Assembly (NCBI RefSeq): GCF_044704955.1
Contig: NC_091999.1
Location: forward strand, 26,908,001 to 26,972,000
Reading direction: 5' to 3'
DNA from: Pristiophorus japonicus
Lineage: Eukaryota
Length of the DNA stretch: 64,000 nt
The notes beneath the pieces are model-generated. The model was given only the letters and a program-made list of their open reading frames with translations. It did not search any database and was not told the origin of the DNA. The first letter of the stretch is position 1, and each line of letters opens with the position of its first letter. Positions 1 through 64,000 of this stretch are shown one piece after another. Position numbers and translations under genes: made by a program.

Positions 1-29
1 GGCGAGGTTAATAAATCCTGAGCAATGAG

Positions 30-460
30 GAATCCTGAACCAGAAGATCGTGGGTTGAAGTCCCACTCCAGATATTTGATCACAATATGTAAGCAGAGTC
101 TCTCAGTGCAGTGCTGGGGGCCTGGTGCATTGTCGGAGGTGCCGTATTTCGGATCATGTGTTAAACCAAGAATCCATCTAGCCTCTCAGGTGGAGGTAAA
201 AGTTCCCCTGGAATTATTTCAATGAAAAGCAGAGGAGTTCTCCCTTGTGGCCTGTGAATATTAATCCCTCAAGAAATAACACTAAACAAAAAAAATGGTC
301 GTTATCACACTGCTGTTTGTGGGAGCTTGCTGTGCACTAGGTGACTGCCGCACTTTGTACATTACAACTGTGACCACATTTCACAACTTAATTCATTGCC
401 TGGCAAGCGCTTTGGTTCAGTCTGTGGTCGCTGAAGGCGCTGTATAAAGTCAAAATTGTA
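30..460 (+). mobile_element. SacSINE1/DeuSINE-like SINE
   Basis: B-box-like GGGTTGAAGTCCC. Deu-domain-like GGAGGTGCCGTATTTCGGATC..GTTAAACC and GCTGTTTGTGGGAGCTTGCTGTGC. L2-type tail GGCGCTGTATAAA. Homologous copies on the minus strand at ~18000-18440, ~60100-60345 and ~63290-63525. Confidence 0.65.
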
Positions 461-589
461 TCGCAAGAATACACAAACTGCATGATTGGGAATTAGGAAT
501 ATTCCTCTGTTTCTACTAATTTCAATCAAAGTCCTGACTGAGATCAGCGCTCAGAATGGTCTGGAACCTCCCTGGATTGTGCCTCTTAC

Positions 590-910
590 CCTGAGATCTG
601 CTGAAGTTACGGCTTTGTGTGCCCCCTTCATGAGTGACTTGGCAGGTGTAGACCGAGCCGGTGAACCATTCCCTGGCGGGGAGTGTCAGCCGACTGGCCG
701 TCAAAACGTTTCCGTTCATCTCAAAGGCGGGAGAGGTGATGAAGCCCGAATCCAGGAGTTGTCCACTCTTCAGCCAATTCATGGTCAGTGACTTTGGCCT
801 TAATTCGATGATTGAACACATGGCGCTTGCATATCTGCTGCTGATGATTTGTTCAGTGGAACATGGCAAGAGGAGAACAATTGGAGGAACAATGATCCGT
901 TCACGACGTT
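590..910 (-). pseudogene. IgM heavy chain constant exon CH2
   Basis: Reads VPPIVLL..SAMCSIIELRPKSLTMNWLKSGQLLDSGFITSP..SRLTLPAREWFTGSVYTCQVTHEGGTQSRN, a C1-set domain matching shark Cmu2 as recalled. Donor G|GTAAG at 590/589. No in-phase AG acceptor visible near 910, so the 5' boundary is approximate. Confidence 0.88.
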
Positions 911-1059
911 CACGAGAAGGCATTTTATTGACATTGCTTGCAAAATAAATGAGTAAGAAATGCAAAGTGTCCTTATATTTTAACAAGTTCTTTGCTGTCA
1001 GATTCACACCAACCTGGCATTTGCAGAGAGCAAAATTGTGCACAGTATACTCAGTGTAA

Positions 1060-1325
1060 TATGCAGACCAGAACTGTGCATAATATTCTAAGTGCGATAT
1101 GGGGATCAGAACCATGCACAGTATTCTAAGTGTGATATGGAGACCAGAGCTGTGCATACTATTCTAAGTACGATATGGAGACCAGAACTTTACACAGTAT
1201 TCTAAGTATGAGATGGAAACCAGAATTGTAAACAATATTCTAAATGTGATAAGGAAACTAGAACTGTGCACAGTATTCTAAGTATTATATGGAGACCAGA
1301 ACTATGCACAGTACTCTAAGTGTTG
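1060..1325. repeat. 38-bp minisatellite (~7 copies) derived from CR1 RT sequence
   Basis: Unit TATTCTAAGTGTGATATGGAGACCAGAACTGTGCACAG. The minus strand reads HLEYCAQFWSP, the CR1 ORF2 LEYCVQFWSP motif. Confidence 0.85.
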
Positions 1326-1401
1326 TCTAACCAAGTTTCTATACAAGTTCAACATAACTTCTCACCTTATCACAGATTGCCCTGTATCCCACATCATTAA
1401 C

Positions 1402-1701
1402 CTGACATTGTGATGTTCCACACCGACACACCACGTCGAACCTCGCAGCAGATTGTGCTGCTCCCCACCTCCGACTCGGTGATGGTTAACTGGCTGCTCA
1501 GGGTGCAGGTTCAATTCTTTTTGAGCAATGACGGGTAGGTCTTCAATCCAGTGGTGATCGGCTCTTTATCTTCCTTCCAGAAAAGGCTGATGATGTCAGG
1601 GGAGTAGTCCATCACCAAACAGCCCTACGTGATGGAGCCATCGGTGCTGGGTTGTTCACAGGAGGAGAGCAGGGCGCAGAGGGTGGGGGGAGACGGTGTT
1701 A
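1402..1701 (-). pseudogene. IgM heavy chain constant exon CH1 with two in-frame stops
   Basis: 300-nt phase-1 exon (cccag|...|gttaat): [89 protein letters not shown]. Typical shark Cmu1. Stops at 1625-1627 and 1511-1513. Confidence 0.93.
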
Positions 1702-2439
1702 CTGGGAAGGAATGGCCCATTGAACAAGTTAGACTCTGTAATCCGTGCTTACAAAAGAAATAAACAAATCGAAATTTGATTGCAGAATAAACTAATTCCA
1801 CCATTTCTCCATCAAAGACTACACGGGCATTTGAGCTTCTGTCAGTTCTATCGTAAGCACCTGTCAATGCGCTGGTCAGGAACGCACCTCTCTATCACCG
1901 AGCTCTATCACATTACACAACAAGAACCTTTACACAACTCGTCAATAAAGAAGCCTTCATTGGATCATACAATAGCAGAACAGAGACGTTTTTCCTGTTA
2001 TTTCGGCCTGCATTTATTTCTCAATCAGCACCATTTCTTGTCCTTTATTTAATTGCAGTTTGGGAAAATTTGCTCTGTGCACGTTGCCTGCGGTGTATCC
2101 GTACAAAGCAACAGTGACTGCACTTCAAAGTAACAGCGGAATTCCGGCTTAGGACGTTCGCAAAAAACCCTGCAAACTTGCCTATCACATAATTCAACAG
2201 GTAGCGTTTCCATAGTCTAGTTTCTAAGATGCAAGTTGTAAATGAACCGCGATTGAGTCGAATTTCTTCCTTATTTTCTCAGCATTTGAGGGAGAGCGAT
2301 GTCCTTCAGCGCACTGTGATCTGAGCTCTATTCCATCCTATTATATGCATGTCTCTTGAGTAGCCTGCTTCCTGCAACTCAATTAATAATCCGAATAAAA
2401 TACCATTCCAAAATCCGGTTAATTTGAAGTTACTCCTTA

Positions 2440-3380
2440 AATGGCCCGTTTCAATTCCCATTGTTGTTCTTGTTATATAAAAATGACATCGACTTGGTTA
2501 CAGGGAATACAATTTCGAAGTTCAAAAATGATGCAAAACCTGGCAACGTAGCCAATAGTGAGCATGATAGCAGCAGACTCCATGAGGAGACAGATGGACC
2601 AGTGAAATAGGCTGGGACATGGCAATTGCAATTCAATGCGAATCATTGAGAAGCAATGCACATTGGGTGGAAGTTGGAGAGGCATATAATCTAAATAGTA
2701 TTGTTTTGAGCGGATGCACGAATAGAGAGATCTGGATGTACATATTCACAAATCTTTGAAGAGGGCAGGGCAAACTGGTAAGGCTGTTAGGAAAGCGTAT
2801 GGGATACTTGACTTTGTAAATGGGGCATTGAATACAAAAACAAGGCGGTTATGCTAAACATACAGATCACGTGTTAGGCCTCAGCTGGACTATTGCTTAC
2901 AATTTTGTCACCACAATGTAGGAAGGATGTCAAGCCCTTGGGGAGTGTAGAGGGGAGGCTTTTACCTGGATGATGCCAGGGATGGGGTCTTCAGTTATGC
3001 GGAGAGATTGGAGAAGCTGGAATATTCTCCTTAGAGCAGAGGTTAAGAGGAGACCTAAGAGAGATATTCAACATTATGTCAGGTTAAGTATACTAAGTCG
3101 GGAGAAAATGTTCCGCTGGAAAGTAGGTGGGTAACCAAATGTCGCAGTTTTAAAATAATTGTGAAAAGATCAGAAGGTGAAATTCAGGTGATTTTATTCA
3201 CACAGAGGTTTGCTAATTTTAGGAATGCTCCAGGCAGTATCTCCTGTACGTCAGGAGGACTCATTTGCACGTTTACAATGTAAACTCTGGGGAGTTGGAC
3301 TAAATTGGACAGCTCTTTCAGAGCCGGCACAGGCACGATGCCTGAATGGCCTCTTCCAATGCTGTGTGATGCTATGAGTC
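2440..3380 (+). mobile_element. Old CR1 LINE 3' fragment
   Basis: Degenerate RT C-terminal motifs (DAKPG, VRPQLDYC, RGDL) followed by a CR1-type 3' end. Confidence 0.7.
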
Positions 3381-4094
3381 TACACAAGTCAGTGGGAATA
3401 GTTCTTCTAGATTTCATGGAAGGAAACACTTCATATTTTGGACACCTCTACCAGATCTATTTTTATTGTTCGTTATAATGAAAGAGAATATTTAAAATAA
3501 AGGGATCTTATAAATCTGACGCAAATTGGTCAATCGCTTGCTGTTAGAAAAGCTTAAATTCATTGCGAATGATGACTTATTGCAGGTTGACTCTCTCTCT
3601 TTAAATGTTTCACAAAATTGCAGCTCAGTGACTGTGTGCCTTGTGTTGTGACCCAGGCCAATAGCTGCATCTCCTCACAGTTTGTCGCTGCCTTTAACCT
3701 TCACAGGAAGAATTGGACAACGTAATTTTTCTAAACATGAGGTCCCCATGATGGTTATTTGAAGTGGGAGTCTCGATATTCTCTATTTTAATTGTGGAAA
3801 TAACTTGTAACCTCCCATCAGATCAGAACAGGCGCTGCTTTCTCGAGCGTTATTCACTTCCTGAAACTGTTTGTTCTGAAAGTGAGCTGAGGATCAGGCC
3901 AATCATGTTCTTTAGTAATCTGATGCTCAAAATGTTCAAACATTAATAACTCATAAAAAATTGGGCATTTTTTCAGAAAGAATATAAACATCAAAGAATG
4001 TGCGCTTTTTAATCTGTGCAATGGGACGAATTATTGTATATATCTGGCACGAGCAGTTTATCTGCTATCTGTTAGACGCAGATAACGGTGCCTA

Positions 4095-4620
4095 GAACAT
4101 TGCCTGACCAAGCACTCTCAGGTCAGACACAGCACGGATAAGAGAGCAAAGCTCCCGCTATGCTGCCGTGTGGGTCAGGACAGGTATAGCAAGTGTTGCA
4201 CACAGAGTAATATGTTATCTATACTATCCCGTCAAACATTCCCAGCTCAGGTACTGCAGAGATGTGCTACGAAATGTCTCCCCATAAAATGCGTTATCAA
4301 ATTTACCGATTAATTAAGCACAATTATTACGAGTACAATGAAAATCTTCCAATACACTGTCCCATTAAAGCGCACCACCCCTCCAAAGCTCTGATTAAAT
4401 AGAAGACATTCTATATTGAAGGACCCAATTAAGTTCCACGTCCTTGTAAAGAAAAGGTTAAATACTGATTAAAGCTATCTCTGCAATGTCCCATCATGCA
4501 CTGCCAGGTAAGATAACGCACGGGTTAGTTGCAGAGTAAAGCAGTCATATCAAACACTGTCAGGGCAGGTACAACCGGGTTAGAAACTGATTAAAGCCTC
4601 TTCGACTGTCTCCTCGTGGT
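4095..4620. repeat. Degenerate ~66-bp tandem repeat (same family as 16682-17165)
   Basis: Recurrent CTGTCCCATCAAACA..CAGGGCAGGTACAGCACGGGTTAGA..CAGAGTAAAGC motifs. Confidence 0.7.
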
Positions 4621-7019
4621 GTTTCGGAACTGCTCCTTCTGACTGTCACAATCTGGGTTACTGATCTCATTTCTACGGCGAATCCTCAACCTTAAAGTCA
4701 ATCTTTCACGTTTCTCACAGATACCAATTTCTTAAATAACTGAATTAAATGACACTCCCCGCAATACAGGATCACAACCCAGAAGGTTTACAACCCGTCA
4801 GGAGGACTCCTGATGCTCACACAGTGAGCAGGCGCACAGAAACAGAACAGACACAAACGGTGCAAGAAGGGTGCTCTAGGCAGAGAGAGACCAGTTCAAT
4901 CTGTTAATTTCAATGAAGATGTTAGATTTCTAGTTTATTTCTTGTCAATTTCCAACCACCTCAACGCTGCAGATTCTTTGAAATTAATCTGATATTAATT
5001 TGAGAGACTCTTCAACATCCAGCCATTTCCCCATCTCTGTCAACTATCTTGTAAACCGTGTAAAAATTTACTTCCCTGAAAGCAAGTAGCTGGAAATAAT
5101 TCACATTCCACGGGAATTTGCTGCCCGTCACACGGGACTCGGTGACAGAGTAAGAATGTCACAATCCAGGAGACATATACAGCGATACCTAATCATCCAC
5201 TGATTTTATATGTTTTCATCAGTAAATATAACCTGTAAAATCATCGCGGCAAAATAGGAAATTAATTCACTAAAATCTGCAGCGACACATTGTCGAACTC
5301 AGCACAGCCGAGTTATCAATGCATTGTTTTCTAAATTAATTCATGAATGAATTAAACATTATCTCCAACGCTTGAAATTTTGCAATAATTGTAATACTGA
5401 CCAGTATGCAACACAATTGTAAGTGCTCGCTTATGTTTTAATGAATTAGCACTGATGTTACATTCTAATTTAATGTTCATGTTAGCTGAATATTGAAAAT
5501 AATCTGAGTGCCATTCTGGCCCTTCCTCCTCAGAAGCATACCTACCTGGAACTTTTGAAATTAAATTAACGTGCTTGAATTTCAGCCATACAAATAGAAG
5601 TAATTATTAAACTTTTTAAAACCTTTTCTGCCTGATAACTTGTGATATATTATGGTTTACTTAACTTACCACAACAATTAATCAATATTAAAATATTAAG
5701 CTGCATATTAATACATGACTACTCTGAAATATACCTTATTTTTACTTAAATGGAATCAAATTTGAATAATTGACAATAATCACGCAGTTCTACTATTGTC
5801 CCGTTCTCGACCGACACCTTTTTAAACTCTGCATGTTTCTAATATAGCATAAACTGCGTCTATTTGCAGAGAGCATTTCACATTATGGATTTGGGTGTGG
5901 ACTAATTTAAATAGTTCTCTGTCCAGCCAGGGTCACAACTCCGATGGGCTGTAAACCGCTTGTTTACTAATGCTGGAATCTCGAGCTGAAATATTCTCCT
6001 CAATCTTAAACCCCAAAAATGGTTTTATTAATTAAAATCCATCCTTGCAGTTTGCAGTCAGTAGCAGAGCCTCCACTACTTAATAACACAGACAATCTTT
6101 TAAAGTTCATAGAAACATAGAAAATAGCTGCAGGAGTAGGCCATTAGGCCCTTCGAGCCTGCACCGCCATTCAATGAGTTCCTGGCTGAACACTCCAGTT
6201 ATTCACAAAATGCCCGTAAGTTAATGATTAAATATATTCTGCTACTTCTTGAAAATAGTTTCCAGAATGGTCAGTGTAAAACTAGAGGATAACAATTCAT
6301 TCAGACCATCTGGGGCACTGAAACTGAATGTGCAAATGGAGGAGAGACTTTGTTCATCAATTTAATATTAATAAAAATTAAACATAGCTCTCAGATATGG
6401 TTTGTGCTTTGTCTACCTTCTATTCCGCATACAGCAGCGTTTTGGGAGATAGGATTTTGTTTCAAATACAAAGTAAGATGAACCTTTTGTAAGTAAATTA
6501 ATCTGCTTGAATTTCAATGGATTACTTGCTGTCTCCAGCCATACGCATTCGGAATCTGCCTTGAATTTCAATATAATTACATGAACAATTCTTTGACTGC
6601 CAGCGATGCCTGTCTCTCAGCTTTTGTTCTTGCAAAGTGTTCAAGGTTAACTTAGTGATAATTCTATCAAACAACACACAATATTGATTCAATAACAAAT
6701 TTAGGCTACACAGTGAGAATGTCATACCCCGGCAGATAGATTAAATTGACAAAATGCAATTTGCAACACGGCTTTAAGTTATAATTAATTGCACTCAGTC
6801 ATTCATCTGTGTAAAGAGGAGGTAGCAAGTAATTGAACTCCCGACTCAAACTGAACACAGCGGTGGAATCAGTATGTTGTTAATGAAATAATTGCAGGCA
6901 TAATTAATAACTGTATCCAGCCTCTAAAAGTTTCTGCTTCCCTTAATGGTGCCCAGTGTAGAGCAGGATTTTTGAAGGCGAATAATATTCAGAACATGAA
7001 CATTGGACAAATAGCATAT

Positions 7020-8220
7020 TTTAATAACATTCGGTGATATTATTGCATTATAATCGGTTGGTTAATAGTAATTTAATTCAACTACAACCTGAATAAGTTA
7101 ATTATGTAGATGGCAACTAGTTACATTTCACATATTAATATACCAGCATCGTCAAAATAGATTAATAGTTGAATATATAATTATCACTTCAATAATTGTG
7201 ATGTTAAAATACCTTTCAATGACTTCTGATGTCTAAACCCGTCCTGTTCTTTGCCTACCTACTGTTTAAAAACAGTTTCAAAATACATATCTTGTTTGGA
7301 TTCGATCAGAAACCTGCTGCTGCCCGCTGTCACCGATATTAAACATTGTAGAAACGCCAAACAGCTTCACTAATTCTAGGTATTCTGAGTAACACAGGCA
7401 CAAACTCTCCTCAGCAGATCAATACTAAATCACATCGCTGAGGGGCGGAATCCATCGACAGAACCTTTCATGGAGCAGATCCGTAATTCTATAAACCCTT
7501 TCAGCAGAATCAAATGTATCATTGCAAAAAAATCTCATTACACAATCACCGAACCCGCCTCACACTGAGATATCTAATGATTGAATTCAACAGAAATATA
7601 AAATACTGACAGAGAATTGTGATTCGACGGATTATGTTAAATACGTTAATTTTGATATTATAGCGTATTTCAATAATAATTGGTGATATTACTACGTTAT
7701 AATAATGTTAATTTAAATGTGTTCCAGCTGGAAATATGTTAATTTTTCAGTTCTTAATTACAGCTCACGTATTGAATCTGATCATTTGGGAACATTCGGT
7801 CAGTAGATGACAATGTAATTTTCATGAAAAAACTAAAAGTCCTTTAGGTTATTTACTGATCGCTAAGCTTTCTGTTTTGTGCCTACAATGTTCTCTTAAA
7901 CACATTCAAACACAATGTTTGCATTCGATCAGAAAAACTGCAGCAATCAGAGGTCACCAAGATTAAACATTGCAGAAACGTCAAACAGTGTAATAATCAT
8001 AAAGTATTTAAAGTAACCTAGACACACAGTCTCGGCAGCAAATAAATACCAAATCACATCAACAACATTTTCTGTGGAGAAACAGTTGAATTCTATAATC
8101 ACTTTGCAGCAGAATCACATTGATAATTGCAAAAAATCTCAAAACAAAATCCACCGAACCCAAGTTTCAGTGAACGAAATAATTATTAAAATAAACAAAA
8201 ATATAAAATAAAGACACAAA
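7020..8220. repeat. Diverged ~650-bp tandem duplication in the J-CH1 intron
   Basis: Paired blocks such as TTCGATCAGAAA, GTCACC.A.ATTAAACATTG.AGAAACG.CAAACAG, CAGCAGAATCA and ATTGCAAAAAA.TCTCA at ~7300-7550 and ~7925-8160. Confidence 0.8.
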
Positions 8221-8254
8221 TAAAAGTGTTACTGAATCAGTGAATGCTCCTTAC

Positions 8255-8304
8255 CTGCAGTCACCGTCACCATGGTCCCTTGTCCCCAGTAGCCCATTGC
8301 GTAA
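8255..8304 (-). pseudogene. IgH J segment (probably D2-J pre-joined)
   Basis: T TAC GCA ATG GGC TAC TGG GGA CAA GGG ACC ATG GTG ACG GTG ACT GCA G|GTAAG = YAMGYWGQGTMVTVTA, with the WGxG motif and a canonical donor. Confidence 0.93.
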
Positions 8305-8332
8305 CACAGTGAGACACGTTGTGTCAAATACT
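8305..8332 (+). promoter_or_regulatory. 12-bp-spacer recombination signal sequence 5' of the (D)J segment
   Basis: CACAGTG (8305-8311) + 12 nt AGACACGTTGTG + TCAAATACT (8324-8332). No nonamer at 22/23 spacing. Confidence 0.88.
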
Positions 8333-8538
8333 CAGGCGGACTGTTAACTGTAAAATACAGAGATTAAATTCCACCCAGCTCTAAAAACCCGATTCTGACT
8401 GTCGTAAGAGTGAATCAGCGAGATATTTCATTTTGTAGCGTTCATTATATTTACAAAAATGATTGGAATACTTCTCAAGCATCTGTGCATGTTCAACATG
8501 GCAATCAATAGTAATAAAGAAGAAAACTGTTATACATT

Positions 8539-8541
<3 letters not shown>

Positions 8542-8570
<29 letters not shown>
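8542..8570. repeat. (TA)n microsatellite between the two RSS
   Basis: Directly visible perfect AT run. Confidence 0.95.
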
Positions 8571-8661
8571 ACTTATTTCTAATTATTTTTATTTAAGCCT
8601 CAGTTCCTTCGACGCTCCTGGCGTGGTAATGGTCGCAGGTTTTAGCAAACTCCCTGTCTGG

Positions 8662-8699
8662 GGTATTTGTATGGAGAGCTCACTCTGTATTGCACCGTG
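8662..8699 (-). promoter_or_regulatory. 22-bp-spacer recombination signal sequence 3' of the VD segment
   Basis: Minus strand CACGGTG + 22 nt CAATACAGAGTGAGCTCTCCAT + ACAAATACC. Confidence 0.9.
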
Positions 8700-9019
8700 A
8701 CCCACTCCCGTAGTCCTTCCTTGCACAGTAATAGATGGTGGTGTCTTCGCTCCTCTTGTTCTTTATGTCCAACGTGAAGATGTTGTTTGAAGTGTCTTTG
8801 GATGCATTAAATCGGCTGTCGATCCCTGGGACGTTATTCTTGCTCGATGGAGTGTAGTAGTAAACCAGCCACTCCAGCCCCTGACCGGGAACCTGGCGGA
8901 CCCAGTTCATGCCATAGCCGCCAAAATCGAACCCGCTGGTTTACAGGTCAGTCTCAGGGAGACTCAGGAAATCCTGGTCTTTGCCTCGGGCTGAGTCAAC
9001 ACCACATCCGACTGGACAC
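8700..9019 (-). pseudogene. IgM VH exon pre-joined to D1 (VD), with a stop and a 1-nt frameshift in FR1
   Basis: tttttacag|GT GTC CAG TCG: VQSDVVLTQPEAKTRIS*VSLRLTC(K) / [74 protein letters not shown] at 8964-8966. One A is missing in TGTAAA(A)CC at ~8940. Confidence 0.93.
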
Positions 9020-9147
9020 CTGTAAAAATAATCAAAATATCCCGAGGATCAATCCTCGGGAAATGATTCCTGACTCTGTAAAATTTCATAGAGAGACTCG
9101 CACTGAGACAGTAACAATGAGAGAATTGGACAATAAAAACTACTCAC

Positions 9148-9193
9148 GGGAAAGTAAAGCCAGCAACAGAACGAAAGCAATCGCCGACCTCAT
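9148..9193 (-). pseudogene. IgH leader exon
   Basis: 46 nt ATG AGG TCG ... TCC C|GTGAGT = MRSAIAFVLLLALLS(R). Phase 1, splices in frame to the V exon across a 128-nt intron. Confidence 0.92.
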
Positions 9194-9279
9194 CCTCCTG
9201 GCAATGTGTGGTGACTGGTTCCAGCAAGAACTCACTGAGCAAACCCACTCCCAGACTGTTGTATTGCGCTCCCAGTGGC

Positions 9280-9382
9280 CGGCAGCTAAATACCTGGGAG
9301 ATGGGGGCGAGGTTAAAGACGCCACCCATTGCTTCCCTGATAGAAGCGGTTTCTGGATCCACGTCACTTCTTCCACATCACC
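9280..9382 (-). promoter_or_regulatory. Putative VH promoter (TATA-like element plus paired CRE/decamer-like motifs)
   Basis: Minus strand GGTGATGTGG (~9373-9382), AGTGACGTGG (9359-9368) and TATTTAG (~9286-9292) upstream of the leader ATG. No ATGCAAAT octamer seen. Confidence 0.5.
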
Positions 9383-10907
9383 AACAGAATGGACTCACAT
9401 CTGGACTGTAAATTAAATCCCTTTATTCCTCACTCTTTCACAGGGGATGTAAATCTTTGAGATTGAATTACATTATCAGGATCTAATGACACGGCCAGTT
9501 TGTGCTTTTACATCTCCCGCTATCTATCCATGCAACTGTACCAATAAAGTATCCCCTATAATCTGAATTGATATCACTCTATGTAACCGAGTGCGGTAGA
9601 TGGGTAATGTGATTCTATTTACAGTGTACTTGGCTGAAGCTACATTTTGTTCTGGAGATGAGATCATACTCCTCACATTATACAATTGTCTCTCACTGCA
9701 TTTCACTAACTGCCCCTGAGTCTGTGACTCTAAGACAGCCGTTTGTAAATTTAGCTGTAAAATAAGTCTGCTTGTCTGATGATTAAGGAGTGAGTTGACG
9801 AAGACACATAAGAAAGTGGGGGCCGCCCGCTTCAGACCAGCGTTTTATGAGAGAAGCTGGTGAATCAGAATCGATAATGTGATCAGCAAACCTTGACATC
9901 CAAATCCTTGCCGCTAACTTTAATAGCGACCGAATGTGTAACAGACACGGGTAACAGGAACACGGTGTATCAGGACATAGTGGTATCTTACAGAATATCA
10001 CAGGAATAAATGCTTCATCTCCAGCAGAAACAGAGATCACAATCTGGGCCTTTCACCACCCACTGGTAGCCGGGCTATGAGAGGGCTTGTTCAGGGATCC
10101 AAATCAGTTCAAGTTACACCGCACCCTGCGCGGCTACTGATCACGAATAATGGAGACATGTGTTTAGACCAGGCTCAAAATTCTGTGAGAATATTAAAGA
10201 AGTGCAGCTGGCACTTCTCTGTGAGAATATTCAAGGCAATTCAACCTGTTTTAGTTACTTTGCGAATCCCACTCATCTCATTACAGTGTGGGGTGAGGAC
10301 ATTAAACGTCTCTCCAGCACTTCATGCTGTACTGAATAAATCGATTGAAAGATTTAGAATGGTCTTTATTTGGAAATAGTTTTCATTAGGTACCGTGTGG
10401 ATCAATTCATTATTTTCAGATCCTGTTTTGTAATATTGTGAGCATGCAATTTACGTAAAATCATTCTTGAGATGTTATACTATGGAAAATGTTTCTTATT
10501 TTAAAAGTTCGACTGAATAATGTAATATTTAAATAGTTAAATACCATATTTCTCTCATTCTTGTTCACGCTAATCTGACCCGCACAATATTTGGCAGTAA
10601 CCCAACCGACTGCCGTCAGCGAGCCTCGAACACCAGTGTCATTTTCAGGAAGCATCTGGGGTTCTGTGCACTCCATCAAAGGCCAGTTTTCTCACTACTG
10701 ACCGCATGCCTGGAAGCCAACTTCAAAACATTTACATTGACAAAAGACCTATTTATATACACATCTACCCAATAACAGAACTGGTGTTAAGTTAAATTTT
10801 TTCGTTGTGTAAATGTGTGTAACTGTTCACATATTGCAGGAAAGGAAATATATGCAAAGTCTCAGACACCATGTCAGTCGCAGCAGTCAGCTGGATTATC
10901 AGTACTG

Positions 10908-11094
10908 NNNNNNNNNNNNNNNNNNNNNNNNNNNNNNNNNNNNNNNNNNNNNNNNNNNNNNNNNNNNNNNNNNNNNNNNNNNNNNNNNNNNNNNNNNNNN
11001 NNNNNNNNNNNNNNNNNNNNNNNNNNNNNNNNNNNNNNNNNNNNNNNNNNNNNNNNNNNNNNNNNNNNNNNNNNNNNNNNNNNNNNNNNNNNNN
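10908..11094. other. Assembly gap (N run)
   Basis: Run of N. Confidence 1.
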
Positions 11095-12850
11095 GAGATA
11101 GAAAGAGGGACCCCACAAAGATCAGTGCTGGGTCCACTATTGTTCACAACTTATATTAACAATTTAGATTGAATGACGGAACAGGCTCGCTGAACCATAT
11201 GGCCTATTCCTGCTCCCAATTCTTATGTTCTTATGTTGTGATTTCCGAGGAAATATGGACATAAGATACTCAATCTCTCCTGATAGAACAGCCCCCCGCC
11301 CCCGCCGCCGTCCCAGGAATCAGATCAGTCTGATGAACCTTAGATGCACTCCGTCCAAGGCAAGTATATCCTTCCTTAGATAAGTAGAACAAAACTGTAC
11401 ACGATACACCAGGTGTAGTCTCAGCAGAGCCCTATATAAGTGCATGAAGGCTTCTTTTTACTAATACTCCAATCCCTTTGCAATAAAATGTTGCTTTCCA
11501 TTTGCTTTCCTAATTGCTCACTTTGGCTCCATGTTAGCTTTCTGTGATTCGTGCACAAGGCCATCCAGGTCTTTCTGAATAAGAACATTACCCAGTTTCT
11601 CAGCATTCAAAAAATATTCTGCATCTCTATTTGTCCTACCAAGGTGCGGAACTTCACACTTCTCCTATTATACTCAATCTGCCATGTTCATGCCCACTCA
11701 CTTAACCTGTCAATATCCCTTTGCAGCCTCCTTACTTCTTCCTCACTGTTTACTGTCCCACCTACCTTTGTATTGTAAATTACGCTAATTTAAGTCATCT
11801 TTCTATACACGTGTAGAAGCTCTAACAATCTGTTTGTAGATTTTTGATAGCTTATTTAATTTTATATTTTCTCCCATATTATCAGTTGCATGTGCATCTT
11901 TTGCAGAATTCCAAAATCTTCCCAATTTTCGGGCTTACTACTCTTTTTGTCAACATTCCATGGCTGTTAATTTAATCTAATACTATCTTTAACTTCCCTT
12001 GTTAGCCACGGTTGCACCATTGTTCCTGTGAGGTTTTTATTCATTGTGGAAGTTTATCTAATCTGACGGCTCTGTATGATGAGCTGAAGGTGAATTTGCA
12101 ATAATAATTTTGCTAATTCCGCCCTTGATACTTCCTGATCATCTGCACCTCTTGTGGTTTGTTCTAAAAAATCCTCTGGGTAAACGTTCAAACAAGTTAT
12201 TGTAGTGGGTGTTATGAATCATGTTTAAAGTAAGCTCTGGAGCTTGCAGTAGATGTCTTTTATCAGAAGGTGGCGACAGTGATCATATTGATACATGAGT
12301 CATGTGGAGACGGATATTGCTGAGCATTTCAGTCACCGTCCGTTTTGTCAAAACAAGTAAAACAATATAATTAATGCTTCTCAGTCAGTCAAATTTAAAG
12401 GGAGCATGTATCCTTAGAAATAATCTGAAGGGCAAATAAAGATTGCATTTTTTTCAATCCACATTTTAAGAAGATTGTCAGCCTCTTGTCGAGGATGCAG
12501 AGGAGATTGGTGCAAGGCATGAGGGAGTTCAGTTTTGTGGAGACGAGAGAGGATGGGTTCATTCTTATTATAGCAGGGAATGCTTAGGGGAGAATTAACA
12601 GATGTTTTCAAAATTGTGAAGGGGTTTCATTGAGTTGATAGTAAGGTGGGGATTCTATCGGCAGGTCTATCGGTAACCAGAACACAAAGATTAAGATGAA
12701 TGAAAAAATAAATCCAGACGGGAGATAAGGAGATTTTTTATGCAGCGAGTTGTAATAACCTGGAATGTACTCTCTGAAAGGGTGATGGCAGCAAATTTAA
12801 TTATAACTTTCAAATAGGGAAATCAATATATATTTGAAAAGGAAAGATGA
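11095..12850. mobile_element. Cluster of CR1 fragments in both orientations
   Basis: GTPQRSVLGPLLFTTYINNLD plus a tail on the plus strand (11095-11240). Minus-strand RT remnant at ~11260-11780. Plus-strand 3' remnant at ~12420-12850. Confidence 0.7.
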
Positions 12851-12854
12851 TCTG

Positions 12855-15395
12855 GTGTAATAAAGAGAGAGACAGTGTCGAGGATAATATAAACAGTGAC
12901 AATGCCTGGCGTATTATAAAAAGAGACAGGGTGTCGTGTGACATAAACTGAGACAGTGTCTACTGGAATATAAACAGAGACAGGGTCTAGTGTAATACAA
13001 ACAAAGACAGGGTCTAGTGTAATATAAACAGGGATAGTGTCAGAAGGAATATAAACAAAGATAGTGTCTGGTGTAATGTAAACAGAGACATGGTCTAGTG
13101 TAATATAAACAGAGACAGGGTCTAGTGTAATATAAACATAGAGAGGGTCTAATGTAGTATAAACAGAGACAGTGTCTAGTATTTTATAAAAAGAGACAAG
13201 GTCTAGTGTATTATAAACAGAGACAGCGTCTAGTGTAATATAAACAGGGATAGTGTCTGGAAGAATATAAACAGCGACTGGGTCTTGTGTGATATGAACA
13301 GAGACAGGGTCCAGTGTAATATAAATAGAGACAGGGTCTAGTTTAATATAAAGACGGATAGTGTCAGAAAGAATATAAAAAGAGGCAGTGTCTGGTGTAA
13401 TATAAACAGAGACATGGTCTAGTGTAATATAAACATAGACAGGATCTAGTGTAATACAAACAGAGACAGGGTCTAGTGTAATATAAACAGGGATAGTGTC
13501 AGAAAGAATATAAACAGATGCAATGTCTGGTGTAATATAAACAGAGACATGGTCTAGTGTAATATAAACAGAGACAGGGTCTAGTTTAATATAAACAGAG
13601 ATATAGGGTCGAGTCCAATATAAACAGGGATAGTGTTAAGAAGAATATAGACAGAGACAGTGCCTAGTGTAATATAAACAGAGACAGGGTCTAGTGTATT
13701 ATAAACAGAGACAGGGTGTAGTGTAATATAAACAGGGATAGTGTCTAGTATATTATAAAAAGAGACAAGGTCTAGTGTATTATAAACAGAGACAGCGTCT
13801 AGTGTAATATAAACAGGGATAGTGTCTGGAAGAATATAAACAGCGACAGGGTCTTGTGTGATATGAACAGAGACAGGGTCCAGTGTAATATAAATAGAGA
13901 CAGGGTCTAGTTTAATATAAAGACGGATAGTGTCAGAAAGAATATAAAAAGAGGCAGTGTCTGGTGTAATATAAACAGAGACATGGTCTAGTGTAATATA
14001 AACATAGACAGGGTCTAGTGTAATACAAACAGAGACAGGGTCTAGTGTAATATAAACAGGGATAGTGTCAGAAAGAATATAAACAGAGGCAATGTCTGGT
14101 GTAATATAAACAGAGACATGGTCTAGTGTAATATAAACAGAGACAGGGTCTAGTTTAATATAAGCAGAGATATAGGGTCGAGTCCAATATAAACAGGGAT
14201 AGTGTTAAGAAGAATATAGACAGAGACAGTGCCTAGTGTAATATAAACAGAGACAGGGTCTAGTGTATTATAAACAGAGACAAGGTGTAGTGTAATATAA
14301 ACAGGGATAGTGTCTGGAAGAATATAAACAAAGACAGGGTCTAGTGTAATATAAACAGAGACAGGGTCTTGTGTAATGCAAACAGAGACAGGGTCTAGTG
14401 TAATATAAACAGGGATAGTGTCAGAAAGAATATAAACAGAGGCAGTGTCTGGTGTAATATAAACAGCGACATGGTCTAGTGTAATAAAAACAGAGACAGG
14501 GTCTTGTTTAATATAAACAGAGACTGGTTCGAGTCCAATATAAACAGGGATAGTGTTAAGAAGAATATAGACAGAGTCAGTGTCTAGTGTAATATGAAGA
14601 GAGACAGGGTCTAGTGTAAAATAAACAGAGACAGGATCCAGTTTAATATAAACAGAGACAGGGTCCAATATAATATGAACTGGAAGAGGGTCTAGTGTAA
14701 TGTAAACAGAGGCAAGGTCTAGTTTAATATAAACAGAGACAGTGTCTAGTACAAAATAAACAGAGACAGGGTCTAGTGTAATATAAACAGAGACAGAGTC
14801 TAGTGTAATATAAACAGGGATAGTGTCTGGAAGAATATAAACAGAGACAGTGTCTAGTGTAATATAAACAGAGACAGGGTCTAGTTTAATATAAACAGAA
14901 ACAGGGTCCAGTGTAATTTAAACAGAGACAGGGTCTAGTAGAATATAAACAGAGACAGGGTCTAGACTAATATAAACAGAGACAGTCTCTAGTGTTATAT
15001 GAACTGGGAGCGGGTCTAACGTAATGTAAACAGAGGCAGGGTCTAGTATAATATAAACAGAGACAGGGTCTAGTACAATATAAACAGAGACAGGGTCTAG
15101 TGTAATATAAACTGGGACAGGGTCTAGTGTAATAGAAACAGAGACAGGGTCCAGTGTAATAAAAACAGAGACAGTGTCTACTGTAATATAAACAGAGACA
15201 GGGTGTAGACTAATATAACAGAGACAGTGTCTAGTGTAATATAAACTGGGACAGAGTTGAGTGTAATATAAACAGAGACAGGGTCTAGTACAATATAAGC
15301 AGAGACAGGGACACGGGTAATATAAACAGAGACAGCGTCTCGTGTAATATTAACAGGGACAGGGTCTTAAGAGAGACAGGTTCTAGTGTAATATT
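12855..15395 (+). repeat. 27-bp satellite array
   Basis: Unit GTCTAGTGTAATATAAACAGAGACAGG, roughly 90 copies, with a ~569-bp higher-order duplication. Confidence 0.95.
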
Positions 15396-15500
15396 AGATA
15401 GAAGTACAGATAGATGGATAGAAGTACGAATCGACGGTCGGACGGACAGACGAATGGACCGACCGACCGAATGACAGACAGATAGACAGTCAGACAGACA
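15396..15500. repeat. GATA/GACA/GACC tetranucleotide mix
   Basis: TAGATAGA..GACGGACAGACG..GACAGACAGATAGACAG. Confidence 0.8.
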
Positions 15501-15529
15501 TGAAGATTCGCATGGCTGGAATGTTACTA

Positions 15530-16450
15530 TCAAATTATTCCAGGCATTCTATATGTTTAAATTACTCTGGACCCTGTTTAATTATAACTACATCTGATCA
15601 TCTCTCTTTTCGGATTGCACAAGGCCCTGTCTCAGTTATTACTGCACTAGTCTCGGGATCAATTTTATTTCTGTGGATACTGTCTCAGTTACACTGCACT
15701 AGACCCTGTCTCTGTTTATATTATTCTCGGCTCTGTATCAGTTATCACAGTACTGGACCCTGCGTTATATTACATTAGACCCATTCTCAGTTACTACTGA
15801 ACTAGACGCTGTCTCTGTTTATATGACCGTACACCATGTTTTTGTCAATATTTCACTAGTTCCTGTCTCTCTTTATATTACACTCGACATGTCTCAGTTT
15901 ATATTGCACTAGAAAATGTCAATGTTTCTACTAAAGAGCTCATGTATTAGTTAGTATTAGAGCACGTTATTCTTTGTTATATTATGTTGGACCCTGTCAC
16001 TATTTATATTATACTATCCCCTGTCTCTTTATAATAGATTGGTCCTGTCTCTGGTTATATTACACTAGACCCTGTCTCTGTTTATATTACACTCGACCCT
16101 GTCTCTGTTTATATTATACTAGACTCTGTATTTTTTACATTACACTAGACACGGTCTCTGTTTATATTACACTAGACACTGTCTCTGTTTATATTACACT
16201 AGACCCTGTATTTTTTATATTACACTAGACATTGTCTCTGTTTATATTACACTAGAGCCTTTATTTTCTATATTACACTAGACACTGTCTCTGTTTATAT
16301 TACACTAGGCCCTGTCTCTGTTTATATTACACTAGACGCTGTGTCTTTTTATTTTACACTGGTCCCTGTCATTGTAGATATTACACTATATCATCTCTCT
16401 GTCTATGTTACACTTGGACGTGTCTCGGTTATTACTGCACTAGACCCTGG
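15530..16450 (-). repeat. 27-bp satellite, inverted orientation
   Basis: Unit CCTGTCTCTGTTTATATTACACTAGAC, the reverse complement of the 12855-15395 unit. Most degenerate near 15530. Confidence 0.92.
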
Positions 16451-16681
16451 GGTATAGATGTGTCTATATAGGTTAAATCGAGCAATCCATTTGGCTGAGG
16501 GTCAGACGTCGCACTGATGTAGCTATGGCGACCAAATCACGTTGATGACGTTGCTTTGTTGTAAACAATTACGTCACCCATTGTTTACGTGTTGCTGACG
16601 TGATGATGTCAAACAGGTAAACACGAAATGCAATATACAGGAAGTTGCACTGACAAAATCAATTTTCTGCGATAGTGATGT

Positions 16682-17165
16682 CACACTGTGCCATCAAACA
16701 TTCCCAGGGCAGGTACAGCGCGGGCCTATGCAAAGAAAAGCTCCGTCGATGCTGTCCCATCAAACACTCCCAGCTCAGGTACAGCACGAGTCGAAAAACA
16801 ATAAAGCTCCCTCTACACCGTCACATCAAACACTCCCAGGGCAGGTACAGCACGGTTTAGATAGAGAGTAAATCTTGCTCTACACCGTCCCATCAAACTC
16901 TCCCAGGGCAGGTACAGCTCTGGTCTATGCAGAGTAAAGCTCCCTCCACACTGTCCCAGCAAAGACTCCCAGGGCAGGTACAGCACGGGTAAGCTATGGA
17001 GTAAAGCACCCTCTACACCGTCCCATCAAACTCTTCCAGAGCAGGTACATCACTCGTCTATGCAGAGCAAAGCTCCATCGAAACAGTCCCATTAAACACT
17101 CACAGGGCAGGTACAGCACGGAGTTAGATGCAGAGTAAAGTTCCCGCTACAGAGTCACATCAAAC
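16682..17165. repeat. ~66-bp tandem repeat (~7 copies)
   Basis: CATCAAAC recurs at 16692, 16758, 16824, 16891 and onward. Unit CTGTCCCATCAAACACTCCCAGGGCAGGTACAGCACGGGTTAGATGCAGAGTAAAGCTCCCTCTACA. Confidence 0.92.
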
Positions 17166-17999
17166 ACCCAAGATCATTGAGTTCACACGACATATTTTAT
17201 TATAAAGCTGCCTCTCCGCACACCCACCAATTTGGTTTGAGGCCTGGAAATAGACCTTAGAGAACATTTTTGTTAGACATTGACTTCTTATTGTGAGGTA
17301 AAAATAATGACGCATTCTTTAGAGGCAAGTCAAAATGTGGGGATAGTAGAGAGAGGCAGAGAGGGAGGGGATACAGAGAATTGCCACGAATACATTTGAG
17401 CTGTTACTATATACGGTGACTAGAATCTTGCCCCATTCTGGCCGCAGATAACATCGTTGATTTGTTCACCAATAACTGAAAAAAATATCACAAACATCAA
17501 TTGTTGCTGGAATCCGTTGAGACATTAGCGTTTCTTTATCTGTTTATTTCTATTCTGTCGTTCACTATTCTAATCTGGGTCTTCTATTTCTGCGTTTATT
17601 TACATAAACACCTCACAGGTTTCCATGAAGTGTTCATGGCAGCAAAAGCAGATCCACAAAGTCATTTATTGATTAGTTTTAACTCACAGCACGGGTTTAT
17701 TTTATGAATATTGGTAGTTGGTACAAAGAAATGGAAATATCTCCAGCTGTGACATCGGTTTTTGGTTTGTTCAATTAGAAGAGATGTGATTTATATCAAA
17801 GGGAACATATTAAAATTAATAATTCAATTCTGAAAATTCTGCTACCAATGTCAATGGAACCTCGCTGAACAGATCAGTAATTCACTGAATGTCCATTTAG
17901 CTTAAGAATCCAGCCACTTAAACTAAACAAGTTAAAACAGCGACCAGAGGAGTCACCCATTGCAACGTGTATTTTAAATGTTGACGTTTAGAAATAACT

Positions 18000-18440
18000 T
18001 TCACGACTTTCACGTCCTCAGAATGTCCAAAAGTGCTTTATAATGAAGTATGTTTGAAGTGTAGTCACTTTTATAATGTAGGAAACATGGAGTCAAATTG
18101 CACACAGCAAGCTCCCACAAACATAATGTGATAATAACCACAGAATCTGTGCTTTAGCGATGCTGGTTAATGGATAAATATGTGTAATGGACTTCGGGGT
18201 GAACTCCCCTGCTATTTAAAATAGTGCCATTCAATCTCTTACATCCAACTGTGAGTGAAGACTCAGCAGATGTAACGTCTCATCCGAAAGACTGCTCCAC
18301 CGTCAATATAGCCCCCCCTCCCCTTCTCCTTCGGTACTGGTACCGGGAGTGCCAGCCGAGATTAGGTGCTCAGCCTCTGGAGAGGGGTTGAGAACCCACA
18401 GCCTTCTCACTCAGAGGTGAGAGTGATCCCATTGTACCGG
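18000..18440 (-). mobile_element. SacSINE1/DeuSINE-like SINE
   Basis: Reverse complement of the 30-460 element (CACACAGCAAGCTCCCACAAAC, TAACGTCTCATCCGAAAGAC). Confidence 0.7.
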
Positions 18441-18807
18441 GGCTTTAGCACGTCACAGCTTAATTTTGTAGACTTTGTCATTTAGTTCAGAGTGTCCAAA
18501 ATTTAGTGCCTGAGACGAGTCTTACACAATCGGTTTAATTCCCGGGGATAATGCTCTTATCTTGCCTGGGATGATATTCTGGCACTGTTGTAAAATGGGA
18601 TCAAATCTTAGCGACTCCTCATCTGGATGTTCATGAGGTGCATCAGTAGAACAGCTGGAAACTGGGACGGTGCTCCTTATATCCGAGAATGTTAAGGCAG
18701 ATTTAATAGTGGCGATCAAAATTATGAGGAGTTTTAATCAAGTAAATAGTTAGAAACCTTTACCACTGGTAGGACGGACAGTAACCACAAGCCAGAGATT
18801 TAAAATG

Positions 18808-18952
18808 TATTACTGCACTAGACCCTGTCTCTGCTGAGATTACAATCGACCCTGTCCCTGCTTACATTGCACTAGACCCTGTCTCTGTTTATATTACACG
18901 AGACCCTGTCCCTATTTTCATTACACGAGACCCTGTCTCTATTTATATTACA
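18808..18952 (-). repeat. Small outlier array of the 27-bp satellite (~5 units)
   Basis: ACTAGACCCTGTCTCTGTTTATATTAC units. Confidence 0.85.
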
Positions 18953-18954
18953 GT

Positions 18955-20220
18955 CGCTTAAACAAAGGGGACTACAGTGGGATGATGGCAGAGTTGTCTA
19001 AAGTACACTGGAAAGGCAGACTAAACGGTGGCACAATTGAGGAACAGTGGAGGACTTTTAAGGAGCTATTTCATAATGCTCAACAAAAATATATTCCAGT
19101 GAAAATTAAGGGCGGTAAGAGAAGGGATAACCAGCCGTGGATAACCAAGGAAATAAAGGAGAGTATCAAATTAAAAACCAATGCGTGTAAGGTGGCCAAT
19201 GTTAGTGGGAAACTAGAAGATTGCGAAAATTTTAATCGACAGCAAAGAATGATTAAGAGAGCAATAAAGAAAGGAAAGGTAGATTACGAAAGTAAATTTG
19301 TGCAACACATAAAAACAGATAGTAAAAGCTTTTACCGATATATAAAACGGAAAAGAATGACTAAAGTAAATGTTGGTCCCTCAGACGATGAGAAGGTGGA
19401 TTTAATAATGGGAAATGTGGAAATGGCTGAGACCCTAAACAATTATTTTGCTTCGGTCGTCTCAGTGGAAGACACAAAAATCATTGCAGAAATTACTGGT
19501 CACGGGAATGTGAGAAGGGAGGACCTTGAGATAATCACTATCACAACGGGGATAGTGCTGGATAGGCTAATGGGACTCAAGGTAGACAAGTCCCCATGTC
19601 CTGATAAAATGCATCCCAGGGTATTAAAAGACATGGCGGAAGTTATAGCATATGCATTCGTTATTATCTACCAAAATTCTCTGGACTCTGGTGAGGTCCA
19701 GCGGATTGGAAAGCAGCTAATGTAACGCCTCTGTTTAACAAAGGGGGCAGACAAAAGGCAAATAACTATAGGCCGGTTAGTTTAACATCTGTAGTGGGGA
19801 AAATGCTTGAAGCTATCATTAAGGAAGAAATAGCGGGACATCTAGATAGGAATAGTGCAATAAAGCAGACGCAACATGGATTCATGAAGGGGAAATCATG
19901 TTTAACTAATTTACTGGAATTCTTTGAGGATATAATGAGCATGGTGGATAGAGATATACCGATGAATGTGGTGTATTTAGATTTCCAAAAGGCATTCGAT
20001 AAGGTGCCACACAAAAGGTTACTGCAGAAGATAAAGGTACGTGGGGTCAGAGGAAATGTATTAGCATGGATAGAGAATTGGCTGGATAACAGAAAGCAGA
20101 GAGTCGGGATAAATGGGTCCTTTTCGCGTTGGAAACCGGTGGTTAGTGGTGTGCCACAGGGATCGGTGCTGGGACCACAACTGTTTACAATATACATAGA
20201 TGACCTGGAAGAGGGGACAG
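18955..20220 (+). mobile_element. CR1 LINE ORF2 fragment (tether/RT)
   Basis: ORFs 18982-19725 and 19794-20303 with [49 protein letters not shown] and [19 protein letters not shown]. Confidence 0.93.
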
Positions 20221-21500
20221 ATTCAATCAAGTTAGTCAGACATGACCTTCCCTTAACAAATCCGCGCGGACTGTTCCTGATTAATCCATGTCTTTCCAAA
20301 TGAAGATTTTTCCTGTCATTCAGGATTTTTCCAAAACAAATTCCCACCACTGAGGTTAGGCTGACAGGCCTTTAATAAATCGATCCATCCTTGCTCCCTT
20401 TTTAAACAAAGGTTAAACATTAGAGGTCCTCCAGTCCTCTGGCACCACACCTGTAGCCAGTGCGGATTGGAAAATGATGGTCAGAGCCTCTGCTATTTCC
20501 TCTTTTGCTTCTCTTAACAGCCTGAAATACATTTCATCTGGGCCTGGGGATTTATCCACTTTCAAAGCTGCTAAGTCCCTTAATACTTCTTCTCTAACTA
20601 TGTTTACCTCGTCCAATATTTCACACTCCTCCCTCATTGCAAAATCTGCAACGCCCCTCTCTTTTGTGAAAACAAATGCAGGGTATTGATTAAGAATGAT
20701 AGTCACATCTTCTGCTTCCACACAGATTTCCTTTGTGGTCTGTAATAGGCCGCATTCTTTCTCTAGTTATCCTCTTAAGGTATTTATAATGTCTACCTGT
20801 CCTGAAACCTTCATGGGTCTGTGGATATGCACTCCTAGGTCTCTTTATTCATCTACACTTCTCAGTAATCTACGATTCATTATGTATTCCCTTGCCTTGT
20901 TAGCCCTCCCCAAATGCAAGACCTCACACTACCGCGGATTGAAGTCCACTTGCTACTATTCTGCCCACCTGATCAGTCCATTGCTATCTTCCTGCAGTCT
21001 AGAGCTTTCTTCTTCATTATCAACCACAAGGCCAATTTGTGTGTCATCTGCATACTTCCTAATCATACCCTATAGATTCAAGTCCAAATTATTGATAAAA
21101 AAGGGACCTGGTAGTGAGCCCTATGGATTCCCCACTGGAGACAGCCTTCCAGTCTCAAAAACACCCATCAACCATTAACCTTTGCTTCCTGACTCTGAGC
21201 CAATTTTGGATCCAACTTGCCACTTTGCCTTGTATCCCAATTGCTTATAATTTTGTGACCAGTCTGCCTTGTGGGACTTTATCAAAATAGTTGCTAGAAT
21301 TCATATACGCTACATCAAATGCACTGCCCTCATTAAATTTTTTGAGGGGATATACAGGAGAGTCAATCGGTAGACAGACCCGACTTTCCCTTAACAAATC
21401 CATGCTGAATGTCCTTGATTAATCCGTGTCTTCCCAAATGAAGATTTATCCTATCCCTCAAAATTTTGTCCAAAAATGTTCCCACCAACGAGCTGAGGCT
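20221..21500 (-). mobile_element. CR1 ORF2 fragments, opposite orientation
   Basis: Minus-strand [34 protein letters not shown] and QHGFVKGKS motifs. Confidence 0.85.
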
Positions 21501-21509
21501 CTCCCCAGC

Positions 21510-22450
21510 TTGTAGAGGAACTAGGTCCCAGCTTTGTTCAGGTGCAACCCGACTGGCTTGTCCAGGTCCCACCGCCCCCAGAAACAGTCGCAATACCACA
21601 TAAATTTAAAGTCTTCCCTCCTGCATCGTCTCAAGCCACATATTCACCTGCTCGATCCTCCTATTTCTATACTCACTAGCACGTGGTACTGGGAGTAATC
21701 TGGCGATTACTACTTTTGAGGTCCTGTTTTTTAGTCTCCTTCCCAGCTCCCTTAAAACTGCCTGAAGGACGTCATCCCTCTTTCGACCTTTGTCATTGCT
21801 GACAATATAGACCACGACTTCTGGCTATTCACACCCCTCCCCCCGGTTCCCTCACAATGTCCTGCAACCTTTTAACGACAAACCTTGACCCTGGCACCAG
21901 GGAGGCAATGACTATCTTGGAGTCACGTCTGCAGCCGCCAAACGTCCTTATTACTAGGGGGATCAAGGTGTATGGCGAGAACGCAGGAATGGGGTACTGA
22001 AGTTGCATGTTCAGCTATTAACTCATTGAATGGCGGTGCAGGCTAGAAGGGCCGAATGGCCTAGTCCTGCAACTATTTTCTATGTTTCTATGTCTGTCTA
22101 TTCCCCATGTATCAAGTGACCTACCACTATTGCTCTTCCACTCTTCTTCCTTCCCTTCTGTGCAGCTGAGCCAAACATGGTTCCGTGGACTTGGCACTGG
22201 CTTCACTCCCCAGAGCAACCATCGTGCTCCTCATTAACCTGAACTGAAAAGCGGTTAATGAGTCAGGGGATTCCTGTCCTACATGTCAGTTCCTCCTTGC
22301 CTGTCTGACGATCTTCCATTCCCTCTATGCCTGCACAATTTAAACTGCTGGGTGACTACCTCCTGAAATGTGGTGTCCTCAAAGCTCTCAGCTTCACGGA
22401 TAGACTGCATTGACGCTAGCAACCGGTCAAGCTGCGAAACCCGGAGCTCA
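21510..22450 (-). mobile_element. CR1 ORF1 (SGNH esterase) remnant with a nested plus-strand CR1 3' tail (~21950-22092)
   Basis: RELGRRLKNRTSKVVIARLLPVPRASEYRNRRIEQVNMWLE and FELRVSQLDRLL..IREAESF. The nested tail ends TTTCTATGTTTCTATG. Confidence 0.75.
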
Positions 22451-22644
22451 AAATGCACCCTTATGATATGGAATCGATATGGGTAGAGCTGCAGAACACC
22501 AAATGGCAATACACGTTAGTGGGAGTTTTGTACAGACATATAAACCGTAGTAGTGATGTTGGGGAGGGCATCTTACAGGTAATTAGGGAGCTGGCGACAC
22601 TTCCCGCAACGTGGTCATCCAGATGTTCCCACATGGCCCAGTAT

Positions 22645-22895
22645 GTGTATTCCATGGGACTTTGCTGCCTGACCAGGATGTACATTCCATGGGACTGAGC
22701 TGCCTGCCCAGGATGCGCATTCCATGGGACTGAGCTGCCTGCCCAGGATGTGCATTCCGTGGGACTGAGCTTCCCTGCCCAGTATGTACATTCCATGGGA
22801 CTGAGCTGCCTGCCCAGGATGTGCATTCCATGGGACTGAGCTGCCTGCCCAGGATGTGCATTCCATGGGACTGAGCTGCCTGCCCAAGATATACA
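22645..22895. repeat. 35-bp minisatellite (~7 copies)
   Basis: Unit CATTCCATGGGACTGAGCTGCCTGCCCAGGATGTG. Confidence 0.92.
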
Positions 22896-23619
22896 TTCTC
22901 TACAGACAGTTCTAGTTTCTCTGGAACATTTTTTCCTCTCTTGCTCATCCTAAGCTGTATAATTAGTCCACTCCACTGCTCTGCCTCATAACCCTGCAAA
23001 TCTTTGCAACTCAAATATTTATCTCTTTTGCACTTAAAGAGTGAATCTGCCTCCACCACCCTTACAGGCAGTGCGTTCCAGGCCATAACATTTCGCTACT
23101 GAATGTTTTTCGCTCGTGTGGCATCTGGTTCATTTGCCAATCATCTTAAATAAGTGTCCTCTGGCTACCGAGCCGTCTGACACTGAAAATGTTTTCCCTC
23201 ATTAAGAGGGTTGGTGGGCTGGAGGAGGTTACAGAGATCGGGAGTGGCGAGGTCTTGGCGGGATTTGAACAAGAGGAGGAGAATTTTAAAGGCTGAAGCT
23301 ACCCGCCGTCTCCCCCAGTGCAGAATGTGGCTCTCTATTAACAGGAAGGATTTTTGTTTCACAACTAAAGATGCATAATGAGGGGAAATCAATCTGTGTA
23401 TCTTTAACTAACAGCGAAATGGAAAGAGAGAAATGAATGGCCTTTAAACACCTGGTTATCGACCCCCGAAACTGTAAATTATTTCTCATTATATAACCAT
23501 ACAAATTTACAGCACGGAAGGAGGCCATTTAGGCCCATCTTGTTTGTGCAGACTGATAGAGAGCTATCCATTCTAATCCCACTTTCCAGCTCTTAGTCCG
23601 TAGCCTTGTAGCTTACAGA

Positions 23620-23933
23620 GGCGTGAGTTCGGGGCCATTGGGCAGCGCGGGCCAGACCACACAGTGATAAGTGTGCACACTAGGTCCGTGCAGCAGAGCA
23701 CATCTAGGATAACCCTTGCCACTGGAATAAGACCTAGCTCTGTCAAGCCCGCGTGGCGGCTGGTGTGTAACGGCCAGCACACGTTAAAAAAATCCATGCA
23801 CAAGCATCTTCCACCCGTCAGGATGTAGTTTGGAACATGGAATATTAGGTCCTTCATTGAAACATCTGTGAACTCATCCTTCTTTTTGGCGTGGAAGCAA
23901 GTCATCCTCGTTTCGACGCACTGCCAATGATGA
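23620..23933 (+). mobile_element. Probable RTE-type LINE 3' UTR fragment
   Basis: Ends TTTTTGGCGTGGAAGCAAGTCATCCTCG..ACTGCCAATGATGAT with an (ATG)n tail. Family assignment is from recall only. Confidence 0.4.
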
Positions 23934-23934
23934 T

Positions 23935-24522
23935 ACTTTGTATCGGGTGAGTATGCAATGTGTTGTGTGAGTACAGATTGACATTTGTCCGTATATGTTG
24001 TTTTGTGTGGGGACACCTTGTATTGTGTGAAGTCACGATATATTGTGTGAGTAGAACTTGTGTTGCATGAGTACAGCTTGTGTTGCGTGACTACATCTTG
24101 TATTGTGGGAGTGCACCATGTATTTATAAGTAAAGCTTTTATTGTGTGAGTACACCTTGTATTGTGTGAGTACTGACTTTGTTGCATAAATACAGCTTAT
24201 ATATTGTGAGTACTGATATTATGGTGTGAGTTCACATTTTATATCGTGTGAGTATAGTTTTTATGGTGTGAGCACACGTTTTATCGTGTAAGTACATCTT
24301 GTATTGTGAAAGTAAAGCTTTTGTTGTATGTGTACACCTTGTATTGTATGAGCACCCCTTTTACTGTATGTGTACATATTTTATTATGTGAGTACACCTT
24401 GGGGTTGTGTGCGTAAACCTTGTAATGTGTATGTACACCTTGTATTGTGTGAGAATAGTTTGTATTGCGTAATTTCAGCTTGTATTGTATAAGTACACCA
24501 TGTATTATGTGAGTAAACCTTT
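23935..24522. repeat. 20-bp satellite, left part
   Basis: Unit TTGTATTGTGTGAGTACACC. Confidence 0.9.
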
Positions 24523-27500
24523 GTCTCTGATCGGGAGGAGCATCAGTTGGAGGAGGTAGAGGGAGCGGGAGGATCGAGGCGGATAAAAGTACTGCAGCAG
24601 ATCGGGAGGAAGAGCAGTCGCAGGAACAGCTGCTGTAGCGTCAAAAATCAAAAAGCAAAATAGAATTAAAAAGAAATCGAAGAGTAATGTCACAGCCAAG
24701 CGGGTAAGTTTTTGGCTGGTTGATTGGTAAGCATTTTTTCTTTTTTTTTTCTTTTCTTATCAGTAGGAAACCTTTGGCATTGTTGCCAAATTATGTTAAT
24801 CTAAAGGTTAAGTCATGGCAGGAGAGCCCAGAGCCGTGTCCTGCTCCTCCTGTGGTATGTGGGAAGTCAGGGACACTGGCTACTATGTGTGCGTGAAGTG
24901 TGTCGAGCTGCAGCTCCTGTCAGGTCGCATTGAGGCACTGGAGCTGTGCATGGATTCACTCTGGAGCATCCGCGATGCTGAAGATGTCTTGGATAGCATG
25001 TTTAGTGAGTTGGTCACACAGCAGGTAAAGGTGACACAGACAGATAGGGAATGGGTGACCATCAGGAAGAGCAGGGGAAGGAAGGTAGGGCAGATATACA
25101 GTTTTGGATACTGCTGAGGATGGTGGCTCATCAGGGAAAGGGAGCAGCAGCTAAGTTCATGGCAGCAGGGGTAACTGTGCTGCGCAGGTGGGCTGGAAAA
25201 AGAGTGGAAGGTATATAGTGAGAGGAGATTCTATTAAAAGGGGAAGAGATAGGCGTTTCTGCGGCCGCAAACGAGACTCCAGAGTGGTATGTTGCCTCCC
25301 TGGTGCAAGGGTCAAGGGTGTCTTGGAGCGGGTGCAGGGCATTGTGGAGGGGGAGGGTGAACAGCCAACTATCGTGGTGCATGTAGGTACCAACAATATA
25401 GGTAAAAAACTGGATGACATTCTACAAGATGAATTTCGGGAGCTAGGAGTTAAATTTAAAAGTCGGGCCTCAAAGGTAGAATCTCAGGATTGCAATCAGT
25501 GCCACGTGCTATTCAGAGTTGGAACAGCAGGATAGTTCAAATGAATACGTGGCTTGAGGTTTGGGGCAAGGGGGAGGTATTCAAATTCCTGGGACATTGG
25601 AACAGGTTCTGTGGGAGATGGGACCAGTACAAACCGGATGGTCTGCACCTGGGCAGGACCGGGACCGAGGTCCTTGGTGGTGTGTTTGCTAGTGCTGTTG
25701 GCGAGTGTTTAAACGAATATGGCAGGCGGATGGGGATCTATGTAGGGAGGCAGAGGGAAGTAAAAAGGCTGCAGAAGCAAAAGATAGGAAGGAGAAAAGT
25801 AAGAGTGGAGGGCAGAGGAATCAAAAAGCGGCATATTAAAATATAATTCTAAAAGGACAAAAAGTTTAAAAAAAACAAGCCTGAAGGCTTTGAGTCTCAA
25901 TGCGAGGAGCATTCATAATAAGGTGGATGAATTAACAGCGCAGATAGCTTTTAACGGATATAATGTAATTGGGAATTTCGGAGACATGGCTCCAGGGTAA
26001 CCAAGGCTGGGAACACAACATCCATTGGTATTCAATATTCAGGAAGGATAGACAGAAAGGAAAAGCAGGTGGAGTAGCGTTACTGATTAAAGAGGAGATT
26101 AACACAATAGTAAGGAAGGCATTACCTTGACTGATGTGGAATCTATATGGATAGAGCTGCGAAACACCAAATGTCAGAAAATGTTTTCGGGAATTATGTA
26201 CAGACCACCAAACAGTAGTAGTGAGCGTGGGGATGGCAAGAAACAGGAAATTAGGGATGCGTGCAATAAAGGTACAGCAGTTATCATTGATGACTTAAAT
26301 CTACATATTGTCTGGGTAACCAATCTGGTAGCAGTACTGTGGAGGAGGATTTCCTGGAGTGTATTTGGGATGGTTTTCTGTACCAATATGTCGATGAATC
26401 AACTAAAGAGCAGTCCATCCTAGACTGGGTCTTGTGTAATGAGGGTGGATTAATTAGCAATCTTGTCATGCGAGGGGATGGGCGACCATAATATGGTATA
26501 ATTCTTCATTAAGAAGGATAATGTCACAGTTAATCCAGAGTCTAGTGTCCTGAACTTAAAGAAAGGTAACTTCGATGGTATGAGACATGAATTGGCTAGG
26601 ATAGAGTGGCGGATTATACTTAAAGGGTTGCTGGTAGATAGGCAATGGCAGACATTTAAAGATCACAGTGATGAACTACAACAATTGTACATCCCTGTCT
26701 GGCATTAAAATAAAACGGGGATGGAGGCTCAGCCGTGGTTAACAAGGGGACTTGTGGATATTATTAAATCCAAGGAAGAGGCATATAAATTGGCCAGAAA
26801 AAGTAGCAAACATGAGGACTGGAAGAAATTTAGAATTCAGTAGAGAAAGACAAAGGGTTTAATTATGAAGGGTAGTGGGATACCGCAAGTTTCAGTGCTG
26901 GGACCCCAACTATTTACAATATATATTAATGATTTAGACGAAGGAATTGAATGTAATATCTCCAACTTTGCAGATAACACTAAGCTGGGTGGCAGTGTGA
27001 GCTGTGAGGAGGATACTAAGAGGCTGCAGGTTGAATTCGCCGGATAAGTGAGTGGAAAAATGCATGGCAGATTGAGTAAAATATGGAGAAGTGTGAGCTT
27101 ATCCACTTTGGTGGCAAACATAGGAAGGCAAATTATTATCTGAATGGTGAAATATTAGTAAAATGGGAGGTGCAACGAAACCTGGGCATCATGGTACATC
27201 AGTCATTAAAATAGGCAGGCATGTACAGCAGACAGTAAAGAAAACAAATGGCATGTTGGCCTTCATAGCATGAGGATTTGAGTATGGGAGCAGGACGGTC
27301 TTGCTGCAGTTGTACAGGGCCTTGGTGAGACCACACCCTGAGTATTGTGTGCAGTTTTGTCTCCTAATCTGAGAAAGGACCTTCTTGCTTTTGAGGGAGT
27401 GAAGCGAAGGTTAACCGGACTGATTCCCGGGATGGCAGGACTGACATATGAAGAAAGGTTGATTCAATTGGCTTATATTCCCTGGAATTTAGGAGAATGA

Positions 27501-27899
27501 GAGGGGATCTCATCGAAGTATATAAAATTATGACGAGATTGGTCAGGTCGGATGCAGGAACATTGTTCCCGATATTGGGGAAGTCCAGAACCAGGTGTCA
27601 CATGCTAATGATAAGGGGTAAGCCAAATAGGACCGTGATGAGGAGAAGCTTTTTCACCCAGAATATCGTGAACCTATGGAATTCTCTACCACAGAAAGCT
27701 TTTGAGTCCAGTTCGTTGGATATATTCAAAAGGGAGTTAGATTTGACCATTACGGCTAAAGGGATCAGGGGGTATGGAGAGAGGGCAGTAATGGGGTACT
27801 GAAATTGCATTATCAGCCCTGATCATATTGAATGGTGGTGCAGTCTCGAAGGTCCGAATGGGCTGCTCCTGCACCTATTTTCTATGGTTTCTATGTTTC
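24523..27899 (+). mobile_element. CR1 LINE with both ends (ORF1 + ORF2) and an internal deletion
   Basis: ORF1 zinc finger CSSC..CVKC and esterase motifs GDS, CLPGA, VHVGTNN and DGLHL. ORF2 endonuclease (LNARS, YRPP). Jumps at ~26865 to GIPQVSVLGP/FADNTKL. 3' tail TTTCTATGGTTTCTATGTTTCT. Confidence 0.92.
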
Positions 27900-29270
27900 T
27901 ACACATTGTATTGTGTGTGCACACCTTGTATTTTGCGAGGACAATCAGAGTTGCATGAGTACATCTTGTATTGTGTACGTACACGTTGTACTGTGTGAGT
28001 AATCCTTGTATTTCGTGAGTACATTTTGTATTTTGTGAGCACTTTGCACTTTGTGAGTACACCTCGCATTTTGTGCGTATGCCTTGTATCATGTGAGTAA
28101 ACATTGTATCGTGTGAATACATCTTGTATTGTGTGATTACAGCTTGTATTGTGTGATTACACCTTGTATTGTGAATACACCTTGAATTGTGTGATTACAT
28201 CTTGTATTGTGAATAGACCTTGTATTGTGTGATTACACCTTGTATTGTGTGATTACAACTTGTATTTTGATTACCCTTGTATTGTGAGTGTACAGCTTGT
28301 ATTGTGTGATTACACTTTGCATTATGTGAATACACCTTGTATTGTGTGATTACACCTTGTATGGTGATTACCCCTTGTATTGTGTGAATACACCTTGTAT
28401 TGTTAGTGTACACCTTGTATTGCGTGATGACACTTTGCATTATGTGAATACGCCTGTATTGTGTGGGTACACCCCGTAATCTGCCAGTTCACGTTTTATT
28501 GTGTGAGAATAACTTGGAATATTTGAGTACACATTGTATTGTGTGAGTACACATTTTATAGAACGAGTACATCTTGTATTGTGCGAGTACATCTTGTATT
28601 GTGTGAGTACACCTTGTATTGTGAGAGTACATCTTGTATTGTGTGAATATATATTGTATTGTGGCAGTACACTTTAAAGCATGTGAGTACACATTGTATA
28701 AGTACACATTGTATTGTGTTCGCACATCTTCTATTGTGCGAGTACATCTTGTATTGTGTGAATATATTATCTATTGTGTGAGTACAGCTTCTATTGTGTG
28801 CGTACATCATGTATTGTGTGAGAATCCATTGTAATGTGTGACTGCAACTTGCATTGTCAGTTTGTGCATCTTGTGTTGTGTGAGTACACCATGTATTTTG
28901 TGAGGATACATTGTATTGTGTGATTTCACCTTGTATTGTATGAGTAGTGCTGATATTGTGTGAGTACACCTTGTATTGTCTACCGACACATTATTTTGTA
29001 TTAGTACAACTTGTATTGTGTGAGCGATCCTTGTAATGGGTAAGTACAACTTCTATTTTCTAAGTACACGTTGTACTGTGTGTGTGCAACTTGGACTATT
29101 TTATTGCAAATTGTATATTGAAAGTACGCTTTCTATTATGTGAGTACATGTTTTGTTTATTTGTGCATCTTGTATTCTGTGAGTACACCTAGTATTGTGC
29201 GAGTACACCTTTTATTGTGTGGGTACGTCTCATATTCTGGGGTGTAACTTGCATTGTGTGGGTATAACTT
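27900..29270. repeat. 20-bp satellite, right part
   Basis: Same TTGTATTGTGTGAGTACACC unit, with 18-20-bp variants around 28120-28400. Confidence 0.92.
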
Positions 29271-30759
29271 CCATTACATAACTACATACGGCAGCATGTG
29301 ACTGTCACTGTTGCTCTGATTCGTGCCTGTTCTAGATGTCCTTGAGCTGTGATTGGTTCCGCCTCATTAGAAGTGTTGTTCCTTTGCTGCTTCACAGAAT
29401 TGAACATTCCATATGAGTCAGCCGTACTTAGTTTTGCAAAAACTGCTGGGATATTACTTTAGATGCTAAGCTGGGCCACATGATATCTCGAGCCTTGGGA
29501 GTCATATCCCAAGAGTCCGAACAAAATTGTTCCTCCTCCCACAATGAAAATGGAAAGTAAGTGCTGAATTTGTTTGTTCAAATAACTGTAAATAATTGTG
29601 AAAACTAATTGTCTACCTGTGGATTTCCAACACATATAAATGAGGACCCTTTGAGCCTGTCATGGAGAATCTGTTTGATTGACTCTCACAAGCAGAGACC
29701 ATCGCTTCTCATAGAATATGCACGGTCGGATAACTGGTCTACTTTATGCCATTTACTATCCTATTCTCGCAGCTATTGGAGTTCCGGGTGAGTCATTGCA
29801 CTAAATCATTAAATTGTAAATGATTGTTGAATGAACTTACAGCTGTTACTGACAATTTAAAATGTGACATATTCATCTCCAGTTGTTTGTTAGAAAGTCA
29901 CTTCGTGAGTGGTATCCTAGTTTTCCATCATTCTTTAATTTATATGTATTGTTTTACACAAGCTGCAGTGGTTGAGTCTCAAATACACACAGTACTCTGC
30001 GATTATTGCAAATAGCAAGCATTATGTTCGGCTTGTTCATTGTACTGAATTATATTTTTTAAATAATGTTTTGTTCACTTTTTTAACACCTATGATTGTG
30101 TGTGGATAATTCTACATGTGAACATCTGAGGACAAATTTTCAGCAAGATCACCTTAGATAGAATTTTAATATGTGTCATTGTGAAAAAGGTGAAAGTGAG
30201 TTGGCAGTCCGTGTTACATCTCTCCCGAATTTTATTTCATTGACTTCAATAGAAATACTAATTGGGATGCTGGAGTTTTGCCAGCGCTCAGAGGACGGGA
30301 TCGGTGGAGAGTCAGCTATCAAAATAAAAACATTGACAGTGGGTTGGGACCGAGCGCCATGCTACTTTCCCAGATGTCGTGTCTGTAAACTCTCAACAGA
30401 CCCGCCACGCTGCAGCAGGCGAGGCAATTTAGGTCATTGTGACCTTGTTAAGAGTTTATTAAAAATAATGTTGAGCTGAACTTCCCATTTTGCCAGGTTT
30501 TCAATGAGATTCACACGGCTCGGGAAGCAGGACATCGGGCCATCTGTTACCATGAATTCATTTCTTTACCTGCTAGCTACAAATATGTTATAAATACTCC
30601 CATCTCACAGCTGTTTGCATTTCAAGATTAAAACGTCATGCTTACTGGGTTTGGGAGGCACATTGAACTTTGTGGACGTTGCACGTCCTTGGAACAATCT
30701 CTCATTGGAAGTTTCACCTCATTGGAACAATCTCTCACCATTGATAGATCACTTCTGTC

Positions 30760-31710
30760 CTCTCAAGGTCATTTGCCATCTATTACATTAGCCTTTGGAA
30801 ATTTAAGCTTTCTCACTTTGCTCCTCTGAATCACATCACGATTAGCGCCAGCACCATAATCACAATTAACACTAGCAGCACCAACAACAACATCCTTCTC
30901 CGCAATCAACTGATGCTGCACAGGAGAGAGGGCATCAGAACTCGGCCACATTGCTGACCAGGACGGGAGGGATGGCCTGACCATGATTTACTTCAGCAGA
31001 CGCTGTACATCCTGCCTGTCACATAATGCGCTATTTTGACACCACTCCAAAAGAACATCATACAGCGTCGTTACAGTGCCCAAGCCACAGCTTTCACAAT
31101 CGTTGCCATTGCGGGGGGGTACCGTTATGTTTCAACATTCACACAGCTCAGAGCATCACATCTGAAGATGCGCATAAATCTGTCCAAGAACACAAAGTGA
31201 TGAAATTACAGGTGTCAATATTTGACAGCACATTAAAAGAAATCTTGTATGATCATTGGCTAAACCACACATGCCTATCCTTGTGTGTTGTTAGTTGGTA
31301 TAATTGCAACAGGATGAGGGTGAGTATGGGGCGTGGCTAGCGAGATGGAGAAGTTATAATGTAGATAGAGAGGGATAGGTGGATGTGCAAGGAAAGTTGA
31401 TGTGCGTAAGAATGTGCAGGAAGTGATGGGGCTGTGGTGAGTGGCACAACAGGATAAGGTTGAGAATGGCTTTGCAATAAAGTGTGTGATCCACTTAGAT
31501 CATGGAAAGATTTTCACCACTGCAGTCTGGTCCTGCTGACGATATCACTGCCTTTGATTCCACTGCAATGTGCAACCGTATTGATTTGGTTTCCTGGGGA
31601 GGTCGCCCCTGCCCATAGTAAGTAACGAAAACGTCTCTCTGTGCTGCATAGGAGAGCCTGGGTGAAGCCGTGCACCTTTCTGCAGTGCGTGTCACTGTTT
31701 GTAGCAATTC
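30760..31710 (-). mobile_element. Possible Harbinger-type transposon Myb/SANT-like ORF remnant
   Basis: Across frames on the minus strand at 31495-31690: QRDVF..GQGRPPQETKSIRLHIAVE..SDIVSRTRLQW*KSFHDL, resembling the (W)..IA..V....RT..QC.K.F.DL Myb/SANT-like pattern. Confidence 0.4.
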
Positions 31711-32689
31711 AATGCTGTGGAACTCTCAGAGCACAACTATTAAATTCAATTTCGAAAAGGTCCCTTTCAGGAAACCGTCTGATGAAGCGTCTCCAAATGA
31801 CGTCATCAGGCCCCCTTCCTTCAAACCGCCCGAGCAATGCTCTGGGCGGGCTTAACAAGCTTAATCAATGGATAATCTTATCTATATAACTGGCTGGAGC
31901 CAGCAGCGAGATCGGAACCTGCACGGAGCCACTGAGGTAGGCGAAAATGCGGCCATAAAACGAGCTGCAGGTTCATTATCAGCCGCTTTACACTACCTCT
32001 TGAAGTGAAGATGTGCCTGCTTGAAATGATTATGGGTGAAATTCGTCTTGCATGGTAGAGGGAATCAGTAAACAGTTTTACAATTCTCCCGGTTATCTGC
32101 CCATTGACATCGAAGGAGAAGAAATTACGACTGAGCATATAACAGGTGGCCTATTCGCTACAGCCCGTCATTAATTGCACCCGTGTGTTCCTTCGGATTT
32201 TTATATTCCCGTGTTGCTAAGGACGGAGGCAATTTACAACATCCAGGTGTATATATCGCCCGGTATACGCAGTGCCTGACATTCAGTGTCTAACACCTGA
32301 GATTAATTCTTCGGCCCTGACTTTCAATATTGAGGTAGGATTGCAATTTGCAGCTATTACCTAAAACTGGCATCGCTGATCACTTGTCCTTATGGAAGCT
32401 GGTCGATTTTCATTTCCAGCTCCAACACCAAGCTGCTCAGTTGGGATCGACCTTTTGTGTTCCATGTTCTACATATCTCAATCAATGCAAGCAGTCTGTT
32501 TCTCGCTCCCTTGTCCTATCTTTTCATAATTTGAAACATTTCTATCACATCGTCCCATAATTAGGGTTCTAATCAATTAAAAAACATTTTTGGAAGATTT
32601 ATTGATATTTGTATCTCATCATGCCAATCAGCATCGCGTGATTTTCTCTCTCTATTCCCTCACTATCCTTCCTATACTGCAATACTTTA

Positions 32690-33180
32690 TACCGTATTCT
32701 TAACTAAATCTCGTTAACCATGCTTTCCGTATGCTAACTCCCACCATCCGTTTCATCCATCATGCCCTGTGCTTGCTGACCTACACGAGTTCCTGGTCGA
32801 ACAACGCTTTGATTTGAACGTTCTCACCGTTGGTCAAATCCTTCCATTGCACCACACCTCCAGACCTTTATAACCTCCTTCAGCCCTACCATCTTGGATC
32901 ATGAATGCATTCCTTCAATTATGGCCTATCCCCCATCCCCAATGTTCTTCATTCCACCATTGGTGGCCATGCCTTCAGCTCCCTAGTCGTTAAGCTCTGG
33001 AATTCTCTCTCGAACCGTGCTATCTCTCTCTCGTCATGAAAGACGCTCCTTAAACCTATCTACCTCTGATCCAGCATTTGGTTATCGTTCCGAATATTTG
33101 GCTCAGTATGATGCTCCTGTGAAGCGTCTTGGGACGCTTTACTACATTGAATGCGCAATATAAATGCAATTTCTTGTATT
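32690..33180 (+). mobile_element. L2-type LINE 3' fragment
   Basis: PVLADLH, GGHAFS and KLWNSL motifs, with tail CTCCTGTGAAGCGTCTTGGGAC..TATAAATGCAA. Confidence 0.7.
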
Positions 33181-35789
33181 ATATAGTTTCATTATTATCT
33201 CTTGGCTTTTATTTTCTATTCCACTAGAGATAAAATCTCGGGATTTATCCCCATTTAATTAGTTGCTACAATTATTGGGGATTGCAATCTCCAATATTTT
33301 CGTTGTCGTACAGTGTGCATGAAAAGACAACATGGAAAAGTTGCACATGAATAACAGGTGGGTCCCCGTTTGTAAGGAGCATTCGACATGTAAGGGTTGA
33401 TGTGTAGGTCATTGGTGAGGAATTTATCATTTCTGGTGAAGGGCCTGCAACCGAAGCCAGATTCCTTCTGTGTTCTTTACAGATGCTGATTGAGTTGTTG
33501 TGCATTTCCATCTCAATGGTTTATTTTCAGAGCTGCAATATTTGCAGTTTCATTTCAGAGGGTTTTGGTTCATTTTTGTTACCCACTTTTTATTGTTATT
33601 TCTCATAATGCGCTAATTTTGGCCTTTTAATTGGATCTTTCGTCGGCTTCTAGTGGGTTTCCTAGCAGAAATGATTGCGTTGCTGATAATGAAAGACTGA
33701 ATATAAACTGAATACAGACAACATTTTGTAAACCAATGAAGATATCAGACGAGAACGATCACATGCATCGGATAGAATTTTTAAAAAGTGAGGTTGTTAA
33801 ATCAATTATTCAATCAATGATTACATTTATCGAGTAAGTTAACTTAAGTGATTATGTTTAATTTATACAATAATTATTAATTGAGAGAGTCAGTATCACT
33901 GTCAAATAAGGTGAATAGTTTATTGACTCGATAGAACGTTGTTCAGGTATGGCTGCTTAGTGTTAATGGGTAATTTCGCGATGCTCGATTCTGAGACACA
34001 CCTGATGGCCAGAAGTTGATGAGCAAGGAAGGTGGCAGGGAAGACATGCTGCTTGCACGTTCAGCATAAAACCGGGCTAGTAGACCGAGGAGTGATGTGT
34101 TTGACAGGAAAATCGTTGAGGCTGAGTAGACAGAATTAGAATTTAACATGTATCATAGGACCAGTGTTTAAGACATAATGAACGTGGAGGGAGTCGGTGG
34201 GGTCGGCATTCATCGGGGAAGCTGGAACAGGTCTTGAAACGGTCGTTAGGTTGAGAGTTGGGCACAGGGCCTAGTCAAAGGCCAGTAGAACAAAACAAGT
34301 TTTGGCTAAGATTTATTTAAAAAGTGTACATTAGTAGCCACACGTAATTAAATAAACTGTGAATAAGTTTGATGTTTTTTCTTGTAAATTTTATATTTAG
34401 TTGCAAAGAGAAGCTATAATATTTTAGTGATAGATGAACGTTTGATATAAAACAATAAGCTGCATGAAATTTCCATCTAAAATATGCTCGCATCTAATTG
34501 AGTGTGATAAAAAACTCTGAGAAAACATTGAGATAGAAAGAGTGATGAACAGGAAATTCACGTGGAATGTAGGGTCCGGATATTGGGAGATCTCAATCCA
34601 GGAGCAGCATCGGGACACCCGTTTGGTGACCCGAATTGCCGGCCTGGCGTAAATGAGGCCGTTGCTTCAAAATCACAGGGACAGCACTGATCTTCGACTT
34701 CAACTCGACCTTCCCGTACTATCACCATATCCCTTGATACCTCCAATATGAAAAATCTATCGATTGCAATATTGAATAATAATATGCTAAACATATTTAT
34801 GCTTGCTCTTGGTGACTAAAGGAAAGTGACTTTCCATTTTTACGTTTTGGCAAATGTTTGTGCGAATTTATTTCATTACATTAATAGAAACTGCTAACTG
34901 TAATCATTGCTATTTACTTACACAATTCCGGCATAAAGGGCGTTATAGCGCTTTAGTTTGATGTGACACAGCTGCTCACTTTACACTATAAAAAATCGCC
35001 AAATCTTCAACCATCTATTTTCCTCAAATTCAGTAACGGTTTCTATTTAACTAGGAATAATAATACTGAATCAGTATTGTAGGACTGGGGTAAATTCCTA
35101 CTTTTGCTGCCAGGCAAAAAATGTGTCGCAGGCAATCCCAGTCCCTTTTGCACACCAATCTATTTTCATCGACTTTGCCCATTATAAAGATCGCTGTTTG
35201 TGTTAAACATTGAAGTAAATCGAAATGAAACGCAGCCGATGCTACACGCTTAATAAAGTATAAGGATCCATCATCTCTTCAACAGAGCATTCGCGCACAC
35301 ATTCCCATCCCATTTCTCTATCTACATATATATATATCGAAAATCTATAACCACATGTATTCTCGAACTTGTTTACTTTATTAATATTGACAGAACGTAC
35401 AAGTATGTCATACTTCTACACTTACTAGTAGGATACCCACCGGTTTATAAGAACTATGGATCAACCCAGGATAATTTTCAGCACGGAGTGCCAAAGCATA
35501 ACTGATGGGACCAAATTGCCCATTTTTAGAGGCCCGTTAGTGCCTCCAGGGCTGCCAACGGGGCAAAAGACAATTTTAGCAAGGGGTGTGGGGCTCTCCT
35601 GGCTCCTGGTAAATTGCACGGGAATTTGGAGAACGCTTCCCGCAAGGCTGGCGCGGGTGGGTGCCAACACCATCTTCTGACATCCGCTGCAGCCAGAAGT
35701 TAAAGGTAATGTCGCCAGAGCCCGGCGACATCATCTTCCTCGTTTTGCCGACTCTCGGGTTAGCTCTTCATGTCCCCCTCTGGCATGGT

Positions 35790-36940
35790 CAAAGGGTACT
35801 GCACAAGATAAAGTTCACTTGGTTGTGACATGTAAAGAGGATTGGCTAACCAGCAGAGAACAGAGTGCCGGGATGAATGGTTCATTCTCTGGTTGGCAAC
35901 CAGTAACTAGTGGTGTGCCGCAGGGATCAGGCTGGGACCCCAACTATTTACAATCTATATTAATGACTTGAAAGAAAGGACTGAGTGTAACCTAGCCACG
36001 TTTGCTGACGATAAAAAGATGGGAGGAAAACAAATGTGTGAGTGGGACACAAAAAATCTGCAAAAGAACATTGAAAGGCTAAGTGAGTGGGCAAAAAATT
36101 TGGCAGATGGAGTTAAATGTTCGAAAGTGTGAGACAGTTTGGCAGAAAAAAATCAAAGAGCAAGTCATTATTTGAATGGCAAAAGATTGCAAAGTGCCGC
36201 AGTACAGCGGGACCTGGGCATAATTGAACATGAAATACAAAAGGATAGTACGCAGGTACAGCAAGTGATCAGTAAGGCCAATGGTATCTTGGCCTTTATT
36301 GCAAAGGGGATGGAGTATAAAAACAGTGAAGGCTTGCTACAGCTATAAAAAGTTTTGGTGAGGCCTCTCCTGGAATACTGTGTGCAGATTTGGTTTCCAT
36401 ATATACGCAAGGGTATCATTGCTTTGCAGGCAGTTCAGAGAAGGTTCACTAGGTCGATTCCGATAATTCTGGAGTTGATTTATGAGGAAAGGCTGAGAAG
36501 GTTGGCCCTATATTCTATGGAGTTCAAAAGAAGGAGAGGTGATCTTATCGAAACGTATAAGATTATGAGCGTGTTTGACAAAATGCATGGAGAGAGACTG
36601 TTTCCACTGATGGGGGAGACTCGAACTAGGGGGTATGATCTTAGAATAAGGGGCCGCCCATTTAAAACAAAGATGAGGAGGAATTTATTCTCTCAGAGGA
36701 TTGTAAATCTATGGACTTCGCTGACTCAGAGAGCTGTGGAAGTTGGGATGCTGAATAATTTTAAGTCAGAAATAGACAGTTTCTTAAACGATAACGGGAT
36801 AAGGGGTTGTGTGGAGCGGGCGGGGATGTGGAGTTGAGTCCATGATCAGATCAGCCATGAACTTATTGAATGACAAAGCAAGCTCGAGGGGCCGTATAAC
36901 CTACTTCTGTTCCTATTTTTTATGGTCTTATGTTCTTATG
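35790..36940 (+). mobile_element. CR1 LINE 3' fragment
   Basis: GVPQGS, FADDKK, VRPLLEYCVQIW and RGDLIETYK motifs, with tail TTATGGTCTTATGTTCTTATG. Confidence 0.92.
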
Positions 36941-37079
36941 GTCCGAGCCACAATCGTGGAGCCCGTTAATCTCTTTTGGGTGCCGGGCTGCAGGGCCGGT
37001 ACCACGCTGTCCTGGTGGTTTAGTGGAGACCACCAGAGGCTTGCAACTTCAGTAGGGATTGCCTGCAGAAAAGCAGACG

Positions 37080-37146
37080 TTACAGCAATTCTAAAGGGAC
37101 ATGTCAAAATTGTGGTAAACTTGGACATTTGGCCAAAGATTGCTGG
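37080..37146 (+). pseudogene. gag: Gag nucleocapsid CCHC zinc knuckle
   Basis: TGT CAA AAT TGT GGT AAA CTT GGA CAT TTG GCC AAA GAT TGC TGG = CQNCGKLGHLAKDCW (37102-37146). Not shown in the ORF track. Confidence 0.9.
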
Positions 37147-37589
37147 AGTTATGAGGAAGGCGCTGGATGGCGAGATCACAAACAGGCAAAGATGGAAATA
37201 CCATTAACCAGGGAAGATCTGATGGACATGCTCAGACAGATACCAGCACCACTGGTACCACTGCCACCACCGCCCCAACCAGAGAACACCCAATAACCAA
37301 CTTAGATTTGCCTCTGACCCATAGGACCATCAACATACAAGGAGAGAGTGGGGGATATCAGAAAGCAACCCGAAGTGAGATGGTGTTGTCGAAGTACAGG
37401 GGTTATGCAACCTGCTCAGTTTTGGTGCCGTCAGAATAGAGAAGGCAACATAAAGAAGGCATACAGAAGGCAGCGATACATTAAGGGAGATAGGGGTATT
37501 GATAGCTCTTCAGCGTAATCGGATAATTTTGGGAGATAAGCAAGAAACCGAATTAAGTTCGAAAACCCGGGACACCAGCAGCAACGCGT

Positions 37590-40500
37590 GGTAGGAACAA
37601 CCATAATCCAACCCGAGTGGGAAACAAAGGGTGTATGGGGTAGCGTGTGCCAATTATACCCGACTCTGTGGGCACAATGCAAACAAGATTATGGATTAGC
37701 AGAGATATTACCCATCAAAATTCCTGGACCCGAACACAAAGCTCACCGACAGTTCCAATTAACACCCGAAGCTGAGGTAGCGGTCTGTCAGATAGTGCAT
37801 GAATTAGAGGAGCAAAGTATATTGAAACATGTAATAGCCTCCATTAATTCACCTGTGTGGCTGATGAAGAAACCCGACAGGTCTTACCGATTGACTATCG
37901 ATTATACCACCCTGAATAAGGTGACTTCCGGAGAACACCCAATAGTGGTAAGTCCAGCCACAATATTTAATGGCCTGGATCCAGATCATAAGATATTCAC
38001 CATGCTGGTATAGTGAATGGAACTTGGACCATTCCCTTAGCCAAAGAGTCTCAAGGAAAATTTGTCTTCAAGGTAAATGGATAACAATACACATGGGCGA
38101 AGGTACCACTGGGATTCAATAACAGCTGCAGGATATTTCATCGAATATTGTCAGGGATTTTGGAACCAGTAGACTTAGGAGAAAGAAGGAGCGAAGTAAC
38201 CAATCTGGGATACATAATATCGTAAGGGAAGAGACAGATGCCCGAGGACAGTAAGCAAGCAATTCAATCAATCCCCAGACCAGGAACCGTGAAAGGGGTC
38301 AGGCAGGTACTTGGGCTATTAAACTACTGCAGAAATGTTATTCCCGAATATGCCAAGGTGGCCTAACCTATTCAGAAACAGGTCAAAGGGTGGGAACCCT
38401 CCTAAGAGCCAGTAAACTGGGGCCTAGATCAAGAAACTGCATGTGTGCGGTTAAAACAAACTCTCACAAGTGCTCCAATCCTGGGACTACCAGACCAGAA
38501 TAGGCCCTTTTACGTCTATACCTACCACATTAACCATCATAATAACGCGGTAGTGATTCAATTACATGGCGACAGGCATAGACCGTGGCATATTACTCAG
38601 ACAAACCGCAACCTGTAGCTGCAGGACGGTCCAGGAGCGTTGCTGCCCTCGACTGTGCGGCTTGGGCCATCAGAGTTAACGAAACAATAATAATGTCAGG
38701 GTGCATTATTCTACAAACCCAGCGTACCTTAGTAGAATTACTTAACACTGGAAGGCTAAAAATGTATTCGATGCACAAATGGCGAGGTGGTAAATAATGC
38801 TCTCCCCCTCCTCTCCCGCCACCCCCCACCCCGCCCCCCACACCACTCAACGGTATGGTAACAATAATAAAAGACGCCTGCAGGGTGGATCATTACAAAG
38901 GGAGAGGAGCATCATTATAGCACAACAGAAGATGAGGGAAGTAGTCAGGCTAGTGAAACCCTGCTTGAGGAGGCAGACTTGGATCTATATGTAGATGAGT
39001 TTCGGCGCTATATCAATGGGACACCACAGACAGGATGGGTCGTGGTAGATAGCAGCTGTCAGGTCAAAGGGGAAGGACGGTTAGAAGAGAATCTATCAGC
39101 TCAAGTGGTTGAATTTGTGGTTCTCACTGAGGTTCTGAGGCTTGCGAGGGGAAAATGAGTAAATATCTATACAGACAGTCGATATGCTTTCGGAGTAGAG
39201 CTTGATTATATGATAGCCTGGAGCAGACGGTGATACACGACCTCAGGAGGAGGACCGATTAAACATGAGGAGATTGGGAAACATCTAGTGGAAGCCTCCT
39301 TCCTACCCCAGGAGTGTGCGATAATAAAGATCAAAGCACACGTAAAAAATAATGATCAGTATGAACAGGGGAATGCATGGACAGATGAAGCAGCAAAGCG
39401 AGTGGCAGGTACACTGGCCGGGGAAGCCCAAGGCAGAGCATGTACAATTGGGCCTGAGGAAGTAAATATTGTGTACAGTTTTGGTCTCCTAACCTGAGGA
39501 AGGACATTCTTGCTATTGAGGGAGTGCAGCGAAGTTTCACCAGACTGATTCCCGGGATGGCGGGACTGACCTATCAAGAAAGACTGGATCAACTGGGCTT
39601 GTCTTCACTGGAGTTCAGAAGAATGAGAGGGGACCTCATAGAAACATTTAAAATTCTGACGGGGTTAGACAGGTTAGCTGCAGGAAGAATGTTCCCAATG
39701 TTGGGGAATTCCAGAACCAGAGGTCACAGTCTAAAGATAAGGGGTAAGCCATTGAGGACCGAGATGCGGAGGAACTTCTTTACCCAGAGAGTGGTGAACC
39801 TGTGGAATTCTCTACCACAGAAAGTTGTTGAGGCCAATTCACTAAATATATTCAAAAAGGAGTTAGATGAGGTCCTTACTACTAGGGGGATGAAGGGGTA
39901 TGGCGAGAAAGCAGGAATGGGGTACTAAAGTTTAATGTTCAGCCATGAACTCATTGAATGGCGGTGCAGGCTAGAAGGGCCGAATGGCCTACTCCTGCAC
40001 CTATTTTCTATGTTTCTATGTTTCTATATTTCTATGCTTGAGGTACAGGGAGAGGCCACTCCGCAGGAACAGGAGGGGTGGAAGCAGAGAAGGCCAAACA
40101 AGGGACCGACGGGATATGGAGAAAAGATGGGAATGTGGTGGCCCCGGAATGCATCCAGGGGAGCCTATTAAATTTATACCACGGGTATGTCCATACAGGT
40201 AGAACAAACATGATAAACTTGATGTCCAGATGCTGGTGGTGGAAGGGAATATCTAGAGATATAGAGGACCTCTGCAGAAGGTGAGTGATATACGCAAAAT
40301 ACAACCCAGGGGGGAAAGTAAAGGTCAAAATGGGACATCAGCCCCCACCGAAGGGACTCTGGGAAAATTTGCAGGTAGATTTTACTGGACCTTTATCCAG
40401 CAACAAGGGGAAAACATACTGCTTAGATATAATAGACACGTTTATGAAGTGGGTAGAAGCTGTCGCCACTAGGAATTGTTCAGTAGAAACCATGGCCAGG

Positions 40501-40990
40501 ATCCTAGCAAACAAAATAACGGCACTGCAGCTGAACTCAGATCAAAGTTCAGACTTCACAGGGAAGATCATGAAACAGGCGTGCGCTTAGGGATTAGGCA
40601 AAAACTATCCCACATCAACGAGACTGGAAAGGGATGGGTTGACAGGATACACCGAGTATAAATAAAGCTCAAGGCAACCCCTAGTCGAACGATAGGAATG
40701 ATACCCTTTTAACTAAAATAATATGGAAATCTGTAATGGAACTCTGTAAGCAGTTACATGATATAGAGGCAAAGATTAGAGATCAGCAAATCAAGGATTT
40801 AGAGAACGACACTAAGAAGCAGAAGTTCCAAACACCCCAAATAGGCAGTCAAGAGATGACCACAGAGAGGTTCGGGATCGCATCCAAATAGATCGGTCTC
40901 TATCAGGTAATCATGGTAAGTTATGGTACTTATAAGGAGTATCGGCAAGTGGAAACACTGGACCCAGTTAAAAAAGCATGGTCACTAACT
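37590..40990 (+). pseudogene. pol: pol (RT, tether, RNase H, integrase), interrupted by a CR1
   Basis: RT: NSPVWLMKKPDRSYRLTIDYTTLNK, YTWAKVPLGFNNS. Tether: APILGLPD, RPVAYYS. RNase H: LYVD, SAQ, VNIYTDSRYAFG, IKAH..GNAWTDEAAK. Integrase: H.YVHTG, LQVDFTGPL, IIDTFMKWVEA, SDQSSDFT. Confidence 0.9.
39470..40035 (+). mobile_element. Young 5'-truncated CR1 inserted in ERV pol
   Basis: Open QRSFTRLIPGM..RGDLIETFK..VVNLWNSLP, with tail (TTTCTATG)n. Pol resumes LEVQGEATPQE directly after. Confidence 0.93.
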
Positions 40991-41089
40991 AACCAGTGAC
41001 GACCGGAAAATATTGCTTTTTGCAGGACTCGAGAGCTCGTGGAAATAACGTGGAGTAATGCAGCCTCATATCAGTGACAACAGACTGAG

Positions 41090-43085
41090 GGATGGCAAGG
41101 CCTGTATTACAGGGACTTGGGCGACATTAGTTTAATAAAACATCAAAAACACTGATGGTGTCGGACGGAGCAACAGTAGAGTTAAATAACGGGCATAAAA
41201 CAACGTTACAAGGAAACGAAACAACATTGGGGATGAGCCAATAATATAGAACCATAATTAATGGGAATAAGACCGCGGTGTGTTTTTAATCAGGAAAGAC
41301 AAACATACTGCACCAGGGGAAGGGGGTGCAGATTTCACTCAACATCTATGAATGGTGGTGGAGTGATATCTCCAGAGATAGACCCACCAACACGGCCCCA
41401 TCCACTAGTTTAGCAACAGTGAGCACTACCAGGGCCTCGACCATCACACCCCCAGCGCCACAAACCTGTCCAACTGTGAACACTGGGGCAAAAGAGAAAT
41501 TGATAAGGCAGACCAAGGGTAAGATACACTTCAGGGTACGTCAGCGAATAATTACTGTATTCCTAAATTTAAACAATAAAACTACCCCAACATCTGCGGG
41601 TTAAACAGTATAAGCCTGTATAGAAACATGATCCTTCGAGCACTTAAAGGCGCTGAATCCAAAACCATGAAGTTTAATGTGGAAAGAGAGTCAGGTAAAA
41701 AAAAACGGGACAGGGGAAAAAGAGGGATACTCGAAATGGTACGAGGCAGGATACACGGCAGGATACGTGGCAGGATACACTGCAGAATACACGGCGGAAT
41801 ACGTGTATGTGGCGGGAGTTGCGAAACTATAGACCTACACACGATAGATGATTGAGTTAACGCCTTCGCATGAACCTGACTGGGATTGCTGGAAAGCGAT
41901 AAGGATAATGAAAAGATACAGGCACAGCTGGGTAATGGCGCATAAAGCGAATTATTACAGTGGCCCACACATTGCGAGACCACACCAGAACTCTAAATGA
42001 ATAAAGCATAACGCAACTTAAGTAAAACCATACAGACAGAACAAGTACGTGCAGGATATGGAGCATGGTTGCTCACTGGAATACAACATAACAGAGAGTA
42101 GCTTCAGAAGAGAAAGGTGTCGGATTGGATAACACTCGATATATTTACAAACTGGACCTTAGACAAAAACATGACTCATGCCTGCGAGGTGCAGAGAAAC
42201 AGTCATGCTTGGGTTTCAAAGGCCAGCTGTGTTACCGGACATTTAAATAGATTTTTTATTATCTCTACCACAGTATTATGTGACAACAGGAGATCCTTCA
42301 TACCAAACAATGTAGGAGAAATAAGGATTCAAACTCGCGTGTGGTGTGATGACAAACCAGAAATGTAACTGAGGAGAACAACAGTCCTAAGAGTCTCAGC
42401 ATATGTAGATTGTTATAAAAATAACCAAGTTGCTTTATGTCGAGATCCACTACGAATGATCAAAGATGACTGTGGATATAACCAATTGGACGGGTGCACC
42501 TTGAGCATCACCCCCACTAACACAGGACTACAAAATTATCGCTGTTTCACGAGGATATGGAGATTGATGTGTGACCACCACGGCAACTGAAATGAAGAAA
42601 GGAACACCTCATGCACCATTATGGATATTGACTTCTGCTTTACTCCACTTGATGAGACAGATATAAATGGGTTTATTATAACCCCTGAGCTAAAGGAGGA
42701 ATGATCGATGGGACAATGATGGACATTGCCTGAGGAGGTTTTGCGAAGACCAGCGGGCCACAAGGAAAACCAATACTCGAATTGAAAGAGAAACAAACTC
42801 GACTGAATTGGACACCATTCGACAACATAGAGGGTACTCCAGGCGGGGCAGAAATTCGGCAGAACAGTGAAGACCCCAAGTGGAGGGAAGATAGATGAAA
42901 CAGCAGATACTCCAGGCGCGGCATAATTCGAACACCGAGAAAATGTTGGCTACAAAGGACTTATACATGAACTAAGCTAGACTCAATGTACTGGTTGTAG
43001 TGCAAGGGTGCTCACCTTGCTAGTATTATCCTTTAAAAAGCTGTAACCGACGTAAGAGGCAAGCCCTAGCCCGTACTATAGTTAA
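41090..43085 (+). pseudogene. env: env-like glycoprotein
   Basis: Preceded by acceptor-like TTGCTTTTTGCAG (41013-41025). Thr/Pro-rich stretch, furin site RGKR|GILE (41712-41723), heptad-like region, Cys-rich block (CYKNNQVALCRDP..DDCGYNQLDGCTL..CVTT..SC..DFCFTP), hydrophobic anchor at ~42985-43030. Confidence 0.8.
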
Positions 43086-43287
43086 AACATTGAAGAAAGG
43101 GAAATCAGACAGTCCGGCAGAAAGGACATACATAGTATAACCTTGATGGGAAAGCCAACAGATAGCTCCAGGAGCTCGGGAAGTAGCACTACCCAAGGGC
43201 AAGGACAACCCTGGAATCTCACCCATGTGGTATTAATTGCGAAATGGCCTATCTTGGGCATATAGTCAAGGGCCATTAGGGGGTAAT

Positions 43288-43954
43288 TGTAAGGGATAAA
43301 TAGTAAGGTTCTAGATAGGGGGTCAGAATTATGCCGAAGGTAGTGAACTTATCAATTGTCGATGTATGTAACACTTGCTTATATAGGTATGACACACTTA
43401 TACGCATTATATCATAGCTTAACCTGAGTAAAACTTAAACAGCCAAAGTCAGCAGTTTTGTTTAAAAGTCGCTGATCAAGAGATAAAGAAGCCAGGACAA
43501 CCACACCAGGTGTCGGATAGACTGGGGTAGAGGGCAAAATGGAATAAGACAATGATGAGAGATGGGCAATTTCATGTACCACTCGGAGCCCGTCTGATAA
43601 GAGTCGACAAATCACTGTAACTTCGCTGATAGCAATAGACCTATCGATGATTTTGTAGGAGGATACCTCCTCTCCAACACCTGTATACATTATGCTTCAA
43701 AACCCTTCTATGTCGGAGGTTCCAATACGGAACCTTCCCGTGCATTGCTCGTAAAAAAACCGATAAACCTGAGGTTTCGTGTGTTTACTTCCGTGTTCGT
43801 CATACAGTGGGAAGCTGGGCGAGGTGTCGATTAACTATATCAGTTCGTACACCCCGAGGGAGAGAAGCCTAGTTTTATCCCAACGGAAGGTCAGGTGTCG
43901 ATTAACTACATCAGTTCGTCCTTGAAGGAGAGAAGCCTCCTTTTTACCACAACA
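43288..43954 (+). repeat. Putative 3' LTR
   Basis: Purine-rich AAGGGCCATTAGGGGG then TGTAAGGGATAAA at 43288. Ends TTTTTACCACAACA (43954). An internal TTTTATCCCAAC at ~43873-43884 is inverted-similar to the start. Confidence 0.65.
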
Positions 43955-46130
43955 CCTTCCCTCCTCACCACTCCTCTCCTCACCTCTCTCCTCACGTCTC
44001 TCCAATGCTCATCTCCTCTCATCTCCCCTACCTTCTACCCTCCTCTACTCTATTCTCCTCTCCCACCCTCGCCTCTACCCTCTCCTCTCCCCAGTCCTCT
44101 CCTCTAATCCCCTCCCCACTTCACTCCACTTTCATCTCCTCTCGTCTCCTCTCATCACATCCACTCTCCGTTCCACTACTCTCCCCTGCTCTGCTTTCTT
44201 CTCCCCTCTCCTCCCCTACACACTCGTCCCCTCCCTGCTCATCTCTACCCTCCTCTCTCCCCTCGTCTCTCGTTTCCTCGCCTCTCCACTACTCTCCTCC
44301 TCTCGCCTCTCCTCTCCTTCACACTCCTCTCCTCTCCCCTCTGCTCACCTCCTTATCCTTTCATCATCTCTACTCTCCCCTCTCCTCCCCCATCCTCTCC
44401 ACTCGGCTCATCCCTTCACCCATCTACTCCTCTCTCATCTCCACTGCTCTTCTCACCTGTCTTCCCGTTCTCTCCTGTCTACTCTCCTCTCTCCTCTCCC
44501 CTCTCCTCAACTCTCCTCCCCTTTCAGCTGTTCTCCTCAACTCTTTTGTGCCTCATTTTCTCCCCTCTTGCCTACCTTTTCCACGCCTCTACTCCACTAT
44601 TCTCCTCCCTTTCCCTCTCCTCCATTCTCCTCTCAGCTCCTCTGCTTTCTCATCTCCACTCATCTCCCGTCTTCCCCGATCCACCCCTATCCTCACCGAT
44701 CCTCTCCTCTCTCCTGTTTTCAGGTCGCTTCTCACTCCACTCTCCTCTCTCCTCTCCACTCGTCTCCACTCCAATCATCTCGACTCCTCTCCCCTAAATT
44801 CTCCCCTCCTCTCCTCACCCCTCTCCTCTCCTCTTCACCTCTTCTCCCCTTTCATTTTAACTCCTCTCCTCACTTGTGTCGTCTGATGTTCTCCCCTCTC
44901 CTCTCCTCCCCGCTCCTCTCCTTCCCTCTGCTCTCCTGTACCCTCTCCAGTCCACTCCTCTCCTCCCGCTCCTACCCTCTCCTCCCCTCTGCTCTCCTTT
45001 CCTCTACCCTCTTTTCACCTCCTCCTCTCATGCACTGTCTTCTCTCTCCTCTTCTCTCCCCTAACTTCCCCCCCTCTTCTCCACTCACCTTTACTCCCCT
45101 CTCCGTTACCCACTCTTCTATCCTCTCCTGCCCTCTCTTCTAATCTCCTCCCTTGTCCCCTCTCTTGTCCTCTCCTCTCCTCTAATCTACTACCTCCTCT
45201 CTCTACTTTGCTTTCATCTTTTCTCTGCTATCCTTACATCTCTTCTATTCTCCTCTCCATTGCTCGTATCTCCATAGCTCTTCTCTCCTCCACTCTCCTC
45301 TCCACTTCCCCTCTCTTCTCCCCTCTCCTCCCCTCCCTTCTCATCTCTTCTCGCCCCTGCTCTCCCCGCTCTCTTCCTCTCCTCTGAGGGTCTCTCCTCT
45401 GCTCTCCCACTGCCCTTCCCCTCTCCTCTGCTCTACTCTCCTTCTCTCTCATCCTCTCACTTCTCCACTTTTCTCCATTCCTCCTTTCTCTGCTACGCTC
45501 CTCTCCTCCTCTCCCCGCTCCTCTCATCTCTCTTCTGTCCCCTACCTTCTCCCCATCTCTACTCCACTCTCCTGTCCACCCCTCTCCCCTACACTCTCAT
45601 CTCCACTCCCCTCGCCTCTCCACTCCTCTCATCCCTCTCCTCTCCCCTACCTTTTCCTCACCTCTATTCCACTCTCCTCTCCTTCCATCTCCCCTACACT
45701 ATCATCTCCTTTCCCCTCCTCTACTCTCTTCCCCTCTCCTATCTTCTCTTCCCCCCTCTTTTCTCCTCTCCTTTCATCTTATCAACTCTCCTCTGCTTTC
45801 CTCTACTCATCTCTGTTCTGCTCTACTCTCTACTCCCCCTCTCATCTATCCTATCCTCCACTAACCTCCCCTCCCCTTCCTGCTCATCTTCACTCTTTCC
45901 TTCTCCCACCCTCTCCTCTCACCTCCTACCCTCTGCTCTGTTCTGCTGTCTTCTCCACTCAACGCATCTGCTCTCCTCACCTCTGCTCTCCTATTCCCCT
46001 CCTCTCCTCTCCTCCACACTCATCTCCTCTCGTCTACTCCCCTCCCACCTCCTGTCCTCTCTCTTCTCTTCTCCTCACCTCTCTGCTCCTTTCATCTCCA
46101 TTCCTCACCTCCAGTCTCTACATTCCCTGC
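43955..46130. repeat. ~2.2-kb degenerate (CTCCT)n polypyrimidine tract
   Basis: Almost pure C/T on the plus strand. Confidence 0.95.
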
Positions 46131-46224
46131 TCTGAGGAAAATAAACGATTTGATGGCGTGTGACTGTCAGTATGGCATCGGTCGCCATGAATCTGGACTG
46201 ACCATTGTAATAATAGCACACACA

Positions 46225-46655
46225 TATCCTTACTTACCAATATGTTATCTGTCCCCATGTGCCCTGACTCACCACTCTATTATCTGTCCCCATGAACCTT
46301 TACTGACCAATATATTATCTGCCCCATGTCCCCTTACTGACCACTGTATTATCTGTCCCCATGTATCCTTACTGACCTCTGTATTATCTGTACCCATGTA
46401 TCCTTACTCACAATTATATTAACAGTCACCATGTACCCTTACTGACGATTGTATTATCAGTTCTTATGTAGCCTTACTGACCACTGCATTATCAGTCTCC
46501 ATGTACCCTTACTGACAATTGTATTATCAGTCCTCATGTACCCTTACTGACCAATATATTATCTGCCCCATGTACCCTTACTAACCACTGTATTATCAGT
46601 GCCCATGTATCCTTAATTTGCACTGTACTGTCAGTCCCCGTGCATGTTACTGACA
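46225..46655. repeat. ~34-35-bp minisatellite
   Basis: Unit CCCATGTACCCTTACTGACCACTGTATTATCAGT. Confidence 0.9.
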
Positions 46656-47015
46656 CTTACTTAGCCTGCCTCTATCATTCCATTTGTTTTATTTCACTTG
46701 TGTTACCCCGAGAAGTGAATTGAAAATCTGAAATTACAGAGTTATTTTATATCTCAGTAATAACAGAAACTGCCTAAATGAAAGTTGCTCCCTTCACATG
46801 CATGCTGTGATTCTGTGGAATTAACTATTTCTGCTTTTGCCAATAGTGCTTGGTTTTGGATCAAGTTATTTGATCTGAAAGCCACGTTGCTTTTAAAATA
46901 TTTTGCAATTGAAAGTGATGCAAAGAATAGGTTCGGACAACTTGTTTATTCAGTGACTGTGATTAATATCCTTCAGTGTGCAGTTTAATTGTCTCACTGG
47001 AGAGTTCCCTCAGGC

Positions 47016-47023
47016 TATAAATA
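47016..47023 (+). promoter_or_regulatory. TATA box of the GPCR gene
   Basis: TATAAATA ~95 nt upstream of the ATG at 47114. Confidence 0.55.
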
Positions 47024-47113
47024 GGGATTTTTTTTCAGTCTGTACAGCAATGTTTGACTGAAGTTGTTGTCTAAAACGAACAGCGCTCATTGGAGTTCAC
47101 AGAAAGTCAAGTC

Positions 47114-47210
47114 ATGTTCTGGGAGATTCCAAGTGAGCTTTGCATCTTGTGGGCACTTTTCAATGTGGAACGTATTTATTACCCGCTCCTCGCTGCTGTT
47201 GGTGTTCCTG
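47114..47210 (+). CDS. GPR139/GPR142-like class A GPCR, exon 1 (N-terminus and TM1)
   Basis: MFWEIPSELCILWALFNVERIYYPLLAAVGVP(G|GTGAGT), 97 nt, phase 1, joins exon 2 to give GVPVNLV. Not in the ORF track. Confidence 0.85.
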
Positions 47211-48229
47211 GTGAGTCCTTCATCTGCAATTAATTATGTAACCCATGTTTCTCTGTATTTGCTGTCCTTGTCCTTTAGTTCTAGTTATTAATTGTATTCA
47301 ATTTAAACCTCTTGTTCTGTGTCTGGCAATGCAAATACGTTTCTGTCATGTAATGTTTCATCATTTGCTGACTCGCTGCTGCCAGTTCAATGAATAGTAT
47401 GTTGTTTCCACAACTTGCTTCCAGTGATAGTGGTTCACAGGTTTTGACAGAAATTTGACTTTATTGACACAGATATGTTAGTGAACGATTATATTATTGA
47501 ACAGCTTGCAGTCAGCTTTCTGCACTGATGCCCAGTGTTGGATAATAAATATGTGTTCAGAGGTAACAAGTGTTTTAAGGACCACTGGTTATTGTAAATG
47601 ACACTGACCAGTGGAAATCAGCGTTGAGAGATCCTTCACAAATACACTGAGATATGAGACATTATTCACTAATGATTCAGCTATAGACAGTTGTCGTAAT
47701 TTCCACTGCCTCCCGCTCTGCCTCACAGTCACTAATTTCAAACGATCAGGACAGGGTTAAAACTGCAATACGGATTCCAGTAAAATGTTTATTCAGTTGT
47801 GTTTGAATTGATTTATTTCCCTTGTTCAGCCACAGTTCAGGAGAGCTCGGTGTGGGCCGCACGGTAGCAACTATTCAAAATGGAGCACTATATTGTGCAA
47901 TATTTTGATATTTCCAGTCTCAAACTCTCTCTGTCAACTGGAAGTCTGTAACTTCCTCACACCAGGTGAAAGGAAATTGGTTGACACAGTTCCAGCTGTA
48001 AACAGACACGTTCGAAAATCTTCTGTGACATCTTACAACATGGGTTATCATTAGTCTATTGTAAAGCGACAGTCCCTTCTTTAAAAATTATTTGAAATAT
48101 TCTTGGAAAGTCAGCTTAAGGCAGTTACAAAGAGTACTTTCAAAACAATGGTTGGAAAGGTTCTGATTTCGACACATAATACAATTCAATTCATCTTCTT
48201 CAGCCTACGACACAACCACAGTAATCTCG

Positions 48230-48520
48230 CCAAAGACTCCATTCCCCTCTCTGGCCACAGATTTCATTCCCCACCTTGGCCACAGACTCCATTCCCCTCC
48301 CTGTACACAGATTCGATTCCCCTTCCTGGACAAAGAATCGATTCCTCTCATGGGCCACATACTCCATTCCCCTCCCTGTCACAGACTCCATTCCTTCCTT
48401 GGCCACAGGCTCCATTCCGTCCCTTGGCCCCCAATTCCATTCTCCTCCCTGGACACTGATTTCATCCTCCTCGCTGTCCCCATACTGCATTCCCATCCCT
48501 GGACAATGACTCTATTCTCC
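48230..48520. repeat. ~25-bp minisatellite in the GPCR intron
   Basis: Unit ACTCCATTCCCCTCCCTGGCCACAG. Confidence 0.85.
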
Positions 48521-48659
48521 TCAATGAACACAGGTTATTCACAAACTCGCGGCTTCTTGTGCTGAATTATTACTTCCTCTGACTTGGATATGGCGTTCTA
48601 TCAGAGTCTCATTCGGAGCTTTACCCACCTGGAAAAAGTCCAATACATTAATTATTTCA

Positions 48660-48960
48660 GTCATGACCCGGCACCCACACATCACATCCACCGATTCACT
48701 CACTCCCTGTCACAACACCCAAACACCCCATCCACTGGTACATTCAGTCCAGACCCAACACCCACACGTCCCATCCATTGGTACATTCAGTCCTTGTCCC
48801 GATACCCACACGTCCCATATATTGGTTCTTTCAATACCTGTGCCAAACACCACACGTCCCATCCACTGGTGTAATCAGTCGTGACCCAAACAGCACACGT
48901 CCCATCCGATGATTTCATCAGTCCTGACCCAAACACCACAAGTCCCATTGGTTGGTTAAC
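48660..48960. repeat. ~40-44-bp degenerate minisatellite in the GPCR intron
   Basis: Recurrent CACGTCCCATCCACTGGTACATTCAGTC..GACCCAAACAC. Confidence 0.75.
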
Positions 48961-49053
48961 TTAATCCTGACTCATTTCACACATAATTCTTTGAGACAGC
49001 TGTTCATGCTCTCAATCTGAAATATAAATTCCCTGTTTTTCTCTTTCTTGCAG

Positions 49054-49953
49054 TGAACTTAGTGACAATAATGATCCTGTCTCGAGGAAGGTGCGGTCTC
49101 TCCAAGTGTGTCAGCCGTTACCAGGTGGCAATGGCAGCGGCAGATCTACTGGTCGTTATCCTGGAACTAATATCCAGGCAGATTCCTATTCATTACTCAA
49201 CCGTGTTTGAGTTCATGTGGAACATTAAAGTGTGTAATATCCATGCTATCCTGCTTTACGCAGTCACAGACTGTTTCATCTGGTTCACAGTTGCTTTTAC
49301 CTTTGACCGATGTATAGCCATTTGTTGTCAGAAGCTCAAAACCAAATATTGCACCGAGAAAACGGCGACTGTGGTTGTGGGAACAGTGAGTGCGCTGTTC
49401 TGTGTAAAGAACACTTTCTGGTACTTTATGTATGGAGGTATGTATCAGATTTCCAATAGTCCCTGGTTTTGTTTTGTTCGATGGGAAGTCTCTGATTCAG
49501 TATCATGGGCAGTAATTGAATTTCTTCATTATATTATAACACCGTTTATTCCATTTGTTCTGATCCTTCTGCTCAATACTTTAACTGTCAGACACGTTTT
49601 AGTGTCGATGCAGAGCCCGCAGGAGACTCAGGGCCCACAGCAGTGGGGAGAGTCCCAGTGACCCAGAGATGGAGAAGCGAAGGAAATCCATAATTTTACT
49701 GTTTGTTATATCCGGCAATTTTATCCTGTTATGGGCAGTGTTTCTGTTATATTCTGCGGTTGAACGATTGCATTCGTTAAACGTTATTCGTGCATCTCTA
49801 CCTCAATATGTACAGGAAATGGGATTTATGCTTCAGCTCCTGAGTTGCTGCACCAACACATGTATTTATGCCGTGACCCAGACGAAATTCAGAGAGGAGT
49901 TGAAGAATGTGGTGAAATATCCCTTTACTGTAATTGTTAAATGCATTAAATAA
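49054..49953 (+). pseudogene. GPR139/GPR142-like GPCR, exon 2 (TM1 end-TM7), with a single frameshift at ~49610
   Basis: Acceptor TTTCTTGCAG|TG. Motifs AMAAADLL (TM2), TVAFTFDRC (TM3), PFIPFVLILLLN (TM5), RRKSIILLFVISGNFILLW (TM6) and LLSCCTNTCIY (TM7). Removing 1 nt restores RARRRLRAHSSGESPSDPEMEKRRK. Confidence 0.85.
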
Positions 49954-51699
49954 TAAGAATCACACAATGTTTTGGACGTGTATTCTGCCCAATCTGCTCA
50001 TCTCTGTGATACACACACAGTGAGGCCTGTTTATATCTTTCACCGCACGGATTCAGCGACTAACAAAAATGATAGAGGTGGGGAAGTCCACGGAGATCAG
50101 TCCCGCTGGACTCCTGCAGGTTTTATCCCCGCTAAGACATCTGCTGCGGCCTGGGATGGGTTTATAAAGCTCCCGACCGCCAGGCTCGTGTCGGATGTGT
50201 TTACCCAAAGGGAGCGGCACGGGGAAGATGGCTCTGTTACTTTTCAGTCCACGGGCGGAAGGGCCGCTCAGTCCCCAGCACTCCCAGGGAAAGCTGGGGG
50301 GAAATGGCCTGGGACCAAACAACAGCCAGAGAGGGAAGGTTTCAAAGGCTCAAAGGTCAGTGCTTTCATCCCTTTGCAGGCTCCTTGTGTTATCCTCCCA
50401 GTGGGGTTTAACCTGAGCAGCCCCAGCGCCTGGTGATAGCGACGTATCCTTGTTTCAGATAATCTACCTTTGGGATTAAAGGGTGTCCTGCAGACGGAAT
50501 ATATCCCAGTGACATTCACCACTATAACGTTCCTTTGTAAGTTTGCCTGAACAATGCGGTGATCTGCAGGATGAAGTGTTCCCCGCACACACTCGACACA
50601 CATTAAACTCAGCTCCTCCTCACTCTCTCAATAATCTCCGTGCTAAACATAGCCCATAATATGCAGCATTCAGGGAGGGTCGTAACGAGCTTTGTTACTA
50701 GGTATTGCAGTATGTGTGATGTAATGAAGCGGGGAAACTCGCATGACACTGTGCCTCAGTATTGTGACATCACAGACCTGCACTTTTGACCATGCCCTGG
50801 CCTGTGGCTGACTCAGAATCGCATTTCAGACATCCCATCTCCTTCACCCATCACTTTACAAAGAGTTACTTAATGTCTGCAACAAAGAAATAGGCCATTC
50901 GGTGCTCGCGGCTGCAAACTGGTCTGAGGCGGTTCCCCTGAGGTTTTCCTGGGGGTGCTGGGAGTTAGCAGCCCGTCTGCCTGTGGACTGCAAATTTACA
51001 GAGCGACCTTCCCCACCCCGACCCTTTCGGCCCAGCAGAGCATGTCAGAGCTTACTCGATCACCACATTCTGATCATAAACGGAGTGCACAAAGAGAGTG
51101 GTAAACTTGGGAACGAAGAGAAAGTGAGATTCAGTGGTAAGTCCGTGGTGAGTCTGGCTGAGTATTAGCTGTAAGAAGGGAAATTTAGATTAACGTTTTG
51201 AATTGAACTTAGAACTTTAAAAACAGAAGTTAGCAGAAACTGCCTGTTAGTGGTAGTTAACTATCAGTCAGCTGTAAGTGTTAGTCTTAAATATGTGCTA
51301 ATTACTGCGAGCAATGGGCATGGAGCTGAGACAGCACTTGAAACTTGTGTGTGGCTCCAAAGGTATAAAACTAAACACTAACTGTTGATTCACAGTGTGT
51401 TCTGCACAGTGATATTAAACGGAATTTGGTGAGAGTTTGAATGGGAACAGTGGTTGAAGGAGGTGTTGCTTTGGCCTCCAAAATACAGCAGGTAGATGAA
51501 TGTTTGGTGAGTATTACCTTTTTTCTCGAAGCTTGGTCCACACTAAGACCTGGGAGCAATAACAATACTTTATTAAATTAATAATTTAACCATAATTACT
51601 AATTAATTAATATAATTATAAATAACCATTGAATAAAAACTAAGTAATTAAATTAATTCAGTGTGTAAATAAGCAAATACATTTATAAAAAATAACTAA

Positions 51700-52660
51700 A
51701 GATGGCAGGGTAGGCAATGAGTCGAGACTATAATGTGTGTGAATTTTTGCACATCAAATCTGTCCCACATTCCCACATCTGCAGGAAATGTCTTTGCTTT
51801 ATTCGCTCTGGCTCAGGGTAATTCGGCTGGAGTGCGAGTTCGACACACTCTGAAACACACAGGATAACTGATTTAATGCAGAAAACAGTCACATCCCACA
51901 GAAAAGCGCAGGTTCCGGAAAGTCTGTGGCTGATTGGGTGCCGTGTAGCGAACTGAGGAGAGGCTGAGAATGAGACACTGCTCCTGTCCAACAGGCACGA
52001 TATACTCGTTACCTTTAACGATAAGGATAAAGATTGCGTGGAGGACATCCAGATTACATACCAAAGTACGTGGCTCAGAAGGTTGTCTACAGGCAGAGAT
52101 AGGTAGAAATATTAAACAATTACTTTGCATCAGTATTTATCAGGGAGACAAAAAGGTGGACATGACATCGGATGATATTAGAAATGAAATAACTGCATTT
52201 AAAATAACAAGAGGAAAATATTATTTAAACTAATCAAACCGAAAATGGTTAAATGCCAGCTTCGGACGAATCACATCTAGGGAAGAGATAGCAGAGGCAT
52301 TAATAAACATATTTAATACTTCGTTAGAATAAGGTGCAGTGCCGGAGGATTGGCAGACACCTAATGTAATAACTATTTTTAAGAAGGGAGGTGGAACGTG
52401 TCTGAGGAACTATAGTCCAGTCAACTTAACGTTGTTGGGAGGAAAAATAATGGATTCCCTACTAAAAGAAAAAGGGGAAGAGCAACTAGAAACCAAAAAT
52501 GAATAGTCAGCATGGATTATAAAAGGGAAAGTCTTGAATTGACCAAATTCTTTGAATTTTTCGAACAGGTAACAGATAGCGTAAACTAACGTAATGTAGT
52601 AGGTGTAATTTATCTGGATATCCAAAGGCCTTCGATAAGATACCCCATAATCGACTGAAA
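51700..52660 (+). mobile_element. Old, deleted CR1 LINE remnant
   Basis: ORF1-like start (ICRKC) and RT remnants VPEDWQTPNV and NYSPVNLT, plus QHG and AFDKIPH. Confidence 0.65.
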
Positions 52661-52699
52661 GGGCAGATCACAAATCATAATTACAATTAATAATAATAA

Positions 52700-55600
52700 T
52701 TGGGATGTTTTGAAATGGAGTTAACAGATTTTTAAAATGGATCCCACAGCCTGTTTTTCAGTCTGTGGGAAGCATGTGTGGGATGCCTTCCACAGAGGGG
52801 CAGATGTTCCAATTCATAGACCAAAGGCCTTGGGAGCTGGGCACAGACACAGATAACATAGAATTTGAATTCTACAACAAGATACAAGTCAAATAAAAAG
52901 AATCATAACAACATGTATATTGAAATAACCATTTAAACATATAGGGGCCAGATTGGAGGAAGCAACCTACAAGATAATCATGTATTAATCAATCAGCACA
53001 TATTAATTGTAACTTGTGTAATTACGTAATGCTATAATCTGAAACTGTATAAAATAAGATATCTCTGGCAGTTTCTCTGAGCATTCATTCAAGGATACCT
53101 CCCCTGCCAGCTTGTATCTTTTATTATGAAAAACTGCATTTACTTTAAGGCTAACGGACTCCGAGTGGTGGTTTGAAGTTAACCCTAACAAATTGGCGCA
53201 GTCAGCAGGATCTACTGGACGGGCAGATTAGACACAAAAAGCTGACCAAACTAACAACGAATGAGGAGAGAATTACCTTGATAAATTCTCCTTGCAAAGT
53301 AACCAGAGATGCAACGAATCTGAAGCAGAGTCTGTGCAGCCAGTAAATCCAGTTGAGCGGTGCGTCAGGACACTGTAAGTAAATACATGTGTCGGGAGAA
53401 TAAGTACTGTACGTGATATTGGGCTAAAAGCCTCGGTGTAAATAGTTCCGCTTTAGTAAAGGTGGGTAAAATGGGAACTGGGGAAAAAGCCCCAGTGTAA
53501 GAAATGGCAACGGAATCTGCCAAGGCCCTTGGAGGGCTGAGGTATAAACTACCAGAAGAGTTTCTGAGAGATAAATCTGAAAAGGTTAAGAAGATGGTTA
53601 AGGCTGGATATGATGAAGGGAAAAAGAGCAGTTTAACAGCCGGAAAGATGAATAGAAATATACCCGAAGTTGAGATGGACAGAGAAAGTGACAAAAGACA
53701 AGAGGCGGTAAGTATAAAAATAGATATAGTTGACAAAAGGGAATGGACAGAGGAATTTGGCCCAAATTTGTATCCCCCACTAACAGGGTTATGATTAGGA
53801 GCCGAAGAAAATAAAGGATTTATTGGGGGCCAGAAGTATTGCTAAGCAGATATTTTTCGGAAGACCATAATAAAAACTGTTAGTGACTATCTTAAGTGAA
53901 ATATGGATCCAAAATTAGAGCCGGCCAAACAATAAGCTTTGTTGAATGAAGAGAGACTTTTGTGAATGTCTGTCTTTGAATGAAAGTGCTTCTGTGATTG
54001 TTGACTGCGGAATATTTGAGGTGGGAATTAATGAATTTTTCAAGTGTCTGAAAGCCTACTTCAGAAAGTGGTGGAGCTGTCTGTTGTTTTGGCCCCACCT
54101 ACTTTTTCAAACAGAGTGAACGTTTTTTTTAACCCTTTACAGTGTTGTCCTGTTTGAGGGAAGTTTTAAGAAACTATGAACCTAGAATTGAATTACATCT
54201 TCATTTAGAAATCCAGGTGTGGATTTATTCGGATGATATGTTATGGAGTTAGGAAATGCACAAAGGATAGGTTTGTTGAGCAAAAGATAACAAATGCGAG
54301 GTCCCGTTGGTTTAAATTGTTTTTTTCGACACGCTCACTTGTCAAAAGAAAACACGTATGCATTGATTACATTTTGTTGAAAGAAAATACATTTAGTCTA
54401 GGAATGAAATAAAGAACGATGAAGGGAAATTGTAATGCCTTAAAAAAAGAAGCCTGCGTGGGTGTCTCAAGGCTGTGGGCTTGGGAAATACGCCCCCATA
54501 TTCCTTTGTGTAAAATCTTGATGCGAAAGCTTCTAGCTCTGTAAAAAGATTTTTAAATAAAAGATTGGCAATACAATATTTGAATTGGGACTTTGAGATA
54601 TTTCAGGTGATTCTCCTTGACAAACATTTTGGTTGTATTGGAAAATATTGTGTTTGGAAGCCTTTTAATAAAAGTAAACATACTGTGTCAGAAGCTGAAG
54701 CTTAAAAAGATTACATTTATGAGATACTGTATCACAAAATTGAAGTTGCAGCGCAAAAGATTAGAGTTTTTGACGTTCAGCTTCTAAAACAGAGGATAGG
54801 CACATATTTATAAAACAAGTACTTTGCATTCTGTGATCTGTGACTCACTATAAGCATAAATGAGAAGTCCGATTAAAAAACAGTTTTACCATACTTGACA
54901 TTTCATAATCCAACAAGAAATACAAATACAACAAAAGGGGAGCAGAAATTAGGATGGAAGAAGTGAACAGTTAATTTTGTTGTGAAGATTTCAAGTACCA
55001 CTGTTTAAGAAAATACACAACATAAAAAGTTAAATCTGATCTCTTAAAAAAAAAGAAATAAAACTATAATGTTTCGAAACAATGTAGAAATGCCTTCAGG
55101 GATCAGGGCAAATCCTGGGCAAGTGGGGAGCTACCTGTGAAAGTTAAAACGGCAGGCTTTAGCAGTTTAGAACAAAGGAAAATATAAGTTGAACTTGTGA
55201 CTTCAGATACGGTGGTTGAAGAACCACAGAAAATGAGTCGTAAAGGCTTTGAAACTGGAACAATTGAGATAACGGAAAGCAGTTATCAAAGTCTATGTGT
55301 TAGACTCTGTTCTAGTTATGATAAAGACATTTGAGATAACGGAAAGCAGGATTTAAAGTAAATCCCAAAAAGGCACAAATCGGACAAGCTGTGGTACAGT
55401 ACCTGGGACATAAAATATCGCAAGGAACTCGGACCATGTCCAATGACAGGAAGGAGGACATTAGGATTATGCCCCGACCAAAACCAGCCTGAGGGGGGTG
55501 TAAGATATTGGGGTTCTTTTGTTTTTGCAGGAATTTTGTACCTAACCACAGCAATTGCAGAACCAATACAGTGGCTAGTGAAAGGAAAATCCGGTTGAAA

Positions 55601-56520
55601 TGGAAATGGTAAGACTCTAACTAAAACCTGGAATATCCAGGATGTGTTTTATCAACAGAATATAAACGTGATCATCACCGTCCTTCCGATTCTACAAGGA
55701 CAAGCTGCAAGGCCGCCCCAAGGGGGCCCAGAAGCATTTTACCACACCAGAGGCTACGTAAAGCAGCCTCTAGGGGGCGGCATCTAAGTGTCAGGAGCGT
55801 TTGTCTTGAAGCCATAAGATAAGTGTGTAAAAAAGGTTACCTGAATATTGTAAACCAGGGGAATTAACCTTGGGAAATTGCGTGGTAGTTAAACCTGGAA
55901 CAGAAGTAATGTTGTTATTTGACAATGGCCAGCATGAAATGTGACCTGTGAGCATAAATTGAACAGCCAGAAAAAAGTAGCCACAAGACGAAAGCTTTGT
56001 AAACATGATTGCTAGACACAATGCTGAGAATAGCTAGTGACACATCAGGAGCAAGGGAGTAACACAAGAAGCTGAGACACAAAGAAGGAAGACAGAGGAG
56101 ATCTATAGCAAATGACGTATTAGCTGTACAGGGACATCTCTAGTAGATACACCAGATATACAGGCGATCCAGGCAGGTGTAGATAGTTTGAGGGGAACAA
56201 CGGAGTTACTAATCAGGAATCAGACCAGGATTGGGATACAGTCTTCACAGTTAGGATACAAAACTTCCAAAAAAATGCTACAGGGTGTATCCGTATTAGA
56301 AGGCCATGCACGAACAATTAACGAGCTAAATAAGCAGGAATTGAGAGGACGATGCTGAGGACAGGAAAAGAGACACATGTCATGCCTATGGGAGATGGAT
56401 GATTGGTCAGGTGAGACACAATATGGATCAGATACAAACCGGGCGAGTTACAGATTCAATAAATAGCACCCAGTTGAAAGTAATGGCACAACACACTGGG
56501 CCATTAGATGCATGTACCCT
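52700..56520 (+). mobile_element. Second decayed env-bearing retroviral element related to 36945-43954
   Basis: Gag-like ORF 53504-53794 (..LYPPL). RT end KVNPKKAQIGQAVVQYLGHKISQGTRTMSNDRKEDIRIMPRP (~55350-55480). Env RQRR|SIANDVL..GVDSLRG..LEGHARTINEL..TCHAYGRWMIGQVRHNMDQIQTGRV (56090-56520). 5' boundary uncertain. Confidence 0.72.
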
Positions 56521-59500
56521 GAAACATAGAAACATAGAAACATAGAAAAAGGTTGCAGGAATAGACCATTCGCCCCTTCGAGCCTGCACCAACATTCAAT
56601 AAGATCATGGCTGATCATTCACCTCAGTACCACTTTCCTGCTTTCGCTACACAAACGTTGATCCCATTAACTTAAGGGCCATATCCAACTCCCTCTTGAA
56701 TATATCTGATGAACTGACATCAACAACGTTCTGCGGAAGAGAATTCCACAGGTTAACAACTCTCAAAGTGAAGAAGTTTCTCCTCATCTCGGTCCTAAAT
56801 GGCTTTTCCCTTGTCCTCAGACTGTGACCACTGGTTCTGGACTTCCCCAACATCGGGAACATTCTTCGTGCATCTAACCTGCCCAGTCCCATCAGAATGT
56901 TTTTGAGGTCCCCTCTCATTCTTCTAAACTCCAGTGAATACAGGCCCAGTCGATACTATCTCTCCTCATAAGTCAGTCCTGCCATACCGGAAATCAGTCT
57001 GGTGAACCTTTGCTGCACTCCTTCAATAGCATGAACGTCCTTCCTCAGATTAGAACAAAACTGAACACAGTATTCCAGGTGAGGCCTCACCAAGGCCTAG
57101 TACAGCTGCTATATTCAAATCCCCAAGATATGGGGCCAACATGCTCTTTGCCTTCTTTCTGTCTGCTGCACCTGCATGCCAACCATCAATGACTGATGTA
57201 CCATGACACCCGGATCTCGTTGCACCTCCCCTTTTCCTCATCTGCCGCCATTCAAATAATATTCTGCCTTCCTGTTTCTGCCACCAAAGTGCATAACCTC
57301 ACATTTATCCACATTACACTACATCTGCCATGCAATTGCCCACTCACCAAACCTGTCCAAATCAACCTGCAGCCTCTTAGCATTCTCCTCACATTTCACA
57401 CCGCCATCCAGCATAATGTCATCTGCAAACCTGGAGATATTATACAAAATTCCTTCATCTAAATCATTGATGTATATTGTAAATTGCTGGCGTCCCAGCA
57501 CTGAGCCCTGCAGCACCCCACTAGTCACTGCCTGCCATTATAAAAATAACCCGTTTATTCCGACTCTCTGCTTCCTGTCTGCCAGCCAGTTCCCTATCCA
57601 CGTCAATACATTATCCCCAATACCATGTGCTTTAATTTTGCTCACCAACCTCTTGTGTGGGACCTTGTCAAAAGCATTTTGAAAGTCCCACTACATCATA
57701 TCCACTGGTTCTCCCTTGTCGACTCTGCTTGTTACATCCTCACAAAATTCTAGAAGATTTGTCAAGCTTGATTTTCCTTTCATAAATCCACGCTGACTTG
57801 GACCAATCCTGTCACTGCTTTATAAATGGGCTGCTATTTCATCTTTAAAAATTAATTACAACATTTTCCCCACCACTGATGTCAGGCTAACCGGTCTATA
57901 ATTCTCCGTTTTCTCTCTCCCTCCTTTTTCAAAATGTGGTGTTAAATTCGCTACCCTCCAGTCCATACAAACTGATCGAGAATCGATGGACTGTTGGAAA
58001 ATAATCACCAATGCATCCACTATTTCTAGGGCCACTTCCTTAGTACTCTGGGATGCAGACCATCAGGCCCCGGGGATTTATCGGCCTTTAGTCCCATCAA
58101 TTTCCCTAACACAATTTCCCACAAATAAGGATTTTCTTCAGTTCCTCCTTCTCGCTAGCCCCTCGGTCACGTATCATTTCCAGAAGATTATGCGCATCTT
58201 CCTTCGTGAAGGCAGAACCAAAGTATTTATTCAACTGGTCTACCATTTCTTTGTTCCCTATTCACCTGAATCTTACTGCAAGGGACCTACGTTTGCCTTC
58301 ACTACTCTTTTTCTCCTCACATATTTATAGAAGTGTTTATGTTTCCAGCAAGTTTCCTCTCATACTCTATTTTCCCCCTCCGAATTAAACCCTTTGTCCT
58401 CCTCTGCTGAATTCTAAATATCTCCGCGTCCTCGGGTTGATGCTTTTTCTGACCAATTTATAAGTCTCTTCCTTGGATTTAACGCTATCCTTAATTTCCC
58501 TTGTTAGCCACGGTTGAGCCACCTTCCCCGTTTTATTTTTACTCCAGACAGGGATGTACAATTGTTGAAGTTCATCCATGTGATCTTTATATATTTTCCA
58601 TTGCCTATCTGCCGTCAACCCTTTATGTATCATTTCCCAGTCTATTCTAGCAAATTCATGTCTCATACCATCGAATTTACCTTTCCTTAAGTTGAGGACC
58701 CCAGTCTCAGAATTAACCGTTTCACTCTCCACCTTAACAAAGAATTCTACCTTATTGTGGTTACTCTTCCCCAAGGGGCCTCGCACAACAAGATTGCTAA
58801 TTAGTCCTTTCTCATTACACATCAAGCAGTCTAGGATGGCCAGCCGTCTAGATGGTCCCTCGACATATTGGTCGAGAAAATCATCCCTAATACACTCCAG
58901 CAAATCCTCCTCCACCGTATTGTGACCAGTTTGGTTAGCCCAATCTATATGTAAATTAAAGTCGCCCATGATAACTGATGTACCTTTATTGCACACATCC
59001 CTACTTCCTTGTTGGATGCTGTCAGCAAACTCACTACGATTGTTTGGTGGTACACAACTCCCACTAGCGTTTTTGTCCCTTTGATATTCCACAGATCCAC
59101 CCACGTAGAATCCACGCAAATGTCCTTCCTGACTATTGTGTTAATTTCCTCTTCAACCAGAAATGCCACCCTACCTCCTTTTCCTTTGTGTCTATCCTTC
59201 CTGACTGGTGAATATCCCTGGATGTTGCGTTCGCAGTCTTCGTCACCCTTGAGCCATTTCTCCGTGATGCCAATTACATCATATTCATTAATTGCTGCCT
59301 GTGCAGTTAATTTGTCCACCTTATTACGAATACTCCTCGCATTGAGGCACAGTGCCTTCAGGCTTGTTATCTTAACACACCTTGTCCCTTTAGAATTTTG
59401 CTGCAATGTGGCCCTTTTTGATTTTTGCCTTGGATTTCTCTGCCCTCCACCCTTACTATTTTACCCCAAAGGTTCCCATCCCGCTGCCATATCAGTTTAA

Positions 59501-59750
59501 CCCCTCCCCAACAACACGAGCAAACTCTCCCTCGTGGACATTGGTTCTGCTGAGGTTTGCACAGGTCCAAGCTCCCCCAGAACGGTTCCAATGTCCCAAG
59601 AAATTGAATCCCTCCCTTCTGCAACACACATTCATCTGAACTATCCTGCGCTTCCTACTCTGAAAAGTGGTAGCTATCCCTGAGATTGCTACCTTTGAGG
59701 TCCGATTTGGTAATTTAGCTCCCAGCTCCCTAATTTCAGCTTATAATTCC
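56521..59750 (-). mobile_element. CR1 LINE (end of ORF1, endonuclease, RT, 3' tail)
   Basis: Minus-strand LCLNARSIRNK, GITEKW, MGDFN, GVLQGSVLG, FADDIML and RGDL motifs, with (CATAGAAA)n tail at 56521. Confidence 0.93.
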
Positions 59751-59936
59751 TCAGACACAGGGAGTCAGACTCAAACACATGAAGAGCACTCTAAAGACAG
59801 AGAGTGAGAGGCACAGATACATTGCACAATCCCATTTCTTTGAATGTTACAAAGTTATCGACAAATGCAGATTCAACAGAATAGATTCGGGTATAACTGA
59901 GCAAGATGGGAGGAAATCGGTTTGAATTTAAAGATG

Positions 59937-60008
59937 TACCAGGAGAGGGGTTAGAACCCACGCACGTATAAACCCATCGGAATGCCTTAACAACTCGGCC
60001 ATCCTGGT
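59937..60008 (-). pseudogene. tRNA-Leu(TAA)-derived pseudogene, anticodon arm deleted
   Basis: ACCAGGATGGCCGAGTTGTTAAGGCATT[del]CCGATGG...GCGTGGGTTCTAACCCCTCTCCTGGTA matches vertebrate tRNA-Leu-TAA except for a ~10-nt anticodon deletion. Confidence 0.85.
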
Positions 60009-60099
60009 TTTGTCAATATTCGGATTTTGTCTCTGTGAGAATCTGGGCTGCAGCTCCACTCTCACAGACACAGGTTTTCAATGAGCATGTTCGAATATT

Positions 60100-60345
60100 T
60101 ATAGTAATATTGACACAGGGGCAACTCTCCTGTTCTTTTTTGAGTAATGCACTGGGAACTTTCACATCCACCCGAGGGTGCAGACGGAGCTTCAATTCAA
60201 CATTTTATCCCAAAGTCAACAGCTTCAACAATGCAAAATTCCCCAAATACTGCATTTGAGTGTCAGCCAAGATTATATGCTCAAGTCGCAGGAGTGGGAC
60301 TTGCACACACAACCTCCTTATTCAGTCGAGGATGCTGCCACTGAA
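60100..60345 (-). mobile_element. SacSINE1/DeuSINE-like 5' fragment
   Basis: GGAGTGGGACTTG and TTCACATCCACCCGAG, reverse-homologous to 30-260. Duplicated at ~63290-63525. Confidence 0.6.
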
Positions 60346-60447
60346 CCAAAGCCGATACCAAAGTTCACATCCGTATTATTTTCCCCAAGTCTTTTTATAA
60401 AGTATCAGGACATACAGAAGTAATATTCAACATTTTAAAAATGCTTC

Positions 60448-60518
60448 ATCCTGGTCGGGGAATTGAACGCCAAAACGTGCGTGACAGAGCGGGATATTAA
60501 CTAAGACACGAATGAGGA
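60448..60518 (-). pseudogene. tRNA-Asp(GTC)-derived pseudogene
   Basis: TCCTCATTCGTGTCTTAGTTAATATCCCGCTCTGTCACGC...GTTCAATTCCCCGACCAGGA. Anticodon loop CTGTCAC intact, stems degenerate. Confidence 0.75.
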
Positions 60519-60989
60519 GCTGAAGGGTGTGGATTCTGTCAGTGCAGGAATCGAGCTCAGAACAGAAATGGACACCATGAGAAGTAGACAGGCACATTGA
60601 GAGACAGAGATAAACCGACAAACAGGGAGAGACAGACAGCGAGTTCGAGACAACGTGAGACAGAAAGTGTGAGACTGAGAAGGAGAGGCAGACTGCGTGA
60701 GAAAAAGACTCAAACTTATACATATACAGATAGAAAGAGAGAGAGGGAAACAGTGAGAGAAAGACAGTGATAAAGACAGTAACAAGGAGAGAGACAGATG
60801 AAGAGTGAGCGACAGATAGAGAGATATACAGAGATATAAACAGAAAAAGATGGAAATACTCAGCAGGTTAGAGACAGGAACTAACAGAGACAGGCAAAGA
60901 GAGACAGACAGGTAGAGACATAGACAGACGGAGATGATGGGAATGAGAGAGACAGTCAGACAGATAGACTGAGAGAATCCCACTGGAAC

Positions 60990-62672
60990 CTTCCTAGGGG
61001 ACTGTGGGTCTCGTGAGAATGAGGAACTGAAAGATATCCTTATTGGCGGGAAATTGTGTTTGGGAAATTGATGGGATTAAAGGCCGATAAATCCCCGGGT
61101 CCTGATAGTCTGCATCCCAGAGTACTTAAGGAAGTGGCCCTAGAAATAGTGGATGCATTGGTGATCATTTTCCAACAATCTATCGACTCTGGGTCAGTTC
61201 GTATGGACTGGAGGGTAGCTAATGTGATGGCACTTTTTGAAAAAAGGAGGGAGAGAGAAAGCGCGTAATTCTAGACCGGTTAGCCTGACATCAGTCGTGG
61301 GGAAAATATTGGAATCAATCATTAAGGATGAAATAGCAGCCCATTTGGAAAGCAGTGACAGTATCGGACCGAGTCAGCATGGATTTATGAAAGTGAAATC
61401 ACGCTTGACGAATATTCTGGAATTTTTTGAGGATGTAACGAGTAGAGTTGACAAGGGAGAAACAGTGGATGTGGTGTATTTGGACTTTCAATAGGCTTTT
61501 GACAAGGTCCCGCACTAGTGATTGGTGCACAAAATCAAAGTGCATGTTATTGGGATTAATGTACTGACATGGACAGAGAACTGGTTGGCAGACAGAAAGC
61601 AGAGAATCTGGATAAACGGGTCCTTTTCAGACTGGCAGTAAGTGACTAGTGGGGTGTCGCAGGGCTCAGTGCTGGGACTCCAGCTCTTTACAATATACAA
61701 GAACAATTTAGTTGAAGGAATAGAGTGTAATATCTCCAAGTTTGCGGATGACACGAAACTGGGTGGCGGTACGAGCTGTGAGGAGGACGCTAAGAGGCTG
61801 CAGGGTGAATTGGACAGATTAGGTGAGTGGGCAAATACATGGCAGATGCAGTATAATGTGGATAAATGTGAGGTTATCAATTTTGGGGGCAAAAACACGA
61901 AGGCAGAATATTATCAGAATGGCGGAACACTAGAAAAAGTTGAGGTGCAATGAGACCTTGGTGTTATGGTTCATCAGTCACTGAAAGTGGGCATGCAGGT
62001 ACAGCAGGTGGTAAAGAAGGCAAATGGTATGTTGGCCTTCATAACTAGGGGATTTGAATATAGGAGCCAGGAGATCTTACTGCAGTTGTACAAGGCCTTA
62101 GTGAGGACACACCTGGAATATTGTGTTCAGTTTTGGTTTCCTAGTCTGAGGAAGGACGTTCTTGCTGTTGAGGGAGTGCAGCGAAGGTTCACCAGACTGA
62201 TTCCAGGGATGGCAGGACTGTCATATGAGGAGAGATTGGATCAACTAGGCCTTTAATCACTGGCGTTTAGAATGATGAGAGGGGATCTCATAGAATCATA
62301 TAAGATTCTGACGGGACTGCACAGGTTAGATTCGGGAAGAATGTTCTCGATGTTGGGGAAGCCAGAACCAGGTGACATAGTCTTAGGATAAGGGGTAGGC
62401 CATTTAGCAGTGAGATGAGGAGAAACTTTTTCACTTAGAGATTGTTGACCTGTGGAATTCCCTGCCACAGAGAGTTGTTGAAGCCAGTTCATTGGATATA
62501 TTCAAGAGGGAGTTAGATATGGTGCTTACGGTTAAGTGGATGAAGTGGTATGGAGAGAAAAACAGGAAAGGGTATCTGAAGGAATGATCAGCCATGATCA
62601 TATTCAATGGCGGTGCAGGCTCGAAGGGCCTAATGACCTACTCCTGCAGTTATTTTCTATGTTTCTATGTTT
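60990..62672 (+). mobile_element. CR1 LINE ORF2 3' half
   Basis: KSPGPDSLHPRVLKE, QHGFMK, VYLDFQ, FADDTKLGG and LEYCVQFW motifs, with tail TTTCTATGTTTCTATGTTTC. Confidence 0.93.
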
Positions 62673-63091
62673 CAAAAACAGAAAATGATGGAAATACTCA
62701 TCAGATTAGAGACAGGGACAAAATGAGACAGGCAAAGACACGGACAGGGATGATGGGAAAGAGAGAGACAGTCAGACAGAGAGTCTGAGAGAATCCCATT
62801 GGAACAGAACTGGACAGCGTGAGAAAGAGACAGATTGAGAGACAGAGACAAACAGAGAACCAGGCACAGACAGTGTGCGTCAGAGAGAGGCAGACTGAGG
62901 GAGACAAAGGCTCAAGCACACAAACACATACACAGCTCTCTAAAGAGAGAAAGTCAGAGACTGAGATACACAGATACATTTCACAATTTCATTTCATGAT
63001 CGGCTCAGAGTGTCACAGAGTTACAGATTCAACAGATGAAAATCCGGTGTCACTGGGCAGGATGCGAAAAATCTCTGTTAAATTAAAGAGA

Positions 63092-63173
63092 TTCTAGGAT
63101 TGGGGTTCGAATCCACGTGGGAAAAACCCATTGAATTTAAAGGCCAACGCCGTAACCACTCGCCCATCCTGGT
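63092..63173 (-). pseudogene. tRNA-Leu(TAA)-derived pseudogene with a mutated (TTA) anticodon
   Basis: ACCAGGATGGGCGAGTGGTTACGGCGTTGGC-CTTTAAA-TTCAATGGG...GTGGATTCGAACCCCAATCCTAGAA, 82 nt, with mismatches in the acceptor and anticodon stems. Confidence 0.85.
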
Positions 63174-63704
63174 CTGTGTAGCGTTTGGATTCTGTCTCTG
63201 TGAGAATGTGGCCTTCAGCTCCACCCCCACAGCAACATACACACATACCGATCGGGTTTCAGTGAGCATTTACGAAAATTTTTAGTAATATTGAGACGGG
63301 CACAACTCTCCTATTCTTTTTCGTGGAATGTTCTGGGAACTTTCACATTCACCCGAGGTTGCAGACGGAGCTTCAATTTAACATTTCAGCCGAAGGTCAA
63401 CAGCTTCAACAATGCAAAATTCCCCAAATACTGCATTTGAGTGTCATCCAAGATTATCTGCTCAAGTCTCAGGAGTGGGACTTGCACACACAACCTCCCG
63501 ATTCAGTGGAGAATGGAGCCAATGAACCAAGGCCGATACCAAAGATCACAACCGTATTATTTTCCCCAAGTTTTTAAAACATTTCCAGGACATACCAAAT
63601 TCATGGTGATGATTTGCATCGACAGTTGCACATACACAGAGACATACATATAGATAGACATACACAGACACGCGCACACACAATAACCAAAAATATACAC
63701 GCAT

Positions 63705-64000
63705 CAACATAGAAACATAGAAAAATAGAAATTTGTTGCAGTAGCAGGCCATTCAGCCCTTCGAGCCTGCACCGCCATTCTTTAAGATCATGGCTGATCA
63801 TTCAACCTCAGTACCCATTTCCTGCTTTCTCTCCATAACTCTTGAACCCTTGAGCCGTAAGGGCCATATCTAACTCCCTCTTCAATATATCTAACTAACT
63901 GGCCTCAAGAACTTTCTGCGGTCGAGAATTCCACAGGTTAACCACTCTCTGAGTGAAGACGTTTCTCCTCATCTCGGTCCTAAATGGCTTACCCCTTATT
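63705..64000 (-). mobile_element. CR1 LINE 3' end (runs off the window)
   Basis: CATAGAAACATAGAAA tail and the CR1 3' UTR on the minus strand. Confidence 0.88.

Follow-up and report, generated by a model that had tools for sequence, protein, structure and literature searches.

The classical evidence that RAG has been active in germ cells, and has reshaped antigen-receptor loci there, comes from the germline-joined antibody genes of cartilaginous fish. IgM clusters joined in the germline as VD1-D2J, VDD-J and VD-J are known from the horned shark (Heterodontus francisci) and the little skate (Lewis and Wu 2000, PMC2193153; PMC5192425), and the forms VD-J, VD-DJ and VDJ were enumerated in 'Fish Immunoglobulins' in 2016 (PMC5192425). 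Somatic VD-DJ intermediates of IgM clusters were described for thymocytes and B cells of the nurse shark (Malecek et al. 2008, PMC2435157).

The IgM cluster of Pristiophorus japonicus considered here, which we read as VD1-[22 signal]...[12 signal]-(D2)J, is close to these systems. With the VD1-D2J clusters of the horned shark and the little skate it shares the cluster type, the fusion of V to D1, the remaining signal pair and probably the fusion of D2 to J, and also the position of the joins at the borders between coding sequence and heptamer, as expected of RAG activity in germ cells. It differs from them in that it belongs to another species, that its D2 is reduced to at most 2-4 bases, that the D2-J step is family-wide and that the cluster is a pseudogene. 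The VD-DJ intermediates of the nurse shark have the same topology, in which only one of the three joins is still outstanding, and the same segment spacing of about 400 bp. However, they are somatic and specific to single cells, while here the form is found in a genome assembly and the 12-signal J occurs also in diverged paralogues. The nurse shark also possesses IgM1gj, which is reportedly a fully germline-joined VDJ gene that is expressed. Like this and other germline-joined VDJ genes, the Pristiophorus cluster is a product of germline joining, but it is half joined and broken, whereas those are fully joined. Finally, the wiring of the TCR beta type (V23 / 12-D-23 / 12-J) follows the same signal logic as the putative parent family of the cluster (V23/12-D1-22/12-J). 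In contrast to TCR beta, this is an IgM cluster, its wiring would be secondary, by loss of D2, and in this copy V and D have already been joined.

The configuration as such has thus already been described, since VD1-D2J is in the literature (PMC2193153, PMC5192425) and the corresponding somatic topology was reported as well (PMC2435157). New are the species, the nearly complete loss of D2, and the second join layered on a family that was already rewired. Another cluster of this layout, which moreover is dead, contributes little alone; its value is that of a dated marker of a presumed second germline join after the loss of D2.

Anatomy of the cluster and its recombination signals

The window, by which we mean the whole 64-kb stretch of DNA that was analysed, contains one cluster of the type L-V...J...Cmu, which is the heavy-chain minilocus for IgM of cartilaginous fish. 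It lies on the minus strand and consists of the following features:

9193-9148, minus strand: leader exon (MRSAIAFVLLLALLS plus a split codon) with a GT donor at 9147; matches the leader of Heterodontus HV01, P0005
9147-9020, minus strand: leader intron, GT...AG
9019-8719, minus strand: V-encoded part of the V exon, ending with YYCAR; Pfam V-set, E 2.5e-12
8718-8700, minus strand: V-D1 junction, the 19 bases AAGGACTACGGGAGTGGGT, composed of junction bases (about AAGG) and D1 (ACTACGGGAGTGGGT)
8699-8662, minus strand: D1 3' signal with heptamer CACGGTG (8699-8693), 22-base spacer (8692-8671) and nonamer ACAAATACC (8670-8662)
8661-8333, minus strand: intervening DNA of the D1-D2 type, 329 bases, with an (AT)n run at 8529-8581
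8332-8305, minus strand: 12-signal of D2 5' origin with nonamer AGTATTTGA (8332-8324), 12-base spacer (8323-8312) and heptamer CACTGTG (8311-8305), adjoining J
8304-8255, minus strand: J coding sequence, 50 bases, YAMGYWGQGTMVTVTA, with a GT splice donor at 8254
1705-1400, minus strand: Cmu1 exon, approximate limits; Pfam C1-set on the piece between its two stops
890-588, minus strand: Cmu2 exon, approximate limits, open frame; Pfam C1-set, E 6.5e-12

The split leader and the V-set VH exon, which resembles shark VH, are those of an IgM minilocus. In the protein search with the V piece, the VH was 62-66% identical to VH of Chiloscyllium, Heterodontus and Scyliorhinus (six matches), and none of the six matches came from Pristiophorus japonicus. 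The distance from J to Cmu1 is about 6.5 kb and the two signals are 381 bases apart. In the IgM clusters of the nurse shark, segments are about 400 bp apart and J is 6.3-6.8 kb away from Cmu1 (PMC2435157). The segment spacing, the single J with its donor, and the C1-set domains of Cmu1 and Cmu2 fit an IgM cluster of a chondrichthyan, of which Cmu3, Cmu4 and the membrane exons are located outside the 64-kb window. No second V or J was detected in the 64-kb window by blastn with the V and J DNA as queries.

The V exon has the 3' end TGTGCAAGG, with TATTACTGTGCAAGG at 8733-8719. No recombination signal follows the V end YYCAR; the 19 bases are found there instead, with approximately 3-5 bases (AAGG) lying between the V end and D1. 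The original prediction had noted exactly this, namely that 19 nt rather than a signal follow YYCAR and that they precede a signal with a 22-base spacer, and the minus-strand anatomy bears it out. The 22-spacer signal is the sole match in 64 kb at no more than 2 mismatches, with 0.07 expected by chance. The 12-spacer signal has a weak nonamer with 3 mismatches, and two matches to it were found in the window versus 0.73 expected. Its heptamer abuts J exactly, and the junction reads heptamer, TT, then ACGCAATGGG. At a spacing of 22/23 bases from the J heptamer no nonamer is present.

Between V and J there are two signal-like heptamers, those of the 22-signal and the 12-signal, and therefore no free D exists in this interval. 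This agrees with the earlier statement that a J with a 12-spacer signal lies about 380 bp away without a free D in between. A hidden D near 8390, indicated by the nonamer-like GGTTTTTAG and a GCTGGGTGG motif, was considered and rejected, since no heptamer is present at either spacing. In summary, the V 23-signal and the D1 5' 12-signal are absent, the V coding end runs into D1, and the D1 3' 22-signal is kept, as in clusters of the VD1-D2J class.

In the J-Cmu1 intron, immediately 3' of J, there is a tandem duplication, diverged and about 610 bases in size (7310-7611 and 7934-8216). Its blocks are 72-78% identical, and the upstream copy is without a J-like remnant. In the Cmu1-Cmu2 intron, a 38-base unit is repeated in 7.8 copies with 78% matches (1026-1323).

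Free D segments in sister clusters

Logan contigs were aligned to the window at 80% likeness, so that paralogues were taken in as well. They came from two runs of Pristiophorus japonicus (organism A, one sample, X1/X3) and from two runs of a related species (organism B). The D1, D2 and J segments of the sisters were read from contig ends of 22-30 letters, not from complete clusters. At several positions the window disagrees with all contigs of organism A, and this sample thus does not simply represent the assembled haplotype.

On the side of the 22-signal, an organism-B contig (X5, loose end 8706) contains a 12-base spacer, CACTGTG and GTACTACAGTGGGT, followed by the 22-signal as in this cluster. 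In detail, GTACTAC, the heptamer CACTGTG, a 12-base spacer and ...TTGT are found in this contig upstream of the 22-signal and the 3' part of the 19 bases. GTACTACAGTGGGT is a free D1 with its own 12-signal, located where the Pristiophorus cluster has its V. The presence of a free D1 in organism B implies that the 19 bases consist of a few junction bases and D1, and the proposal that V is fused to D1 is thereby substantiated.

On the side of the 12-signal, contigs with loose ends at 8301 (X1, X3 and X6) run into a free D2 and not into J. The sequence behind the 12-signal is TTAC+AGTGGGTGG or AGTGGGTGG in organism A and AACTGGGTGG in organism B. The free D2, which in organism A corresponds to TTACAGTGGGTGG, is followed by CACAGCA as its heptamer, then by a spacer of 12 bases and the first part of a nonamer, and the element is thus of the 12-D2-12 type. 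In line with the original prediction, the signal next to J is the 5' signal of D2, as the same signal precedes the free D2 in contigs of both organisms. Both ends of the intervening DNA (8333-8661) are covered by organism-B contigs, in which they are attached to a free D1 or a free D2, while its middle part (8437-8559) is not conserved in organism B.

Sister J segments (X1 at 8297, X5 at 8292 and X5 at 8306) show a heptamer and then a spacer without a nonamer at 12 spacing, as expected of a 22/23 signal. The sister J of organism A starts with ACGGCATGGGC, and the J of this cluster with TT+ACGCAATGGGC. Comparison of the two starts indicates that the J is of full length and that the D2 remnant does not exceed TT, or TTAC if the AC microhomology is counted. 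Thus, the designation D2J holds for the origin of the 12-signal, which comes from D2, but hardly for the coding sequence, in which almost nothing of D2 is left (2-4 bases at most) in front of a complete J.

The arrangement of J and the 12-signal is not restricted to this cluster. In a paralogue contig with 88% identity (8266-8453, 21 differences in 188 bases), J is contiguous with the 12-signal and its upstream DNA, and in a contig with 98% identity and high depth J is likewise contiguous with the 12-signal. In organism A (X1/X3) depth is continuous at the V-D1 junction and at the junction between the 12-signal and J. Organism A shows depth across 8700-8720, but among the contigs listed no named one bridges V-D1 at high identity. 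An organism-B contig that seems to span V-D1 with three small gaps might be an orthologous VD1 join, but the depths suggest more than one contig.

Other joined forms were observed among the contigs. Paralogues with a complete VDJ join that preserves the reading frame are represented by two related sequences in organism A (CARDVGWYSLAEWGQ, CGIDGGWYSLADWGQ) and by one in organism B (contigs at 8288-8724). The CDR3 sequences of the two from organism A are DVGWYSLAE and IDGGWYSLAD. These paralogues look like inherited genes of the IgM1gj kind. In addition, an X1 contig at 8302 contains a D1-like stretch of 17 bases fused to J as here, located behind a 12-signal of the D1 type, which corresponds to a V-DJ germline form.

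Origin of the two joins

In our opinion the cluster probably descends from a canonical V-D1-D2-J cluster, from which two inherited deletional joins of the RAG type produced VD1-[22 signal]...[12 signal]-(D2)J, now dead. We infer the order of the events, RAG as their agent and their germline, not somatic, origin. The older join would have removed D2 together with the original J signal and would have set the 5' 12-signal of D2 on a full-length J, after which only TT (or TTAC) of D2 would have been left, a state common to a cluster family of this genome. Later, in a join specific to this cluster, V would have been fused to D1 with a few junction bases, and the V 23-signal, the D1 12-signal and about 400 bases between them would have been lost. 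The resulting VD1-[22 signal]...[12 signal]-(D2)J would formally be one 12/22 join short of completion. The relative age follows from the 12-signal J being shared with the 88%-identical paralogue, which makes the D2-J join older and family-wide and leaves only the V-D1 join as specific to this cluster. Both joins lie where coding sequence meets heptamer, which is the hallmark of RAG activity in germ cells. The earlier idea of two RAG events fixed in this very cluster needs modification: each join has a real origin as proposed, but the paralogue has the D2-J step as well. Altogether, the original interpretation of the cluster is partly supported.

TT and TTAC are the first bases of the free D2, and with only 2-4 D2 bases left, the product of a coding joint would look the same as that of a hybrid joint or of a plain deletion. 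In the case of a germline hybrid joint, the J coding end would have received the D2 5' 12-signal in exchange, and D2 would have been excised together with the J signal; alternatively, an ordinary deletion would have taken out everything between the start of the D2 coding sequence and that of J. The V-D1 join would be unaffected in both cases. Such events would account for the full-length J with TT alone between it and the heptamer, while a coding joint would need the trimming of 9-11 of the 13 D2 bases and of none from J. Further, the IgH clusters of sharks provide documented cases of hybrid joints in the germline by which signals were swapped (PMC2193153). On the other hand, TT (and TTAC) is the start of the free D2 in both species, which would be expected of a trimmed coding joint with AC microhomology. 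At the sequence level, this match to the D2 start favours a coding joint. Short D segments are often trimmed heavily, which also speaks against a hybrid joint or a deletion. We consider such an origin of the 12-signal on J to be rather improbable.

The 12-signal could also be native to the J of a one-D lineage (V23/12-D-22/12-J, like TCR beta). The cluster would then be a plain VD-J that arose by a single germline event and never had a D2. In favour of this design, J contains no recognisable D2 sequence, and the 12-signal J is found in the diverged paralogue, too. The original prediction had named sister clusters with a 12-signal J as evidence against itself, and taken literally, the 88%-identical paralogue is such a case. 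However, the contigs of both species on this side of the 12-signal lead into a D2 that is free and has a 3' signal of its own, and thus show that the 12-signal is derived from D2. Moreover, sister J signals without a nonamer at 12 spacing are present in the same DNA, and the two-D layout is the general one of elasmobranchs (PMC2435157, PMC5192425). A native one-D design is accordingly given only a slim chance. Even less credit is given to joins that are not inherited, and neither a chimeric assembly nor a somatic origin, from lymphocytes in the tissue that was sequenced, is likely. In favour of somatic joins, the assembly and the runs come from unspecified tissue, and partial rearrangement of IgH clusters, with VD-DJ among the products, takes place in shark thymocytes (PMC2435157). 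But a consensus assembly needs most of the reads, whereas each individual somatic junction would be rare. In addition, both a diverged paralogue and a second data set contain the 12-signal J, the cluster has gathered several defects, and the continuous depth over both junctions in X1/X3 does not fit a chimera or a somatic event.

Returning to two inherited joins, it is tempting to speculate that the genome holds graded inherited states of one IgM cluster family, V-D1-D2-J, V-D1-(D2)J, VD1-(D2)J, V-DJ and VDJ. This cluster would then represent a second, later germline RAG event on a family already rewired in a TCR-beta-like manner. We offer this wider reading tentatively, with slightly more doubt than confidence. 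If it is true, a tree of all states would reveal how many germline RAG events a shark lineage has undergone, in which order and at what rate, and whether further germline joining is more likely in one-D clusters that have been rewired. Combined with the sister forms in the reads, the cluster could help to reconstruct the frequency and order of germline joins.

Decay of the cluster and other features of the window

The V contains an in-frame TGA (8966-8964) in FR1, at the site of a conserved glycine, and a frameshift of one base, with the base missing at 8941/8940 between the Lys and Thr codons (K/TSGF). Indeed, in tblastn with shark VH proteins, FR1 is matched in one frame and TSGFDF...YYCAR in another. 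Some paralogue contigs carry an extra base at about this site (8939/8940), but most of the organism-A depth does not, and the frameshift is therefore no obvious slip of the assembly. Cmu1 is interrupted twice by a stop codon, by TAG at 1627-1625 and by TGA at 1513-1511. The V stop, the V frameshift and the two Cmu1 stops make the cluster a pseudogene, and the open reading frames of a functional IgM cluster are not present. The suggestion of a light-chain-like locus that needs only one 12/22 join for its function is thus not tenable, as the stops in V and Cmu1 and the V frameshift prevent function. The cluster is a fossil of germline recombinase activity and no working gene.

Upstream of the leader (9194-9500) no canonical octamer ATGCAAAT was detected; the best candidate is a 7/8 match in reverse orientation about 260 bases upstream. 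The lack of the octamer may be one more sign of the cluster's decay.

Outside the cluster, the window contains an N run at 10908-11094 and a minisatellite with 93 copies of a 27-base unit (12851-15367). Approximately 600 bases further on, at 15765-16449, an array of its unit is found in inverted orientation. A pyrimidine-rich simple repeat of the CTCCT type, 2.1 kb in length and with a GC skew of -0.84, is located at 43961-46111.
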